In this document: positions 1 to 64,000 of the stretch, in pieces
How the letters are laid out: every line of letters starts with the position of its first letter
How positions within the stretch are numbered: the stretch's first letter is position 1
From: Podarcis pityusensis
Lineage: Eukaryota
NCBI GenBank assembly: GCA_964106645.2
Contig: OZ067038.1
Length of the DNA stretch: 64,000 nt
Direction: 5' to 3' (one strand)
The notes under the pieces: generated by a model
What the model was told of the DNA's origin: nothing
The model's input: only the letters and a program-made list of their open reading frames with translations
The model's database searches: none
Position numbers and translations under genes: made by a program

Positions 1-2217
1 GTTCAATAATTCAAGGGCACTATTTGTATTGAACGCAACTGAATTTGCAAGCATATTGGGAAGTGGTGAGGGGCAGCCTGGTGGGTTTGCCCTGAGTAAG
101 CATTTGCAGAAGCCACCACTGTGCCTGACCCAGCAAAGGAAGACCTGGGGAGCGTTTCCCACCCAGGCTGCTCTTGAGGAGGGGGCTCTCGGAGGGTTCA
201 CGTGGCCTGGGCTAAGTTGTTTTCCAACACTGGCACCTTGGGGTAAAGGGCTGGAAATAAATAAATCACCACAAGATTTACAACAGCTGAACTACTGCTC
301 TTTGGGATGTGTTCAAGAAGGAGACTGAGAGGGGAGCAAGGAAACAGCATGGATTTAGCAGAGGCCAATAACAGGGCTGAACAAGCTGTTCCATACTATT
401 CCTGCCATCGACGTGGCCGCAGTAACAGGAGTAGGCCATGCCAGACGAGGTAGACACCCTGAGGGAGCTTCATTTATCCACCTCCATCAAGGTAGCTTCT
501 GATGAGTCAACGAGACTCCCTATTCCACGCCCGTCCACCCGCCTAATGCAGCAGGCAATTCACAGTGGGAGCCCATTGGTACCTCTCATCCTGGCATTTG
601 CACACCCTCCCCATGCCCAACAAGCCAATCTAAAATAGCCTCAGAGGAAGAAAAGTGCCACAGAAATGTTTAGTCCCTTCACAGCCCTTGAGAGCAGGCA
701 GTGTCTAAAAGTCTTCTCAAAGGGACATAGAGCTTCAGTAATCAGAACCTTTTGTTCTGCTTATACTGTTCCATGTCTTAGTGGTGTTGTAGCTTTCCAT
801 TCATTCAGCCTTTATTGGCACAATGGGTGTTGTAGCTGATAGGGTGCTTGGTCTTCTGCCAGCTAATAAGGTGCCCTGTTTCTTGTAAATTCTACTGAAC
901 ATCCCATTTCCCTTCTAAATTATGCCTGGATTATTTTACTTTAAGAAGAAACAGTTTGCATCTTTATTCAAATTGGATTTCCTCCCTTTTCTTGAGGTTT
1001 CCAGGCCCACAGACACATACAAACACCCCTGGTCACTGAGCAATTAATCCAAGAGGGAAAGATGCATGAAAAAAAAAATCAGCGAGTTAATAAATGAAGT
1101 TGACACTTTATTTCCACTTCCCATGACCTAGTGACTCTTTAAGACCTACACTTTCAGCACAGAAAACATATGCAGTGCTCATTAATCACTAGCCAGGGAT
1201 TTTCCAAAAGGGCATGCAGTTTGACTGAGCATCAACTTACAGGTCAAGTATTGCACCTTCACAATGATTTACATACCGCTATCTTATTGGGATAGCATCA
1301 TCTGCTCAGCAGAGCACACTACAACATATGGAACAGCCCTACAGTTTGTAGGGATATGAATATCTACCCCACTCTAAAGTGCTAAACAGCGAAGAACAGA
1401 GACACAAAGCCAGAACTATTTTTGCCCCAAGAACATACCTGTTTGTATCAAAGCTGGCAGTAGAATTCATTTTCCATGTGTAATAGTAGCTTAGTAGTAT
1501 CAATTCTCTCCAAGGCACCCCCCGCTGCCATGACAGTATTGCCTCCCCCCACCCAGCATGGCAATTGTTGACTAAGACCTGCTTTCTGAGGTTGAAACTT
1601 GTGGGCCCAATTCCCACACCCCGTCTCAGCATCTGTAATAATCATTCACAGCCTGGAAAGTCGGTATTGTTTTTAATTATTTTCTTATTGACTTTATGCA
1701 GGGCGTAAGCTTATTACAAGCACAGCGGGGGAATTGCAAAAGGCCATCAATTGTTTTTTATGAGACCCCAAGCATTTTCTAATCTCAGACGTAGTGACTG
1801 ATCATTTGGGGAACAGACACACAGGCCTTGTGGAGATTTATGAACGTATCATACTTCTGTGTCTCCTGCTTGTAATTGCCCTGAGGCAGTTAAGGAGCAT
1901 TGCAGGGGGAGGGGGTGGCGGGGAGGGAAGTCTCCTTGAATTTATTTCTTTATTTTTGGTTGGGCTCCTTTTAGTGTCCTGAAATGAAGGCCTGATTTAG
2001 AACTTCAAATGCATCAAAGGAGTGAACTCAACGTAGTGCTATGCCAAGATCCACCAGGACAAGCATTGGGGCAGGAGAGCCTTGGCAGGGCTTTCACGTC
2101 CATTTGAATCGTGCAACCTGAATTTTCCAGCATGTAACTGAACTCCACCAGAAAATAGCAACGGTCTAGAAATGACCTTGGAGAGCTCCCATGCCTTTTC
2201 TGCAGTATCAAACTCAC

Positions 2218-2316
2218 CTGGATTCCAAGCAGAATTCCTTTCTGTGGCAGCTTAAACCCAGCAGACAGCATCGCTTTAAGGAAGGCAGAATGGATATTCT
2301 CCCCAAAGCAGGCCAC
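2218..2316 (-). CDS. CPS1: CPS1 internal exon (~exon 34), 99 bp
   Basis: [33 protein letters not shown]; tag| acceptor and |gtgag donor. Confidence 0.97.
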
Positions 2317-2934
2317 CTAGACAGTGGAAAGGTTAGAGGAGAGGAAGGAAAGTGAAAAGAGTATTCCTGCTGGATTACGGACAAAATGAGTACCCATTTG
2401 AAGAAAAGGGAAGAAATGTTCTTCTCCTAGGAATCCTAGCCTCCCCTCCTTCAACAGTTCTTCCTCTCTTTGTCAGGAGCCAGCAGGGAAATGGCAGATC
2501 AGCCCAGACAAATCTTATATTTTAATTAAGCAATAATGAAGGAATAAGTAATGCTTTACTCTGAACTAGCACACCATGGAGCAACATAAATGGATCCTGC
2601 TATGAATTATGTGGATGCCAAACACAGCTTCTGGTTCACACAGTATGCATGTGTTCTGCAAAATGTTCATAATACTTAATGCTTAAATAACAGCAAGGGT
2701 TATAAATGCTACCCTGGGCCCGTCAATGAATGCTACAGCTTGCAGTGGAAATGCACGGTTGCTTAGCATGAGTTTCTAGGCATTTCCTGAGGATTTGTGA
2801 AACCAGAGTATTTAAGTACACAGATTTTGACTGGAACACAGCACACAGCAAGGAACATCTGGATACTATATAGTTTTGCAGGCCATTTCCTAGAGGTTGA
2901 TAAAACATGGGATAAAGATTAGTCTGCCAGATTA

Positions 2935-5900
2935 TCATAGAATCATAGAATCATAGAAGAGTTGGAAGAGACCACAAGGGCCATCGAGTCCAACCCCCTG
3001 CCAAGCAGGAAACACCATCAGAGCACTCCTGACATATGGTTGTCAAGCCTCTGCTTAAAGACCTCCAAAGAAGGAGACTCCACCACACTCTTTGGCAGCA
3101 AATTCCACTGTCGGACAGCTCTTACTGTCAGGAAGTTCTTCCTAATGTTTAGGCGGAATCTTCTTTCTTGTAGTTTGGATCCATTGCTCCGTGTCCGCTT
3201 CTCTGGAGCAGCAGAAAACAACCTTTCTCCCTCCTCTATGTGACATCCTTTTATATATTTGAACATGGCTATCATATCACCCCTTAACCTCCTCTTCTCC
3301 AGGCTAAACATGCCCAGCTCCCTTGGCCGTTCCTCATAAGGCATCGTTTCCAGGCCTTTGACCATTTTGGTTGCCCTCCTCTGGACACGTTCCAGTTTGT
3401 CAGTGTCCTTCTTGAACTGTGGTGCCCAGAACTGGACACAGTACTCCAGGTGAGGTCTGACCAGAGCAGAATACAGTGGCACTATTACTTCCCTTGATCT
3501 AGATGCTATACTCCTATTGATGCAGCCCAGAATTGCATTGGCTTTTTTAGCTGCCGCGTCACACTGTTGGCTCATGTCAAGTTTGTGGTCAACCAAGACT
3601 CCTAGATCCTTTTCATATGTACTGCTCTCAAGCCAGGTGTCCCCCATCTTGTATTTGTGCCTCTCATTTTTTTTTTTGCCCAAGTGCAATACTTTACATT
3701 TCTCCCTGTTCAAATTCATCTTGTTTGTTTTGGCCCAGTTCTCTAATCTGTCAAGGTCGTTTTGAAGTGTGATCCTGTCCTCTGGGGTGTTAGCCACCCC
3801 TTCCAGTTTGGTGTCATCTGCAAATTTGATCAGGATGCCCTTGAATCCATCATCCAAGTCGTTGATAAAGATGTTGAATAAGACCGGGCCCAAGACAGAA
3901 CCCTGTGGCACCCCACTAGTCACTCTTCTCCAGGATGAAGAGGAACCATTGATGAGCACCCTTTGGGTTCGGTCAGTCAGCCAGTTACAAATCCACTGAG
4001 TGGTAGCATAGTCAAGACCGCATTTTACCAGCTTCTTTACAAGAATATCATGGGGCACCTTGTCAAATGCCTTGCTGAAATCAAGGTAGGCTACATCCAC
4101 TGCGTTCCCTTCATCTACCAGGCTTGTAATTCTGTCAAAAAACGAGATCAGGTTAGTCTGACATGACTTATTTTTCAGAAATCCATGCTGACTATTGGTG
4201 ATCACAGCATTCCTTTCTAGGTGCCAGAATCTTCCCTGGTATTGATGTCAGACTGACTGGGCAGTAATTATTTGGGTCCTCTCTTTTCCCCTTTTTGAAA
4301 ATAGGGACAACATTTGCCCTCCTCCAGTCTGCCGGGACTTCGCCTGTTCTCCAGGAATTCTCAAAGATGACTGCCAGTGGTTCTGAGATCACATCTGCCA
4401 GTTCTTTTAATACTCTTGGATGCAGTTCATCTGGCCCTGGAGACTTGAATACATCTACACTAGCCAAGTATTCTTGTACTATCTCCTTAGTTATTCTGGG
4501 CTGTGTTTCCTCTGCTGAATCATTTGCTCCAAATTCTTCAGGTCGGGCATTGTTTTCTTTATCAGAGAAGACTGAGGCAAAGAAGGCATCGAGGAGTTCA
4601 GCCCTTTCTGTGTCCCCTGTTTGCATTTCACCATCTTCTCCTCTGAGTGACCCCACTGTTTCTTTGTTCTTCCTTTTGCTACGAACATACCCATAAAAGC
4701 CTTTTTTGTTGCTTTTAACCTCTCTAGCAAGCCTGAGTTCATTCTGTGCTTTAGCTTTTCTGACTTTGTGTCTACACGTGCTGGCTATTTGTTTGAATTC
4801 CTCTTTGGTGGTTTCCCCCCTTTTCCATTTTTTGTACACATCCTTTTTTAATCTTAACTCAGTTAAACGTTCTTTAGATAGCCACCCTGGCTTCTTTAGG
4901 CACCTTCCATGTTTCCGTCTCATCGGTATTGCCTGACGTTGTGCTTTTACTATCTCCCTCTTAACAAACTCCCAGCCATCATGAACTCCCTTTCCTTTTA
5001 GTATTACTGTCCATGGGATCTCACCCAGCACTTCCCTAAGTTTTATGAAGTTGGCTTTCTTAAAGTCAAGAAATTGAGTCCTAGTATGCTTGGCTGCTCC
5101 TTTCCGCTGTATAGTAAACTTCAGAAGAGCATGATCACTCGCGCCTAATGATCCTTCCACTTCTACCCCACTAACCAGGTCATCAACATTGGTTAGGACC
5201 AGATCTAAAATGGCTGTTCCTCTTGTTGCTTCTCCCACTTTCTGGACAATGAAGTTGTCTGCAAGGCCAGTGAGGAATCTGTTTGACCTTATGCTCTTGG
5301 CTGAGTTTGACATCCAACAAATATCCGGGTAATTGAAGTCCCCCATTACTACTATCTCCCTTCCTTTTGCATGCTTGGCCATCTGTTCCAGGAAGGCATC
5401 ATCTATGTCCTCCGTTTGGCTTGGGGATCTATAGTAAACTCCCACAATGAGGTCACTGTTATTCTTCTCTCCCTTAATTTTGACCCAAATGCTCTCACTT
5501 TGGCTTTGAGGTTCTAAATCTTGGATCTCTTCACAGGCATACACATCCCTGACATATAACGCCACTCCTCCTCCTTTCTTGTCTGGTCTGTTTCTCTGAA
5601 ATAGATTGTATCCCCCCATTATTACATTCCAATCGTGGGACTTATCCCACCAGGTTTCAGTGATGCCTATTATGTCATATTTAGTTTGCTGTACCAAGAG
5701 CTCAAGCTCATCTTGTTTATTTCCCATGCTTTGCGCATTAGTGTACAGACATTGGAGTCCATTAATCATTCCCCCGTGACTCTTATTTAAGGATTTTTTC
5801 CACCCACCACTAGGTCTGCGTGCTGTTTACTCCATTTGGTCTATGATATTTGGATGATCATCAATTGATAGACTCCTACCTTCAGGAGCACTGTCTCCCT

Positions 5901-6026
5901 CCCCCACATTAGTCAGTTTAAAGCCCTCCTGATGAGGTTTCTGAGATTTTTGGCAAAAACATTTCTCCCAACTGTTGTGAGGTGCAGCCCATCGCTTGCC
6001 AGAAGTCCATCTTCAAGAAACTGCAG
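2935..6026 (-). mobile_element. CR1 LINE copy A, 5'-truncated (end of ORF1 plus ORF2 APE endonuclease/RT), one frameshifting deletion near 4224
   Basis: ORFs 4192..5769 ([30 protein letters not shown]) and 3018..4205 ([23 protein letters not shown]); 3' (TTCTATGA)n tail at ~2935-2957; CAGATTA at 2928-2934 and 6024-6030 is a probable TSD. Confidence 0.95.
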
Positions 6027-6578
6027 ATTAAGGTAGCACAGGGCTGGTGCTAAGAACTAGGACCATACAGGTCCCAGAGGGCGGTAAATGTAGAATGGAT
6101 AGTTGCTGGACAAAACAAAGGGCAAGGGGTATGGCTTTCCCCTTCAAACCTGCACTGATGAAAGCACCAGCTGCTTACCGGGGAGCAACAAAAGGTAAAG
6201 CGGTCCCCTTTAAGGCCAGATTTTAATGTCTCAGAGACCTCCTAGGTGTCATCATGAGTAAGCATTTCTCCAACTTGTTTGGCATTTCTTCTCTGTTTGG
6301 CAACACTTCTATCAAGACGACTGCCTGCTTCCCTTCCTCGAGTGCTGCTCAGGACTTCCCAGCAGTGGGAGACTCAAGTCCTTTACAGGAGAGACATGTG
6401 GGCCCTCACAATGTCTCTGTCACGAGGTGTTCTAGCTGTGAGCCCTGGAAGACCTGCTCCCTGCCTTGCAGGCCTTTCCCCCCCTGGCCTGAGAGGGCGA
6501 GACTCCAGCTGCAAAAGCTGTGGCTGCTGAAAAGGCTTGAGGCAGCCCCAGAATTCTGGGTTCAGGGGGACACCTAAC

Positions 6579-6596
6579 TGGCGACGAGGGTGGGAT
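6579..6596 (+). promoter_or_regulatory. Primer-binding site complementary to the tRNA-Ser(GCT) 3' end
   Basis: TGGCGACGAGGGTGGGAT is the 18-nt reverse complement of ...ATCCCACCCTCGTCG-CCA (vertebrate tRNA-Ser-GCT, recalled). Confidence 0.85.
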
Positions 6597-7459
6597 CGAT
6601 GGACATCAGAGCACAGCCAGACGTGGCCACCCTCTGCGCTGAGCTGAATCACGGAGCTGAAACACTGAGCATCACAGAGCAGAACCAATTCAGAGCTGAC
6701 CCTTCTGGCTAGGGCACGGTGTTCCATTCATCGCGTCCATGTCGGCATCGGAACCATGGCTTCACTCGTGCCTCTACTGCCGTTTGCCCCAGCCTCTGAA
6801 TCATGGGACTCCTACCTCGCTCGGTTCAACTGCTACCTCCAAGCAAATGAGCTGACAAGAGAGTCTGTAGAGCAGAAGCGGGGCCTATTCCTCAGCCTTT
6901 GTGGCCCCAAAGTGTTCGCGATGGCCCCGAGCATCGGTTGCACCTCTAGCAGTCCAGGCAGAGCCGTGGGACACGATTCAAGAGAAGCTACGCAACCACT
7001 ACGCGCCAAAGCCGTCCAAGATTGCTGCCCGCCATGCGTTCTACCACCAGAACCAGGCAGAGGGGGAGTCAATTAACAACTACACCGCCACCCTCCGACA
7101 GGCTGCAATGCACTGCGAGTTCCGAGACTTAGACGATGCCCTGATGGATCGATTCGTCTGCGGGGTCCGGGACATCCGTCTGCAACGGCATCTCCTCGCC
7201 AGGCCAGACCTCACGCTGCAGAAAGCCATTGAGGAGGCCATGGCCACAGAAGCTGCTGAACTCTCCGCCCAGGAAATCCACAAGGCCAGTAGCCTGTATT
7301 TAAAAGACTATGTTCACTGGACAAACTGCACATGTAAAGCTGTATGGTGAATAGGGTCAATTAATATGCTTATGCGCCTTACTGAAACCAATAAGTGTAT
7401 TGCTGTATGTAATGGAACCACTATGATTGTAACTAACGACTTATCTCGGTGGGGAGGGG

Positions 7460-7703
7460 TGTTATGTATTGAAGTTCTCACCCTGGCCACCAGGAGTATC
7501 GTGTAGATAGTTTTCACTCAGGTCCACGTCAGTTACTTTAGGCGGGAAACCCTGGGTTGTTGTTGCTACAGTGTTGACAGCCGGCTGCCTATAAAAGCAG
7601 GCCGGCTGAGCTGTTTGCTGTTCAGTTCTGTGACAGCTTACAAATAAAGAGCTGCTTTGGAGAAATCGCTGCGTCGTCTGCTATGTCTACCCACTATTCA
7701 ACA
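7460..7703 (+). repeat. Long terminal repeat (244 bp)
   Basis: TGTT...AACA termini, directly after the PPT; TATAAAA at 7590-7596; AATAAA at 7643-7648. Confidence 0.88.
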
Positions 7704-10439
7704 CCTATGGCCCCCGGTATCAGTATCATTTTTGGGTGCCAGCTTGTAACCCCAGGCTGAGTATCAATTACTTAGTTTGGGGGGCAGCACAAAACACAAG
7801 CTTTGTGGCATAAACAGCACAAAACAAGCACACAACTTTGGCATTAGTTTGGAGAGGATCCAAAATTTGGGGTTACAAATCATCAAGCTCCAGGTCACCA
7901 AGCCTCAGCTTCCACAGCCATGAGCCACCATTGGCAGGATTGGCAGCAACAGCAGCAGATGAGTTCTAAGCTTATGATAATAATTGTACTCTTCTTAATT
8001 ACACTGTTTTAAATGTGCATTTTCTATTTTTCTTAAGTAATGCTTTATTTTTGTAATGTTTTATATATACAGTGAGAGAGACAGTGTGTATTTGTGTTAA
8101 TTTTGCTTCGTTAAGTATGCATTCTGAAGTTGACCACCTTCATAATCTTTTGTTTTGAAATCTTTAAGATAATACTTTAGTTTCCTGTTAATTATTTTGC
8201 TTTGAAGGTATGCTTTACATCTGACTTTCTTCTGGATTGTTTCATTTGATTTTTTAAAAACTCAAACCACTTTGAGTTTATTTCTTTGAAATATATAGCA
8301 GTACAGAAATGGAATGAATAATAATAATAATAATAATATTTACAAATACAGATGCTGAAGCAGTAGTACGGGGTAGAGCAGAAGCAACACAGGAAATACT
8401 AAGTTCAGGATTTCAAAGAAAGGAACAAACAATGGAGCAAAGGCTTCTCCTAAGGAATGATGTTTGCAAACATGCTTGCCAGTTTCCCTCTCACATGCAC
8501 ATTCGCTTTCTCTCCCAGGCTCCACCAAGGCAAAATAATTCCACCTTGGACAGGACTTCAATTCAAAGTGATAAAAACGAGCTTAATGGCCCATTAGTAA
8601 ACCATTAATCTGTCACTCACTATCAGCTAGTAGGGTATGCAAAACCCCAAAGAGGCAGATCAACATGGATGTAACAATATTATGAGCCTGAATATAATTA
8701 ACCCTAACAATCGCATTCTCTTCTACCCATCATTCTGGATAGCAATAGCTAAACTGCACATGGGGAAGGGAAACATCATCTCAAAAGTATTAGGGTTCTT
8801 TTACTGGCAATTATATCAGCGGTTGGAAATTCAAATTTAAATCAAAATTTATTCCACATACTTCACTATACAGTGACAGCATAGTCACATGGACAGTAAG
8901 TTCTGTGTGTATTTAAAATGCATTTGGAGAATAAGTGGCTGTTTTACCATTAGAGTTATGACCCTCCATTCACTGGTAAGAAAGACCTTCTCTACTCGTC
9001 TGTTTTATGGCAATTGTGAATATGGATCTTTCAAAGTCATAAAAGTTAATAATCTCTCATTTATGACTAAAATATTCTCTCTCTCCATCTAACATGCAGA
9101 AAACTAATCCTCACCCCTTGGCTAAACTACTGTTCTTTTTTTGTTTCTCAAGATGTCAACTCCTTTCAGAAAGTTAGAAGGACAATCAGACTATTTCAGC
9201 CAATTTGCTGCAGTTAAGGATTGGACTACAATTGGAAGAGCAGAATAATATATTTTTTAAAATCTCTGAAATGAGCAGAATCGACAATATTCCAGTAATA
9301 TATTTGCAATACTCTGCATGAAATATATCATATACCCTATAGATACTATATGTCAAAATTGAATACTTATGAACCTATTCATCATATTTATTTTGTAATT
9401 ATTTGGAGTAAATCCATTGCATTCATCAGGTCTTACTCCTGAGTTATAGAATAGGGCTGCATATGTCCCAGATTAATTTGAGGTGCTTGTGCATACAAAT
9501 GTTTAAGATCACAAAGGTCTACATGGAGCCCCTTCATTTCCATTTAAAATACAATTCTCCTTTATTTTTAACACCTCAGCAGTGCCTACTGGCTATAATA
9601 TGCATGTACATTTAATTGCCCTATCTAGAATGATTCTAGATAGAAGGGACCTTGAGGTCCCCTTGTCTCATCTCCTACTCATACCCATGGGTAGGCTTCA
9701 CTGTGTGGGTAACATGAAAGTGGGTAAAATGGAAACTCTCCCTCTTGAGCCTATGGGTCTGTGGGCTCACATGCATACAAGCACATAACCTTTCACCCAC
9801 ATCTGCAATCTTGTTCCCCTCTGAAGACGCCCATGTGCCGTTTCCAATTTTACACACCACAGCCTCAAGTAGAATTTGTGATTCCATGATCTAGTTCAGA
9901 TTCTGGCATTGCAGGGAGTTGGACCAGAAGACCCTGGGGATCCCTTCCAACTCCACAATTCCAAGATTCTATAGGAACCAAAGGTGTAATCGGATGGACA
10001 ACCAAATGTTGATGCTGTCTAGCCACTCCATTGCTTTAATGCAAGGCATATGTGGATACACATTTGGGTAAATAATGATTCTTCTTCACCCCCACCCAAC
10101 TACCTTGGACAAGGGCAGCCATGTTTTCCCCTCTGAATTACCTTGCAAAAGGATGCACACATCTAGCCACTTTCAGCTTTTTCCCCAATGGAAAATGAAA
10201 CTGCAGTTTCCAGGTCAGATTCTGAACCTGTTGAGATTACTGCAGCATCCCTAGATGGGTCAAATTTATAATCTCCACTTCTGGGTGACCTGATAAATTG
10301 GTCATCCTAGGAAGCCAGGAGGGAAGCGACTGCTAGCGCTGGCCAGCATTGCACCCTTTGCAGTTCTGGTATACAGAAAGGTTACTAGTGTTGCCCAAGG
10401 AGGAGGCTGGCCATGCAGGGCTCAAGCAATGCATACTTA

Positions 10440-10789
10440 AAGGGAAAGGGACCCCTGACCATTAGGCCCAGTCATGCCCGACTCTGGCGTTGCGGCGCTC
10501 ATCTCGCTTTATTGGCCGAAGGAGCCGGCGTACAGCTTCCGGGTCATGTGGCCAGCAGGACTAAGCCGCTTCTGGCAAACCAGAGCAGCACACGGAAACA
10601 CCGTTTACCTTCCCGCCAGAGCAGTACCTATTTATCTACTTGCACTTTGACTTGCTTTCAAACTGCCAGGTTGGCAGGAGCAGGGACCGAGCAACGGGAG
10701 CTCACCCCGTCGCGGGGATTCGAACCTCCAACCTTCTGATCGGCAAGCCCTAGGCTCTGTGGTTTAGACCACAATGCCACCCGCATCCC
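10440..10789 (-). mobile_element. Sauria-type SINE, full length
   Basis: tRNA-like head with B-box (GGTTCGAATCCC on the - strand), Sauria body, ACCTTT-like tail; 12-bp TSD AATGCATACTTA at 10428-10439 and 10793-10804. Confidence 0.92.
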
Positions 10790-11467
10790 TCTAATGCATA
10801 CTTAGTGCTATAGAATAAAAGCCTTAAGTCACCTAACAAATGAACCCATAATAAAGGAACACGCAGTGGATTCCTTCCTCTCCTGGGATATGCTAATTAG
10901 AGTGAAGTTATGGAAACGATCCAGAAACGGTATTATATCTGCAGCCATTCAGGGTTCGAAGAGTCCTACCTGTAGTTCTTTTTCTGCATTACATATCATG
11001 ATGGTAACCAAAGCAACCATAAAAATATCACCTCAGGTATGTTACCCTGACGTAACTTCACAGTTCCAAAAAAGACCAAATATTCCTGTTTTGAAGTCTA
11101 GTGTTGTTTCTGTGACGCTGCATTAATGAGGATTTTGAAGGTTGTATATATTTGTCTGTCAGGAGCTGGCTAGGTATTTCATAAAATGTACACTCTGTCA
11201 CTCTAGAATATTTACCAGAACCTGACATCTCTCTGTGAGGAAAAACAAACAGGGAGTTCAGGCCTTTGCAATGATCATCGCAAATAGATAGGACTCAGAC
11301 ACAAATGAAGAGGGACATCCAATGGTCAAAAAAAGTTATTTTCTGCAGATAATCAGTTTGGTTAAGAAAGGTTAGGTGTCTTTGCACTGGGTGGGGGGAA
11401 ATGGCTTCCAAGGTCTACATTGCTTGTCCCCCCTACCCTATCCTGAAGACACCTAGCAATTTAAGTA

Positions 11468-11696
11468 CAGGTAACTCGCAACTTATGTGCATTAAACTTT
11501 TATGCATTCAGCTTTACACGCTTCGCAAACCTTTTAAACAAAAAAAGAAGCAAAAATTAAAAAGCAGGCAGGCATTGGGGGGGCCTTGGCAACTCCACCT
11601 GCCATTGCACCCAATGTGTTTTGACTACAGTATATGCAATTTTGGCTTTATGTGCTCTCCCCAGAATGTAACCCCACATAAGTTGAGAGTCACCTG
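11468..11696. mobile_element. Tc1/mariner (Tigger-like) MITE
   Basis: Imperfect TIRs CAGGTAACTCGCAACTT / AAGTTGAGAGTCACCTG, flanked by TA on both sides. Confidence 0.75.
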
Positions 11697-11875
11697 TACA
11701 ATAAAGATACCTTTAGTGAGGTGATGACCTACTCTCCAGTAAGAATCAGATTGTGGAAGCGCTGACTCAAGAGGGATCCTGGCCAGTAGAGTGAGTCAGC
11801 TGCCTTAAATGAACAACAGCTGAGGAGCTAGAAGGAGAGACTGCAATCTGAAGTCATATTTGAAGTAGAACTGTA

Positions 11876-12116
11876 CAGTGGTACCTTGGTTTACGAATTT
11901 AATCCGTTCCGGAAGTCCATTCTTAAACTGAAGCCATTCTTAAACCGAAGTGCGCTTTCCCTAAGGGGGCCTCCCGCTGCCAGTGCCCTTCCACCGTTCA
12001 GATTCTGTTCTTAGACCGAGGTAAAGTTCACAAACCGGGACACTACTTCCAGGTTTGCAGAGTTCATAAACTGAATAGTTCGTAAACAGGGCTGTTCTTA
12101 AACCGAGGTACCACTG
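11876..12116. mobile_element. Tc1/mariner (Tigger-like) MITE
   Basis: TIRs CAGTGGTACCT..AGGTACCACTG with TA TSD; same family as 48807-49032; ends 36 bp from the end of the exon at 12153. Confidence 0.9.
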
Positions 12117-12152
12117 TATTGACATTATGAGATAACATTTAAAAATTAGTAC

Positions 12153-12227
12153 CTCCCCGGTGGATGCCATTTCACATCGGAGAATAGGGTCAACATCTCT
12201 CAGACGGGGCCAGGAGAACACTGGAGC
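12153..12227 (-). CDS. CPS1: CPS1 internal exon (~exon 33), 75 bp
   Basis: [25 protein letters not shown]; polypyrimidine tract plus tag| acceptor, |gt donor. Confidence 0.97.
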
Positions 12228-12819
12228 CTAGAAAAAGAGAAAGAGAATAAATTGATGCTCCACTAAAATTGTGACATCAGCCCTCGCCCAACTTGTTACA
12301 GTGAGAGGTACGGAATTAAGTGCTCAAGAATTACGCTTGCGGCAGAAATAGTAATGATTTTTCTAAGGCTTGCACATGCTGTGACCCAACAACCCAAGCG
12401 CAGCCCATGGGTGTTCCAGTGTGGCCAGCCAGGTGCTTGACCACTCTGCCACCCCAGCAAAAACATGGGGAAGAAACGCATGTACTCTAGCAGACTACGG
12501 TTCATATTTCCTTGGTCTGCATTTATACTGGTAGGTTGTAAATTTTGGAGACCTGTTCTTGGAGACTATTCATATTATGTGTACATGCTTAAAACATTTA
12601 GTACCATGTGGGTTGTTCAATGTAGGAATAAATTAAATGCCATGTACTTCTATAACCCTAGGCTGAAATATGGTATCTGAAAATATTTCTCGTGTTAGTT
12701 ATGTAATAAATATTTAAGCCTAAGGGTAAAATTGCTCTAGTTGCAGAGAGCAAGTGTGCCATGTTATGGCATCTAGGAACCCCTTCTGCCGATCTTAGCA
12801 CCTAAAGGGGTCTGTGGGG

Positions 12820-13015
12820 AAGGAGGCAGCCTTTGAGGTATTGGGGGCCTGAGTCATTTAGGGCTTTAAACACTGAGCACTTTGAAGGGAGCCCAGAAAT
12901 GAACTGGCAGCCATGAGGCTGTTTTAAAATAGGAGTTATATGGACTCTGAAGTGAACCTGGCTGCTGCACTTTGGACCAACTGAAGTTTATAAGTCATCT
13001 TCAAGGACAGCCAGG
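12820..13015 (-). mobile_element. Degenerate L2-like LINE fragment
   Basis: Resembles the L2 ORF2 C-terminal region (FKALN.LG..YL on the - strand); highly decayed. Confidence 0.45.
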
Positions 13016-13892
13016 GACCCTCCTCTGTTCACCAAGACATACAAATACCCACAATTTTTCTTGCAACCTCATTCCCCTAAATTTGTCCAGTTATTCTTCT
13101 TTAGTGACAGGGTGGAAAACAGAGATGGACGGGGACAGACAATCCAACCCAGAGAAGCGGTTGTGATGGGTCCTTCTGTCTTGTGGCTGTGAGACAGACG
13201 CAGGGAAGCCTCCCCCTCTTTGGCTTTTGACAAGTTTGGCTTGTGGCCAGATGTTTTGGGCTAGCTTTTTAAATGGGAGAGCAAAGGTTCAAAAGAAGAC
13301 AGTATCAGGGTGTTGGTCTGGGGCACTTCAGGAGAAGGTAAAACTAATTAATAATAATGTGCTTAATATTTAAAAGGTTCTGTCAATCCCAAAGTGCCTG
13401 TTGAGATACTTCTAATTATTTCTGACATTTTAATAATCATACATGCCATAGGCACATAAAAGCATTTTGTTGCCTCCTAGATAGACAAATCCTGTGGTTG
13501 TGACTTCCATACAAATAACTAAAGCAAAACACAGATATACAACAAAGCTTCTTTTGGGGTGGGAATAACCAGAGATAAAGGGTCCGAAACTATGAAAACC
13601 AGGGCTAACCGCTTCTAGATACAGCAGCGTCACCCGTCTCCTTTTCGTTAAGCACGCCAGCTGCCTCTGCATACAATAACGCTGCCAATATGCAAGAGTC
13701 ATCCACTTTTGATGTTTCTAGTTTTTAATTGCAACCTTTACCCCCCCCTTTGCCCATTGCATTCTCATCAAAAAGTGGGGATATTTAACCCATTTCTCTT
13801 ACCAATATAACTCCTTTCCCCCCATCTCCATCAAATGAATGGGCAATCAGAGCTGAACATATCACATGAAGCCTTAACTGCTTCAGGCTTAC

Positions 13893-14063
13893 CTTAATGC
13901 CCACGTAGTCTGAAGGAATCATGGGTTTTGGCAGCGCAGGAAGGGTGGCCTCATGGACTTGCTCCCCAGTCATCACTTTAGTGGCCACATCAATGAAATC
14001 AAGACCAAGAGATTTGGACACAAATGGGAAAGAGCGTGAAGCTCGCAGGTTGCACTCTATCAC
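13893..14063 (-). CDS. CPS1: CPS1 internal exon (~exon 32), 171 bp
   Basis: [57 protein letters not shown]; cag| acceptor and |gtaag donor. Confidence 0.97.
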
Positions 14064-15934
14064 CTGAGGATGAGGCAGGAGAAGCACCTTTAAACCCCGC
14101 GTCCTCATTGTGAGGAAAGACAAATGCCTTCCTTCTAGTCTTAGCCACTGGCAACACTCAAAACGTTTCTGGAAGTTAGACCTCAATTTCCCACCATCTG
14201 AGAGTGAATAGAAATGACCACCTGCTACACTCAAAGCAGATATAGGCCATAGCAAGAGGAAAGGCCTAGTAGAGTCTCAACACTTTCTGAGATCACATAT
14301 TTTAAAGTCAGACAACCTGTATCCCCAAATGGTTAATCATTTCTTTCAGTTCATGTTTTGCAGGATGGGCAACATTTCCCATAACTGAACACTGCAGGCC
14401 CATAAAGCTAAATCGTCTTATTCTGCGGGCACTTTCAGGGGGAGCCACAAGAGAAGTGTATGTAAGAGTCAAGGGGGCAAGCGTGGCACATTTAAGCGTG
14501 ACAGGACACTACCAATGGGCAATAACGATACAGGAGGGATGGCGAAGGGGAAACAAAGGATCTGTGACCGAAACCATAAGGGGATTGTTTCACGATATGT
14601 TGGGCCTCATCACTTTTCACTCTGGATTCCCAGCTCACATCAGAGAAGCAGGATAGGCTTTCATGAGAGTAGCTATGCTCCTTTATTGTAAGTATATGAA
14701 AGAAAGTTGCATACAGGCTTAAAAACAGTGTGCTGTATTACAGCACATGCACAAAGAAAAAGGTGCCATGCTCCTACTGTTATAAGGAGGGAAGGGGACT
14801 TTTTTTTTAACCTTGTAGGATTTGGGGCCATCCATAGTGTGAGTCTTTGAGGAGCATGAACAGAGGCTGAATTGCCCTTCTAGCCTTCAGAGAAGACTTT
14901 GATAATAATTGTTTGGACTTGGAGGGGGGACAAACAATAAATTAAAAAAATGTATATAGCAGCTTCAGGGGCCCCTGTAGAAGATCAGGAGAGAACATTT
15001 GATCTTCTCCCTTGCTCTGCTCCACAGTGGTCCCAACTCAAGTCCCTTCCCTACAATGCTGTCTCCACTGGCCTCAAATGAGTTTTCCCTCCTGGTGCAA
15101 ATAGTAGCTTCCTGAAGGAGGGAGGGTTTTCAACAATGGACCAAGAAGGAAAGGGTTAAACTCCCACTCCCACCTCCTGCAGTCCAAATATTGCTCTCCA
15201 TCCCCCACTGCCATCTGCAATTAATATTTTTTTAAGCTGTTTATGCTAATTGCATTCATGCAATTAATGTCTGTCTTAGTTTTGTCGTGAAGTGCTGCAA
15301 TAGCTGGGCCTGAGGGCTAGGAGTAAGTTTAGGCACTAGATTTTTTTTACATGGGGGTGAGAGCTCTATGAAAATGTCGCCCTTTCAGTAAAACTGCTTT
15401 GAAGGCACACCATCTTCCTATGTTTTCTTCTATCCCTCTGCCTTCCGATTTGCTCTCTAGCTATCCATAATGACCGTAGAAAGCAAAATAGGTATGTATT
15501 GTAGAGTCAAACTTGTGCTGTGCTAATAGGATGAGTCTCATATAACATTCTTACAAATCTTATTTAGTGCTGATCTGATTTAAGCCCAGTGCTGAGCTAA
15601 CACACTTGCTGACAGACGGCAATTCTACAGAGCTTGCTTTATCCTCAAATTACTGCATTGTGTGGGCAGACAGAGTTCTTTTCTCAAAATTGTATCACAG
15701 GGCGCCTTATAAAGTGGTGAATGGCAGCGTATCAGTGGTACAAAGACCCATGTAGCAGCAAACAAGGCAGATATTATGTGCCTAGCACTGTCCCATGTGG
15801 TGCAGCAAACAACGGCAACAGCCTTGGTGATTTTTCGCCCGGTGGGTATCAAGAAAAAGAGGGCTTTTGAAGGACAGCTCCCTCTTTATTATGATGAGGA
15901 GCCACTTTGTACATTGAGCTAAAATGGGTCTCAC

Positions 15935-16024
15935 CAAGACTTCATTTCCCCGGATGAGAAACTGAACATTGAATGGTCCAGAGATAGCAAAGGCATCTGC
16001 AATCTTCCTGGTTGCAATTTTCAC
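15935..16024 (-). CDS. CPS1: CPS1 internal exon (~exon 31), 90 bp
   Basis: [30 protein letters not shown]; cag| acceptor and |gtgag donor. Confidence 0.97.
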
Positions 16025-16590
16025 CTGAGAGAACAGAAGAAAGCATGTATTTACTCAGACAACCTCCTGCCCCCAAAAGTAAAACAACTACCACCGCAGC
16101 AACAACCTGAGAACCTGGAATTGGAGAGCCACCGCTCCCTTGAACATCTTGCAGATAAGTGCTGGCTCTTCACTGTCAGAACTGCCCCAAATTACGCCTG
16201 AGAATGAGCTCCAAGTTGCGTTTCCAGGCTTGCTTCATCGCTCCCTAACTCCCCCTAACACAGCAAATAAAGGAAGCAGCCAGGTATGCAACATGGAGGA
16301 CCAGTAGGTCTCTCCATTACTTATGGATCAAGACGATGCAAATAATGTTTCTCTGAGTTAACTTGCTTGCCCTGAGGCAGAACACATATTGGATGCTGTA
16401 GTGCCTTGGCACAGAACATATACACTAGCCTTTTCCTCTCTTTTTAAAACAAACTCTGAGAGCTACCCAATTCCACTCTGGTGGCCATAATTGTTTTCAG
16501 TGTGTCTCTAAAGAGTTTATTAGTATAGTTAATAGTGTCCACGGTCTAATGCTGCCCGTTATCATTAAAACAAAACAAAACCATGCTGAC

Positions 16591-16698
16591 CTTCTCCAAG
16601 GCTCCTTGGCTAATCGTTTGTGCAGGGAACATCAACGTAGCATCTCCAGAGTGAACACCAGCATCTTCCACATGCTCAGAAACAGCATGACAGATAAC
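16591..16698 (-). CDS. CPS1: CPS1 internal exon (~exon 30), 108 bp
   Basis: [36 protein letters not shown] ([12 protein letters not shown] CPSase motif); cag| acceptor and |gtcag donor. Confidence 0.97.
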
Positions 16699-16861
16699 CT
16701 GCTCAAAAAAGAGCCAGTAAAAGTGTTAGTATGTAATAGCAAACTGTGGTAGCTAAAATGGCTGTGAGCCAGTGCTTCGTGGTTAAATAAGCTGTACAAT
16801 GTTTAAACCTTGTTATCTGCTAACGACTGTTATCCCCAAATATCTTCTCTCTTCACTTACC

Positions 16862-17723
16862 TTTTTTTTAAAAAAAATAATATTTATTAAAATTTCACAA
16901 GAAAAGGATCACATTAATAAAAAAATTAACAATAAAAAGAAAAATACACAATACAAAATATAAAAAAGAAAAAGAAAAAACAGTTAAAAACAATTCCGTC
17001 TTTTCATCACTTCTTTTACGTTTACTTGTTTCCCGGACCTCCTCATACCTCCCTCTTTTGTATTCCAATTCAGTTTGTTAGTCCAGCAATTCCTTTCCCT
17101 CCTTTTTAATCCTGATCTTAATCTTAATATATTATAACATTACATTTTTACCTATTAAAAACCAATTTTTCCAATTCTTTTAACCATTACTGCTGGAAAC
17201 CGCTTAACTTCAATCCGTCATCATTCTAACATTCATTAATTTTACAATATTTCTGTAAGTAGTCTTTAAATTTCTTCCAATCTTCTTCCACCGACTCTTC
17301 TCCCTGGTCTCGGATTCTGACAGTCATTTCCGCCAATTCCATATAGTCCATCATTTTCATCTGCCATTCCTCCAGTGTGGGTAAATCTTGTGTCTTCCAA
17401 TACTTTGCAATAAGTATTCTTGCTGCTGTTGTAGCATACATAAAGAAAGTTCTATCCTTCTTTAACACCGATTGGTCGACTATGCCCAGGAGAAAGGCCT
17501 CTGGTTTCTTCAAGAAGGTATATTTAAATACCTTTTTTAATTCATTATAAATCATCTCCCAGAAAACCTTAATCCTTGGGCACGTCCACCAAAGGTGAAA
17601 GAATGTACCTTCAGTTTCTTTACATTTCCAACATTTATTATTGGGCAGATGGTAGATTTTTGCAAGCTTGACTGGGGTTATGTACCACCTGTATATCATT
17701 TTCATAATATTCTCTCTTAGGGC
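16862..17723 (-). mobile_element. 5'-truncated L1-clade LINE (ORF2 C-terminus, 3'UTR, polyA)
   Basis: ORF 17226..17738 with a CWKC...HLWWTC zinc knuckle, near-identical to 57085-57584; polyA end at 16862; 20-bp TSD ATCTTCTCTCTTCACTTACC at 16842-16861 and 17724-17743. Confidence 0.93.
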
Positions 17724-18575
17724 ATCTTCTCTCTTCACTTACCAGCCTTCTTCTAATTTAACAGTCCAATTCTATACATTTCTACTCAAAAGCAAACCTG
17801 CTGAATTCCATAGGACTTACAGCCAGGTATGTATGCATAGTGCTGCAGCCTATTATCGTTCTAAATATTTTGTTTTACTTAGGTCCAAGCTATCTGAAAG
17901 ATTGTATTCCCTCATATGAACTTACCTGGAATGTTGGGTCCTCACTCCTGCCCTATTTTATGGGGTTTTTGTAAGGACTACAAAGTACCTCAAACACAGT
18001 ATACGAATGAATACTTACTATTTTTATTTACTTCTATTTGTTATGCCCGGCTATTTAACACTATGGTGATGCTTGCAGTGGATGCCGGGAATTAGAGATC
18101 TCTGTGCACAATTACTGTACCATTGCATAATGGAGAGCCATTCCAGATCCATCACAGAATTCAGCTAACATTTTTCAAACTCTCAGGGGCAATCTAAGAT
18201 ATCTTCTGCTATGTGTGAACTTATGAGTCTGCTATACTGTATCTTGTTTCAAGCTTTGGCCTGGTTGGAATGGGTCCTTGAATTCTGATAACACATTTTG
18301 CTTGCGTAGATGGAGAGAGGCATGTGCAGTTGTGCATAGTAACGAGCCTATTGTCCATGCATTGCTCCACCCACTTTTGCCGCTGGCCCCGCCCACCTCT
18401 GGCATGTGTTCCCTGAAAGGTTTCCCAGAAGAGAATGTTGCCCCCATTGTGAAACGGGCTCTGCATCCCTGATCTAGAACTTGGAATGAAACATTTGTTA
18501 AGGCTGCTTTAATATTCCGTCTGTAAATCCTGGGAAGTATTTTTTTAAAACATTATTTAAGGAAGAAGTTTGTAC

Positions 18576-18653
18576 CTTTCCATTCTTTGCAACAGCATCC
18601 ATTTCCACTTCCCGAGCTCCTTCAATGAATTTTGTCAGCACAACAGGGTGTTC
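18576..18653 (-). CDS. CPS1: CPS1 internal exon (~exon 29), 78 bp
   Basis: [26 protein letters not shown]; AG/GT boundaries. Confidence 0.96.
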
Positions 18654-20068
18654 CTATTGATATCACAAGGAAGAAAAAAATATACATCCTGTATGACTAT
18701 GATTTGGCACTGTGTTAGTAACTGGCATGAATTCTAGTATTTGAAATATTTCAGTAGAAAGAAAGGATGGGGGGGGGGAGTCATTGTAACAGAATCAGTC
18801 TTAGCAAGTTTGCAGCCCCCTCTTGGCTATGGAGTTGACATTTGGAAATGAACTGAAAATTGCCATAATGATTTGCAGCCTACATGGCATAAGAGCTGTG
18901 CTCTTTGAAAACCGAGCTTCTTCTGAGAATGTGAAAATCCAGTCCAGAAAATGGAAGCGTCTCTAAATGTAAAAACATGAGTTCTATCTCAGCTTAAGCA
19001 TTAGGAAACCCGCACTGATGGGGTGGGGTTAAAGTTGTTGCAATTGTTTGTAGCTGAGAAAAGTTTAATAAAGTTGCGGCCCTCCAACAAGCACATTCTG
19101 GGGAGTGTGAGTAATGGCGGCTGCTGCTCCTACATACGCAAAATAACTTAATATTACTCGGGAATCATGTGCAATTAAAGAACATTAGCAGGAAAGATTC
19201 ACAGACTGGCTTAAGAACTTTCATGTAATTTCAATATGTTGTCTGAAAACAAACTCTTTAATCTTCCTTTCTTCATGCCTCTTCTACAGCTTCATCCTAT
19301 ACTGTACATCACTACCAATGGCAGTTACAGGCGCAAGTCAGCAGAATGTATAATTGTTTAATACTGCACATAACGATTGCTCAGGATCTGTTTCCTGGGC
19401 ATTGCCGTATGCTATTAATTCTCCTTAAAATTACAGACTACACTTTTCTTACTCCAACTGAACATCACCCGGCACACCAATCAAACTTATTTCCCATGAA
19501 AAGTACAAAATAAAAAAACAAACAACACCATTTTGTCCTGGATCTTCTGAAATACTTTCACTGGAAAATTGTGACTATCATCATTCACACTGCAATCTCT
19601 TTAGGCCAATAATGACAGCAGGTTAATGCTAAATGGAATGGTGCTCTCCCTTGGGCCAAAGGAAACACAGGCGGCACAAAGCAATGGAGTTAAAAGTTTT
19701 ATTTATTTTCATTTTTTAAAAAACGAAGCCATGAAATTCAGTTAACTAATAGGGGTATAAGCAAAGTTCACCTGATCTGGAAATTTAATAATAATGATGA
19801 TGATGAAGACGAAGAAGACAATATGCATCCATGCGCACACACACTACTACTACAAATTTACAAATGCCTTTATCTTTTACTGTTACTATTAGAAATCAAA
19901 GGCACCTTTGTAAGAAGGAATGTTCCAGGTATCAAACAAGTTCCCATATTAAGAGTGTAGGAACATGCAAGACTTCATGTGGATAAGCAAATTTAATCAT
20001 ATTCAAGTTTCCTAAAACAAATAAGAATCAAATGAGTGGAGGGAAATGAGGACAGTGTTGTATAATAC

Positions 20069-20144
20069 CTGTGAAACTCTGGTTGCCTCTGCCAAGAACT
20101 TTTTCATCTCTTTTTCTGTATGGACTACATTCATTGCTGAGCCA
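20069..20144 (-). CDS. CPS1: CPS1 internal exon (~exon 28), 76 bp
   Basis: (S)GSAMNVVHTEKEMKKFLAEATRVSQ; AG/GT boundaries; phase consistent. Confidence 0.96.
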
Positions 20145-21652
20145 CTATGAAGAAAGAGGGTAGGGAAAGGTTAAAGATACTGTCATATCACACTTTTCAT
20201 CTTCGGAAACTGTCTTCCATTCAACTCATCCTCCCAGTTCTTTCTTAAGCTGAAAGGATAAAGCAACTCTTCACCAAAGGTAAACAATATTGAACTTACC
20301 CCTAAAAAGGTGAGTGCCCCCAAGAATATACCAAATCAGGGGGAAGGATTATTGACTAAAGATTGTGTAAAAAGGCTGGTTCTCCCCAAGATCTACTCTT
20401 GCTCAATCATTTGCAATGGTTTCACAGGGAACTTGGCATTGCTGAAAACAACGGTGTGTGAAATGCTAATTGTGGGACAATAAGTTTTCAGCTTGGTTTG
20501 TCATCCATATTTGATCTCCTTTCATAGTGGGTTATTTCACACAAAGCCCAAACAATTCCTTTTTGGAATCACAAGAATCATGTCAGAGAAAGTTGAGAAT
20601 GAGTGGACCTATTGTTTGTCATATCAAAATACAATGCCAACACAAACGTTCACAGTTTTCTCAAGGTTTGTTATTTCTGAATTTGGGGTTTGGTCAGCTA
20701 TAATATCTGTGAGATACAGTAGTTTAGGTACACTGGAAAAAACAGGTAGGTGGGGATTCACCCTCCACCCCACCCCACCCCCCACAAGCCATGTATGCAT
20801 TCTCTTTACGTAGTTGCTTTGCTATTTTCTAAAATCCTCAACATGGTGATTTTCAGCTCATGGTTTGCACTCTTGCCACATGGAGCGCCTTCAGAAGAAG
20901 AATATTTTTTATGGAAAAAGTCATCATGAAATTCCACCTTGAAAATATCCTTGTAAAGAGGATATGAACTTCCTGTTCAGAAACAAGGATGAAGTCATTA
21001 TTCGAATTCATGCTCTATCCTGAGTTATCTAGCTAAAGCATACAATCTCTATGACATTGTATGGTATTCTCACACATTGCCTGGGGCCAACCCAGCAATA
21101 TTTTTGATTTTCACAAACCCATAGATCTTGACGTTTGGCCTGAAAGAGACAGCCCAGGTTTGTTTTAGTTTGTTTAAAATATGGTTCAATGCAATGTGTG
21201 AACAAGGTCATCAACTAAGAGTCTGTCTAGGTGAACTGTTTATAGGGGATGCTCTTGTCTTTTAAAAAATTTCTTCCACACCATCAGAATGATTCCTACT
21301 CTTTTTGAAGAATGAGACCAGATTTTGTTATCTGCACCATCTAAGGATCTTCTGCTCCTGAAACATCACAAAACCTCCCTTCACTGTTTTGGTATTCAAC
21401 CAGTAAAAATCTGACTTATGTGCAGGTGCCTTTTCTTTAAAATAATTTTACCCTTGATATTCCAGAATTCTCTAATTGTTCTGCATATAAAAATTGGGTT
21501 ATGAGTGTATGTATGTAGTAGTTGTTGTTGTTTTTTGTTGTTGTTGTTTTTAACCATTTCACCCTCGGCATTCTGAAATTCTTTAAATTCTTCTGTCAGT
21601 AAAAATCTGACTCTTGCAATTGCCCACCTCCTGCTTAACCCCAGAATTTCAA

Positions 21653-21746
21653 AGAATCATAGAGTTGGAAGGGACCACGAGGACCATTGCTTGAACCCAC
21701 GATCCCGAAATTAAGTGTCTCATGCTCCACCAACTGAGATATTCCC
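21653..21746 (-). mobile_element. Short SINE: tRNA-Lys(CTT)-like head joined to a CR1-type 3' tail
   Basis: - strand GGGAATATCTCAGTTGGTGGAGCATGAGACACTTAATTTCGGGATCGTGGGTTCAAG resembles tRNA-Lys-CTT and is followed by GGTCCCTTCCAACTCTATGATTCT (CR1 3' end). Confidence 0.7.
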
Positions 21747-21754
21747 TCAGGGTG

Positions 21755-21755
<1 letters not shown>

Positions 21756-21788
<33 letters not shown>

Positions 21789-21895
21789 TCTACCCCACCC
21801 ATCTGGTTGGATTTCCCCAGCCACTCTGGGTGGCTTTCAACAGAAGGTTAAAAAATACATTAAAACATCAATCGTTAAAAACTTCCCTAAACAGC
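21756..21895 (-). mobile_element. L2-type 3' end with (TTA)n tail
   Basis: Reverse complement of the same 3' stem-loop motif as 23194-23350, plus a (TAA)n run at ~21757-21789. Confidence 0.7.
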
Positions 21896-23193
21896 TTCAA
21901 TACCGCCTGATCTCTCGTCTGAAGTGACTCAGAAGTGGCACAAAACAGGTGTTGCTCAGGCACCATATGAAACAGCGGGAATACACCCAATACCTTCCAC
22001 ACTACTGAACATATAGCAGGATCATACTGAATCTTCCTTGAAATATTGCAGTCTGGTGCCTATGTTATTCTGGAATACCAGCAGAAGAAAACACCACCAC
22101 CACTGTGTGCAGGAAAATCCAGAAAGACAGAAGTGCTGCAAAATCCCTGTCCAGAAGAGCCCAAAGATGGCAAATGCCTAACCTATTTGTGAAACACCTT
22201 TTCCCCTTAAGAGAAATTGGTGTTTGAAATGCTTTTGGAATTCAATACAGTTTTGTCTATGTAGTTGGTACGGTTGCTCTTTCATACCAAAATTTTAACC
22301 ACTATGCTGTATCAGTTCTTGTACAAAACTTCATATTATGGGATCTCTAGTTATTTTTTATTAAACATTCTACTGGAACTAATGAGGATGAAACCGTTAA
22401 AGCTATGTGGAAGTTATTCCATGTGCGAATTACCTTCAAAAGAAGAGTAAACCTCCTTGTGCAAGATGTCCCTGTCTTTCTAAACAAAAGATCAGCACTT
22501 CAGAACAGATCAAAGAACTCCTTCTAGGCTTGAGAATCCTGTGGATTGCTTTAAAAAACCCATTCAAAAGAGGTTTTAATTGAATTATTTAACGCTAACT
22601 TACAGTTAATCAGATCATGAAGGCCTTTTGCACTTATCAGAATCCCGCCCCCTGCTTAAACATTCTTTCCGCTTCCTTCAGTGTCAGGGTTGCATCCCTC
22701 AGATGGATAGTTTGCCTCTCTTTTATTATCAGAAGGCTTCAACTCAATTTCCATCTGCACTTGCGAACTGTGCTCAGCAAACTCTATTTCTCTTCCTACC
22801 CTCTCATCTGTGAATAAGCACTTTGCCACATTAAGCTTTGTTGAGGGAGTATTTAGAACATCTCTGCGCACTGATTCAGCTCATTCCCAGTTCTCCTTGT
22901 TTTGTTTTGTCAGCCATATCCTGAAAGAAAAGCAGCTGCCACGGCACATACTTGTCATAAAACTGTTACAGGTGAAAGAGAATTTCATATTGAAACTGTA
23001 GATATGGTCAACACAACACAGGTATGCCTATATTTCTCAATAATTGAAAAACAAGGCTGGCAAGATGTGGGTTGTGACATCCTTAGGGTAATGTACCATT
23101 ACTCAGAGGGCTCCTCTCCCCATCTTATGATTGAATAATATGCAACAATAAATGTTAGAAATTTGAACAATGCTGCCATTTAATGGTACTACC

Positions 23194-23350
23194 AGACTTT
23201 TAGACATCTGAAGGCAGCCCTGTTTAGGGAAGCTTTTAATGTTTAGTAGATTATTGTATTTTAATATTGTGTTGGAAGCTGCCCAGAGTGGCTGGGGTAA
23301 CCCAGCCAGATGGGCGGGGTATAAATAAATAATAAATTATGATGATGATG
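23194..23350 (+). mobile_element. L2-type 3' end fragment
   Basis: FRHLKAALFREAF-like end; GCCCAGAGTGGCTGGGGTAACCCAGCCAGATGGGC stem-loop; ATAAATAAAT tail. Confidence 0.7.
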
Positions 23351-25693
23351 ATAAGTTCCAGGAGGCCAACAGCCTCTCAGGCATGCCACTGGGCTACCGA
23401 CAGACCAGGTCCACTTGCGGGGGGCCAACCGCTAGCTTTGCTCACTGCTGCCAGGTTTCCAACTTACCTTCAATTAAGCAAAACTAGTCTATTTGTAAGG
23501 AGGGTTGTCACCACCCTTTGGAGCCTTAGTCTTGTAATTGTTGTTTCACATGGTATATGCCTTACATTTTGTTATACAAGAAATTCTCTACTGATCACTA
23601 TAGGAGTGGAAAATACGTGGGATCCAACTCCAAAAGGACAAATTCTATTTATCAAACCAGTGTTGGATGTTAGAGATAGGGACTATGGGGTGCAGACTTT
23701 CCTGCTGTGGGCAGCATGTCAAATGCGACAGTGCTAACAGGACGGCTCCACCAGAAAGAAAGCAGACACAAACTTTGCTACAGTTTTAGCACATGCTGAA
23801 AACCTTGGAACTGATTCTGTTCAACTTCAGCCCAGCTCAAACCCAAGATCTGCTGGGATGAATTTGGGCCTATGCCATCGTAACTCCATCCTAGTTCTGC
23901 CAGGAGTTACACATGACTTAAACTGACGTAAGTTTCACCAGCTTCCCAGAATTAGGATTGCTAATCCTGTTTTTAACTACATTGTATGTTAAGATTACTG
24001 TACTACTTCTATTCTTGTACACTTGCCAGAAGCATTTACATGACAGGTGGTGTATAAAATTTTTAAAATAAAAAATAAAGTGAATAAAATGGCTAGATCT
24101 ACTTCACCACTTCTAGAGTAAATGAGAGAAACAAGGGTTATTATTATTTTTCTTTTTAGCAAGGATGACATTCTGTGATTTACTAAGGGCATTCAACTGA
24201 CTTTTATATTGCCCAGTACATGTCAGAATGTTTTGACCCATCTTCCTGGACCTTTTATAATCTTAAGATATTACCAGTAGCTGTCAATTTATCTACATTT
24301 CTGACAGTATAGCATGCATACACACACATTAGGTGACATCTTTTCTTCTTTTGAAGAGGGTATACATGGGGAGGTCCCAACACATTTGTGTGGGCAGCAT
24401 TTGCCAAGATATTGTTCCCAATACTTCCATGTGACTTTTTAGACCTGCAGGACAGTGACTGTACATACACCTCATAGCTGGTACTGAAGCCGTCAAAGAT
24501 GGATGCATGAAGGATCAACTGAGCTGGTAAACAGACATATCAGCTATCAGCATCTGAGTGGGCATTATCCACAGAAAACAATAGTATCACCACTACTATC
24601 TTCTAGGATGTGAAGCGCCAAAACCCAATTGTCCAGTTAAGAAATCACTTTTTCATGGTGTTGGAGAAAGAGACTTTTCAGACTGTTTACAGGATCCAAT
24701 TTGATTGTGTTTTTCAGCTTTGTAAAAGCCCATAACAGATCTTAAGGCAGGAGCACTCCTGCCATCATCAGGTGCTCCTGAGCATCAGCAGCGGTCATCA
24801 TTGTCTCTGCTCAGACGGATCTGATGCAAGCAAGCAGGAAGCAAGACAGCGAAGGGAAATAATTGCTGCCCAGACTAGAGTGGCTTCCAAGAAGTAAGCC
24901 TTAGGAGGAGATGGCTGAAAAGTATGTAGGCTGAGGAGCAGGATAACCCAGGGTACTCTGGGAAGGGAAGAAAATACGTGAAGATGGTCACTCGCTTGGA
25001 TGGCTTTGGAAAAAAGAGGATGGGGTAAATTCATGGAAACTCAGTCAATCCACCCGTGAGCCAGGACTGCCAAATGAAACATTCATATCAGTTGCTGATG
25101 TGGGGCAGGGGAGCTGGAGAGAAACAGAAGCAACAGAGAGTGAATGTTGCCTTCATGCCCTGCTTGGGACTTCTCCAAAGCAGGTGGTAGGTCACTGCTG
25201 TGAAAAGGAGGATGAGCTAGATAGCTTCTTGGTCTGACCCACCAGGACTCCTCAGAGAATTCGCCCAGGTGCTTTGAGTGAAGGGACATGGGCAATATGG
25301 GAATGGGAAAGTCAAGGTTAACCGCCAGCTGCTACGTAGGGGACCCCAGGTTAGGAGACTCTTCTGATTTGGAAACTGGGGAGCAAATAGCCCTAACATT
25401 GGTTTGGTGCAGCCGGTCCAAAGTCAATACTCTGTAATCAATGAGATGCTGACAAATGGCAAAATGACTAAGAACCCAACACTGAAGTTCTTAATACAAT
25501 ATTAAGTTGAGAGAGCCTGCTGTTGGCTCAGATATATGAGTGCCAGGCAGGTCTAATACTTTTTCATTATCTCAGTACCTATCAGACCTGCAGCTTCTTG
25601 GTCTAAAAACTGAGCAGCTTCCATAGGTATCCTGATAGTGCAAACAATGTAGGAAGTTCAATTTACATTGTCAAGGGCGGGGGAGAGGCTTAC

Positions 25694-25761
25694 CTCAAAA
25701 CATAGGAAGGTCTCAGCAAGCATGGGTAGCCAACCAAGTTAGCAAATTCAACAGCATTCTC
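25694..25761 (-). CDS. CPS1: CPS1 internal exon (~exon 27), 68 bp
   Basis: ENAVEFANLVGYPCLLRPSYVL(S), the ATP-grasp motif YP.LLRPSYVL; |gtaag donor. Confidence 0.96.
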
Positions 25762-26925
25762 CTAAAAAGTTGGGAAACGATTTTTTTTTTATATAAGATA
25801 CTGAGAATGCCTAGACATGTTTGTACAAGTAAAATCTGGATACATTCTCAGTCTTTGGTGTACCTGAATAAGCTAATCTGTATATGGAGGAGCGGAAGAG
25901 TGTTCTCAAAGGTTTTTAGAAGAGAGAAGGAACCTAACCACCCTGAATGGTGATATCACACCCCAGGTCACAAAAGAAGCCTTGCAAATGAAAGTGGGGT
26001 GCTTAACATTTTGGGTGTGTTTGAACCATCATTCTGCATAATGCAAACAACCCTAGGAGGCCAAGCTCAGCAGCAGGCGGCAGGGTTGGGCTAGGCCACT
26101 TATCTGACCTCTCTCTGGCTGCCACTGCTGCATATCAGGACAAGGAGGGGGAAGATGAGGTGGCGATGAGGTTGGCACAGTGCAGGTGCCACAGCAGAGC
26201 CCACCTGGTGCTTCTGCCAAGGTCTTTGTACCACACCGACCCCATCCTTCCCCACTCCACCCTGGTATGCAGGGAGGCCAGGTGCGGCCCCCACCTCTCT
26301 GTCTGCTCCTGCCAAAGCTTGAGGTCTTGTGCCTCCTTCCACTCTTCCATGTGGATACTTCTGCTTAACTATGTTTGTCATTTCAGCCAAAACATGGTTA
26401 ACAATAGCTATGGCTTGTTTGAAACAAGTCAGCTTGTTTCAAACAAACTACAATTCATGCTAGTTTCTCAGGCCAGATGAAATAATGTTGTGGGTAATTA
26501 AAAATGGTCACACAGAAAGAGGGGAGGGGAGGGGGAGCATGGAAGGTTCTCCTGGGCTCTCTGGACAGGCATGGCAGAGCAAAAATAACCCCCCACTCAA
26601 AATTCCTGGACACCAAAAGTGCTTCCTAAAAAATTCAATGCCTCAGAAACTGACCTGTAACTGTAACTGACTAAAAAAATGAACAGAACACAGTGTGATA
26701 GGAGGAAACTCATCTTCAAAGCCCTCACATGTATAGCAAGGAATAAACCCAAGGAAAGGATTACGACCCAGCTAGGGCACAAGCTTGCTTGCTCCTACAT
26801 CCATGCTGCAGGATGAATGCACCCTTCTAAATACGAACAAAGAAAATTAATTGTGAACAGTGGCTTAAGCCTTCAACTGCTGTTCCTTAAATTACTAAAC
26901 ACAGATTAGATGTATGTCTACATAC

Positions 26926-27120
26926 CAAGGAATTAACTGCTTTCCAGGGTGCTTGAGCTATTTGCAGCTCATCAAGAACAGCAGAGAATGTAGATCGATC
27001 CTCTGCCCGGTCAATCTGCAGCGGGTTAGTGCCCATAATTCTAACTCCATTCCGGTAAAGTGGCAAAGCCAGGTTGTTTGGAATCTGCCCTCCTACAGAG
27101 ATGATGCAGCCATCGCATTC
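26926..27120 (-). CDS. CPS1: CPS1 internal exon (~exon 26), 195 bp
   Basis: [65 protein letters not shown]; tag| acceptor and |gtatg donor. Confidence 0.97.
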
Positions 27121-27244
27121 CTATAGAAAATGAGAACAGAGAGAAACTTAGACACAAAAAAACACACACCACAAGTTGATTATGTGCAGCTCCTTGCCAA
27201 ACTAAACCATCTATTAGCACAATCAGAAGCAAGGTAGAGAGAAC

Positions 27245-27760
27245 AGCTTGGATCCAGAGAAGGATGAGGTTCCAGTAACTGTCTTGCTCTATTCTGCCTT
27301 GGTTAGACACACCTGGAGTCCTGTATCCAGTTCTCGGCCACAATTTAAGAAGGATATTGACAAGCTGGAACGTATGCAGAGGAGGGCAACCAAGATGATG
27401 GAAACCAAGCCTTATGAGGAATGGTTGAAGGAGCTGGGTATGTTTAGCCTGGATAAGAGGAGACTGAGAGGAGATATGATAGCCATCTTCAACTATCTAA
27501 ATGGCTGTCACATGAAAGAAGGAGCAAGCTTGTTTTCTCCTGCTCCGATAGCTTCAAGTTACAAGAAGAGAAGTACTTTCTGATGGTTAGAGCTGTTTGA
27601 CAGGGGAACAGAATCCTTTGGGAGGTGGTGGACTCTCCTTCCTTGGAGGTTTTTAAGCAGAGGTTGGATGGTCACCTGTCAGGGAAATTTTAGTTGAGTT
27701 TCCTGCATTGCAGGGAGTTGGACTAGATGACCCTCAGGGTTGCTTCTATAATTCTATTAT
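27245..27760 (+). mobile_element. Older CR1 3' fragment
   Basis: ORF 27248..27583 ([35 protein letters not shown]) plus a CR1 3' UTR. Confidence 0.88.
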
Positions 27761-28203
27761 TGTTTTACTTTCTCATACATGGAATTTTAAGCTTCCCACT
27801 TTGACACCCCCAAAACAACTCTCTGTAAAAAAGGGGTGTTGTCCAGAGCAGCACCCTGTGGGGTGAACCAGTCCCAAGGGTTGTTGCAGCTCTGGCTGCC
27901 AAAGCCCCAGTTAACCATTCTCTCCTCCCAGTAAGCTCCAGGACAATATGAAAGAACCCTCCCTCCCTCCTCTAGTCCGACACCACTAGCACTACTTTTG
28001 TCTGGGCTAAGTCAGGTGGGCCAGTTTTAAAAACAGAATTCCAAAGGAGTCACATCATGAACCCTGACTGCTAATGGGTGACCTGGTGCTCTGACCTCGA
28101 AAGGGCACTTGGCCTTGTTCCTAACAAAAGGAGTGTTCTCATGTCTCAAGCCTGGAGGCTTTTCACCTGGCTTCTTTGAATTCTCCCCCCCCCCCCCCAT
28201 AAA

Positions 28204-28206
<3 letters not shown>

Positions 28207-28245
<39 letters not shown>
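28207..28245. repeat. (GA)n microsatellite preceded by a poly-C run
   Basis: Directly visible. Confidence 0.95.
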
Positions 28246-28382
28246 GAGAAAGGTACTTGACAGGTGGTATTAATTGGATTGCAGCTCATGCTGCCCTAGT
28301 AGGAGACAGGGTCAAGAATTCAAGCATTTTAGGAACAGAGTTGCAAAGAAAATACATTTTTAAGTATTCTGCTTAAGCACTT

Positions 28383-28499
28383 TGCCGAGCCAAAGGTGAC
28401 AATGAGACTGACTTTGCAAAATGGAAGGTTTAGGAAACCTTGGTTTATATTCTTCTGAGACTATTTGGGTTTTACCTCCTGTTGGGAGGTGTCCAAGAT
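28383..28499 (-). repeat. Degenerate duplicate of the 3' end of the CPS1 182-bp exon, its donor and the adjacent intron
   Basis: GACAATGAGACTGACTTTGCAAA, GGTTTAGGAAACCTTGG and TACCTCCTGTTGG...TGTCCAAGAT are shared with 28872-29017. Confidence 0.85.
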
Positions 28500-28810
28500 G
28501 ATGAGCAGGCTGAGGCAGCACAGAGACCTTCAAAAACTGCTGCACATCTATCAGAGCAACTTTTTGAAAGCTGTGTTTGGCATTTGAAAAATCATGTTAG
28601 CTTCAATGGCATTGTCCTCATGCATAAAATTAAGCATGTGTGTAATTGCTTTCACAATCACAGGTTAAAACTAAGCTCAGCAAGGGCAGGACAATTTGAT
28701 CCATAAATAACTGTGAAATAAATTAAATCAGCTTGTAAATACTGTGCAATATGTCATCTTTGGAAAATAATTCTCTATTTATTTGGCAGTCATTATGGAG
28801 CAGTTGGTTA

Positions 28811-29218
<408 letters not shown>

Positions 29219-29349
29219 TCATGGTACAGGCAGGTTTTAAAACACCAGGAGCGGTGAAGGGCAGGGCAAAGATTCCAACTGCTTCCGCGTAAGCCTCCCA
29301 GTAACTCAAAACCTGTGCAAACATCAGCAATACCTGTGAACGACTGAGT

Positions 29350-29750
29350 TCATAGAATCATAGAGTTGGAAGAAGCCTCCAATGCCAGCTAGTCCAAACA
29401 ACTGGCAAAGCAGGATATCCACTGCTAAGGTACTTCTGGGAGGTGCCATCCAATCTCTGCTTACGAAACCTCAAATGAAGGACAGTTCTATCACCTTCTG
29501 AGGGAGGAACTATTGTCTGTACCATCTGTACCAAGTTTTCACTATTGTTTTTGAATCCTTTTCTTGTCATTTGAAGCCATGGCCCAGACCTCTGGAGCAA
29601 GAGAACACAAGTCTGCTCCCTCAACTCCATGACAACCCTTCAGATTAATTCTCTTCCCCAGACGAAACACACCCAACTCTTTCACCCCTTCTCCGCAGGA
29701 CTCCAGGTCTCCAGGCCCCTTTGCCATCCTTGTACTAAATAGCACCTTCT
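29350..29750 (-). mobile_element. Older CR1 3' fragment
   Basis: CATAGAATCATAGAGTTGGAAG tail; degenerate KELGVF.L.KR and F.KQRLD motifs. Confidence 0.8.
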
Positions 29751-30096
29751 TGGAATTAGTTCAGCAGTTCATGGGGCTGACTGGGGGCCAGTATTCCAAA
29801 GCGGAAGGGAGAATATCATTCACCATCTCTTAATTGTGCTTACATCTATACCAGCACTTTCCAGGTTTTTAATTTGTATTTTTAGAATTAGTCTAAAATC
29901 TTTGGCAAAAATAGAAATGGCTTTGGTTCTACATGGACAAAATGCAATGTTCTAGCAACGACACAACGTATATTTTGCATGTGGAATTCTAGGACAATGT
30001 GAAACTTTATTGCAGAAGAGGGTGCCTAACACACCTAACACACTTTTACAGGGTCTTCTAGTCTGGAAAGGCAGAGATACTAAAAACAAGATTTAC

Positions 30097-30160
30097 CTAT
30101 GTGATATGGTCCACAACCCAGCACCATCGTTCCATGGTCATCAAATTTTACATCATGCTC
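30097..30160 (-). CDS. CPS1: CPS1 internal exon (~exon 24), 64 bp
   Basis: EHDVKFDDHGTMVLGCGPYHI(G); tag| acceptor and |gtaaa donor; phase matches the next exon. Confidence 0.96.
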
Positions 30161-30379
30161 CTAAAATAGAACACAGTACGCAAAGTCATCCAGTATTGTT
30201 CTCAGCAGCATCCACTGCGCCCATGAGAAGAAACCATTTATGCCTTGCAGTTCTTTATTTTTAAATTTTTATTACTGGGACTTAACTTTGACCTCATTTA
30301 GTTTACTTGAATGCCACTGAGTTAAACAGATTTTTGGAAACTCAGATTTACCTTAATTGTAGGACCAATTTAAAAATCC

Positions 30380-31285
30380 TTTTTTTAATAATTGCTTTAT
30401 TGATTATAAAAAAAGAAAAAACCAGTCAACAAAGAAAAAACCCAAAGGATATTACAAATTACAAAAAATAAATTTCTTACAACACAACTTCTATTATGAC
30501 TTCTATTCACCCCATCCAGAGTCCCAGGTTTCTTTTGAGTAGCGCACTTTTAATTATCACTCCAGATTTCTCCCAAATTCTTATTTTCAGAAAGTTTTCT
30601 GAGTTAATAAAGGGGTCATTCTAAGCCTGCCAGAGAATTCACAATTTTACAATGCTCTTTAAGATATTTTCTGTAAATGTCCCACTCTCTAGTGAACATT
30701 TGTTTTGTATTATCTCTAATTCTTCCTGTCATCCTTGCTAATTCTGTGTATTCTAATAATTTTGTCTGCCAGTCCACTTTGGTCAGGGTGGAATCTCCTT
30801 TCCATTTTTTGGCTATTAAGATTCTTGCTGCCACTGTTGTGTACAAGAACATCTTCCTCACATTTTTTTGGCATGTCTATACATTATACCCAGTAGAAAG
30901 GCTTCAGGGGTTTTTGCAAAGGAGATTTTAAACCTCTTTTTGAGCTCATTGTATATTATATCCCAAAATTCCCTTATTTTCTTACAATTCACATGTAAAT
31001 CATCGTACCCCCTGCCTCTCTACATCTCCAACAAATGCCTGGTTCTATACATTTTTTGCCAATTTTGATGGTGTTAAATACCACTGTTAAAGCATTTTCA
31101 TGAAGTTCTCTTTCAGGGTATAACATGCAGTACACTTCAAGTCTTCCCTCCATAGTTTTCCCTGGGCTTTCATTGGAATATTATAGCCAAAGTCTCTGGC
31201 CCACTGGACCATTTCCGATTTAAATTCCTCCTCTTTGACTTCCCAGTACAGGAGTCGTCTATACATTTTAGAGAGTGGTTTCTCT
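30380..31285 (-). mobile_element. Older L1-clade 3' fragment
   Basis: ORF 30616..30861 (FLYTTVAARILIAKKWK, YTELARMTGRIRD) is homologous to the L1 at 17.2 kb; degenerate flanking repeat CAATTTAAA.AT.CT. Confidence 0.85.
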
Positions 31286-33056
31286 CAATTTAAAGATTCT
31301 GATACACTCCTGTGAGATGTATTCTGTGTCTTGCTGAAAGGTAGTGGCACGAATAATCACATAATACAGGAAGGAATACACCAATTTAAAGTAGCCTTCT
31401 AATCTTACCAACGATTAATGTTGGCTTACAGAATATTGTAGCCATAATGAATGCTTGTAATTAAAGGACACCATTGAAGGTACAGACTCACACCAGTGAG
31501 GTCACAGTGCCCTTATCCATTATGCTACTGAGTTTAGAGTCCAAAAGCAAGAGCTATGCCTAAAGAGTCCCATTTATGAAGAGTGGCTCAATTGACTCAG
31601 GAGCACTGTTTCATAGAAAGTGGAGGATGGAGGTCTGATTTAAAGAGCAAAAGGGCTGCATAGATGAAGAGTGCAGACACCATCACTTGTCTCTGTTTAC
31701 TCCCTGCAGCCCCACCTCCCTCCAAGCATTTTTGCTCCAGCCAGGCTCACTTCTATCGATCTATCGATCTATAATCGACAGCCAAGTCATATAACAAGTT
31801 GAAAAGGGCAACTACAGAAGGACTAAAGGGATAGCTTGATTTGATTATTTGTATCAATAGTTGAGTAATGCTTCTGTCTAGGAAGGAGCATCTGAAGCTG
31901 CCACATTATGTGTCAGACTAAATTATCTCACAATCTCAGCACAGTCCACTCTGACAATCAAGCCCTTTCCTAGCACCTGCTTCCCCCACAAACCTTTTTA
32001 ACTGGAGATGTTGGGGTCTGTGAACCCAGGTCCTTCTGCTGGCAATGCAGATGAGTCTTTGGGCCTTTGATAGCTCATCTGTTATTCACATTATGCTAGC
32101 CCAGGAAAATGTCCATTATTAAAGGTTATGTAACATGGTCATTTTGCCTGGCCTCAACTCAGGCTAATAGGCTTTAGGAGTTTTGTGTATAAGAGTTGTA
32201 TTGCTACGCCTGTCTGGGAATCTACCCAGGTACTTTCATAACCGCCTCAGCTAAGCATTGTCCTCATTCTTCCTACTGCTTTCACTATGTACTAAGTGAC
32301 TTTGATTCTTAAGTTTGTGTTCTGATCTTCAACTCTTGCAGAGATATGCACCAAACTGATTTGGCATTACTGCACGGGCTCTCTGGCCCTTTTGGTTTGT
32401 GCCTCATGCTTCAGTGGCATTCAAGAGGTCAGCCTCACCCTCCATCCTAACCAAGCCTCTCTTTCTTTCTTGTAACTCACATCCCAAAAGCTATTTCTAA
32501 TGCATTGCCCCAATGCCCATAAAGCTGCTCCAAGTAATCACCTACTTCGCATTCATTTTTACAAATTGCCAGGGAGTTAGCATTTTCATTATGCAATTCA
32601 TTGTCAGTAAGTGGTGTGAAATGGGATGGGACAGAGCTACCCACTGTGCTCAAAACGCATTGCACCACGTAAATTGAATTTGGTAGGGAGAGGTTCAACT
32701 TTGCAAGAAGAAGTGGGGGGGGGGGGGAGGAAGCTCCCATCTCACAAGCAAAACTTGCATCAATTGCTCTCTCATTGGTAGTCCAGAGCAAAGAGCAAAG
32801 GCTTCCTGTTTGTTGTTTATAGATGTCGGAACTTAAAGAACAAAACTGTGGCTCTGTGGGTAAGATTTTTCATTGCTTGTATCCCTGCAATGTCTGCTCA
32901 AAAGGACTATAATGCTCCCAGCTACACTTTTACTTTCTCAATAACAATAGTAGGCAAACATTTCCACCCATACTCCAGTGGGATTATGCCTCTGCCAGCT
33001 GTTCTAACCCTTCCCTGAGATATCCCTGGAGTGAGTGAATTTGAGTTGCAAGGTCA

Positions 33057-33251
<195 letters not shown>

Positions 33252-33409
33252 TCATGCTTCACTTTTTCTTGCTTTCCACTCAGTGAGTCTCCAGGCTCAC
33301 TGCTTTCTCTCTCCTGCCTGCTCAAGTACTTATATAGACAATACACCAGCAATCAGCCATTGAGCATTATTCATCTTACTTTTTAATCCCATATAGAGGG
33401 ATCTGGTTC

Positions 33410-33557
33410 ACTGGTTTGCCAGAAGCGGCTTAGTCATGCTGGCCACATGACCCGGACGCTGTACGTAGGCTCCCTTGGCCAATAAAGCGAGATGAGCGCC
33501 GCAACCCCAGAGTCAGCCACGACAGGAACTAATGGTTGGGGCCCCCTTTACCCTTTA
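33410..33557 (+). mobile_element. 5'-truncated Sauria SINE
   Basis: Reverse complement of the 10440-10585 segment; ends in CCTTTACCCTTTA. Confidence 0.85.
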
Positions 33558-34426
33558 GGGATATGGAATGTATTTTCCAACTGCCAACCCTTATGTAACC
33601 AAAATGACACCATCCACATACAAGCAACCTCCAGGGACCCCAAAGATAGCTAAAGAATAAAATATCCTAAGGAGCGGAACCCAAAGGAGGGGAAATAGCC
33701 CAAAGGAGACAAAGCATGCTCATCTGGCACAAAAAGTTGAATGACCGTTGGGGAGGCAGAAACAGAAGCATGGGACCTTATGAAGAGGGCATGTCTGACA
33801 GGTTGGACTCCTGGACAGGAGCACAACCATACTGCAACACTTGATTGTAGCTTCCATGTGTTAGTTTTTAAAGCTGCTATATTGCATTTTGCAACTAACT
33901 ACTTGTCATCATCACTGGGATTGTTGGTTATTTAGTTCACTGTGGGCAGTGATATTCACAGGGACCAGGATCTCACACAACTAGTTCCGCAGAGCCAGGA
34001 AATCTTTTTGCTTGTGGTTCTCAAACAGTAACCACACATTTCACATAGAAATTTGCTTTAAAAACTAAGGGGACTTTCAAAAGCTGTTTGTAATACAACA
34101 TGGAGGTCTGATGTCCAAAGTCAAAAATCCATCTGGGCATAGCCAAGTCCTTGGAAGCACCTAAGTACTGCCTAAAATAACCATTATGCAGCTTCCAAAT
34201 GCCGGTGAGCCTTTGGGCCAGATGCAGTCTAATTCTATCCATATTTACTCTGCAGTTCCATGGCTTGCAGCTGCTGCTCCTTGAATTAGTTTGGGCTGTT
34301 AGCCCCACATTGTAGGCAATACCTGACCAAGCAAACCCCTTCTTACCGACTCTAGAGAGGGCAAAGCATAATTGCAGGTCCTTGTAAAAACACAGTACCA
34401 AGGGAGGCAGAGAGGCAGTCCCTCAC

Positions 34427-37400
34427 ATAGAATAGAATCATAGAGTTGGAAGAGACCGCAAGGGCCATCGAGTCCAACCCCCTGCCAAGCAGGAAACACC
34501 ATCAGAGCACTCCTGACATATGGTTGTCAAGCCTCTGCTTAAAGACCTCCAAAGAAGGAGACTCCACCACACTCCTTGGCAGCAAATTCCACTGTCGAAC
34601 AGCTCTTACTGTCAGGAAGTTCTTCCTAATGTTTAGGTGGAATCTTCTTTCTTGTAGTTTGGATCCATTGCTCCGTGTCCGCTTCTCTGGAGCAGCAGAA
34701 AACAACCTTTCTCCCTCCTCTATGTGACATCCTTTTATATATTTGAACATGGCTATCATATCACCCCTTAACCTCCTCTTCTCCAGGCTAAACATGCCCA
34801 GCTCCCTTAGCCGTTCCTCATAAGGCATCGTTTCCAGGCCTTTGACCATTTTGGTTGCCCTCCTCTGGACACGTTCCAGTTTGTCAGTGTCCTTCTTGAA
34901 CTGTGGTGCCCAGAACTGGACACAGTACTCCAGGTGAGGTCTGACCAGAGCAGAATACAGTGGCACTATTACTTCCCTTGATCTAGATGCTATACTCCTA
35001 TTGATGCAGCCCAGAATTGCATTGGCTTTTTTAGCTGCCGCGTCACACTGTTGGCTCATGTCAAGTTTGTGGTCAACCAAGACTCCTAGATCCTTTTCAC
35101 ATGTACTGCTCTCAAGCCAGGTGTCACCCATCTTGTATTTGTGCCTCTCATTTTTTTTGCCCAAGGGCAATACTTTACATTTCTCCCTGTTAAAATTCAT
35201 CTTGTTTGTTTTGGCCCAGTTCTGTAATCTGTCAAGGTCGTTTTGAAGTGTGATCCTGTCCTCTGGGGTGTTAGCAACCCCTCCCAGTTTGGTGTCATCT
35301 GCAAATTTGATCAGGATGCCCTTGAGTCCATCATCCAAGTCGTTGATAAAGATGTTGCATAAGACCGGGCCCAAGACAGAACCCTGTGGCACCCCACTAG
35401 TCACTCTTCTCCAGGATGAAGAGGAACCATTGATGAGCACCCTTTGGGTTCGGTCAGTCAGCCAGTTACAAATCCACTGAGTGGTAGCATAGTCAAGACC
35501 GCATTTTACCAGCTTCTTTACAAGAATATCATGGGGCACCTTGTCAAATGCCTTGCTGAAATCATCCTTTTTTAATCTTAAGTCAGTTAAAAGTTCTTTA
35601 GATAGCCACCCTGGCTTCTTTAGGCACCTTCCATGTTTCCGTCTCATTGGTATTGCCTGAAGTTGTGCTTTTAATATCTCCCTCTTAACAAACTCCCAGC
35701 CATCATGAACTCCCTTTCCTTTTAGTATTACTGTCCATGGGATCTCACCCAGCACTTCCCTAAGTTTTATGAAGTCGGCTTTCTTAAAGTCAAGAAATTG
35801 AGTCCTAGTATGCTTGGTTGCTCCTTTCCGCTGTATAGTAAACTTCGGAAGAGCATGATCACTCGCGCCTAGTGATCCTTCCACTTCTACCCCACTAACC
35901 AGGTCATCAACATTGGTTAGGACCAGATCTAAAATGGCTGTTCCTCTTGTTGCTTCTCCCACTTTCTGGACAATGAAGTTGTCTGCAAGGCCAGTGAGGA
36001 ATCTGTTTGACCTTATGCTCTTGGCTGAGTTTGACATCCAACAAATATCCGGGTAATTGAAGTCCCCCATTACTACTATCTCCCTTCCTTTTGCATGCTT
36101 GTCCATCTGTTCCAGGAAGGCATCATCTATGTCCTCCGTTTGGCTTGGGGATCTATAGTAAACTCCCACAATGAGGTCACTGTTATTCTTCTCTCCCTTA
36201 ATTTTGACCCAAATGCTCTCACTTTGGCTTTGAGGTTCTAAATCTTGGATCTCTTCACAGGTATACACATCCCTGACATATAACGCCACTCCTCCTCCTT
36301 TCTTGTCTGGTCTGTTTCTCTGAAAGAGATTGTATCCCTCCATTATTACATTCCAATCGTGGGACTTATCCCACCAGGTTTCAGTGATGCCTATTATGTC
36401 ATATTTAGTTTGCTGTACCAAGAGCTCAAGCTCATCTTGTTTATTTCCCATGCTTTGTGCATTAGTGTATAGACATTGAAGTCTATTAATCATTCCCCCG
36501 TGTCTCTTATTTAAGGATTTTTTCCTCCCACCACTAGGTCCGCGTGCTGTTTGCTCCATTTGGTCTATGACAATTGGATGATCATCTTCATCAATTGATA
36601 GACTCCTACCTTCAGGAGCACTGTCTCCCTCCCCCACATTAGTCAGTTTAAAGCCCTCCTGATGAGGTTTCTGAGATTTTTGGCAAAAACCTTCCTCCCA
36701 ACCGTTGTGAGGTGCAGCCCATCGCTTGCCAGAAGTCCATCTTCAAGAAACTGCAGTCGTGATCTAAGAATCCAAACCGTTCCTGTTTACACCATTTGCG
36801 AAGCCAGCTGTTCACTTCCACTATTTTTCCCTCTCTCCCTGGGCCACGTCGTTCAACTGGGAGGACAGATGAGATGACAATTTGTGCATTTAATTGCTTC
36901 AATTTCCTGCCCAGAGCCTTGTAGTCTCTTTTGATCTTCTGGAGGCTATTGCTTGCAGTGCATTGGTTCCCACACGAAGCAAGAGGAAGGGGTATTTGTC
37001 AGTGGGTTTTATGATTCCTTGCAGTCGTTCAGTTACATCTTGGATCTTAGCCCCAGGGAGACAGCAGACTTCCCGAGACATCTTGTCAGGCCCAGAGATC
37101 ACTGCTTCTGTTCCCCTCAGTAGGGAATCCCCTATCACCACTACACGCCTCCTCTTAGGTTTGGTCGGGGTTCTTCCGTGAGCTGTCCGTTCCAAGGTCG
37201 CCTGCACATTCACTGAGGGCTGACTTTGCTGCTCGTCTTCATATACCTGATCGACTGTAATGAGGGAGAGATCTTCAAATGGAGTCTGCTCTTCGTCTTC
37301 CATGCTAGGGGAGAGGACCTCAAAGCGATTGTGTATTTCTAAACAATCAGAGCGAACCCTGGGCCTCCTACTTCTTTGAGTCACGTTTCTCCATATATCT

Positions 37401-38030
37401 GGCTCCTGTGTTGGTGAACTAGCCTCCTTCTCAGGGGAGTCCCCTGTCTCCTCCTTGGTGGAGACGGTGTGCTCTGTTGCTTCCAAGAAGAGCTCCAGCT
37501 CTCTAATTCTTTGGAGCATAGCTACACGTTCCTCCAGTTGCTGGACTTTGTCTTTTAAGAGGGCAATCAACATGCAATTGCTGCAGGTAAAGCTGCCTGC
37601 AACCTTTGGCAAGATGGCAAACATTGCGCAGGAACCGCAGGCGACTGCAGCTGTTCCCTCCCCCTCCATTTTGAGAACGTGTCGTTGGGGGTGGCTACAG
37701 CGGTCCTCCATCATAAAAAGCGTGAAGACAGGACAAATAACTCCCCCCCCAAAAAAAAACCTAGGTCTCCCCCAACAAAGGTTTGAGACTAGCTCCCCTA
37801 AATCTAAAAAATTTGGATTAAACTGCTCGCGCCTAGCGGCGCGCGCCGCTGCCCTGCAAGCTCTGATAAGCTCCTCCCAGAGCTAATCACCTGCCTCAAC
37901 AGAAACCCTGCCCCCTCTGACCTTTGCACAGGGAGAGCAGCTAATCAGCCACAAAGAAACACACACACAAGAAAAGCCTTTTTGCTCCTTCTTCAGCTGC
38001 TGCCCTGCAAGCTCTGATAAGCTCCTCCCA
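34427..38030 (-). mobile_element. CR1 LINE copy B, full-length 5' end (ORF1 with zinc finger and SGNH esterase, frameshifted) and in-frame-deleted ORF2
   Basis: ORF1 pieces 36899..37714 (CxxC..CxxC, GDSLLRG, CCLPGA, VGTN) and 36648..36902; ORF2 34502..36637 fuses the endonuclease/linker to DFSKAFD; near-identical to copy A; CpG-rich 5'UTR. Confidence 0.95.
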
Positions 38031-39422
38031 CAGCACATCAGCAGCATGGGAAGCTAAGAGTGAACTAAGCTAAGAGTGTCTAAGAAGAGTGAACCCTTTT
38101 CTGTCACAAGCAGAATCACTTTATGAAGAATAGATTTCCACTGGTCATTCAACTAAAGGACAGGTGGCACTCATGCATTCTGCCAAGGCAAAGCAGCACA
38201 AAATTGACACACCTGCCTAAACTAGTTCAGAATGCATTAAGAAAGCCAGGAGAAAGGGCACATAAACTTGGACAACAGCGATTTAGGGTGCAAAGGGCTC
38301 TTCAAGTAATTCAATGATGTTTTTAAAAGAATCGGGGGTGAGGGTGGGGGACAGCTGGCAGAACGTTCATATCAATTTCCCTTAATCGAACACCAAAATG
38401 TGAAAATGACTATGGAACACCTATGGAAGCAATTGTGACATTGCCATGAATACCAGATGAACGTATTATGCTCAGCGCTATCACAATGAATACCAAATGA
38501 ACTTGCAATGATGGGACACTTAAAATAAAGTATTATCCTATAAAAATTTATTGCAGGGAGACAAAAGGAGCCACACGTTTCACGGTCACACAGCACAAAG
38601 GGTCAACACCAACTGTTTCCAACCTTCTATATTTTCCTGCTTGAAACCGAAGCAAAGGCAGGTGGTTTAATCCAATGCAAGTTGGAGAAGGAAGGTCTCA
38701 CTCGCACAACTTCCCAAGGATGTTAAGTGTGGATGAGGGTGGAAATACAGCAATGAGTTTCTGCTATGTATGTTACACTAGCATTAACTCTTAACAATTT
38801 GGGAGGAATAAAATGAGAAAGTTACATCTAAGAAACTTAAAGCATTTCTCTTGGTGAAGTCAAACTGCTGCGGCTGCTGTGGCTGCAGAGACTGGTAGCT
38901 CCTAACTGCTGCCTCCTGCACTATTTAGCAGCACTGAAGCAACTTCCCCAGGGCTCAAGTGTTGCCTTGTCTATGCCAAAGAAATACCACTGCATCCCTG
39001 GCCGCTAAACAAAGAGAGCCCACTGTTTCCTCAAAGTGCTCAAAGTGCAAAGCTGCCCTCCAGCTAACTGGGGAATGGGGGGGGGGGTGAAACTTTTCTG
39101 CTGCGGCAGGGTCAGCTTCAAAAACTCCCAGTCAGAGCCAAAGTGGACAAAGTCACAGAAGAAACCTGCAGCCTCAACATTCATAGGCAGGCATTGCTAG
39201 GCACTTACATTGTGGTTTAGATCCCAGCTGGTCATCTGCCAAAGATTCTTTAGTTTTGATTCTCGCATTGCAGGGACTGCATTAGGTGACCCTCAGGGTC
39301 CCTTCCAACTCTGCAATTCTATGATGCTGTGGTGCTATGAATTAAGACCAAGGAATTTCTCTTGTGGTCTCAGGAAAACCACTGCCTCTTGTTCATATCT
39401 ACCTCATAGGAAGGATGTAAGC

Positions 39423-39558
39423 CAGGCATGGCCAAACTTGGCCTTCCAGATGTTTTGGGACTACAGTTCCCATCATCCCTAGCTAACAGGACCAGTGGTC
39501 AGGGATGATGGGAACTGTAGTCCCAAAACATCTGGAGGGCCAAGTTTGGCCATGCCTG
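39423..39558. mobile_element. hAT-type palindromic MITE
   Basis: ~58-bp near-perfect inverted arms starting CAGGCATGGCCAAACTTGGCC; 8-bp TSD ATGTAAGC at 39415-39422 and 39559-39566. Confidence 0.92.
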
Positions 39559-40623
39559 ATGTAAGCTTAAACTTCCACCCAAGAGACCTAATTCCCCCAA
39601 ACCACGCCCACCTGCCTCACACCTGATGTCAGATGTGGGACAGGTGAAGATATGGCTGCAAAGGAACAAAGGTACTGCCTAATGTTCCTCAGCAAGAAGG
39701 GCTCCCCCTCAGCACATATCAACTGACCAGTGCTGAAAGGGTCCACCAGTCAGAGGTGGCCTGTGGGGTGAGGAGAAGAAAAGATCTGGACAGCTAGCTA
39801 GACCCAGTTCACCTCCCTGCTCTGTTATGAATTCTGCAGGTGCCGCCATAGACAGGCAAGAAATAAAATAGCTGTGTTAATAGGCAAAGTCATGGAGGTG
39901 CTGGAGCCTGAGGGCACCTTCCACCAATGCCTGCCGACTGCTTCTCCAAACCCTCAGACAAAATGAACACATGAGAGAGAACTATGGTAAGCATAAACGA
40001 CTAGTGGAAAAGGTAACCATTGATTCTATAGCCTCAAATTTTCCTTGCTTGTCTCCAAGGAAGTCATCAGGATTCTCCACAGTCACAGCTAACATGGGAC
40101 TACTTTTCCAAGTGATGAGCAGTTTGTGTAGTCAGGATCTCAGTTTCTCATCTGTAGAATGGAAACAATGTTGCCTCCCTATCTCAAAAGATTAATTTCC
40201 ACAATGATGAAGCAGATGTGTGTGTAATTATACTAGGGATGCTTCCATGATTATGAAACAGCTGTGTCAGTAATTATACTAGGGATGCTTGAGGAATTTG
40301 ATTTCTGTGAATTTTGATGCAAACCGAGCTCTTTTGCCCCTCCCAGATTAACATGTCATTGGAATGCAGCTATCCTGGGGATCCTATGCTTTTCAAAAGT
40401 TTGTGACGCAGCTAAAAATAAATGATAATCCAAAGATAAATTAAAAGTGCTAAAACACATTTAGAAAAGCATACAGAATATGTGTTTAAATACAAATTTC
40501 CACATGAAGCTTTTAAAGAAATCACCTTTATGCAGCAACACGGTGAAATGGACTTATAAATGACCACCTGTGAAACTGACACAAACCCAGAGACAGACTG
40601 AACTCTCGATTCGCAAGTTATAC

Positions 40624-40765
40624 CTGTTTCACCCAAGGTGTGACGTTCTTCCTGAGTCTCAGTTCCCTGCTCTGCGCTTCAGTCACTCCAAGACATTTCC
40701 CAATCTGCTTATCTGAGAAGCCGATCTGCTTCGCTCTCCTCAGGCTCTCCTCTGGAATCGATTCA
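40624..40765 (-). CDS. CPS1: CPS1 internal exon (~human exon 22), 142 bp
   Basis: Manual translation (phase-2 start): [47 protein letters not shown], matching human [47 protein letters not shown] (recalled). AG acceptor and GT donor present. Confidence 0.95.
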
Positions 40766-43574
40766 CTAGGATGAACACAAAAAGAATTGTTATGAATACC
40801 ACATATTTCATGTTTTTGAGTATTGTCTGCATTTAAAGAGGGGGCAGATTGGAGAGGGACGAAAGTACTCAGTGCTAGTACGCAGTTTGAATGTTAAGTG
40901 TAGGAACCCAAAGTTCAAACCCCACATTTACCTATAAATCCCCTGGGGTAGCAGGAGGCAAGGACCTCTTAGTAATACAACTCTGGCTCCCCATAAATTA
41001 TTGTGAATTTAAAGTACTCCATGAAAGTGTGGAATACAAAATAAAAATAAAAATAATTGGCTGGTAATAATGGACTTACCTGGCACCAAAATCGTAAACA
41101 TTTGTCTTTTGAGGTCAAATCTGACATTCAGCCTTGCCAACAGACCCATCAAAACTTCCCAGCTACTTGCCACAAACACTTAATTGTCACAAAGAGTCAT
41201 TAGATTGCAATGTTATACTCTCCACAGAGAGTACACAGAGATTATAATTACCACTCATGTTACCCTCCTGAAACATTTTATTATTATTTATTAACAATAT
41301 AAACAAACTTTGTAAAATAATAAAGAAAAACATTCATAAAACATCACAACATACAAAAATCCAATTCATATATATATATAAAACAAGAGTACAAACACTA
41401 TATTTACCTAGCAGCTTCAAAATACCCCTGACATCTTTAACTATGCATGACTTTGACCCAGCTATGTCCTCTGAGATGGTTGAATCTATTCCAATACTAG
41501 CAAAACTTATCCGTTATCCTAGTATTTTCCATATTTCTCCCCCTCATCCCCAACATGCATCATCTTCCAGACACACGGAAAGAGGTTCTCTCTGCAGCAA
41601 CCTTCACTGCATGGCTGTGTCCACCTTCAGACACCACCCATTTGGGCATGGTTGCCAAACACCTGCAGCTGCTCCCATACAGCTCCTGATGACATGCGCA
41701 AGCTCTGTGTGGTCATGTGACACACTACATGCCTGCCCCATCAGGTTATGTATGAAGTGGGCCTGTGTGTGAACTACACAAGTATTTTGCTGAAGAAGCA
41801 TATTGTGCCAGGCAAAGCCCCCATCGTCTTGGTGCCTATGAAGGTTTCAACCTCCAGTTAGCCCACTGCCATTTTAAATTTTCCAACACAAACCATGCAC
41901 AGCTGTGCGGCTGGCTGTATAAACCCACAAGAGTCAGTGTGTCACTGTCAGTAAGCTAAGGGCTTGGATGTGAAAGATGGATATGAACGAGTTCAGTGCT
42001 AACGGCTTCTTAAAGTGTGAAATGTATTAGAAGTGCTTAATTCTGGCTGAATTGTGCTTTACTTCTGTCCCCCCCCCCCACCTCCATCAATCACCCCCAC
42101 CTTTTCAGAATGGAGGGTTTTTGTTATTTAACCTTCTATTTGTGCTTGTTACAAAGATTTAAAGCTTAAGGCCAATTCTCCACTAAAAATGTGCATACAA
42201 ATAGGTGGCATTCCCACACTGAACACAGCCTCAGGTTGCAACCTCTTGGTGGACCAATGACTAGAAGCTGTTACTCTCTACAGTTACTTCCAAATGCAAG
42301 CAACAGGTGCAAATACTTGGAAGGGTTCCTATTATATTTTTATTCACTTTGCCTTGTCAATCTAAATTTTGGTCTCTCTTCTCATCAGCTTGCTGCCTTG
42401 CCATCTTTGGCCTTCTGCTGAACTAAGTGCTTTCCTCCAGCTCTCCTTATGCATTTTTCATCTCCTCAGTTCCTGTTTCTCCTGTGCAAACCACAGACCA
42501 CACATACCTATTTCTTCTATGGCCTCTACCCATCACTCTGATAAAGCTTCTGCCTCTGTTCAGTTTATTGGCAGCTCAGCTTTAGTGAAACCACAACAAG
42601 CCCCCACCCCTCTGCACAAACACAAACTGCTTTTGGATCTCATGGTTAAGAGCATTATTGGTTAGCTTGCCTAATGCATCAATATCTTTCATGTGTAAGC
42701 AAGCACTGGCTCTGGAAGGAGAATTTGACAAAACACTGTTTTCTGAAAGAGGACCTTTGAATTTATTATGCTACAAGGAGAAGAAAAGCTCCCTTGGTCA
42801 GGCCAAAGTTCCATGCAGCCCAGAATCCCACAGAGGCCAACCAAATACCTCCAAGAAGCATATTCCTTGCACACTGGCGTGGGAATGAAAATGTCAGGGA
42901 ACGTTTTTAAAATGGCAATATAGGGAAATGTGCCAAAGGAAACAAAGGTATGCAAAAGTGCCTGCAGGAGAGATGCTCAGGCCAACCTTTTGCAATCTGG
43001 AATGGCTGGACTTTAATGAAGCAAGTCAGAAGGTTGGAAAATGAAGGCTAGGAGTTCTGGGCATCCAGAAGCAACAGCATTGTGTTCCTTTGTAAAAGCA
43101 TCAAAGGGCTACTGGAAGTCTATGGAATATACTATGATAAAACCAGTGTTGGTCTTGGTTAACCTTGATCTTGGGAGGCTAAGCAGGACCAAGCTCTGCT
43201 TGCACTTCTTAGAGAGCATCTTGGAGTATTAGGTTCAACAGAATGGAGATGCAGTTGCTACAAATGGAGTTTAGTTGAAGACAGTGTGGTTGTTGAATGT
43301 GGGGCTGTACCATTTCAGGCTGCAGCTGGAATGTAAGGAACTGCCTGCCTGGAGTAAATGAGCATCTTCAAGAAAAAGGTTTTGCACAGCCCCTGAAAAT
43401 TAGCACCCCAAGGTTCTCCTTTTTCCTGAGATGCTAGTTTTCTGGAGGCAGGTTTTTTAAAAAATAATAATAATATGTGGGGATATATTCAAATCCCTTC
43501 TCCTGCCATTTGAAATGCAACAGCCCTGGGAACAGCCCCAGATATTGTTTATCTGAACAAGCTTTACGAGGAGC

Positions 43575-43945
43575 ACTCGAAGGAGCTGGGTAGGTTTAGC
43601 CTGGAAAAGAGAAGACTGAGAAGAAATATGATAGCCGTCTTCAAATACCTTAAGGACTGTCACATGAAAACATGCTTCCCCTGCTCCTCCTACTCTGGAG
43701 GGTAGGACTCGAACCAATGACTTCAAGCTACAAAAAAGGAGATTCCGACTAAACCTGTGGAAAAAACTTTCTGGCAGTAAGTGCCGTTCAGCAGTGGAAG
43801 AGACTCCCATGAGAAGCGGTGGACTCTCCTTCCCTGGAGGTTTTTAAGCAGAGGTTGGAGGGTCATCTGTCCTGGATGCTTTAGCTGAGATTCCGGCATT
43901 GCGGGGGGTTGGGATAGATGACACTTGGTAAGATTCTATGATTCT
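43575..43945 (+). mobile_element. CR1 3' fragment
   Basis: [23 protein letters not shown]...FKQRL; ends in ATTCTATGATTCT. Confidence 0.85.
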
Positions 43946-44559
43946 AAGTGAATGATTATTTGCCCAACTCTTTCTTGTGCTCTCACACACTAAAATGAAG
44001 TGTACAATTAAAATAACATATTAAACTTGCTTGTTAGACAGTAAGTAGCTACAAAAAAGAAGACAAAGGGAAAGAAGGTAGGAATAAAAATTAAACTGAA
44101 TATAGTTTAGAGCAGAGATGGGGAACCTTTTTTGTCTGAAGTCTGCCTTCCAGCAGAGGAGGAGACCAGACCAGGGTAAACCTTCATCAAGCACATTGTA
44201 TCTACAGGGTTAAGGAAACACCTATAATGAAGAAGAGAAGTCTCCTATTTGATGATTACAAATTATACTTGCCGCTGTATACTATGCTCTATCCTTGAAG
44301 CACAGGGCAAGTAAAAAAGGAAAGAATTCTTAAAATGATTAAAGAAGCAGGAAACCAGCTGGGAAGCAGTTGGATCATTGCATGTCAAGGAAGTGAAAGG
44401 TGTGCTATAAGAGTATAAAGAAATTGCAGAGAAGTGCCTGTCTTTTCAGCAGAAGACAGAGCGCAGGCAGCTGTGCCTCAACTGGCATTTTCAGGAAGGA
44501 GGGTGGAGAAACTAAGGCAAACAGCGGTGATAAGAGATTAAAAGTCCAGCTGGCATTGA

Positions 44560-45020
44560 TCAGGGAGTGCTTAAAGATCCCACATGTGAAATTGCTGATC
44601 TTCTATCAAAAATATTTAACTTATACCAGGGGGTTGGAAACTGGCCAATATAATGCCAATTTTTAAAATGTGCCATCTGGTGGAAACCAGGAAATGGTAG
44701 ACCACAGAGTGTAATGTCTGTCCCAGGTAAACTGGTAGAAAGTATTACAAAAGGCAAAATTATTAAGGACAAATTTTGCTGAGAAAGAATCGATATGGCT
44801 TCCAGAAAAGTAAGCTCTGCCTCACTAACCTTTCAGAGTTCTTTGGAGTGTCAATGGGCAAGAGGATGGCGTCACCAAACTGGACTATGACTACATTAAA
44901 AATAGCAAACTTCACCAACAAACCAACTCCTCGAGGCATCATTTATCTGGACTTTGAATAGCTTTGCATAAAGTCTTGCATCTCTTACAGATCACTAACT
45001 GGTTAAAAGAACAGGAAACA
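44560..45020 (+). mobile_element. Degenerate CR1 RT fragment
   Basis: NRYGFQKSKLCLTNLSEFF, IYLDF and PGN.RP.SV.SVPGKL remnants. Confidence 0.75.
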
Positions 45021-46115
45021 GACTACATATAAATAAATGATTTATTTGGTTTATTTGCAGAACAAAACTTTCTTGCCCCCCCTACAACCTTACTCATGCC
45101 CTCAAAATCTGCTCCAGAGGGTGGCACTCCAGCAGGAAGATGAGTGGAGCTTTGCTTGCAGAGCACTGAATACAACCAGTGCTGTTTTTCTAGAAAAATA
45201 GATGTTGAAATTCACCATGAACACCACTGCCTTGTATAATAGCAATGGTGCCCACCTGAGATGTGCTGGACCTGAGTCTTAACCTGCACACCCTAAAATG
45301 CCTTAGTTCAACATTCACAGAGTTTCCATGAAAGCTGACTTCTATGATCTTACCCTCATCTCAGACATGTCTATGACAAATGTACTTGTCTTCCACAGGG
45401 CATGTCTTCCACAGAGTTTGAAACTCCCATTGTTTTAGGCGCATTTTGCAACAAGGAATTTCATTAATGCGAGCTGTGCACAGATACTGTGCCAAAAATA
45501 TCGGATTGAAACTGCTACTGCTGGAAGGAAAGAAGGACCTTTTCTGCCTCCCCACTTCCAGCCACTCTCTGAAGACTGGAGAAGAGACCCTCTGAAGAAT
45601 ATTAGGGAGGGGGGCAGGGAAAGTATGGCTTTGTTTTTTGCAGCCTACAGATGAGGACTAGACCATGTGAAAAATGAACATAAGATTTTAGCTGCAGTTC
45701 CTTCATTTTCAGCTTTGTATATAAAAAGCGTGCCTAGACACTCCGTTGCAGCACCCATAACCTAGTGTTAAGGTGCCATTTAGCTCCTAGCTTTCGTATC
45801 TCAGTTTCTAACACTGGTCTTTCATAACAGTCAAGGTGGTATTATTGCATCTGTTTTTGCCATTGGGAAACGAGGCATAAGCTGCCCTATGCGGAGTCAG
45901 ATCATTTGTCCATCTCTCACTCAGAATTGCCTATAGGCTCTCCAGGATCTCAGGCAAGTGGTCTTTTCATACCCTGCTTCCTGTAGTATATAAAACAATG
46001 CTAACAAGACAGCAGCAAAAAAATAGGCTGCATGGTTACTGCATGCATCAGCACCCATTACCTCAATATCACGTTCACTATTCTTTAAAGCACACTGCCC
46101 AACACTTCCTTAAGA

Positions 46116-46496
46116 GGTAATGATAAAGGACCCCTGGATGGTTAAATCCAGTCAAAGGTGACTCTGGGGTTGCAGCGCTCATCTTGCTTACAGGCCGAGG
46201 GAGCCAACATTGGTCCACAGACAGCTTTCTGGGTCATATGGCCAGCAGAACTAAACCGATTCAGGTTCAATGGGACACCGTGATGGAAACCATAGCACAC
46301 GGAAACACCGTTTACCTTCCCACCACAGTGGTACCTATTTATCCACTTGCACTGGTGTGCTTTTGAACTGCCAAGTTAGCAGGAGCTGGGACAGAGCAAC
46401 GGGAGCTCACCCCATCACAGAGATTTGAACTGCCGACCTTCCAATCGGCAAGCCCAAGAGGTTCAGTGGTTTAGACCACAGCACCACCCACATCCC
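46116..46496 (-). mobile_element. Sauria-type SINE (older subfamily)
   Basis: Homologous to 10440-10789 over its full length. Confidence 0.88.
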
Positions 46497-48806
46497 TATT
46501 CCATAAGAGGACCTTGTTTCAACAAAAATGCCTACCAGAACCACCACACCAGAGCAAGCACCCGTCTCCCGCACACTCGCCACACAGATATGTGTCTGTC
46601 GGCAACAGCCCACACCCACCCTGGCTGCTTTTCAGGCCTTCTATAGACCAGATGCCCCAGACGTGTCCGCAGGCACACCTCAAAGTTCTTCCCAACAGTC
46701 CTGCACCAATGCTCAGGCTGGTAAAGCTGCCATGGAACTAGGGAGGCAGATGGGCTCAGCCCCCCTGTCCCCATAGCCATCCTGCCTGGTTTGACATTCT
46801 CTTTTGCACTGGAGATGCCAGGGACTAGAATAATTTGTATCTACAGCATGTGCACCACGCACTGAGCTGTGGCTCCTCTCAATCGATGCTCTTCAACAGG
46901 TCGGGTCGACTTATTCAACCAACTGCTCAAAGTGGGAAGGGCAGGGAGAGAGATTCTTCCTGTTCCAGTTTCACTGTGGTCTCTCTCCCCCCCACACCTC
47001 CCACATTCTCTGGCCTCCTGAGTACCTTCTCTTAAATTTTATAAACACACACAAATACCCTTCAAAAAGCCTCATAAGGTTAAATTCACTTAATTCCAAC
47101 CCGTAACTAAATTCAAAGCTCTGACATTCTAAGAGGCAGTGATTAACGTCTTTTATACAGTTCTACTCCCAATATTTGCCTGCACAAAATGACAGTTTGA
47201 AGTTTTCGAGCAGGAGAAAAATTGTCTTCCAGCTAGACAATCAACCTTTTTACGCACTGCCATAATCATTTAATGGTTAGGCAGTGCCGCTCACTTCCTA
47301 ACAAAATGAAGTCTCTCGTGTTTTCCTGTTTATAAACAATATAAACTATTCCCCCTGTGCATTCCCTCCCTCCGTTTTCAGCTGCTTCTAGTGTAGATTT
47401 TTGTTGCTGTGGGGTTTTTTTCTTTTTTTGTTTAAAATTCTACCCTGTCATCTCTGAAACTCCATCCACTGACGCTTCTTTTTCAATAATAAATGATAAA
47501 AGGAAATGGAATAAATTCCCCTTAATGAGGAAATTTTCACCTGGCACAGAGGAACTGGGGAAATCTATTAACTGACTCAAGGAATGCCTGCAGCATCGCA
47601 ATTACCCGGGGAGCCAGAACGCTTCAGTACGGTCCTCTCTTCCACTTGACTGGCTTTCATCTGATCTACTGGCTCGTGAGTAATACTAAACTAGCGTGTC
47701 TTTGGAAAGCACCCTCTCTAATATGAAACTGAGAAGTCTGCTAACTGAAGGGCTTTGCAAAGTTATTACCACGTAAGGGAGGAGGCACTGCAGAAACAGG
47801 CACACCATCAGGTAGTCAAGTCCACACGCCCCCTTTAGCAAATAGGAACGCAGCACCTCTAGGCCATACAGGCACAAGCAAACACCACAGAAGGTATATA
47901 ATATGAAAGATGCTGCTTGGACATATGGGGCACCTGCTCTTCTCACAGGGACGTATTTCACTGGTTGACGCTGCAGTTCAACAGCCATTCCCTCTCCTGC
48001 AGAATCCGTGCCAAACTATCATTCACAGATTTATCATGACAGCTGAACTGGTGCAACTGGAGGTGGTGGTACAGACAGGGCCCAAAGCAGGGGTGGGGAA
48101 CTGTATTCAGCCTGAATTCCCTTCTGGGAATTCTCCAGGGGCCACATATCCACCTCTGCCCTCTGTCCAGACAAGTAAGAAGCAACTGCACATTCGAGCC
48201 AGGCAAACTTACACAAGGAGGGTGTAAAGCAGGCAATGTCAGGGGTGTGGCCTGGGAGGGAGGGTGTCTTGGGGGTCAGATGGAGAGGCCCAGAAAACCA
48301 CATTTGGCCCAGGACTTGAGGCACCCCATCCCTAGCCTAAAGGATCTAAAGCAGAACCTACCTGTGGCACATGGATGCTGCCTCCTTCGGTACAATTCTG
48401 CCCGTCTACCTGACTCTTCCTGCTGCTCCTCCTGAGCTCCTTGGGTTCCAGTTAGGTGGAAGAGTAATAAATGTGAAGCAGGGAGTGTGAATGGAAAATG
48501 CAAAAACTTCACTTGTGAGTGGAGCCCATCAGAGAACTGTCTTCCCTTGGGTTCAGTCAGGGCCAATCCACATCTACCTTTCCTCTTAAACCTCAATCAA
48601 AGCAAACGTTAATCTGCAGAAAACCCAAACTGATGTTTGCTCCAATTCTACTTTAAAGAGCAGATTTTTGCAGGGAAAACTCAGGGCAAAAAAAATCAAA
48701 AAGCACTCAGACTTACAGCATTAAAGTGTAGACTTCTGCCTGGAAAGAGCAGGGCAAAAGGGAAGTGTGGATAAGCCCCAATCGGTGTGATCTATTGACC
48801 CATATA

Positions 48807-49032
48807 CAGTGGTACCTCAGGTTAAGTACTTAATTCGTTCCAGAGGTCCGTTCTTAACCTGAAACTGTTCTTAACCTGAAGGACCACTTTAGCTAATGGG
48901 GCCTCCTGCTGCCGCCACGCCGCCGGAGTACGATTTCAGTTCTCATCCTGAAACAAAGTTCTTAACCCGAGGTACTATTTCTGGATTAGCGGAGTCTGTA
49001 ACCTGAAGCGTCTGTAACCCAAGGTACCACTG
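48807..49032. mobile_element. Tc1/mariner (Tigger-like) MITE
   Basis: CAGTGGTACCT TIRs with TA TSD; same family as 11876-12116. Confidence 0.9.
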
Positions 49033-49847
49033 TAGTACCACTTCCTATACATACCTCTGAAATAGAACTTCCTTTTATCCCTTGAGTTACAAAACCTTGG
49101 TCCTGGAGGTTCTGCTAAATATGATTAGAAAGGACCGGTTGGTTAAGGGCATACAGGTCGGAGCTAAACAGTACAAATTGAGAGCATTTGCAGATGACCT
49201 AGTATTGACGCTACAGGAGCCAGAATCTAGCACTAAAAGAGTTTTAGAATTAATTCAGGAATTTGGTCAGGTGGCAGGTTTTAAATTGAACAAGCTAAAA
49301 ACTAAGGTTTTAGAGAAAAATTTAACACCGATTGAAAGAGAGAGGTTTCAGAATGAGACAGGATTGAATGTGGTAAAGAAAGTGAAATACCTGGGGATTA
49401 ATATGACAGCCAAAAATGGGAACTTATTTAAAGATAATTACGAAAAATGTTGGACGGAAGTGAAAAAAGATTTAGAAATTTGGTCAAATTTGAAACTCTC
49501 ATTGCTGGGCCGTAATGCTGTGATAAAGATGAATGTATTGCCTAGAATGTTGTTTTTGTTTCAGACATTACAAATTGTAGATAAGATGGACTGTTTCAAG
49601 AAGTGGCAGAGAGATATTTCTAGATTTGTCTGGCAGGGCAAGAAGCCCAGAATAAAATTTAAGATATTAACTGATGCCAAGGAAAGAGGTGGATTTGCCC
49701 TGCCTGACCTTAAACTTTATTATGAATCAGCAGCCTTTTGCTGGCTGAAATAATGGCTACTTCTTGAAAACACAGACATTTTGGATCTAGAAGGTTTTAA
49801 CAATGTATTTGGATGGCATGCATACTTATGGTATGATAAGGTCAAAG

Positions 49848-50333
49848 AACAAAGCCCTATACGGCCTAGGACCCTCGTACCTACGGGACCGCCTCTCCTG
49901 GTATGCCCCACAGAGGAACCTACGGTCTGCAAATAAAAACATCCTGAAGGTCCCAGGCCTCAGAGAGGTTAGGCTGGCCTCAACTAGAGCCAGGGCTTTC
50001 TCGGCTGCGGCTCCAATCTGGTGGAATGCTCTGTCACAAGAGACTAGGGCCCTGCGGGACCTGACATCTTTCCGCAAGGCCTGCAAGACAGAGTTGTTCC
50101 GCCAGGCCTTTGGTCAGGGCCCAGCCTGACTCCCACCTCCGGCAACCTGCACAGAACTTTGCTTAACGGTTGCCATTAATTTGATTTTAATTAATTTTTA
50201 TAATGAAATGTTTTAGAATGTTGGATTATTTGATTGTTTGATTATTTGTTTGTTGTTAGCCGCCCTGAGCCTGGCTTTGGCTGGGGAGGGCGGGATATAA
50301 ATAAAATTTATTATTATTATTATTATTATTATT
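49848..50333 (+). mobile_element. L2 LINE 3' fragment nested in the L1
   Basis: KALYGLGPSYLRDRL...RAFSAAAPIWWNAL...FRKACKTELFRQAF (L2 ORF2 C-terminus), 3' stem-loop, (TTA)n tail. Confidence 0.9.
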
Positions 50334-51140
50334 CAAAAACCATATTGTTAGGAAAGCATTGTTTAATGTTTGGATAAGATATAAAGATTTATTGGAAAAT
50401 AAAAGAGTAGCGTTGGCAAAGGCAGACTGAGGCATTCAGCAGATGTGCATGAGTTCGGGGAATGTGCCCCAGACCACAGCTTCTTCCAGCAAATGCCAGG
50501 CCCGAGCTGTGGGCAGAGGTTGATTTAAGCACCTGCCTTCCCACCCAGCACTTCAAATGGCAGCTACCAAGCAGCTACCCACTCTGCTCCCAGTTCGGAG
50601 CACCAGGTAGGGGGCGCGGCCAACCCAACATGGCGACGAAGGTAGTTACTAAGTAATTTCGTTTACCCTCATCAAAGTCTTACGTGGTTTTAAGCGGTTT
50701 TATCCTCCTTTGTTTTTATCCGAGAGTTTTAATGATCTGCTGGTTGTGCTGGCTGTCTTTTAATCTCGCTCCACTTGTGTTATTTTGTTTTATCTGGGTT
50801 GTTCCGACCCCCCCGGACTCGCCGCCACGCTGCCGCCGCCTCCCTAACTGGGAGAGATAAGTGAAAAGTTTCCTGGGCATAAATCCTCTGCCCGGTCAAC
50901 CAGCTATTTTCTTTTAGCTGTTAGCTTACTGCATATTGCGAAGTGAAGTTTGCCCGACTGCTGGAACCGGGCTGTTTCAAAAATCCTAGGAATAAGGAAG
51001 AGGGGAAGGAAGAGGCTTGAACTGGAGTAATTTTACGGCACCACTCTCCTGGAAGTGGTAGTATTCCTGTGAGGAAGACTAAAGGACTTAAGGAGCTCCC
51101 CAGCACAGTGCCCACGTCGGTTCCCCTGCAAAATTGATTT

Positions 51141-52997
51141 ATGGGCCATGGAAAACACCCAAGAGACCCTGACGAGGCATTATCCTCTCCGAGGCCTAAG
51201 CAATCAAGGAAGGGTTTACCTAAAGGTGGGAGAGGCCCCGAGGAATGTATCTACTCAATAGCAATTCAAAATCGTTTCGATCCTCTAACGGCCCTTGAAA
51301 CAACATCAAAAGATGAGGCCCCTGAGACGCTACAAATTGGAAAAGCCAATGGTAACACAAATGGGGATGGTCCCTATCCGAAGGAGGTGTTGGTAGCCGA
51401 ATCTGCGGACTGCACAGGTTGTGAGCAACTCCATCTAATAATTAGAACTCTAAACTGTATATTTAAGAGAATTGATGGCCTATCCTCTCAGCTGCATAGC
51501 CTTCAGCAAAAACTGGATGACCAGCCGGTACAGACAGCCCAAGATGGGGCAGTAGATGTTCCATTGTGCCGGCAGAAAGCGCCACCAAACACTGATCGTA
51601 TGAAGAACTGCAAATATAATCTCAACCCCTCACTGAATCGCCAATCCCTGACTCTACATCCAAGGAAGATTTCCCTAACCTTCCGGGAAAGGGACCCAAG
51701 TTGGGCAACGCTACATGGGACTAAAGAGCACCTCAGATGGCTTCTAAAACTTGAGACATCACAAATAGATCTTTGTGCTGTGCTTCCCTTAATCCAACAG
51801 AACAGATATCAGAGAATGATGCTGGCTTTCCACTCTGCAAAAATCCCCTCTCTTATTATTAAGCAAAAAGTGTTTTTGAATAGTCTTGGCATTTTTCCAA
51901 CGAGAGTCTTCATGGATTCCATAATTAGACCCCTCCTATCGGAGGGATTAATCAAGGAGACAGCACAACCCTCCCATCCTGAACCACAAAAGAGGGCTGA
52001 GCTGCACACCCCATGTCTGGGCCAGTTCCAAAATGCCTCCACTCCTACAACTAAACACTACGATTGTGCCAGTAACTCTCTGACACCCCAGGAGGAAAGA
52101 GAGCTTATCGCCTCCTTTGGAGAGTTACCAGCGATGGAACAACAAGAAATTATAAATAGGCTAGACTTACTTAAACTTCAGCTCCTAAGTATTGCCTGCA
52201 ATGGAGTTTCTACGAATAATATCCACTCTAATTTAGCGGTGCCATGCCCCATGGAGGTGGAAACAGCAATTCCCCAATACCCAGCATATAAGGTGCCTTC
52301 TGCATTGGATGGGAAGGCCTCACTGCTGAAGGCAGACTCTTCTCCTCCCCTTCACGTTGGTAACTCATCTCTGCTGCTAATAGACTTATCTGTTCCCTCC
52401 GTGACTAACCGATCAAAGAATGGAACTCAGGATAACACCCCCCTGGATAAATCGTTGTCCCTTCATTCCTCCATGCCGGACTTGGAATCAACATACATCG
52501 AAGACCATCCACGACCTGAGACGGCAGTGGCCACTCCAAGTCAGGCTTCTTCAGAGCACTCTTGTCCACCAAAAATCCAACAATTACGTGAGGAAGACAC
52601 TACGGTGTCGAGAGTCACCACAGAGTGGATTGAAGACCCAGCAGGTCATATAAATCAAAGGATCACAAGTGTACCGGTTAGATCCCCAAAGAGGACGGCT
52701 CCAGCGGACTTGGCAGGAGCCTCTTCAGAGCCTAGTTGGGCCCGACAGCTAAAAACGCCAAATATTATCCCTACCCACCAGGATGCTAACTCTCTTCTGC
52801 CCCCCAAAAATTCTGGCCCTCGTGAGTCGATCGTGCCACAACCGGCTCGCATTAGAGCAAAAGACTCCCCACAACCGGTGTGCACCAGAGCAAAAGACTC
52901 ACCACACCAGGACGACAACTTTCAGCAAAGGAAAATAACGGACTTCTTTAAGGGAGCGTCCTGGTCGCATAAGAGCCCCCCACAAGAATTTAAATGA
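51141..52997 (+). CDS. ORF1 of the RTE-X-like LINE (618 aa)
   Basis: Uninterrupted ATG-TGA ORF; NRFDPL motif, CxxC plus heptad/coiled-coil, low-complexity P/S/T-rich C-half, terminal QRKITDFF. Confidence 0.85.
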   Translation: MGHGKHPRDPDEALSSPRPKQSRKGLPKGGRGPEECIYSIAIQNRFDPLTALETTSKDEAPETLQIGKANGNTNGDGPYPKEVLVAESADCTGCEQLHLIIRTLNCIFKRIDGLSSQLHSLQQKLDDQPVQTAQDGAVDVPLCRQKAPPNTDRMKNCKYNLNPSLNRQSLTLHPRKISLTFRERDPSWATLHGTKEHLRWLLKLETSQIDLCAVLPLIQQNRYQRMMLAFHSAKIPSLIIKQKVFLNSLGIFPTRVFMDSIIRPLLSEGLIKETAQPSHPEPQKRAELHTPCLGQFQNASTPTTKHYDCASNSLTPQEERELIASFGELPAMEQQEIINRLDLLKLQLLSIACNGVSTNNIHSNLAVPCPMEVETAIPQYPAYKVPSALDGKASLLKADSSPPLHVGNSSLLLIDLSVPSVTNRSKNGTQDNTPLDKSLSLHSSMPDLESTYIEDHPRPETAVATPSQASSEHSCPPKIQQLREEDTTVSRVTTEWIEDPAGHINQRITSVPVRSPKRTAPADLAGASSEPSWARQLKTPNIIPTHQDANSLLPPKNSGPRESIVPQPARIRAKDSPQPVCTRAKDSPHQDDNFQQRKITDFFKGASWSHKSPPQEFK

Positions 52998-55900
52998 CGG
53001 TTAGCCGGACAATCCAGAAAACCACCAATATCGATCCTCTGTTGGAACATAGCTGGCTGGCGTAGGAAAAAATGTGACCCAGAATTCCAGTCGTATATCA
53101 ACTCGTTTCATATCATTCTATTGCAAGAAACTTGGGAGGAGGGTGAAATTGTCATAAACGGATTCGACCTATTATCCCTTCCAGCTTACCCCTCCCAGAA
53201 AGGAGGACGGCCGAAAGGTGGTCTAGTAATTGGTATCTCACTGAAGCTGCATTTCAAATTTTCACTAGTTTTGATTGCTCCCCCTTATGCTTTATCTGGG
53301 TTGATGTCGGGGGGAAAAGTATCACTGCTAATCTCTAATGTCTACCTCCCGCCAGGGGGTTCATCCCTTGAACTGCATGATAGATGGGAAATATTAGAAG
53401 ATCATTTAGTATCATGCCGAGTCAAATATGCCAATAGCCAATTCTTAATTGGTGGTGACTTCAACGCACGTATAGCAGCAAATTGGGCTGATTTAACTAA
53501 AGCAAAATGGTGGACTGCTCCATGCCTTGACAATTATGATTCGAGACATGCCTTAGGGAGAGCCTCAAAAGACTCTAAAGTAAACGAGGCTGGAGTACTT
53601 CTTTACCAGATGGCTATTCGCTTAAACTTAGAACCCCTGAATGGCTGCTGCCCTCCTGATATACCGGGGGAGTATACCCACCTAGGCATAAAATCAAACA
53701 GTGTACTAGATTACCTTTTAGCCTCGAGTGACCTGATTTCGAAAGCTCTCTCTTTTAAGATTGGCAATATTCACTATAGTGATCACCTTCCACTTGCTGC
53801 TACGTTTGACCTAGACTGGCACGGGGACGAGCACGGTCATCTAACTCAATTAGATACTAATGCAGAAAACCCGGTAGAGGGTATTAATACGGCATTACGA
53901 GTGAAGGGTATAAAGTGGTCTGTAACGCAGGCTCAAAAATATTCTGAATTTTTTCAGCAGGAGATCATACAAACCTATTCAGCCCTTGGCATAACTTCAT
54001 ATGATCACGATCAAACTATTAATCTATTTGCCAATCTGTTGAATGACCTCACGTCATTCTTTTCTGTCCCAACCCACCAGGCAAATTGGGCCCACCCCAA
54101 GATAGGTGCACCGTGGTTTAACCGTAATTGCAAACAAGCCAAACAACACCTTTGTGCTATTTATAATGATTACAAATCCTCAGGGGCGATTACGCTTCCC
54201 AAGGAGTACTACCAGGCAAAATCTGCTTACAAATATGTGCAGAAAAATGCTAAACAGGAATGGCAATTGAACCGCTGGCAAGCACTTATAGCTGCCTCAA
54301 GTACCCGTAATTCCCGAAAATTCTGGCTGTTGGTTAACAGAAAATCTAAAAGATACCCCTTAACAGTTATTCCTGCCCCAATTTGGGAATCCTTTCTAAG
54401 GAATTATTTTGCCTTACCAGACCTTAATATTAATACAATCGATGGAGTCTATGAGCAGCTCCCTCTTTGGCCACCCACTGACCCGGAAGAAATCCACGGA
54501 CTTATTTCTAATCTTAAAATCGGAAAAGCCCCCGGTCCTGATCTAGTCCCGGCAGAAGCTATAAAACTTCATGCTGACTGGTGGGCGAAAATCTTGGCTG
54601 CTACCTTTGATGCCGTAAACAACAGTGGGAAGGTACCAAGAATATGGAAGGATGCGATTATTGTTCCAATTCATAAAAAAGGCTCGACAGATGACCCGGG
54701 AAATTACAGGAATATCAGTTTATTGTCATTAATTGGGAAAATATATGCACGGTTCTTGTTAACTAAGCTTACTAAGTGGGCCGAAGAGAACAACCTGATT
54801 GGGCCTGAACAGGCTGGTTTTAGACCGAATCAGTCAGCGGTTGATCAGGTCTTAGTTTTATACCACCTTGCCCGGAAATACTCCTCCCCAAATAGAGGCC
54901 AACTTTGTGCGGCCTTTATTGATTTAAAGGCCGCTTTTGACAGCATCCCCAGAGGACTGCTTTGGGGAAAACTAGCCCGATGGGGAATAGACAAAAGACT
55001 ATTGTGGCTAATAACTAAATTGCATGACGGATCGGCCGCTAGGGTGAGAATCACTCCGGCAGGCGACCTCTCAAACTCAGTAGCTATCAATAGAGGTGTT
55101 CGCCAAGGATGTATCCTTGCTCCGACCCTTTTTAATCTATTTATAAGTGATATGAGGGCGCCTCTGATAGAGGCTCAAGAAACGATCCACGCCCCCCGTC
55201 TTGCCCAATATCGTTGCCCCCTTCTACTCTACGCAGACGACGCAGTGATCCTATCCTTTTCAAGAGTCGGCCTTAGGAGGGCATTAAAAATCTTCGATGT
55301 TTACTGCAAATCAAATTTTCTTACAATTAACCATGTTAAGTCCAAAGTCCTAATTTTCACCAAGAGTCGAAAAACCTATAATTGGAGAATAGACGGAAAA
55401 GCTATTGACCAAGTCTTTAAATTTCAGTACTTGGGAGTCTTTCTCCAACACAACATGGGCTGGAAGGTCCATGTTGCATATGTATTAAACAGAGCTAAAG
55501 CCCTTTCCTATGCGCTATTGCGTTTTTTCTTTTCAGATGGGGCTTTCCATATTCCATCAGTGTTAAAAGTTTTCAAGGCAAAGGTGATTGCAACAATAGC
55601 ATATGCAGTCCCATTATGGGGGTCCTTTGCTAATCTAACCCATTTGGAGGTAATCCAAAACCAGTTTTTAAAAAGGTTGTTAAAATTACCCAGGTGTGTA
55701 AGCAATACTGCTATACGACTGGAACTAAATGTTACATCTCTAGAAACCACATTATGGAAATGCATCCTCTGTTACTGGTTGGCTTTATGGCATAAACTTC
55801 CAAATCTCCACTTGATACAATGCCTCTGGAGAGATGACTTCCCTAGCCCCTGGGCAAAAATAATACATGGGAAACTTGTGTCCCTAGGACTATCTCCATC

Positions 55901-56438
55901 TGAACTATTAAAACTGGATTTAACTTTGGCCAAAAGAATTATAACCCACAAATTAGAGGAGATGGATTTACAATTTAACATTGCGACAGGTGGTGGCACC
56001 TGTTCGCCGATAAACCTTGGCTTAACACCACCAACGAAACTTCCATCTTACTTAACTACCTTATCTGTGGTGACGCACAGGTATGCCTTTATAATGGCTA
56101 GATTCAATGCTTTCCCATCAAACGTGTTGGGTAACAGACTCTCCAACGGACAGATCTCACTCCTCTGTGACTGTAAAAGCGGATCTATAGAATCGTTATA
56201 TCATATAATCTTCTGTTGTCCATTACATTCGGCTTCACGGTCCAAGTTTCTGGCCCCATATTTATCGAGAATTGCGGACAGTCCTCAGGAAGCCCAAATA
56301 ATATACTTATTAAACGACGAAGATACAAGTAGATCCCTTGCAATCGCTAGATATCTGAGTAATGTTTTATTTCAAAAGAGGAGAAATGGATCACTGCGTG
56401 TTTCTGACAGCTTAGCTAAACTTAAGAACTATCAATAA
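52998..56438 (+). CDS. ORF2 of the RTE-X-like LINE: APE endonuclease, reverse transcriptase, C-terminal zinc knuckle (1146 codons, no AUG start)
   Basis: Open from the codon after the ORF1 stop: RLAGQSRKPPISILCWNIAGW...LLQETW, GDFN, SVLDY, SDHLP, GKAPGPD, QAGFR, FIDLKAAFD, LLYADD, YLG. Confidence 0.93.
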   Translation, partial: RLAGQSRKPPISILCWNIAGWRRKKCDPEFQSYINSFHIILLQETWEEGEIVINGFDLLSLPAYPSQKGGRPKGGLVIGISLKLHFKFSLVLIAPPYALSGLMSGGKVSLLISNVYLPPGGSSLELHDRWEILEDHLVSCRVKYANSQFLIGGDFNARIAANWADLTKAKWWTAPCLDNYDSRHALGRASKDSKVNEAGVLLYQMAIRLNLEPLNGCCPPDIPGEYTHLGIKSNSVLDYLLASSDLISKALSFKIGNIHYSDHLPLAATFDLDWHGDEHGHLTQLDTNAENPVEGINTALRVKGIKWSVTQAQKYSEFFQQEIIQTYSALGITSYDHDQTINLFANLLNDLTSFFSVPTHQANWAHPKIGAPWFNRNCKQAKQHLCAIYNDYKSSGAITLPKEYYQAKSAYKYVQKNAKQEWQLNRWQALIAASSTRNSRKFWLLVNRKSKRYPLTVIPAPIWESFLRNYFALPDLNINTIDGVYEQLPLWPPTDPEEIHGLISNLKIGKAPGPDLVPAEAIKLHADWWAKILAATFDAVNNSGKVPRIWKDAIIVPIHKKGSTDDPGNYRNISLLSLIGKIYARFLLTKLTKWAEENNLIGPEQAGFRPNQSAVDQVLVLYHLARKYSSPNRGQLCAAFIDLKAAFDSIPRGLLWGKLARWGIDKRLLWLITKLHDGSAARVRITPAGDLSNSVAINRGVRQGCILAPTLFNLFISDMRAPLIEAQETIHAPRLAQYRCPLLLYADDAVILSFSRVGLRRALKIFDVYCKSNFLTINHVKSKVLIFTKSRKTYNWRIDGKAIDQVFKFQYLGVFLQHNMGWKVHVAYVLNRAKALSYALLRFFFSDGAFHIPSVLKVFKAKVIATIAYAVPLWGSFANLTHLEVIQNQFLKRLLKLPRCVSNTAIRLELNVTSLETTLWKCILCYWLALWHKLPNLHLIQCLWRDDFPSPWAKIIHGKLVSLGLSPSELLKLDLTLAKRIITHKLEEMDLQFNIATGGGTCSPINLGLTPPTKLPSYLTTLSVVTHRYAFIMARFNAFPSNVLGNRLSNGQISLLCDCKSGSIESLYHIIFCCPLHSASRSKFLAPYLSRIADSPQEAQIIYLLNDEDTSRSLAIARYLSNVLFQKRRNGSLRVSDSLAKLKNYQ

Positions 56439-59400
56439 GTGCCAGAACTGACACGTATACCCCCCAAAATCTGATGGATCGGAATTGCGGTTTACATAGA
56501 GGGAGCTTATTGTGTATAGTGTTTACTTAACTAAAGTAAAATTGGTTTTATAAGGGTGTTTTAACTTGGAACTGTTTAAATTGTATTGTTTATGGATAAA
56601 TTCTGATGTATTGTCTTCGATATGGGCCAATGGCCGCAATAAATCAAATTCAATTCATTGGAAAATAAAACCCCAAGGTGGTTGTCACCAATGGAAGCAA
56701 AAGCTCTGAAAAGGCTCAATATGGAGGCCAAATGGCCTACATATTGGGAAATTTTGGAGCAAGAAGGAGACAAATTGAAATTGCAGAGTTTCGAGAAACT
56801 AAAAAATAAAGTGAGAGATTGGCTTCATTATTATCAGATAATGGAGGCATATAATTTGGATAAGAAAATTGGCTTCCAGGTGGAAAAGTCAAAATTAGAA
56901 ACAGAATTGCTAGAACCCAAAACTAAAAATCTGTCAAGAATGTATAACTTGCTGTTGAAATGGAATACTCAGGATGAAACGGTGAAATCTGCTATGATTA
57001 AATGGGCACAAGATGTTGGACATAATATTATGTTTGCTGACTGGGAACAGTTATGGACCACAGGTATGAAGTTTACGGCATGTAATGCCTTAAGAGAGAA
57101 TATTATGAAAATGATATACAGGTGGTACATGACCCCAGCCAAGCTTGCAAAAATTTATCATTTGCCCGATAATAAATGTTGGAAATGTAAAGAAACTGAA
57201 GGTACATTCTTTCACCTTTGGTGGACGTGCCCAAAGATCAAGGCTTTCTGGGAAATGATATATAATGAACTGAAAAAGGTATTTAAATATACCTTTCTGA
57301 AGAAACCAGAGGCCTTTCTTTTGGGCATTGTCGGCCAATTGGTGACAAAGAAGGATAGAACCTTTTTTATGTATGCCACAACAGCAGCAAGAATACTCAT
57401 CGCAAAGTATTGGAAGACACAAGATCTACCCACTTTGGAAGAATGGCAGATGAAGGTGATTGACTACATGGAATTGGCGGAAATGACTGGCAGAATCCGA
57501 GACCAGGGAGAAGAGTCGGTGAAAGAAGACTGGAAGAAATTTAAAGACTATTTACAGAAATATTACAAAATTAAGGAATCTTAGAAGGATGTTGGATAGA
57601 AACTAAGAGGTTTTTAGCTGTAATGCCTTAAGAGATATGAAAAAAAAAGTTAACAATTGGGTAAAAGTTTAATGGTAAGGATTTGCTGAACTAACAAACT
57701 GAACTGGAATACAAAGAAGGGAGGTATGAGGAGGTTCGGGGAAATAAGTGCAAGGAAGATAGGTTATGGAAAATTAATGTGTTTTTAATTGTTTTATTTT
57801 GTATGTTTCTCTTTATACTTTTTTCTTTATTTTGTATTTTCATGTATCTTTTTGAAACTTTAATAAATATTATTTTTAAAAAAAACAAAACCTTGGGAAG
57901 GGGCCAAAAATGTAGTCAATGTGGGAATATATGCATGATGACGTGATTTCAGGGCATATATATTAGGAGGCGGAGCAACATGGTTCCAGTATTACAAATG
58001 TTCTCAGGGTGTGGATGTAGAGACAAAAACCACAGAACAATGGCAGTTGGACTGAGGTTGCTCAATGCTTATCAGTCCAGTTTGATTTTTAAACTAGAAT
58101 AGCTGACAGGAAAGGGGGGGGAGCAGGGGGCGAGCATTCCCTCTCCTTTCTTCTTCCTGCCAAGTTTGCTCTTTGGAGGCTCATGTTGGTTCACTCGATT
58201 GGTTCTGACGTTTCACAAGCTCTAGAATAAGCTGCAATTACAGTAATGAGATCGGGGCAAATATTGTTTGTCTCCTTGCCTCAAGGAGACAGGTTATAAC
58301 TGCTTTCGTCTAGAGGAACCTCATTCAAAAGATGACTTGTCAGGATATGTCAGGACCCATTAAAATGGTGGGAGATGTAAACCAACAACAATCCTCACTC
58401 TCGTCTCTTTCAGCACACATAGCTATAACTTCTTAGGTCTGGGTCACGTAAACATTTAAAGAAGTTGAAATAATACATTGGAGCCAAGCAGCACATAAAT
58501 AAGGCGGAACTGGTGATTTGTGGGAGTAATATAAAGAACAGCAAATAAATATCTCACATTATGCTTCTGAGGGCATTTAATACTTGCTTTTTTTGCACTT
58601 CTGCGAAAATGTATTATGTTTAGACGCTTATAAAGTTCTCCCCAGCTGAAGTTCTCCCTAGATATTTGGGTCCCAAGTTACCTGATCTTATGTGCCAAGT
58701 GGCACTTCTGAAATTTTCCCATTTTTAATTTCATATTTTGTTTAGATTACTGCACATGAACAGATTGCTAGTCTTCAGTCATGTCCTTTGTATCTTGCAG
58801 GTTACTGATGCACCTGAGTGCCTGTGCAGATTGTGATGCAATTGTGATGCATTCACATGATCAGAACAAGATTCTGTTTGAGCGGCATTTTCATCAATGT
58901 GTGCTTGTACATACAAGTAAACTTAGAAGGGGAAAATCTATGAACTGAAAACTGTACCTGGGCCAATTCTGAAAAGTATTTTAAAAATTCTCCTATTCGT
59001 GTGACTAATGTGCATCTATAAAGTCCACACGGGAGTGGCGCTACGGCTGGAGATCCCACCTGCATGCAACAGATGAGGTGCCGTTATTGTGGTGCCTTCC
59101 AAATGTTGGTAAACTCCAGCTCCCACTGGTCATGCAGGCTGGAGCTGATGGGAAGTAGAGTTCAATAAAATCTGTTGGGCACAATGTTTGCTATCCCTTC
59201 ATTAAAGTGTGTGCAAACTGTGTAAGCTTGGCTACACAGTCAGTGGACCTGTCCCCCCCCCCCCCCCGGGTCCCTGACTGTGCATACAGAGTCTATGTGC
59301 ACAGTTTATATGCAAACTGGTATATTCTAATAGTCTACCACATATGCATAGTACAAAGTGGGGTCTGACACAAGGATCCCCAAACACACAAATGCATACA

Positions 59401-60153
59401 CGAGAGAGAGAGAGGCAAATCTATTCAATATACACACGGAGGCTGTATCAACTGAGCTCAAGTTAAATTGGAAGGCAGGTAAAGTGGAGTACAGCCAAAC
59501 TATGGAACAGTAATATAATTCAGCCCTAGTGTGAAGGGAGAACTCACATGCACCACACTTCCCAGTAAGATCTATGACCCATATCTGTAACTAGAGCTGG
59601 ACGTCTTACCATGGGAACTATACATGGACTTCTTTTGCATGTTAATCCAGAAGTACAAAAAGAGGAAGCACATCAGCTGCATTTCCTTCATCTAAACCAT
59701 GCAAAGACACCCTGAGAGGGATGAATATGGTTAATGAGGTAAAGCTATGCAAATGCCCCCACCTACTTTTACAGTTCTGTTCCTGTACTGGAGAGCTGGG
59801 ACCTACATGCAAGAAGGGGTTTCCAACACAACATTCTCTGTTTAGTTCGGTGGGGAAGCAATTCCATGATATTACTTCACTCTTTATGGGAACCTGCTCT
59901 CCCTATGACGCTGAATATGCACTAGTTTGGGGCAAAAATACATTAAAAGGCTGCTTTTCTCAATGCTCTGCTTTCAGATACCGCAAGTTTCTGCAAAGGT
60001 ACATAAATACCTTGGCTTAGGGCTTGTCCGCATTTCACTTTTCCTGTGCCTAGAAAGCATGAGTCCGAGTGGTTTTCCATTTGTTCCAGCCGCCTGAGAA
60101 ACAGTTTCTACCCAAATGCGATTTTGGTTTTAAACAAATTGTAAGGAGTCTCT

Positions 60154-60522
60154 TACCCACGCGGGTGGCGCTGTGGGTAAAACCTCAGCGCCTAGGACTT
60201 GCCAATCGTATGGTCGGCGGTTCGAATCCCCGGGGCGGGGTGAGCTCCCGTCTTTCGGTCCCAGCTCCTGCCCACCTAGGAGTTCGAAAGCACCCCTAAG
60301 TGCAAGTAGATAAATAGGTACCGCTTTATAGCGGGAAGGTAAACGGCGTTTCCGTGTGCTGCGCTGGTGCTGGCTCGCCAGAGCAGCTTCGTCACGCTGG
60401 CCACGTGACCCAGAAGTGTCTCTGGACAGTGCTGGCCCCCGGCCTCTTAAGCGAGATGGGTGCGCAACCCCAGAGTCGGTCACGACTGGCCCGTACGGGC
60501 AGGGGTACCTTTACCTTTACCT
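60154..60522 (+). mobile_element. Sauria-type SINE, full length
   Basis: GCGGGTGGCGCTGTGG head, GGTTCGAATCCC B-box, (ACCTTT)n tail; 12-bp TSD TAAGGAGTCTCT at 60142-60153 and 60523-60534. Confidence 0.93.
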
Positions 60523-63299
60523 TAAGGAGTCTCTATGGGAGTATATTGTATTTAAAAATGGGGTATCAGAGTTTTTAGGGGGCTAACCAGGTTGGGATAG
60601 CTGGGATAGCAGGCTTGTTGGTTTTTGAATGTCTTATGTAGATTTTTCAATTTTGTTGTTCTGCATGGGACAATGACAATAAAGAGTATCGTACTGTATC
60701 GTATCATACTTCCCCAGGAAAACTTGCTTTTTGCCACTGACTTGGAGCAAACGTCAATCCATAGAAAACCCGGTTAACGTTTGCTCCAATTCAGCAGTAA
60801 GGATCCAACTTCCCTGGGCGAAAGCGGCATGACGAGCCCTGAATGTGTAATGGGCCCCTCTAGCTCTCGCAGGGATATTTTCCAATGTTCTAGAAGCTTT
60901 GTGCTTCTCATATTTATGGAGGGCTGTGCTGCCTGCATAGATCACAACATTTGTATGCCTTTTGAAAAATGGAAGTGGTACATGGGAATCATGACGGGTC
61001 TTTCACGTGTATGCAGAAGAGAAGCATCAAAAGATGTTGCAAGTGCTCACCCCCAAACAGCCTCCCATGTTGACTGATTCAGTATCTAGATCTATAATAT
61101 GTTGTGCACATTACAATTAATTATCATATGGCATTTGGGTTTTAGACAATGACTCATAATTGACAAATATGGAGCTAATTTTAGTTAGGTAAATATCCTA
61201 ATGTTGTGAGTTAGTGAAACATGATTAGCTATTATATTTTAAGACAACTGATGCTTTGGACAATCTTACTCATGCATAAAAATGTGGTTTCCCCCCCTAA
61301 ATTTAAATCAAAAAGCAACATGGGGAAATAGTGTCTGAACAAAACCGAACATAAGGGAGTGCTTGTGCACTTGTGACTTTTACTAGGTTGAGATTTCACA
61401 CACACACACACACTGAGTGAGCAGGCCCACTGTAAAACCATCTAACTCGGGTCCTTATGTAATTCTTTCTTCCCATGTTTTCCTTTTCTTCAGGTGAAAT
61501 AAAAGAAAAAGGATAATTCCTATTAGCTTGCAAACATGTAAAACAGACCAAATTGCAGAGCTTTTATAAAACCTTCACTGGATATGGAAATCTAGCATGT
61601 CAGGGAAAAGATTTCTAAGCTTAGCCTTCTCTCCAATGTGCTCGGCCTGTGCCATATGAAAGCCAGAGGGGCCATCTTAGGAATGAAGAAGTGAAATTCC
61701 AAACCTGAGACTAGCAATGAGGGGTTTATTGGAGCAGCATAACCACCACCGCACCCACATCAGAGGGTGAGGAGAAGGAAATGCCTCTTTGCCGTGGCAG
61801 CTCCCAGGCTGGCACCTCAAAGAGATTTGGAGCAGGCTCACTGCCATCACATGATCATGGAATTGTAGAGTTGGAAAGAATCCTGATGGTCATCTAGTCC
61901 ATCCCTCTGCCAGCTCTGCCCCCTCCCTACCTCTAAAACACCCCAGTATAATTAATAATAAGAATAACCCAGCCCATTTCTGAGGTTGTTGCTGACTAGT
62001 GCTGGCCGGAATACAGCCTGTCATTTGGGCAACAGACGTACCAGGGTGCTGCTCAGGGGCGGACCCTCTCCTCACTGCTGCTGGAACTCCCCCCTTACCA
62101 AAGGCTGGTGGGGCACACAAGACTGCAGGGAGGGGGGTCTGCCTCCACCTCAGGGTTTGGACTGCCCTGCCTGAAATGAAGGATTCCCTGCACTCCCGTA
62201 GTACATGGGAGAGTGACAGAGAAAATCCACCAGAGCTTAGAGCAGTTCTTGGGTTTTTTCCTCCGAACATTAGTGCAACCCTAATATATAACATATAACA
62301 TGAGTTTGCTAAATGCAAAAATATAGAATGAACACAGAAACATCCTTGTTTTGTACCTCTCATATCTCTAGACTAACACAGCAAAATACCTATTTTTAAA
62401 AATACAACCGACAATTATTTTTCAATAAATGTTCGGCAAAGTGAAGAGATGAAGGAAGCGTGAATTAAAAGCAACGGCCTTGCCCTTGCGGTCCTCTGCC
62501 CCTCACCTGCACAGCAAGGCCTGTGCAAAATCTCTCAGGAAAGCCGCCGTTTTAAATGGCTGGTCTCAGTTGTTTACCTGGAGATGGATTTTGTGTCACC
62601 TCTGCCACCTCCCGCTCAAGTCCCTGGACACAGAGCAAATATATATCTGAAACACATTTGCAGGATCAGCTGTTTTTGCACCTTTGGAACCAAGGATGCT
62701 TTCCTCAGAAGAAGGAAAGCCCTCTACAAAACATTTCCTTTACAGGTTTGTTTGAAGTAGCCGGGAGGGGGGAGAGAGAGGATTCGAATCTATTGATTAG
62801 TCTACCGGCCGACCGTAGAGTCTGACATTAAAGTGGTATTAACATGAGTGTGTTCTAGGAGCTGCTGGATTACATCTCTATCCGTACCACTGAGTTCCTC
62901 CTATTCATAGCATTCCCCCTCCCAGCTACTTCAAATGGACTCATAAAGAAAAGGTTTTTACTGGGCTTTTCTTCCTGTAAGGGTGCACCATAGATTCTAA
63001 AACATACGTAACCATAATCTGAACAGTTCCCCTATTAATTTAATAATGTGTGTATGTGTTTTCCATTTGGTTGGGGCAAGACAATTCACAGGAGGTACTT
63101 CACTATTATTTGCCGCCTTACAATCATTTTTTTTTCTACACTTCATTACAGTTTCCCCATGCATAAAAATATATTTTTTTATAAACCCTACCTCTTTTTT
63201 GCTGTTGTCACCATAACAGAAAATTCTCCAATTACTATAATTTATTTCACACCCTGAGACACAGCTACACTTTCCTGTCGTTTCCATGATAACTGTATG

Positions 63300-63720
63300 A
63301 GAGTTTAATGATTTTGAGGCTGGAAGAATAATGGCACCAGCATAACTCTCTTATGTTCACAGGCTCCTGCAGGTATACCTTTTAGTCTTTTATTACTTCT
63401 AATCTTTGAGCAAAAGATTCCATACCTAATGCAAACATAAAGAGGAGAAGGGCCATCCTTGACATTTCCTTCAGAAAAGGACAATTTCCTTCTTTATAAA
63501 GTGAGTTATAGGGAGGGTCTAAGAGTTCAGGTTCACAAAGGGCTGTGGAAACATCAGCTACAAGCAGCTTGTACAGAAGCCGTACAAAGCCTTTTAACAA
63601 GAATTACAAGTACATTAAGTCTCCCCTCCATAAACCAATGGCAGCAACTAACCCCCTGCCATCGAGCAATCAGGATGATTTACAGGACAGTTAAGGAGAA
63701 GTAGAAAAAGCAGAGATGAA
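63300..63720 (-). mobile_element. Highly degenerate L1-like RT fragment
   Basis: Frameshifted remnants resembling G.RQGCPLSPLLF.LA.E..A (CQGWPFS / LLFMFALGMESFAQR). Confidence 0.45.
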
Positions 63721-64000
63721 GTGAATAGTCCAATCACAGAAGCTATCTGTATCGGTGAAGCAAGAAATATTTCTTTCCCTTGCCCCCTTTGTATTATTTG
63801 AATCCAGTAAATTACCAATCAGCAGTTGGTGGGCTCCATGTGAAATCTGCCCCTCTGCAGGGTACTGCCCTGGCTTCCACTATTGCCAAGCCAGAAGAAA
63901 AGGAAATGGAATTACCCAGCAGGCCATAGGGGCTGCGAATTGGTTATTGCTCTGGAGCCCTGGGGCGGGGGGACAATTACTCAGCAATATATCCATTGTT

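Follow-up and report, generated by a model that had tools for sequence, protein, structure and literature searches.

How ORF2 is translated from the bicistronic RNA of a LINE is a long-standing open question. Reviews describe ORF2 translation in human L1 as AUG-independent and tied to termination at ORF1, and one of them still calls the mechanism unknown, while in SART1 the translation of ORF2 is coupled to the ORF1 stop. RNA viruses offer a further route to a downstream enzyme: UGA-CGG and UGA-CUA form the type II readthrough sites of alphavirus nsP3/nsP4, of the replicases of tobra-, peclu-, furo- and pomoviruses, and of coltivirus VP9/VP9', and not every type II site requires a stem (PMC3159437). 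In the searchable literature we found no readthrough in any LINE. Zorro3 of Candida was considered as a precedent for a single UGA and was set aside, given its four in-phase stops and its need for the ORF2 ATG; the UGA case in Candida is the LTR element Tca2.

The window analysed here is a stretch of 64,000 nucleotides from the lizard Podarcis pityusensis (contig OZ067038.1), and its positions 50405-56652 hold an APE-type LINE of lacertid lizards (Table 1). The copy is full-length and recently inserted, and the family to which it belongs is young and multi-copy. The identification as a LINE follows from the flanking target-site duplications, the full-length insertion and the many genomic copies, the last indicated by the depth of the contigs (~100-330 in three sequencing runs of DNA). 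Within the window itself, the family is represented by this copy alone. The duplications span 14-18 nt, as is expected for an insertion made by the endonuclease (EN), and an L1-like host reading frame runs on across the left one at the insertion site. Assignment to the APE type comes from the Pfam matches PF03372/PF14529 and PF00078 (Exo_endo_phos spans residues 16-263 of the post-stop frame, RVT_1 residues 558-814) and from PDB matches of the reverse transcriptase (RT) to the structures of L1 ORF2p and R2, of which L1 ORF2p is only a distant match (E ~1e-25). RNase H is present in more distant matches. Membership in the Vingi clade was considered but not supported: Vingi elements are described as compact or short (Vingi-1 as a compact, single-ORF element, Vingi-2_Gav as 3128 bp), whereas the LINE here is 6.2 kb long with two ORFs.

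Table 1. Features of the LINE and its ORF1-ORF2 junction (positions in the window)
Feature	Position	Strand	Remarks
Left target-site duplication	50387..50404	+	ATT[T/C]ATTGGAAAATAAAA; spacing 6266 to second copy
5' UTR	50405..51140	+	~736 nt, between duplication and ORF1 ATG
ORF1	51141..52997	+	618 aa, orphan protein, C-terminal half fast-evolving; ends AAA TGA
33-nt tandem repeat	52836..52906	+	2.2 units, within ORF1
PIP-box-like motif QRKITDFF	52926..52949	+	15 aa ahead of ORF1 stop
Stop context AAA-TGA-CGG	52992..53000	+	stop codon at 52995-52997
Out-of-frame ORF	52994..53065	+	23 codons, opens at ATGA overlap (ATG 52994); stop at 53063-53065
Linker RLAGQSRKPP	52998..53027	+	10 codons, open, without ATG/GTG/TTG
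ORF2 frame	52998..56438	+	1146 codons + TAA
ATA codon where sister subfamily has ORF2 ATG	53028..53030	+	alignment A1
APE-type endonuclease domain	53043..53786	+	Pfam PF03372 and PF14529
First in-frame ATG after stop	53304..53306	+	residue 103, inside EN domain
Reverse transcriptase domain	54669..55439	+	Pfam RVT_1, E = 7e-35
Cys/His motif CDC...H....CC	56166..56219	+	C-terminal; Cys and His columns nearly invariant in A1
3' UTR	56439..56652	+	ends AATAAATCAAATTCAATTC; without poly(A) tail
Right target-site duplication	56653..56670	+	

A first, sequence-only reading of this DNA had noticed that ORF1 ends in AAA-TGA and that the same frame remains open to 56438, and these coordinates were confirmed. 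The codons after the stop are CGG TTA GCC, and the frame continues for 1146 codons up to the TAA at 56436-56438, so that a readthrough product would have 618+1+1146 = 1765 aa. Its identification of UGA-CGG as a known readthrough context also stands, since the UGA and CGG at 52995-53000 agree with the type II context xxA-UGA-CGx (PMC3159437). Of the extended form xxA-stop-CGx-xxx-xxG, the sequence AAA-TGA-CGG-TTA-GCC matches the A at position -1, with a further A at -2, and the CGx, but it lacks the final G. As at type II sites, the downstream frame has no start of its own, is the same frame as that upstream and encodes a polymerase. The EN motif starts 13 codons past the ORF1 stop, a short inter-ORF distance as in the bicistronic arrangement of L1-type elements. 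Both W16-N17 and Q43-E44-T45-W46 of the ORF2 frame, which are nearly invariant in relatives (A1), precede the first in-frame ATG, and initiation at this AUG (53304) would thus lose catalytic motifs, as that reading had argued.

We asked how the junction looks in other copies by comparing the window with read contigs of organisms A, B, C and E. The contig of organism A (52000-53195, depth ~258) differs from the window at 9 positions, all at or before 52674, and has no gaps; for that of organism B (52771-53289, depth 176), none of the listed differences falls in 52882-53188. For organisms C and E no indel was found at the junction among the best-supported 40 differences listed, of which only the indels are informative here, and organism E has no indel across 1194 nt at 93% identity. 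The family contigs of both organism A and organism B carry AAA-TGA-CGG and the run of four A at 53018-53021 unchanged, and in at least these two organisms the arrangement is the majority form of a high-copy family. Conservation of the stop and its context was found within the family only, namely in these two contigs and, for the end of ORF1, in its relatives P0121 and P0122. On the copies compared, the in-frame UGA and the AUG-less ORF2 are the architecture of the family, not damage to one copy. The alternative raised in the earlier reading, an indel in the A run at 53018-53021 of this one copy, is refuted by these contigs, in which the A run and the TGA are unaltered.

The same data bear on whether ORF2 is entered through the ATGA overlap at the end of ORF1, either by a restart at the AUG of 52994 followed by a +1 shift or because the A run at 53018-53021 is one residue shorter in the real element. 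The overlap is present, the 23-codon ORF that it was said to open was confirmed, and there are precedents in SART1 and viruses for coupling at UAAUG or AUGA. However, the unchanged A run in organisms A and B and the lack of indels in C and E largely refute this explanation. In addition, the AUG is out of frame with ORF2, the 23-codon ORF that it opens ends only past the WN motif, and no +1 shift signal of a known kind could be recognised, so that we regard such coupling as very improbable. Even less credence is due to a removal of the stop in the RNA, whether through splicing or through A-to-I editing that turns UGA into UGG. The run of organism E may be RNA, but this is not direct support, and no joint was reported except in the contig of organism E, where one 33-nt repeat unit is skipped; nor is there a stable duplex around the stop.

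Related elements show how the start of ORF2 differs between lineages. A sister lacertid subfamily, comprising P0001 and P0123 (the NCBI model XP_034996355 of Zootoca vivipara), has an ORF2 that is 62-69% identical and shares the EN N-terminus xLCWNIAGW, but where the window family reads ATA it has an ORF2 ATG of its own: P0001 begins with MSFLCWNIAGW and P0123 with MLFLCWNIAGW, where the window reads ISILCWNIAGW (A1). In the tree, the P0001 subfamily is sister to the pair formed by the window and P0002. The nearest relatives, P0002 and P0003, were called from the TTG of LLQETW and appear to have no start codon ahead of EN, and both retain ORF2s of ~1090 aa. The linker ...SRKPPISILCWN resembles the translated N-terminus ...HKRPAIKFLSWN of P0009, which is weak evidence for readthrough. 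Word searches among relatives of at least 35% identity found no uninterrupted ORF1-ORF2 fusion.

Among the listed differences between lineages in the EN domain, six of seven are synonymous, which indicates that ORF2 is translated; judged by this substitution pattern, ORF2 is under purifying selection. Given that it has no usable AUG, it must then be translated by a non-canonical route. Alternatively, the change from ATG to ATA could have silenced ORF2, with the present copies made earlier or in trans by the enzyme of a related subfamily. The ATG-bearing sister subfamily could be such a source, and the most abundant contig of organism C has lost 1 nt at 53315, which breaks ORF2 and shows that defective lineages do spread. 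Nevertheless, we consider silencing improbable: besides the synonymous differences and the indel-free stretch in organism E, the ATA/TGA state is common to the high-depth contigs of two organisms, and P0002 and P0003 keep a long ORF2 even though they seem to have no start. Moreover, LINEs prefer to act in cis, which counts against a supply of enzyme in trans.

Two non-canonical routes then have to be weighed, readthrough of the UGA and a separate initiation after termination, and RNA structure bears on both. A 3' stem-loop had been proposed to aid readthrough, and this part of the earlier reading was not borne out. The z-scores against shuffled sequences were +0.84 (126 nt) and -0.71 (68 nt), and sliding folding windows starting at or after 52920 gave z of about -0.7 or higher, neither of which is a signal of stability; the sole locally structured spot around the junction is the 33-nt repeat (z = -2.75). 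The candidate stem does form in the 68-nt local fold, but it is not stabler than in shuffled sequences and begins only 2-3 nt after the stop, in contrast to the conserved stem-loop after a 7-12-nt spacer that is usual at type II sites. The junction RNA has no match in Rfam. The lack of a stable 3' structure and of an Rfam match argues against readthrough, and the want of a stimulating structure favours the alternative.

That alternative is termination-reinitiation or a non-AUG start, as proposed for human L1, in which case the shared frame and the CGG are coincidence. The likeliest site would be the AUA at 53028-53030, 30 nt downstream of the stop, which would yield a separate ORF2p of ~1135 aa. 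Besides the L1 and SART1 precedents, the restart would lie close to the stop, a true ATG occupies this very position in the sister subfamily, and in most LINEs ORF2 opens with an M immediately before the WN motif. It follows that separate initiation is the ancestral habit, and a non-AUG codon could still serve for it here. On the other hand, AUA is near-cognate but weak as a start codon and has a C at -3 here, and the calicivirus TURBS motif UGGGA (TGGGA) is absent from the 98 nt ahead of the stop (52900-52997). Reinitiation after an ORF of 618 codons is normally inefficient without special signals. It would further require a one-in-three coincidence of frame together with the rare TGA-CGG, jointly ~0.18% for 'in frame + TGA + CGG or CTA' at the composition of the window, although these features were picked post hoc and very many windows were scanned. 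Taken together, we regard reinitiation as possible but doubtful.

Readthrough of the UGA into a 1765-aa ORF1p-ORF2p fusion is a serious candidate, which we would put just short of an even chance. Most ribosomes would stop at the UGA and release the 618-aa ORF1p, while a few, perhaps about 1%, would pair the UGA with a near-cognate tRNA and read on into an ORF1p-linker-EN-RT fusion, a device that would set the ratio of the two products in the manner of Gag-Pol. In its favour are the shared frame with one stop and 1146 open codons behind it, the type II context and the low chance (~0.18%) of that combination at the composition of the window, the agreement of the junction in the family contigs and of the ORF1 end in relatives, and the want of a start ahead of EN both here and apparently in P0002 and P0003. 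Against it, apart from the structural findings and the post hoc choice of features, stand the lack of any LINE known to use readthrough, the ability of human L1 to translate ORF2 without needing its AUG, so that a missing AUG does not demand readthrough, and the ATG with which the sister subfamily opens its ORF2.

The protein that would be joined to the enzyme is itself an orphan. ORF1 has no Pfam match, and the only relatives found were P0121 and P0122 (88-92% identity), both of which terminate at the same ...PQEFK. The AlphaFold2 model of ORF1 (mean pLDDT 29.8) is unusable for assigning a fold, and the best score in the ESM Atlas, 0.81, is a lead only. Near its C-terminus, within the fast-evolving half, QRKITDFF is the only match to Q..[ILMV]..[FYW][FYW] in the whole element and is invariant in P0121 and P0122, and a fusion would place this only PIP-like motif of the element beside the endonuclease. 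A broader proposal, which we hold to be somewhat less likely than not, is that a squamate group of LINEs may have abandoned the ORF2 start, with EN and RT made only as an ORF1p-UGA-EN-RT extension and a PCNA-binding-type motif delivered by the fusion.

If this is true, non-LTR retrotransposons would gain their first example of a Gag-Pol-type readthrough strategy; LINEs would share the logic of retroviral Gag-Pol, and the fusion of ORF1p and ORF2p would account physically for cis preference. In a successful family without an ORF2 AUG and with one stop between the frames, the dependence of ORF2 on frame is directly testable. It is worth noting that tools for gene insertion are now under development from APE-type LINEs of lizards and fish, and knowing how the dose of the LINE enzyme is set would thus be of practical value.

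Compared with described systems, the junction resembles human LINE-1 in its bicistronic RNA, short inter-ORF distance and an ORF2 that can be made without its AUG, but LINE-1 keeps an ORF2 AUG and a 63-nt spacer, whereas the window family has no AUG and a single in-frame stop. With SART1 of the silkworm (UAAUG) it shares an overlap of stop and AUG at the end of ORF1, although here the overlapping AUG lies outside the ORF2 frame, unlike in a SART1-type stop-start. The likeness to type II viral sites, where the fusion is the minor product (PMC3159437), consists in the UGA-CGG, the A before the stop and the in-frame downstream polymerase. The viral sites, however, belong to RNA viruses and not to a cellular retrotransposon, usually have a stem of 10-12 bp after the spacer in place of a local stem so close to the stop, and have xxG as the third downstream codon where the LINE has GCC. 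In comparison with Gag-Pol of MuLV, the LINE has UGA-CGG as its stop and no protease to release the enzyme, but the plan is alike: a structural or RNA-binding protein, one in-frame stop and then the enzyme, with the ratio set through leaky termination.

Both ORFs are parts of a complete insertion of an APE-type LINE at 50405-56652. The insertion splits an older L1-like ORF2 C-terminal fragment (50305-50404 and 56658-57584), whose frame runs through the target-site duplication (...YKDLLENK / LENKTPRW...). The sequence just 5' of this host fragment (50219-50333) could be another repeat's tail, with its 16-nt tandem repeat, GC-rich segment and (TTA)8. Two distant reverse-transcriptase fragments at 3297-4500 (-) and 34781-35563 (-), 24-38% identical to the window ORF2, belong to other LINE families. 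No Pfam domain was found in ORF1, for which an Atlas search gave no useful match and the AlphaFold2 model was unusable (pLDDT 29.8). RTE-X, named in the first reading, and Vingi are at most candidate clades for the LINE; Vingi-1 is by its description a compact single-ORF element, and Vingi-2_Gav has a listed length of 3128 bp.

Features of the inserted LINE and its two reading frames
Feature	Position	Strand	Details
Target-site duplication	both flanks of 50405-56652		14-18 nt
5' UTR			~736 nt
ORF1	51141-52997	+	618 aa, last codons AAA-TGA
ORF2 frame	to 56438, TAA at 56436-56438	+	1146 open codons past the ORF1 stop
Exo_endo_phos (APE) domain	residues 16-263 of post-stop frame		Pfam
RVT_1 domain	residues 558-814 of post-stop frame		Pfam
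Cys/His motif	C-terminal part of ORF2		
3' UTR			214 nt, terminates AATAAATCAAATTCAATTC, without poly(A)

The frame of ORF1 continues directly 3' of its TGA with CGG-TTA-GCC, and the sequence-only reading was right about the ORF coordinates, the AAA-TGA-CGG-TTA-GCC junction and the single frame open to its end. From the base composition of the window, the chance of an in-frame TGA followed by CGG or CTA is about 0.18%. Also as first described, the first in-frame ATG past the ORF1 stop, at 53304 (residue 103 of the post-stop frame), falls downstream of the WN (residues 16-17) and QETW (43-46) motifs of the endonuclease (EN), in which Q43, E44 and W46 are near-invariant columns in an alignment of ORF2 relatives. 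The ATG overlapping the ORF1 stop (52994) was likewise confirmed; it opens another frame that closes after 23 codons, and a route combining ATGA coupling with a frame shift is very improbable.

Among the differences listed, six of the seven between-lineage differences in the EN domain are synonymous, and the C-terminal half of ORF1 has 13 synonymous versus 20 non-synonymous ones. In organism E, one of four organisms whose Logan contigs were aligned to 52000-54200, the frame is kept over 1194 nt at 93% identity, and the residue-by-residue alignment with relatives extends through the stretch 5' of the first ATG. The synonymous bias, the kept frame and the aligned upstream stretch together show that the EN N-terminus is made, from an RNA without an AUG for that part. 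Set beside this pattern, a silenced family mobilised in trans is improbable.

Contigs tell which sequences are present and what the majority form is, but are blind to rare variants, RNA ends and expression (the "RNA?" label of the organism E run is a guess). Editing or splicing at the junction is highly improbable, even more so than the ATGA route. A single gap-free contig of organism A (k-mer depth ~258), spanning 52000-53195, differs from the window at nine positions, none of them beyond 52674, so that 52675-53195 is identical, including the TGA, the A4 run and the ATA. The depth-176 contig of organism B spans 52771-53289 with six differences and no gaps. Five of these are listed, each outside 52882-53188, and the sixth probably lies within ~30 nt of one end of the contig, a zone for which no differences are listed. 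Contigs of organisms C (~96% identity) and E (~93%) cross the junction without an indel, a statement on indels only, private substitutions not being listed. At 12 places in 52000-54200 (e.g. 52222, 52318, 53297, 53542), the base common to all four organisms' contigs differs in the window. These are private changes of the window copy, and thus the contigs represent the abundant family form, from which this copy is ~0.5% distant, rather than the window locus. Contig depths in runs of ~1.3 billion letters point to a family of roughly at least 100 copies. The ORF1 relatives P0121 (92% identity) and P0122 (88%), from Logan assemblies, both terminate exactly ...PQEFK. Part of the window ORF2 is matched at 99% identity by P0126, a protein of Podarcis lilfordi, which makes the host a lacertid of the wall-lizard type. 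The in-frame UGA junction without an ORF2 AUG is a family trait rather than a damaged copy, and these contigs refute the proposal that a one-A indel in the run at 53018-53021 had broken termination-reinitiation in the window copy. As to other variants, the most abundant contig of organism C lacks one base at 53315, which breaks ORF2, and the commonest form there may be defective. A 15-nt in-frame deletion at 52550-52564 (SEHSC), shared by P0121, P0122 and the organism C and E family contigs, marks a sub-lineage.

The closest ORF2 proteins (P0001-P0007, from Logan/ENA and Podarcis) are 59-69% identical, and in the tree ((P0004,P0005),(P0003,((P0001,P0123),(window,P0002)))) P0002 is nearest to the window. 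P0001 begins MSFLCWNIAGW and P0123, an NCBI gene model of Zootoca vivipara, begins MLFLCWNIAGW, with an initial M that we take to be a true ATG from usual NCBI eukaryotic gene-model practice. The window reads ISILCWNIAGW at this position, so its ATA (53028-53030) stands where the sister subfamily has its start codon. The more distant P0008, P0010 and P0011, and most listed LINE ORF2s, have an M a few residues ahead of the WN motif. For P0002 and P0003, as for the window, the ORF call begins at the TTG of LLQETW, and P0124 (a P. lilfordi model of P0003 type) begins at an internal Met; such sequences suggest that several lacertid subfamilies have no ORF2 start ahead of EN. No uninterrupted ORF1-ORF2 fusion was found among relatives at 35% identity or above.

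Folding a 68-nt piece does give the stem-loop proposed 3' of the stop (~53000-53008 paired to 53054-53062, with a further inner helix of 5 bp) as its minimum-energy structure, yet the -15.9 kcal/mol does not stand out from shuffled sequence (z = -0.71), and a 126-nt piece prefers another fold (z = +0.84). Sliding 120- and 200-nt windows starting at or after 52920 gave no structure signal (z about -0.7 or higher), and Rfam gave no match. Known readthrough stimulators lie at the ribosome entrance, 7-12 nt beyond the stop (PMC3159437), whereas this stem begins 2-3 nt past it and would already be unwound with UGA in the A site. Near the junction, only a 33-nt tandem repeat within ORF1 (2.2 units, 52836-52906; PQPARIRAKDS / PQPVCTRAKDS) is locally structured (z = -2.75), and one of its units is absent from the organism E contig. 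Further on, 15 aa ahead of the ORF1 stop, lies the PIP-box-like QRKITDFF (52926-52949), the only Q..[ILMV]..[FYW][FYW] match across ORF1 and ORF2 and invariant in both ORF1 relatives; an ORF1-ORF2 fusion would place it 27 residues ahead of the EN domain.

We tentatively favor UGA readthrough into such a fusion, at slightly below an even chance. The common frame, the absence of an AUG ahead of the catalytic motifs and the carriage of the in-frame UGA by a very successful family argue for it, although no RNA structure was found, and the searchable literature, outside which many subscription journals lie, yielded no description of ORF1-ORF2 readthrough in a LINE. Reinitiation or non-AUG initiation of ORF2 is a possibility to be taken seriously, the shared frame notwithstanding, as the close sister subfamily has separate ORF2 initiation. 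Known systems offer a parallel for each route: UGA-CGG with upstream adenines is a documented type II readthrough context (PMC3159437), and human L1 makes ORF2p with no requirement for its AUG.
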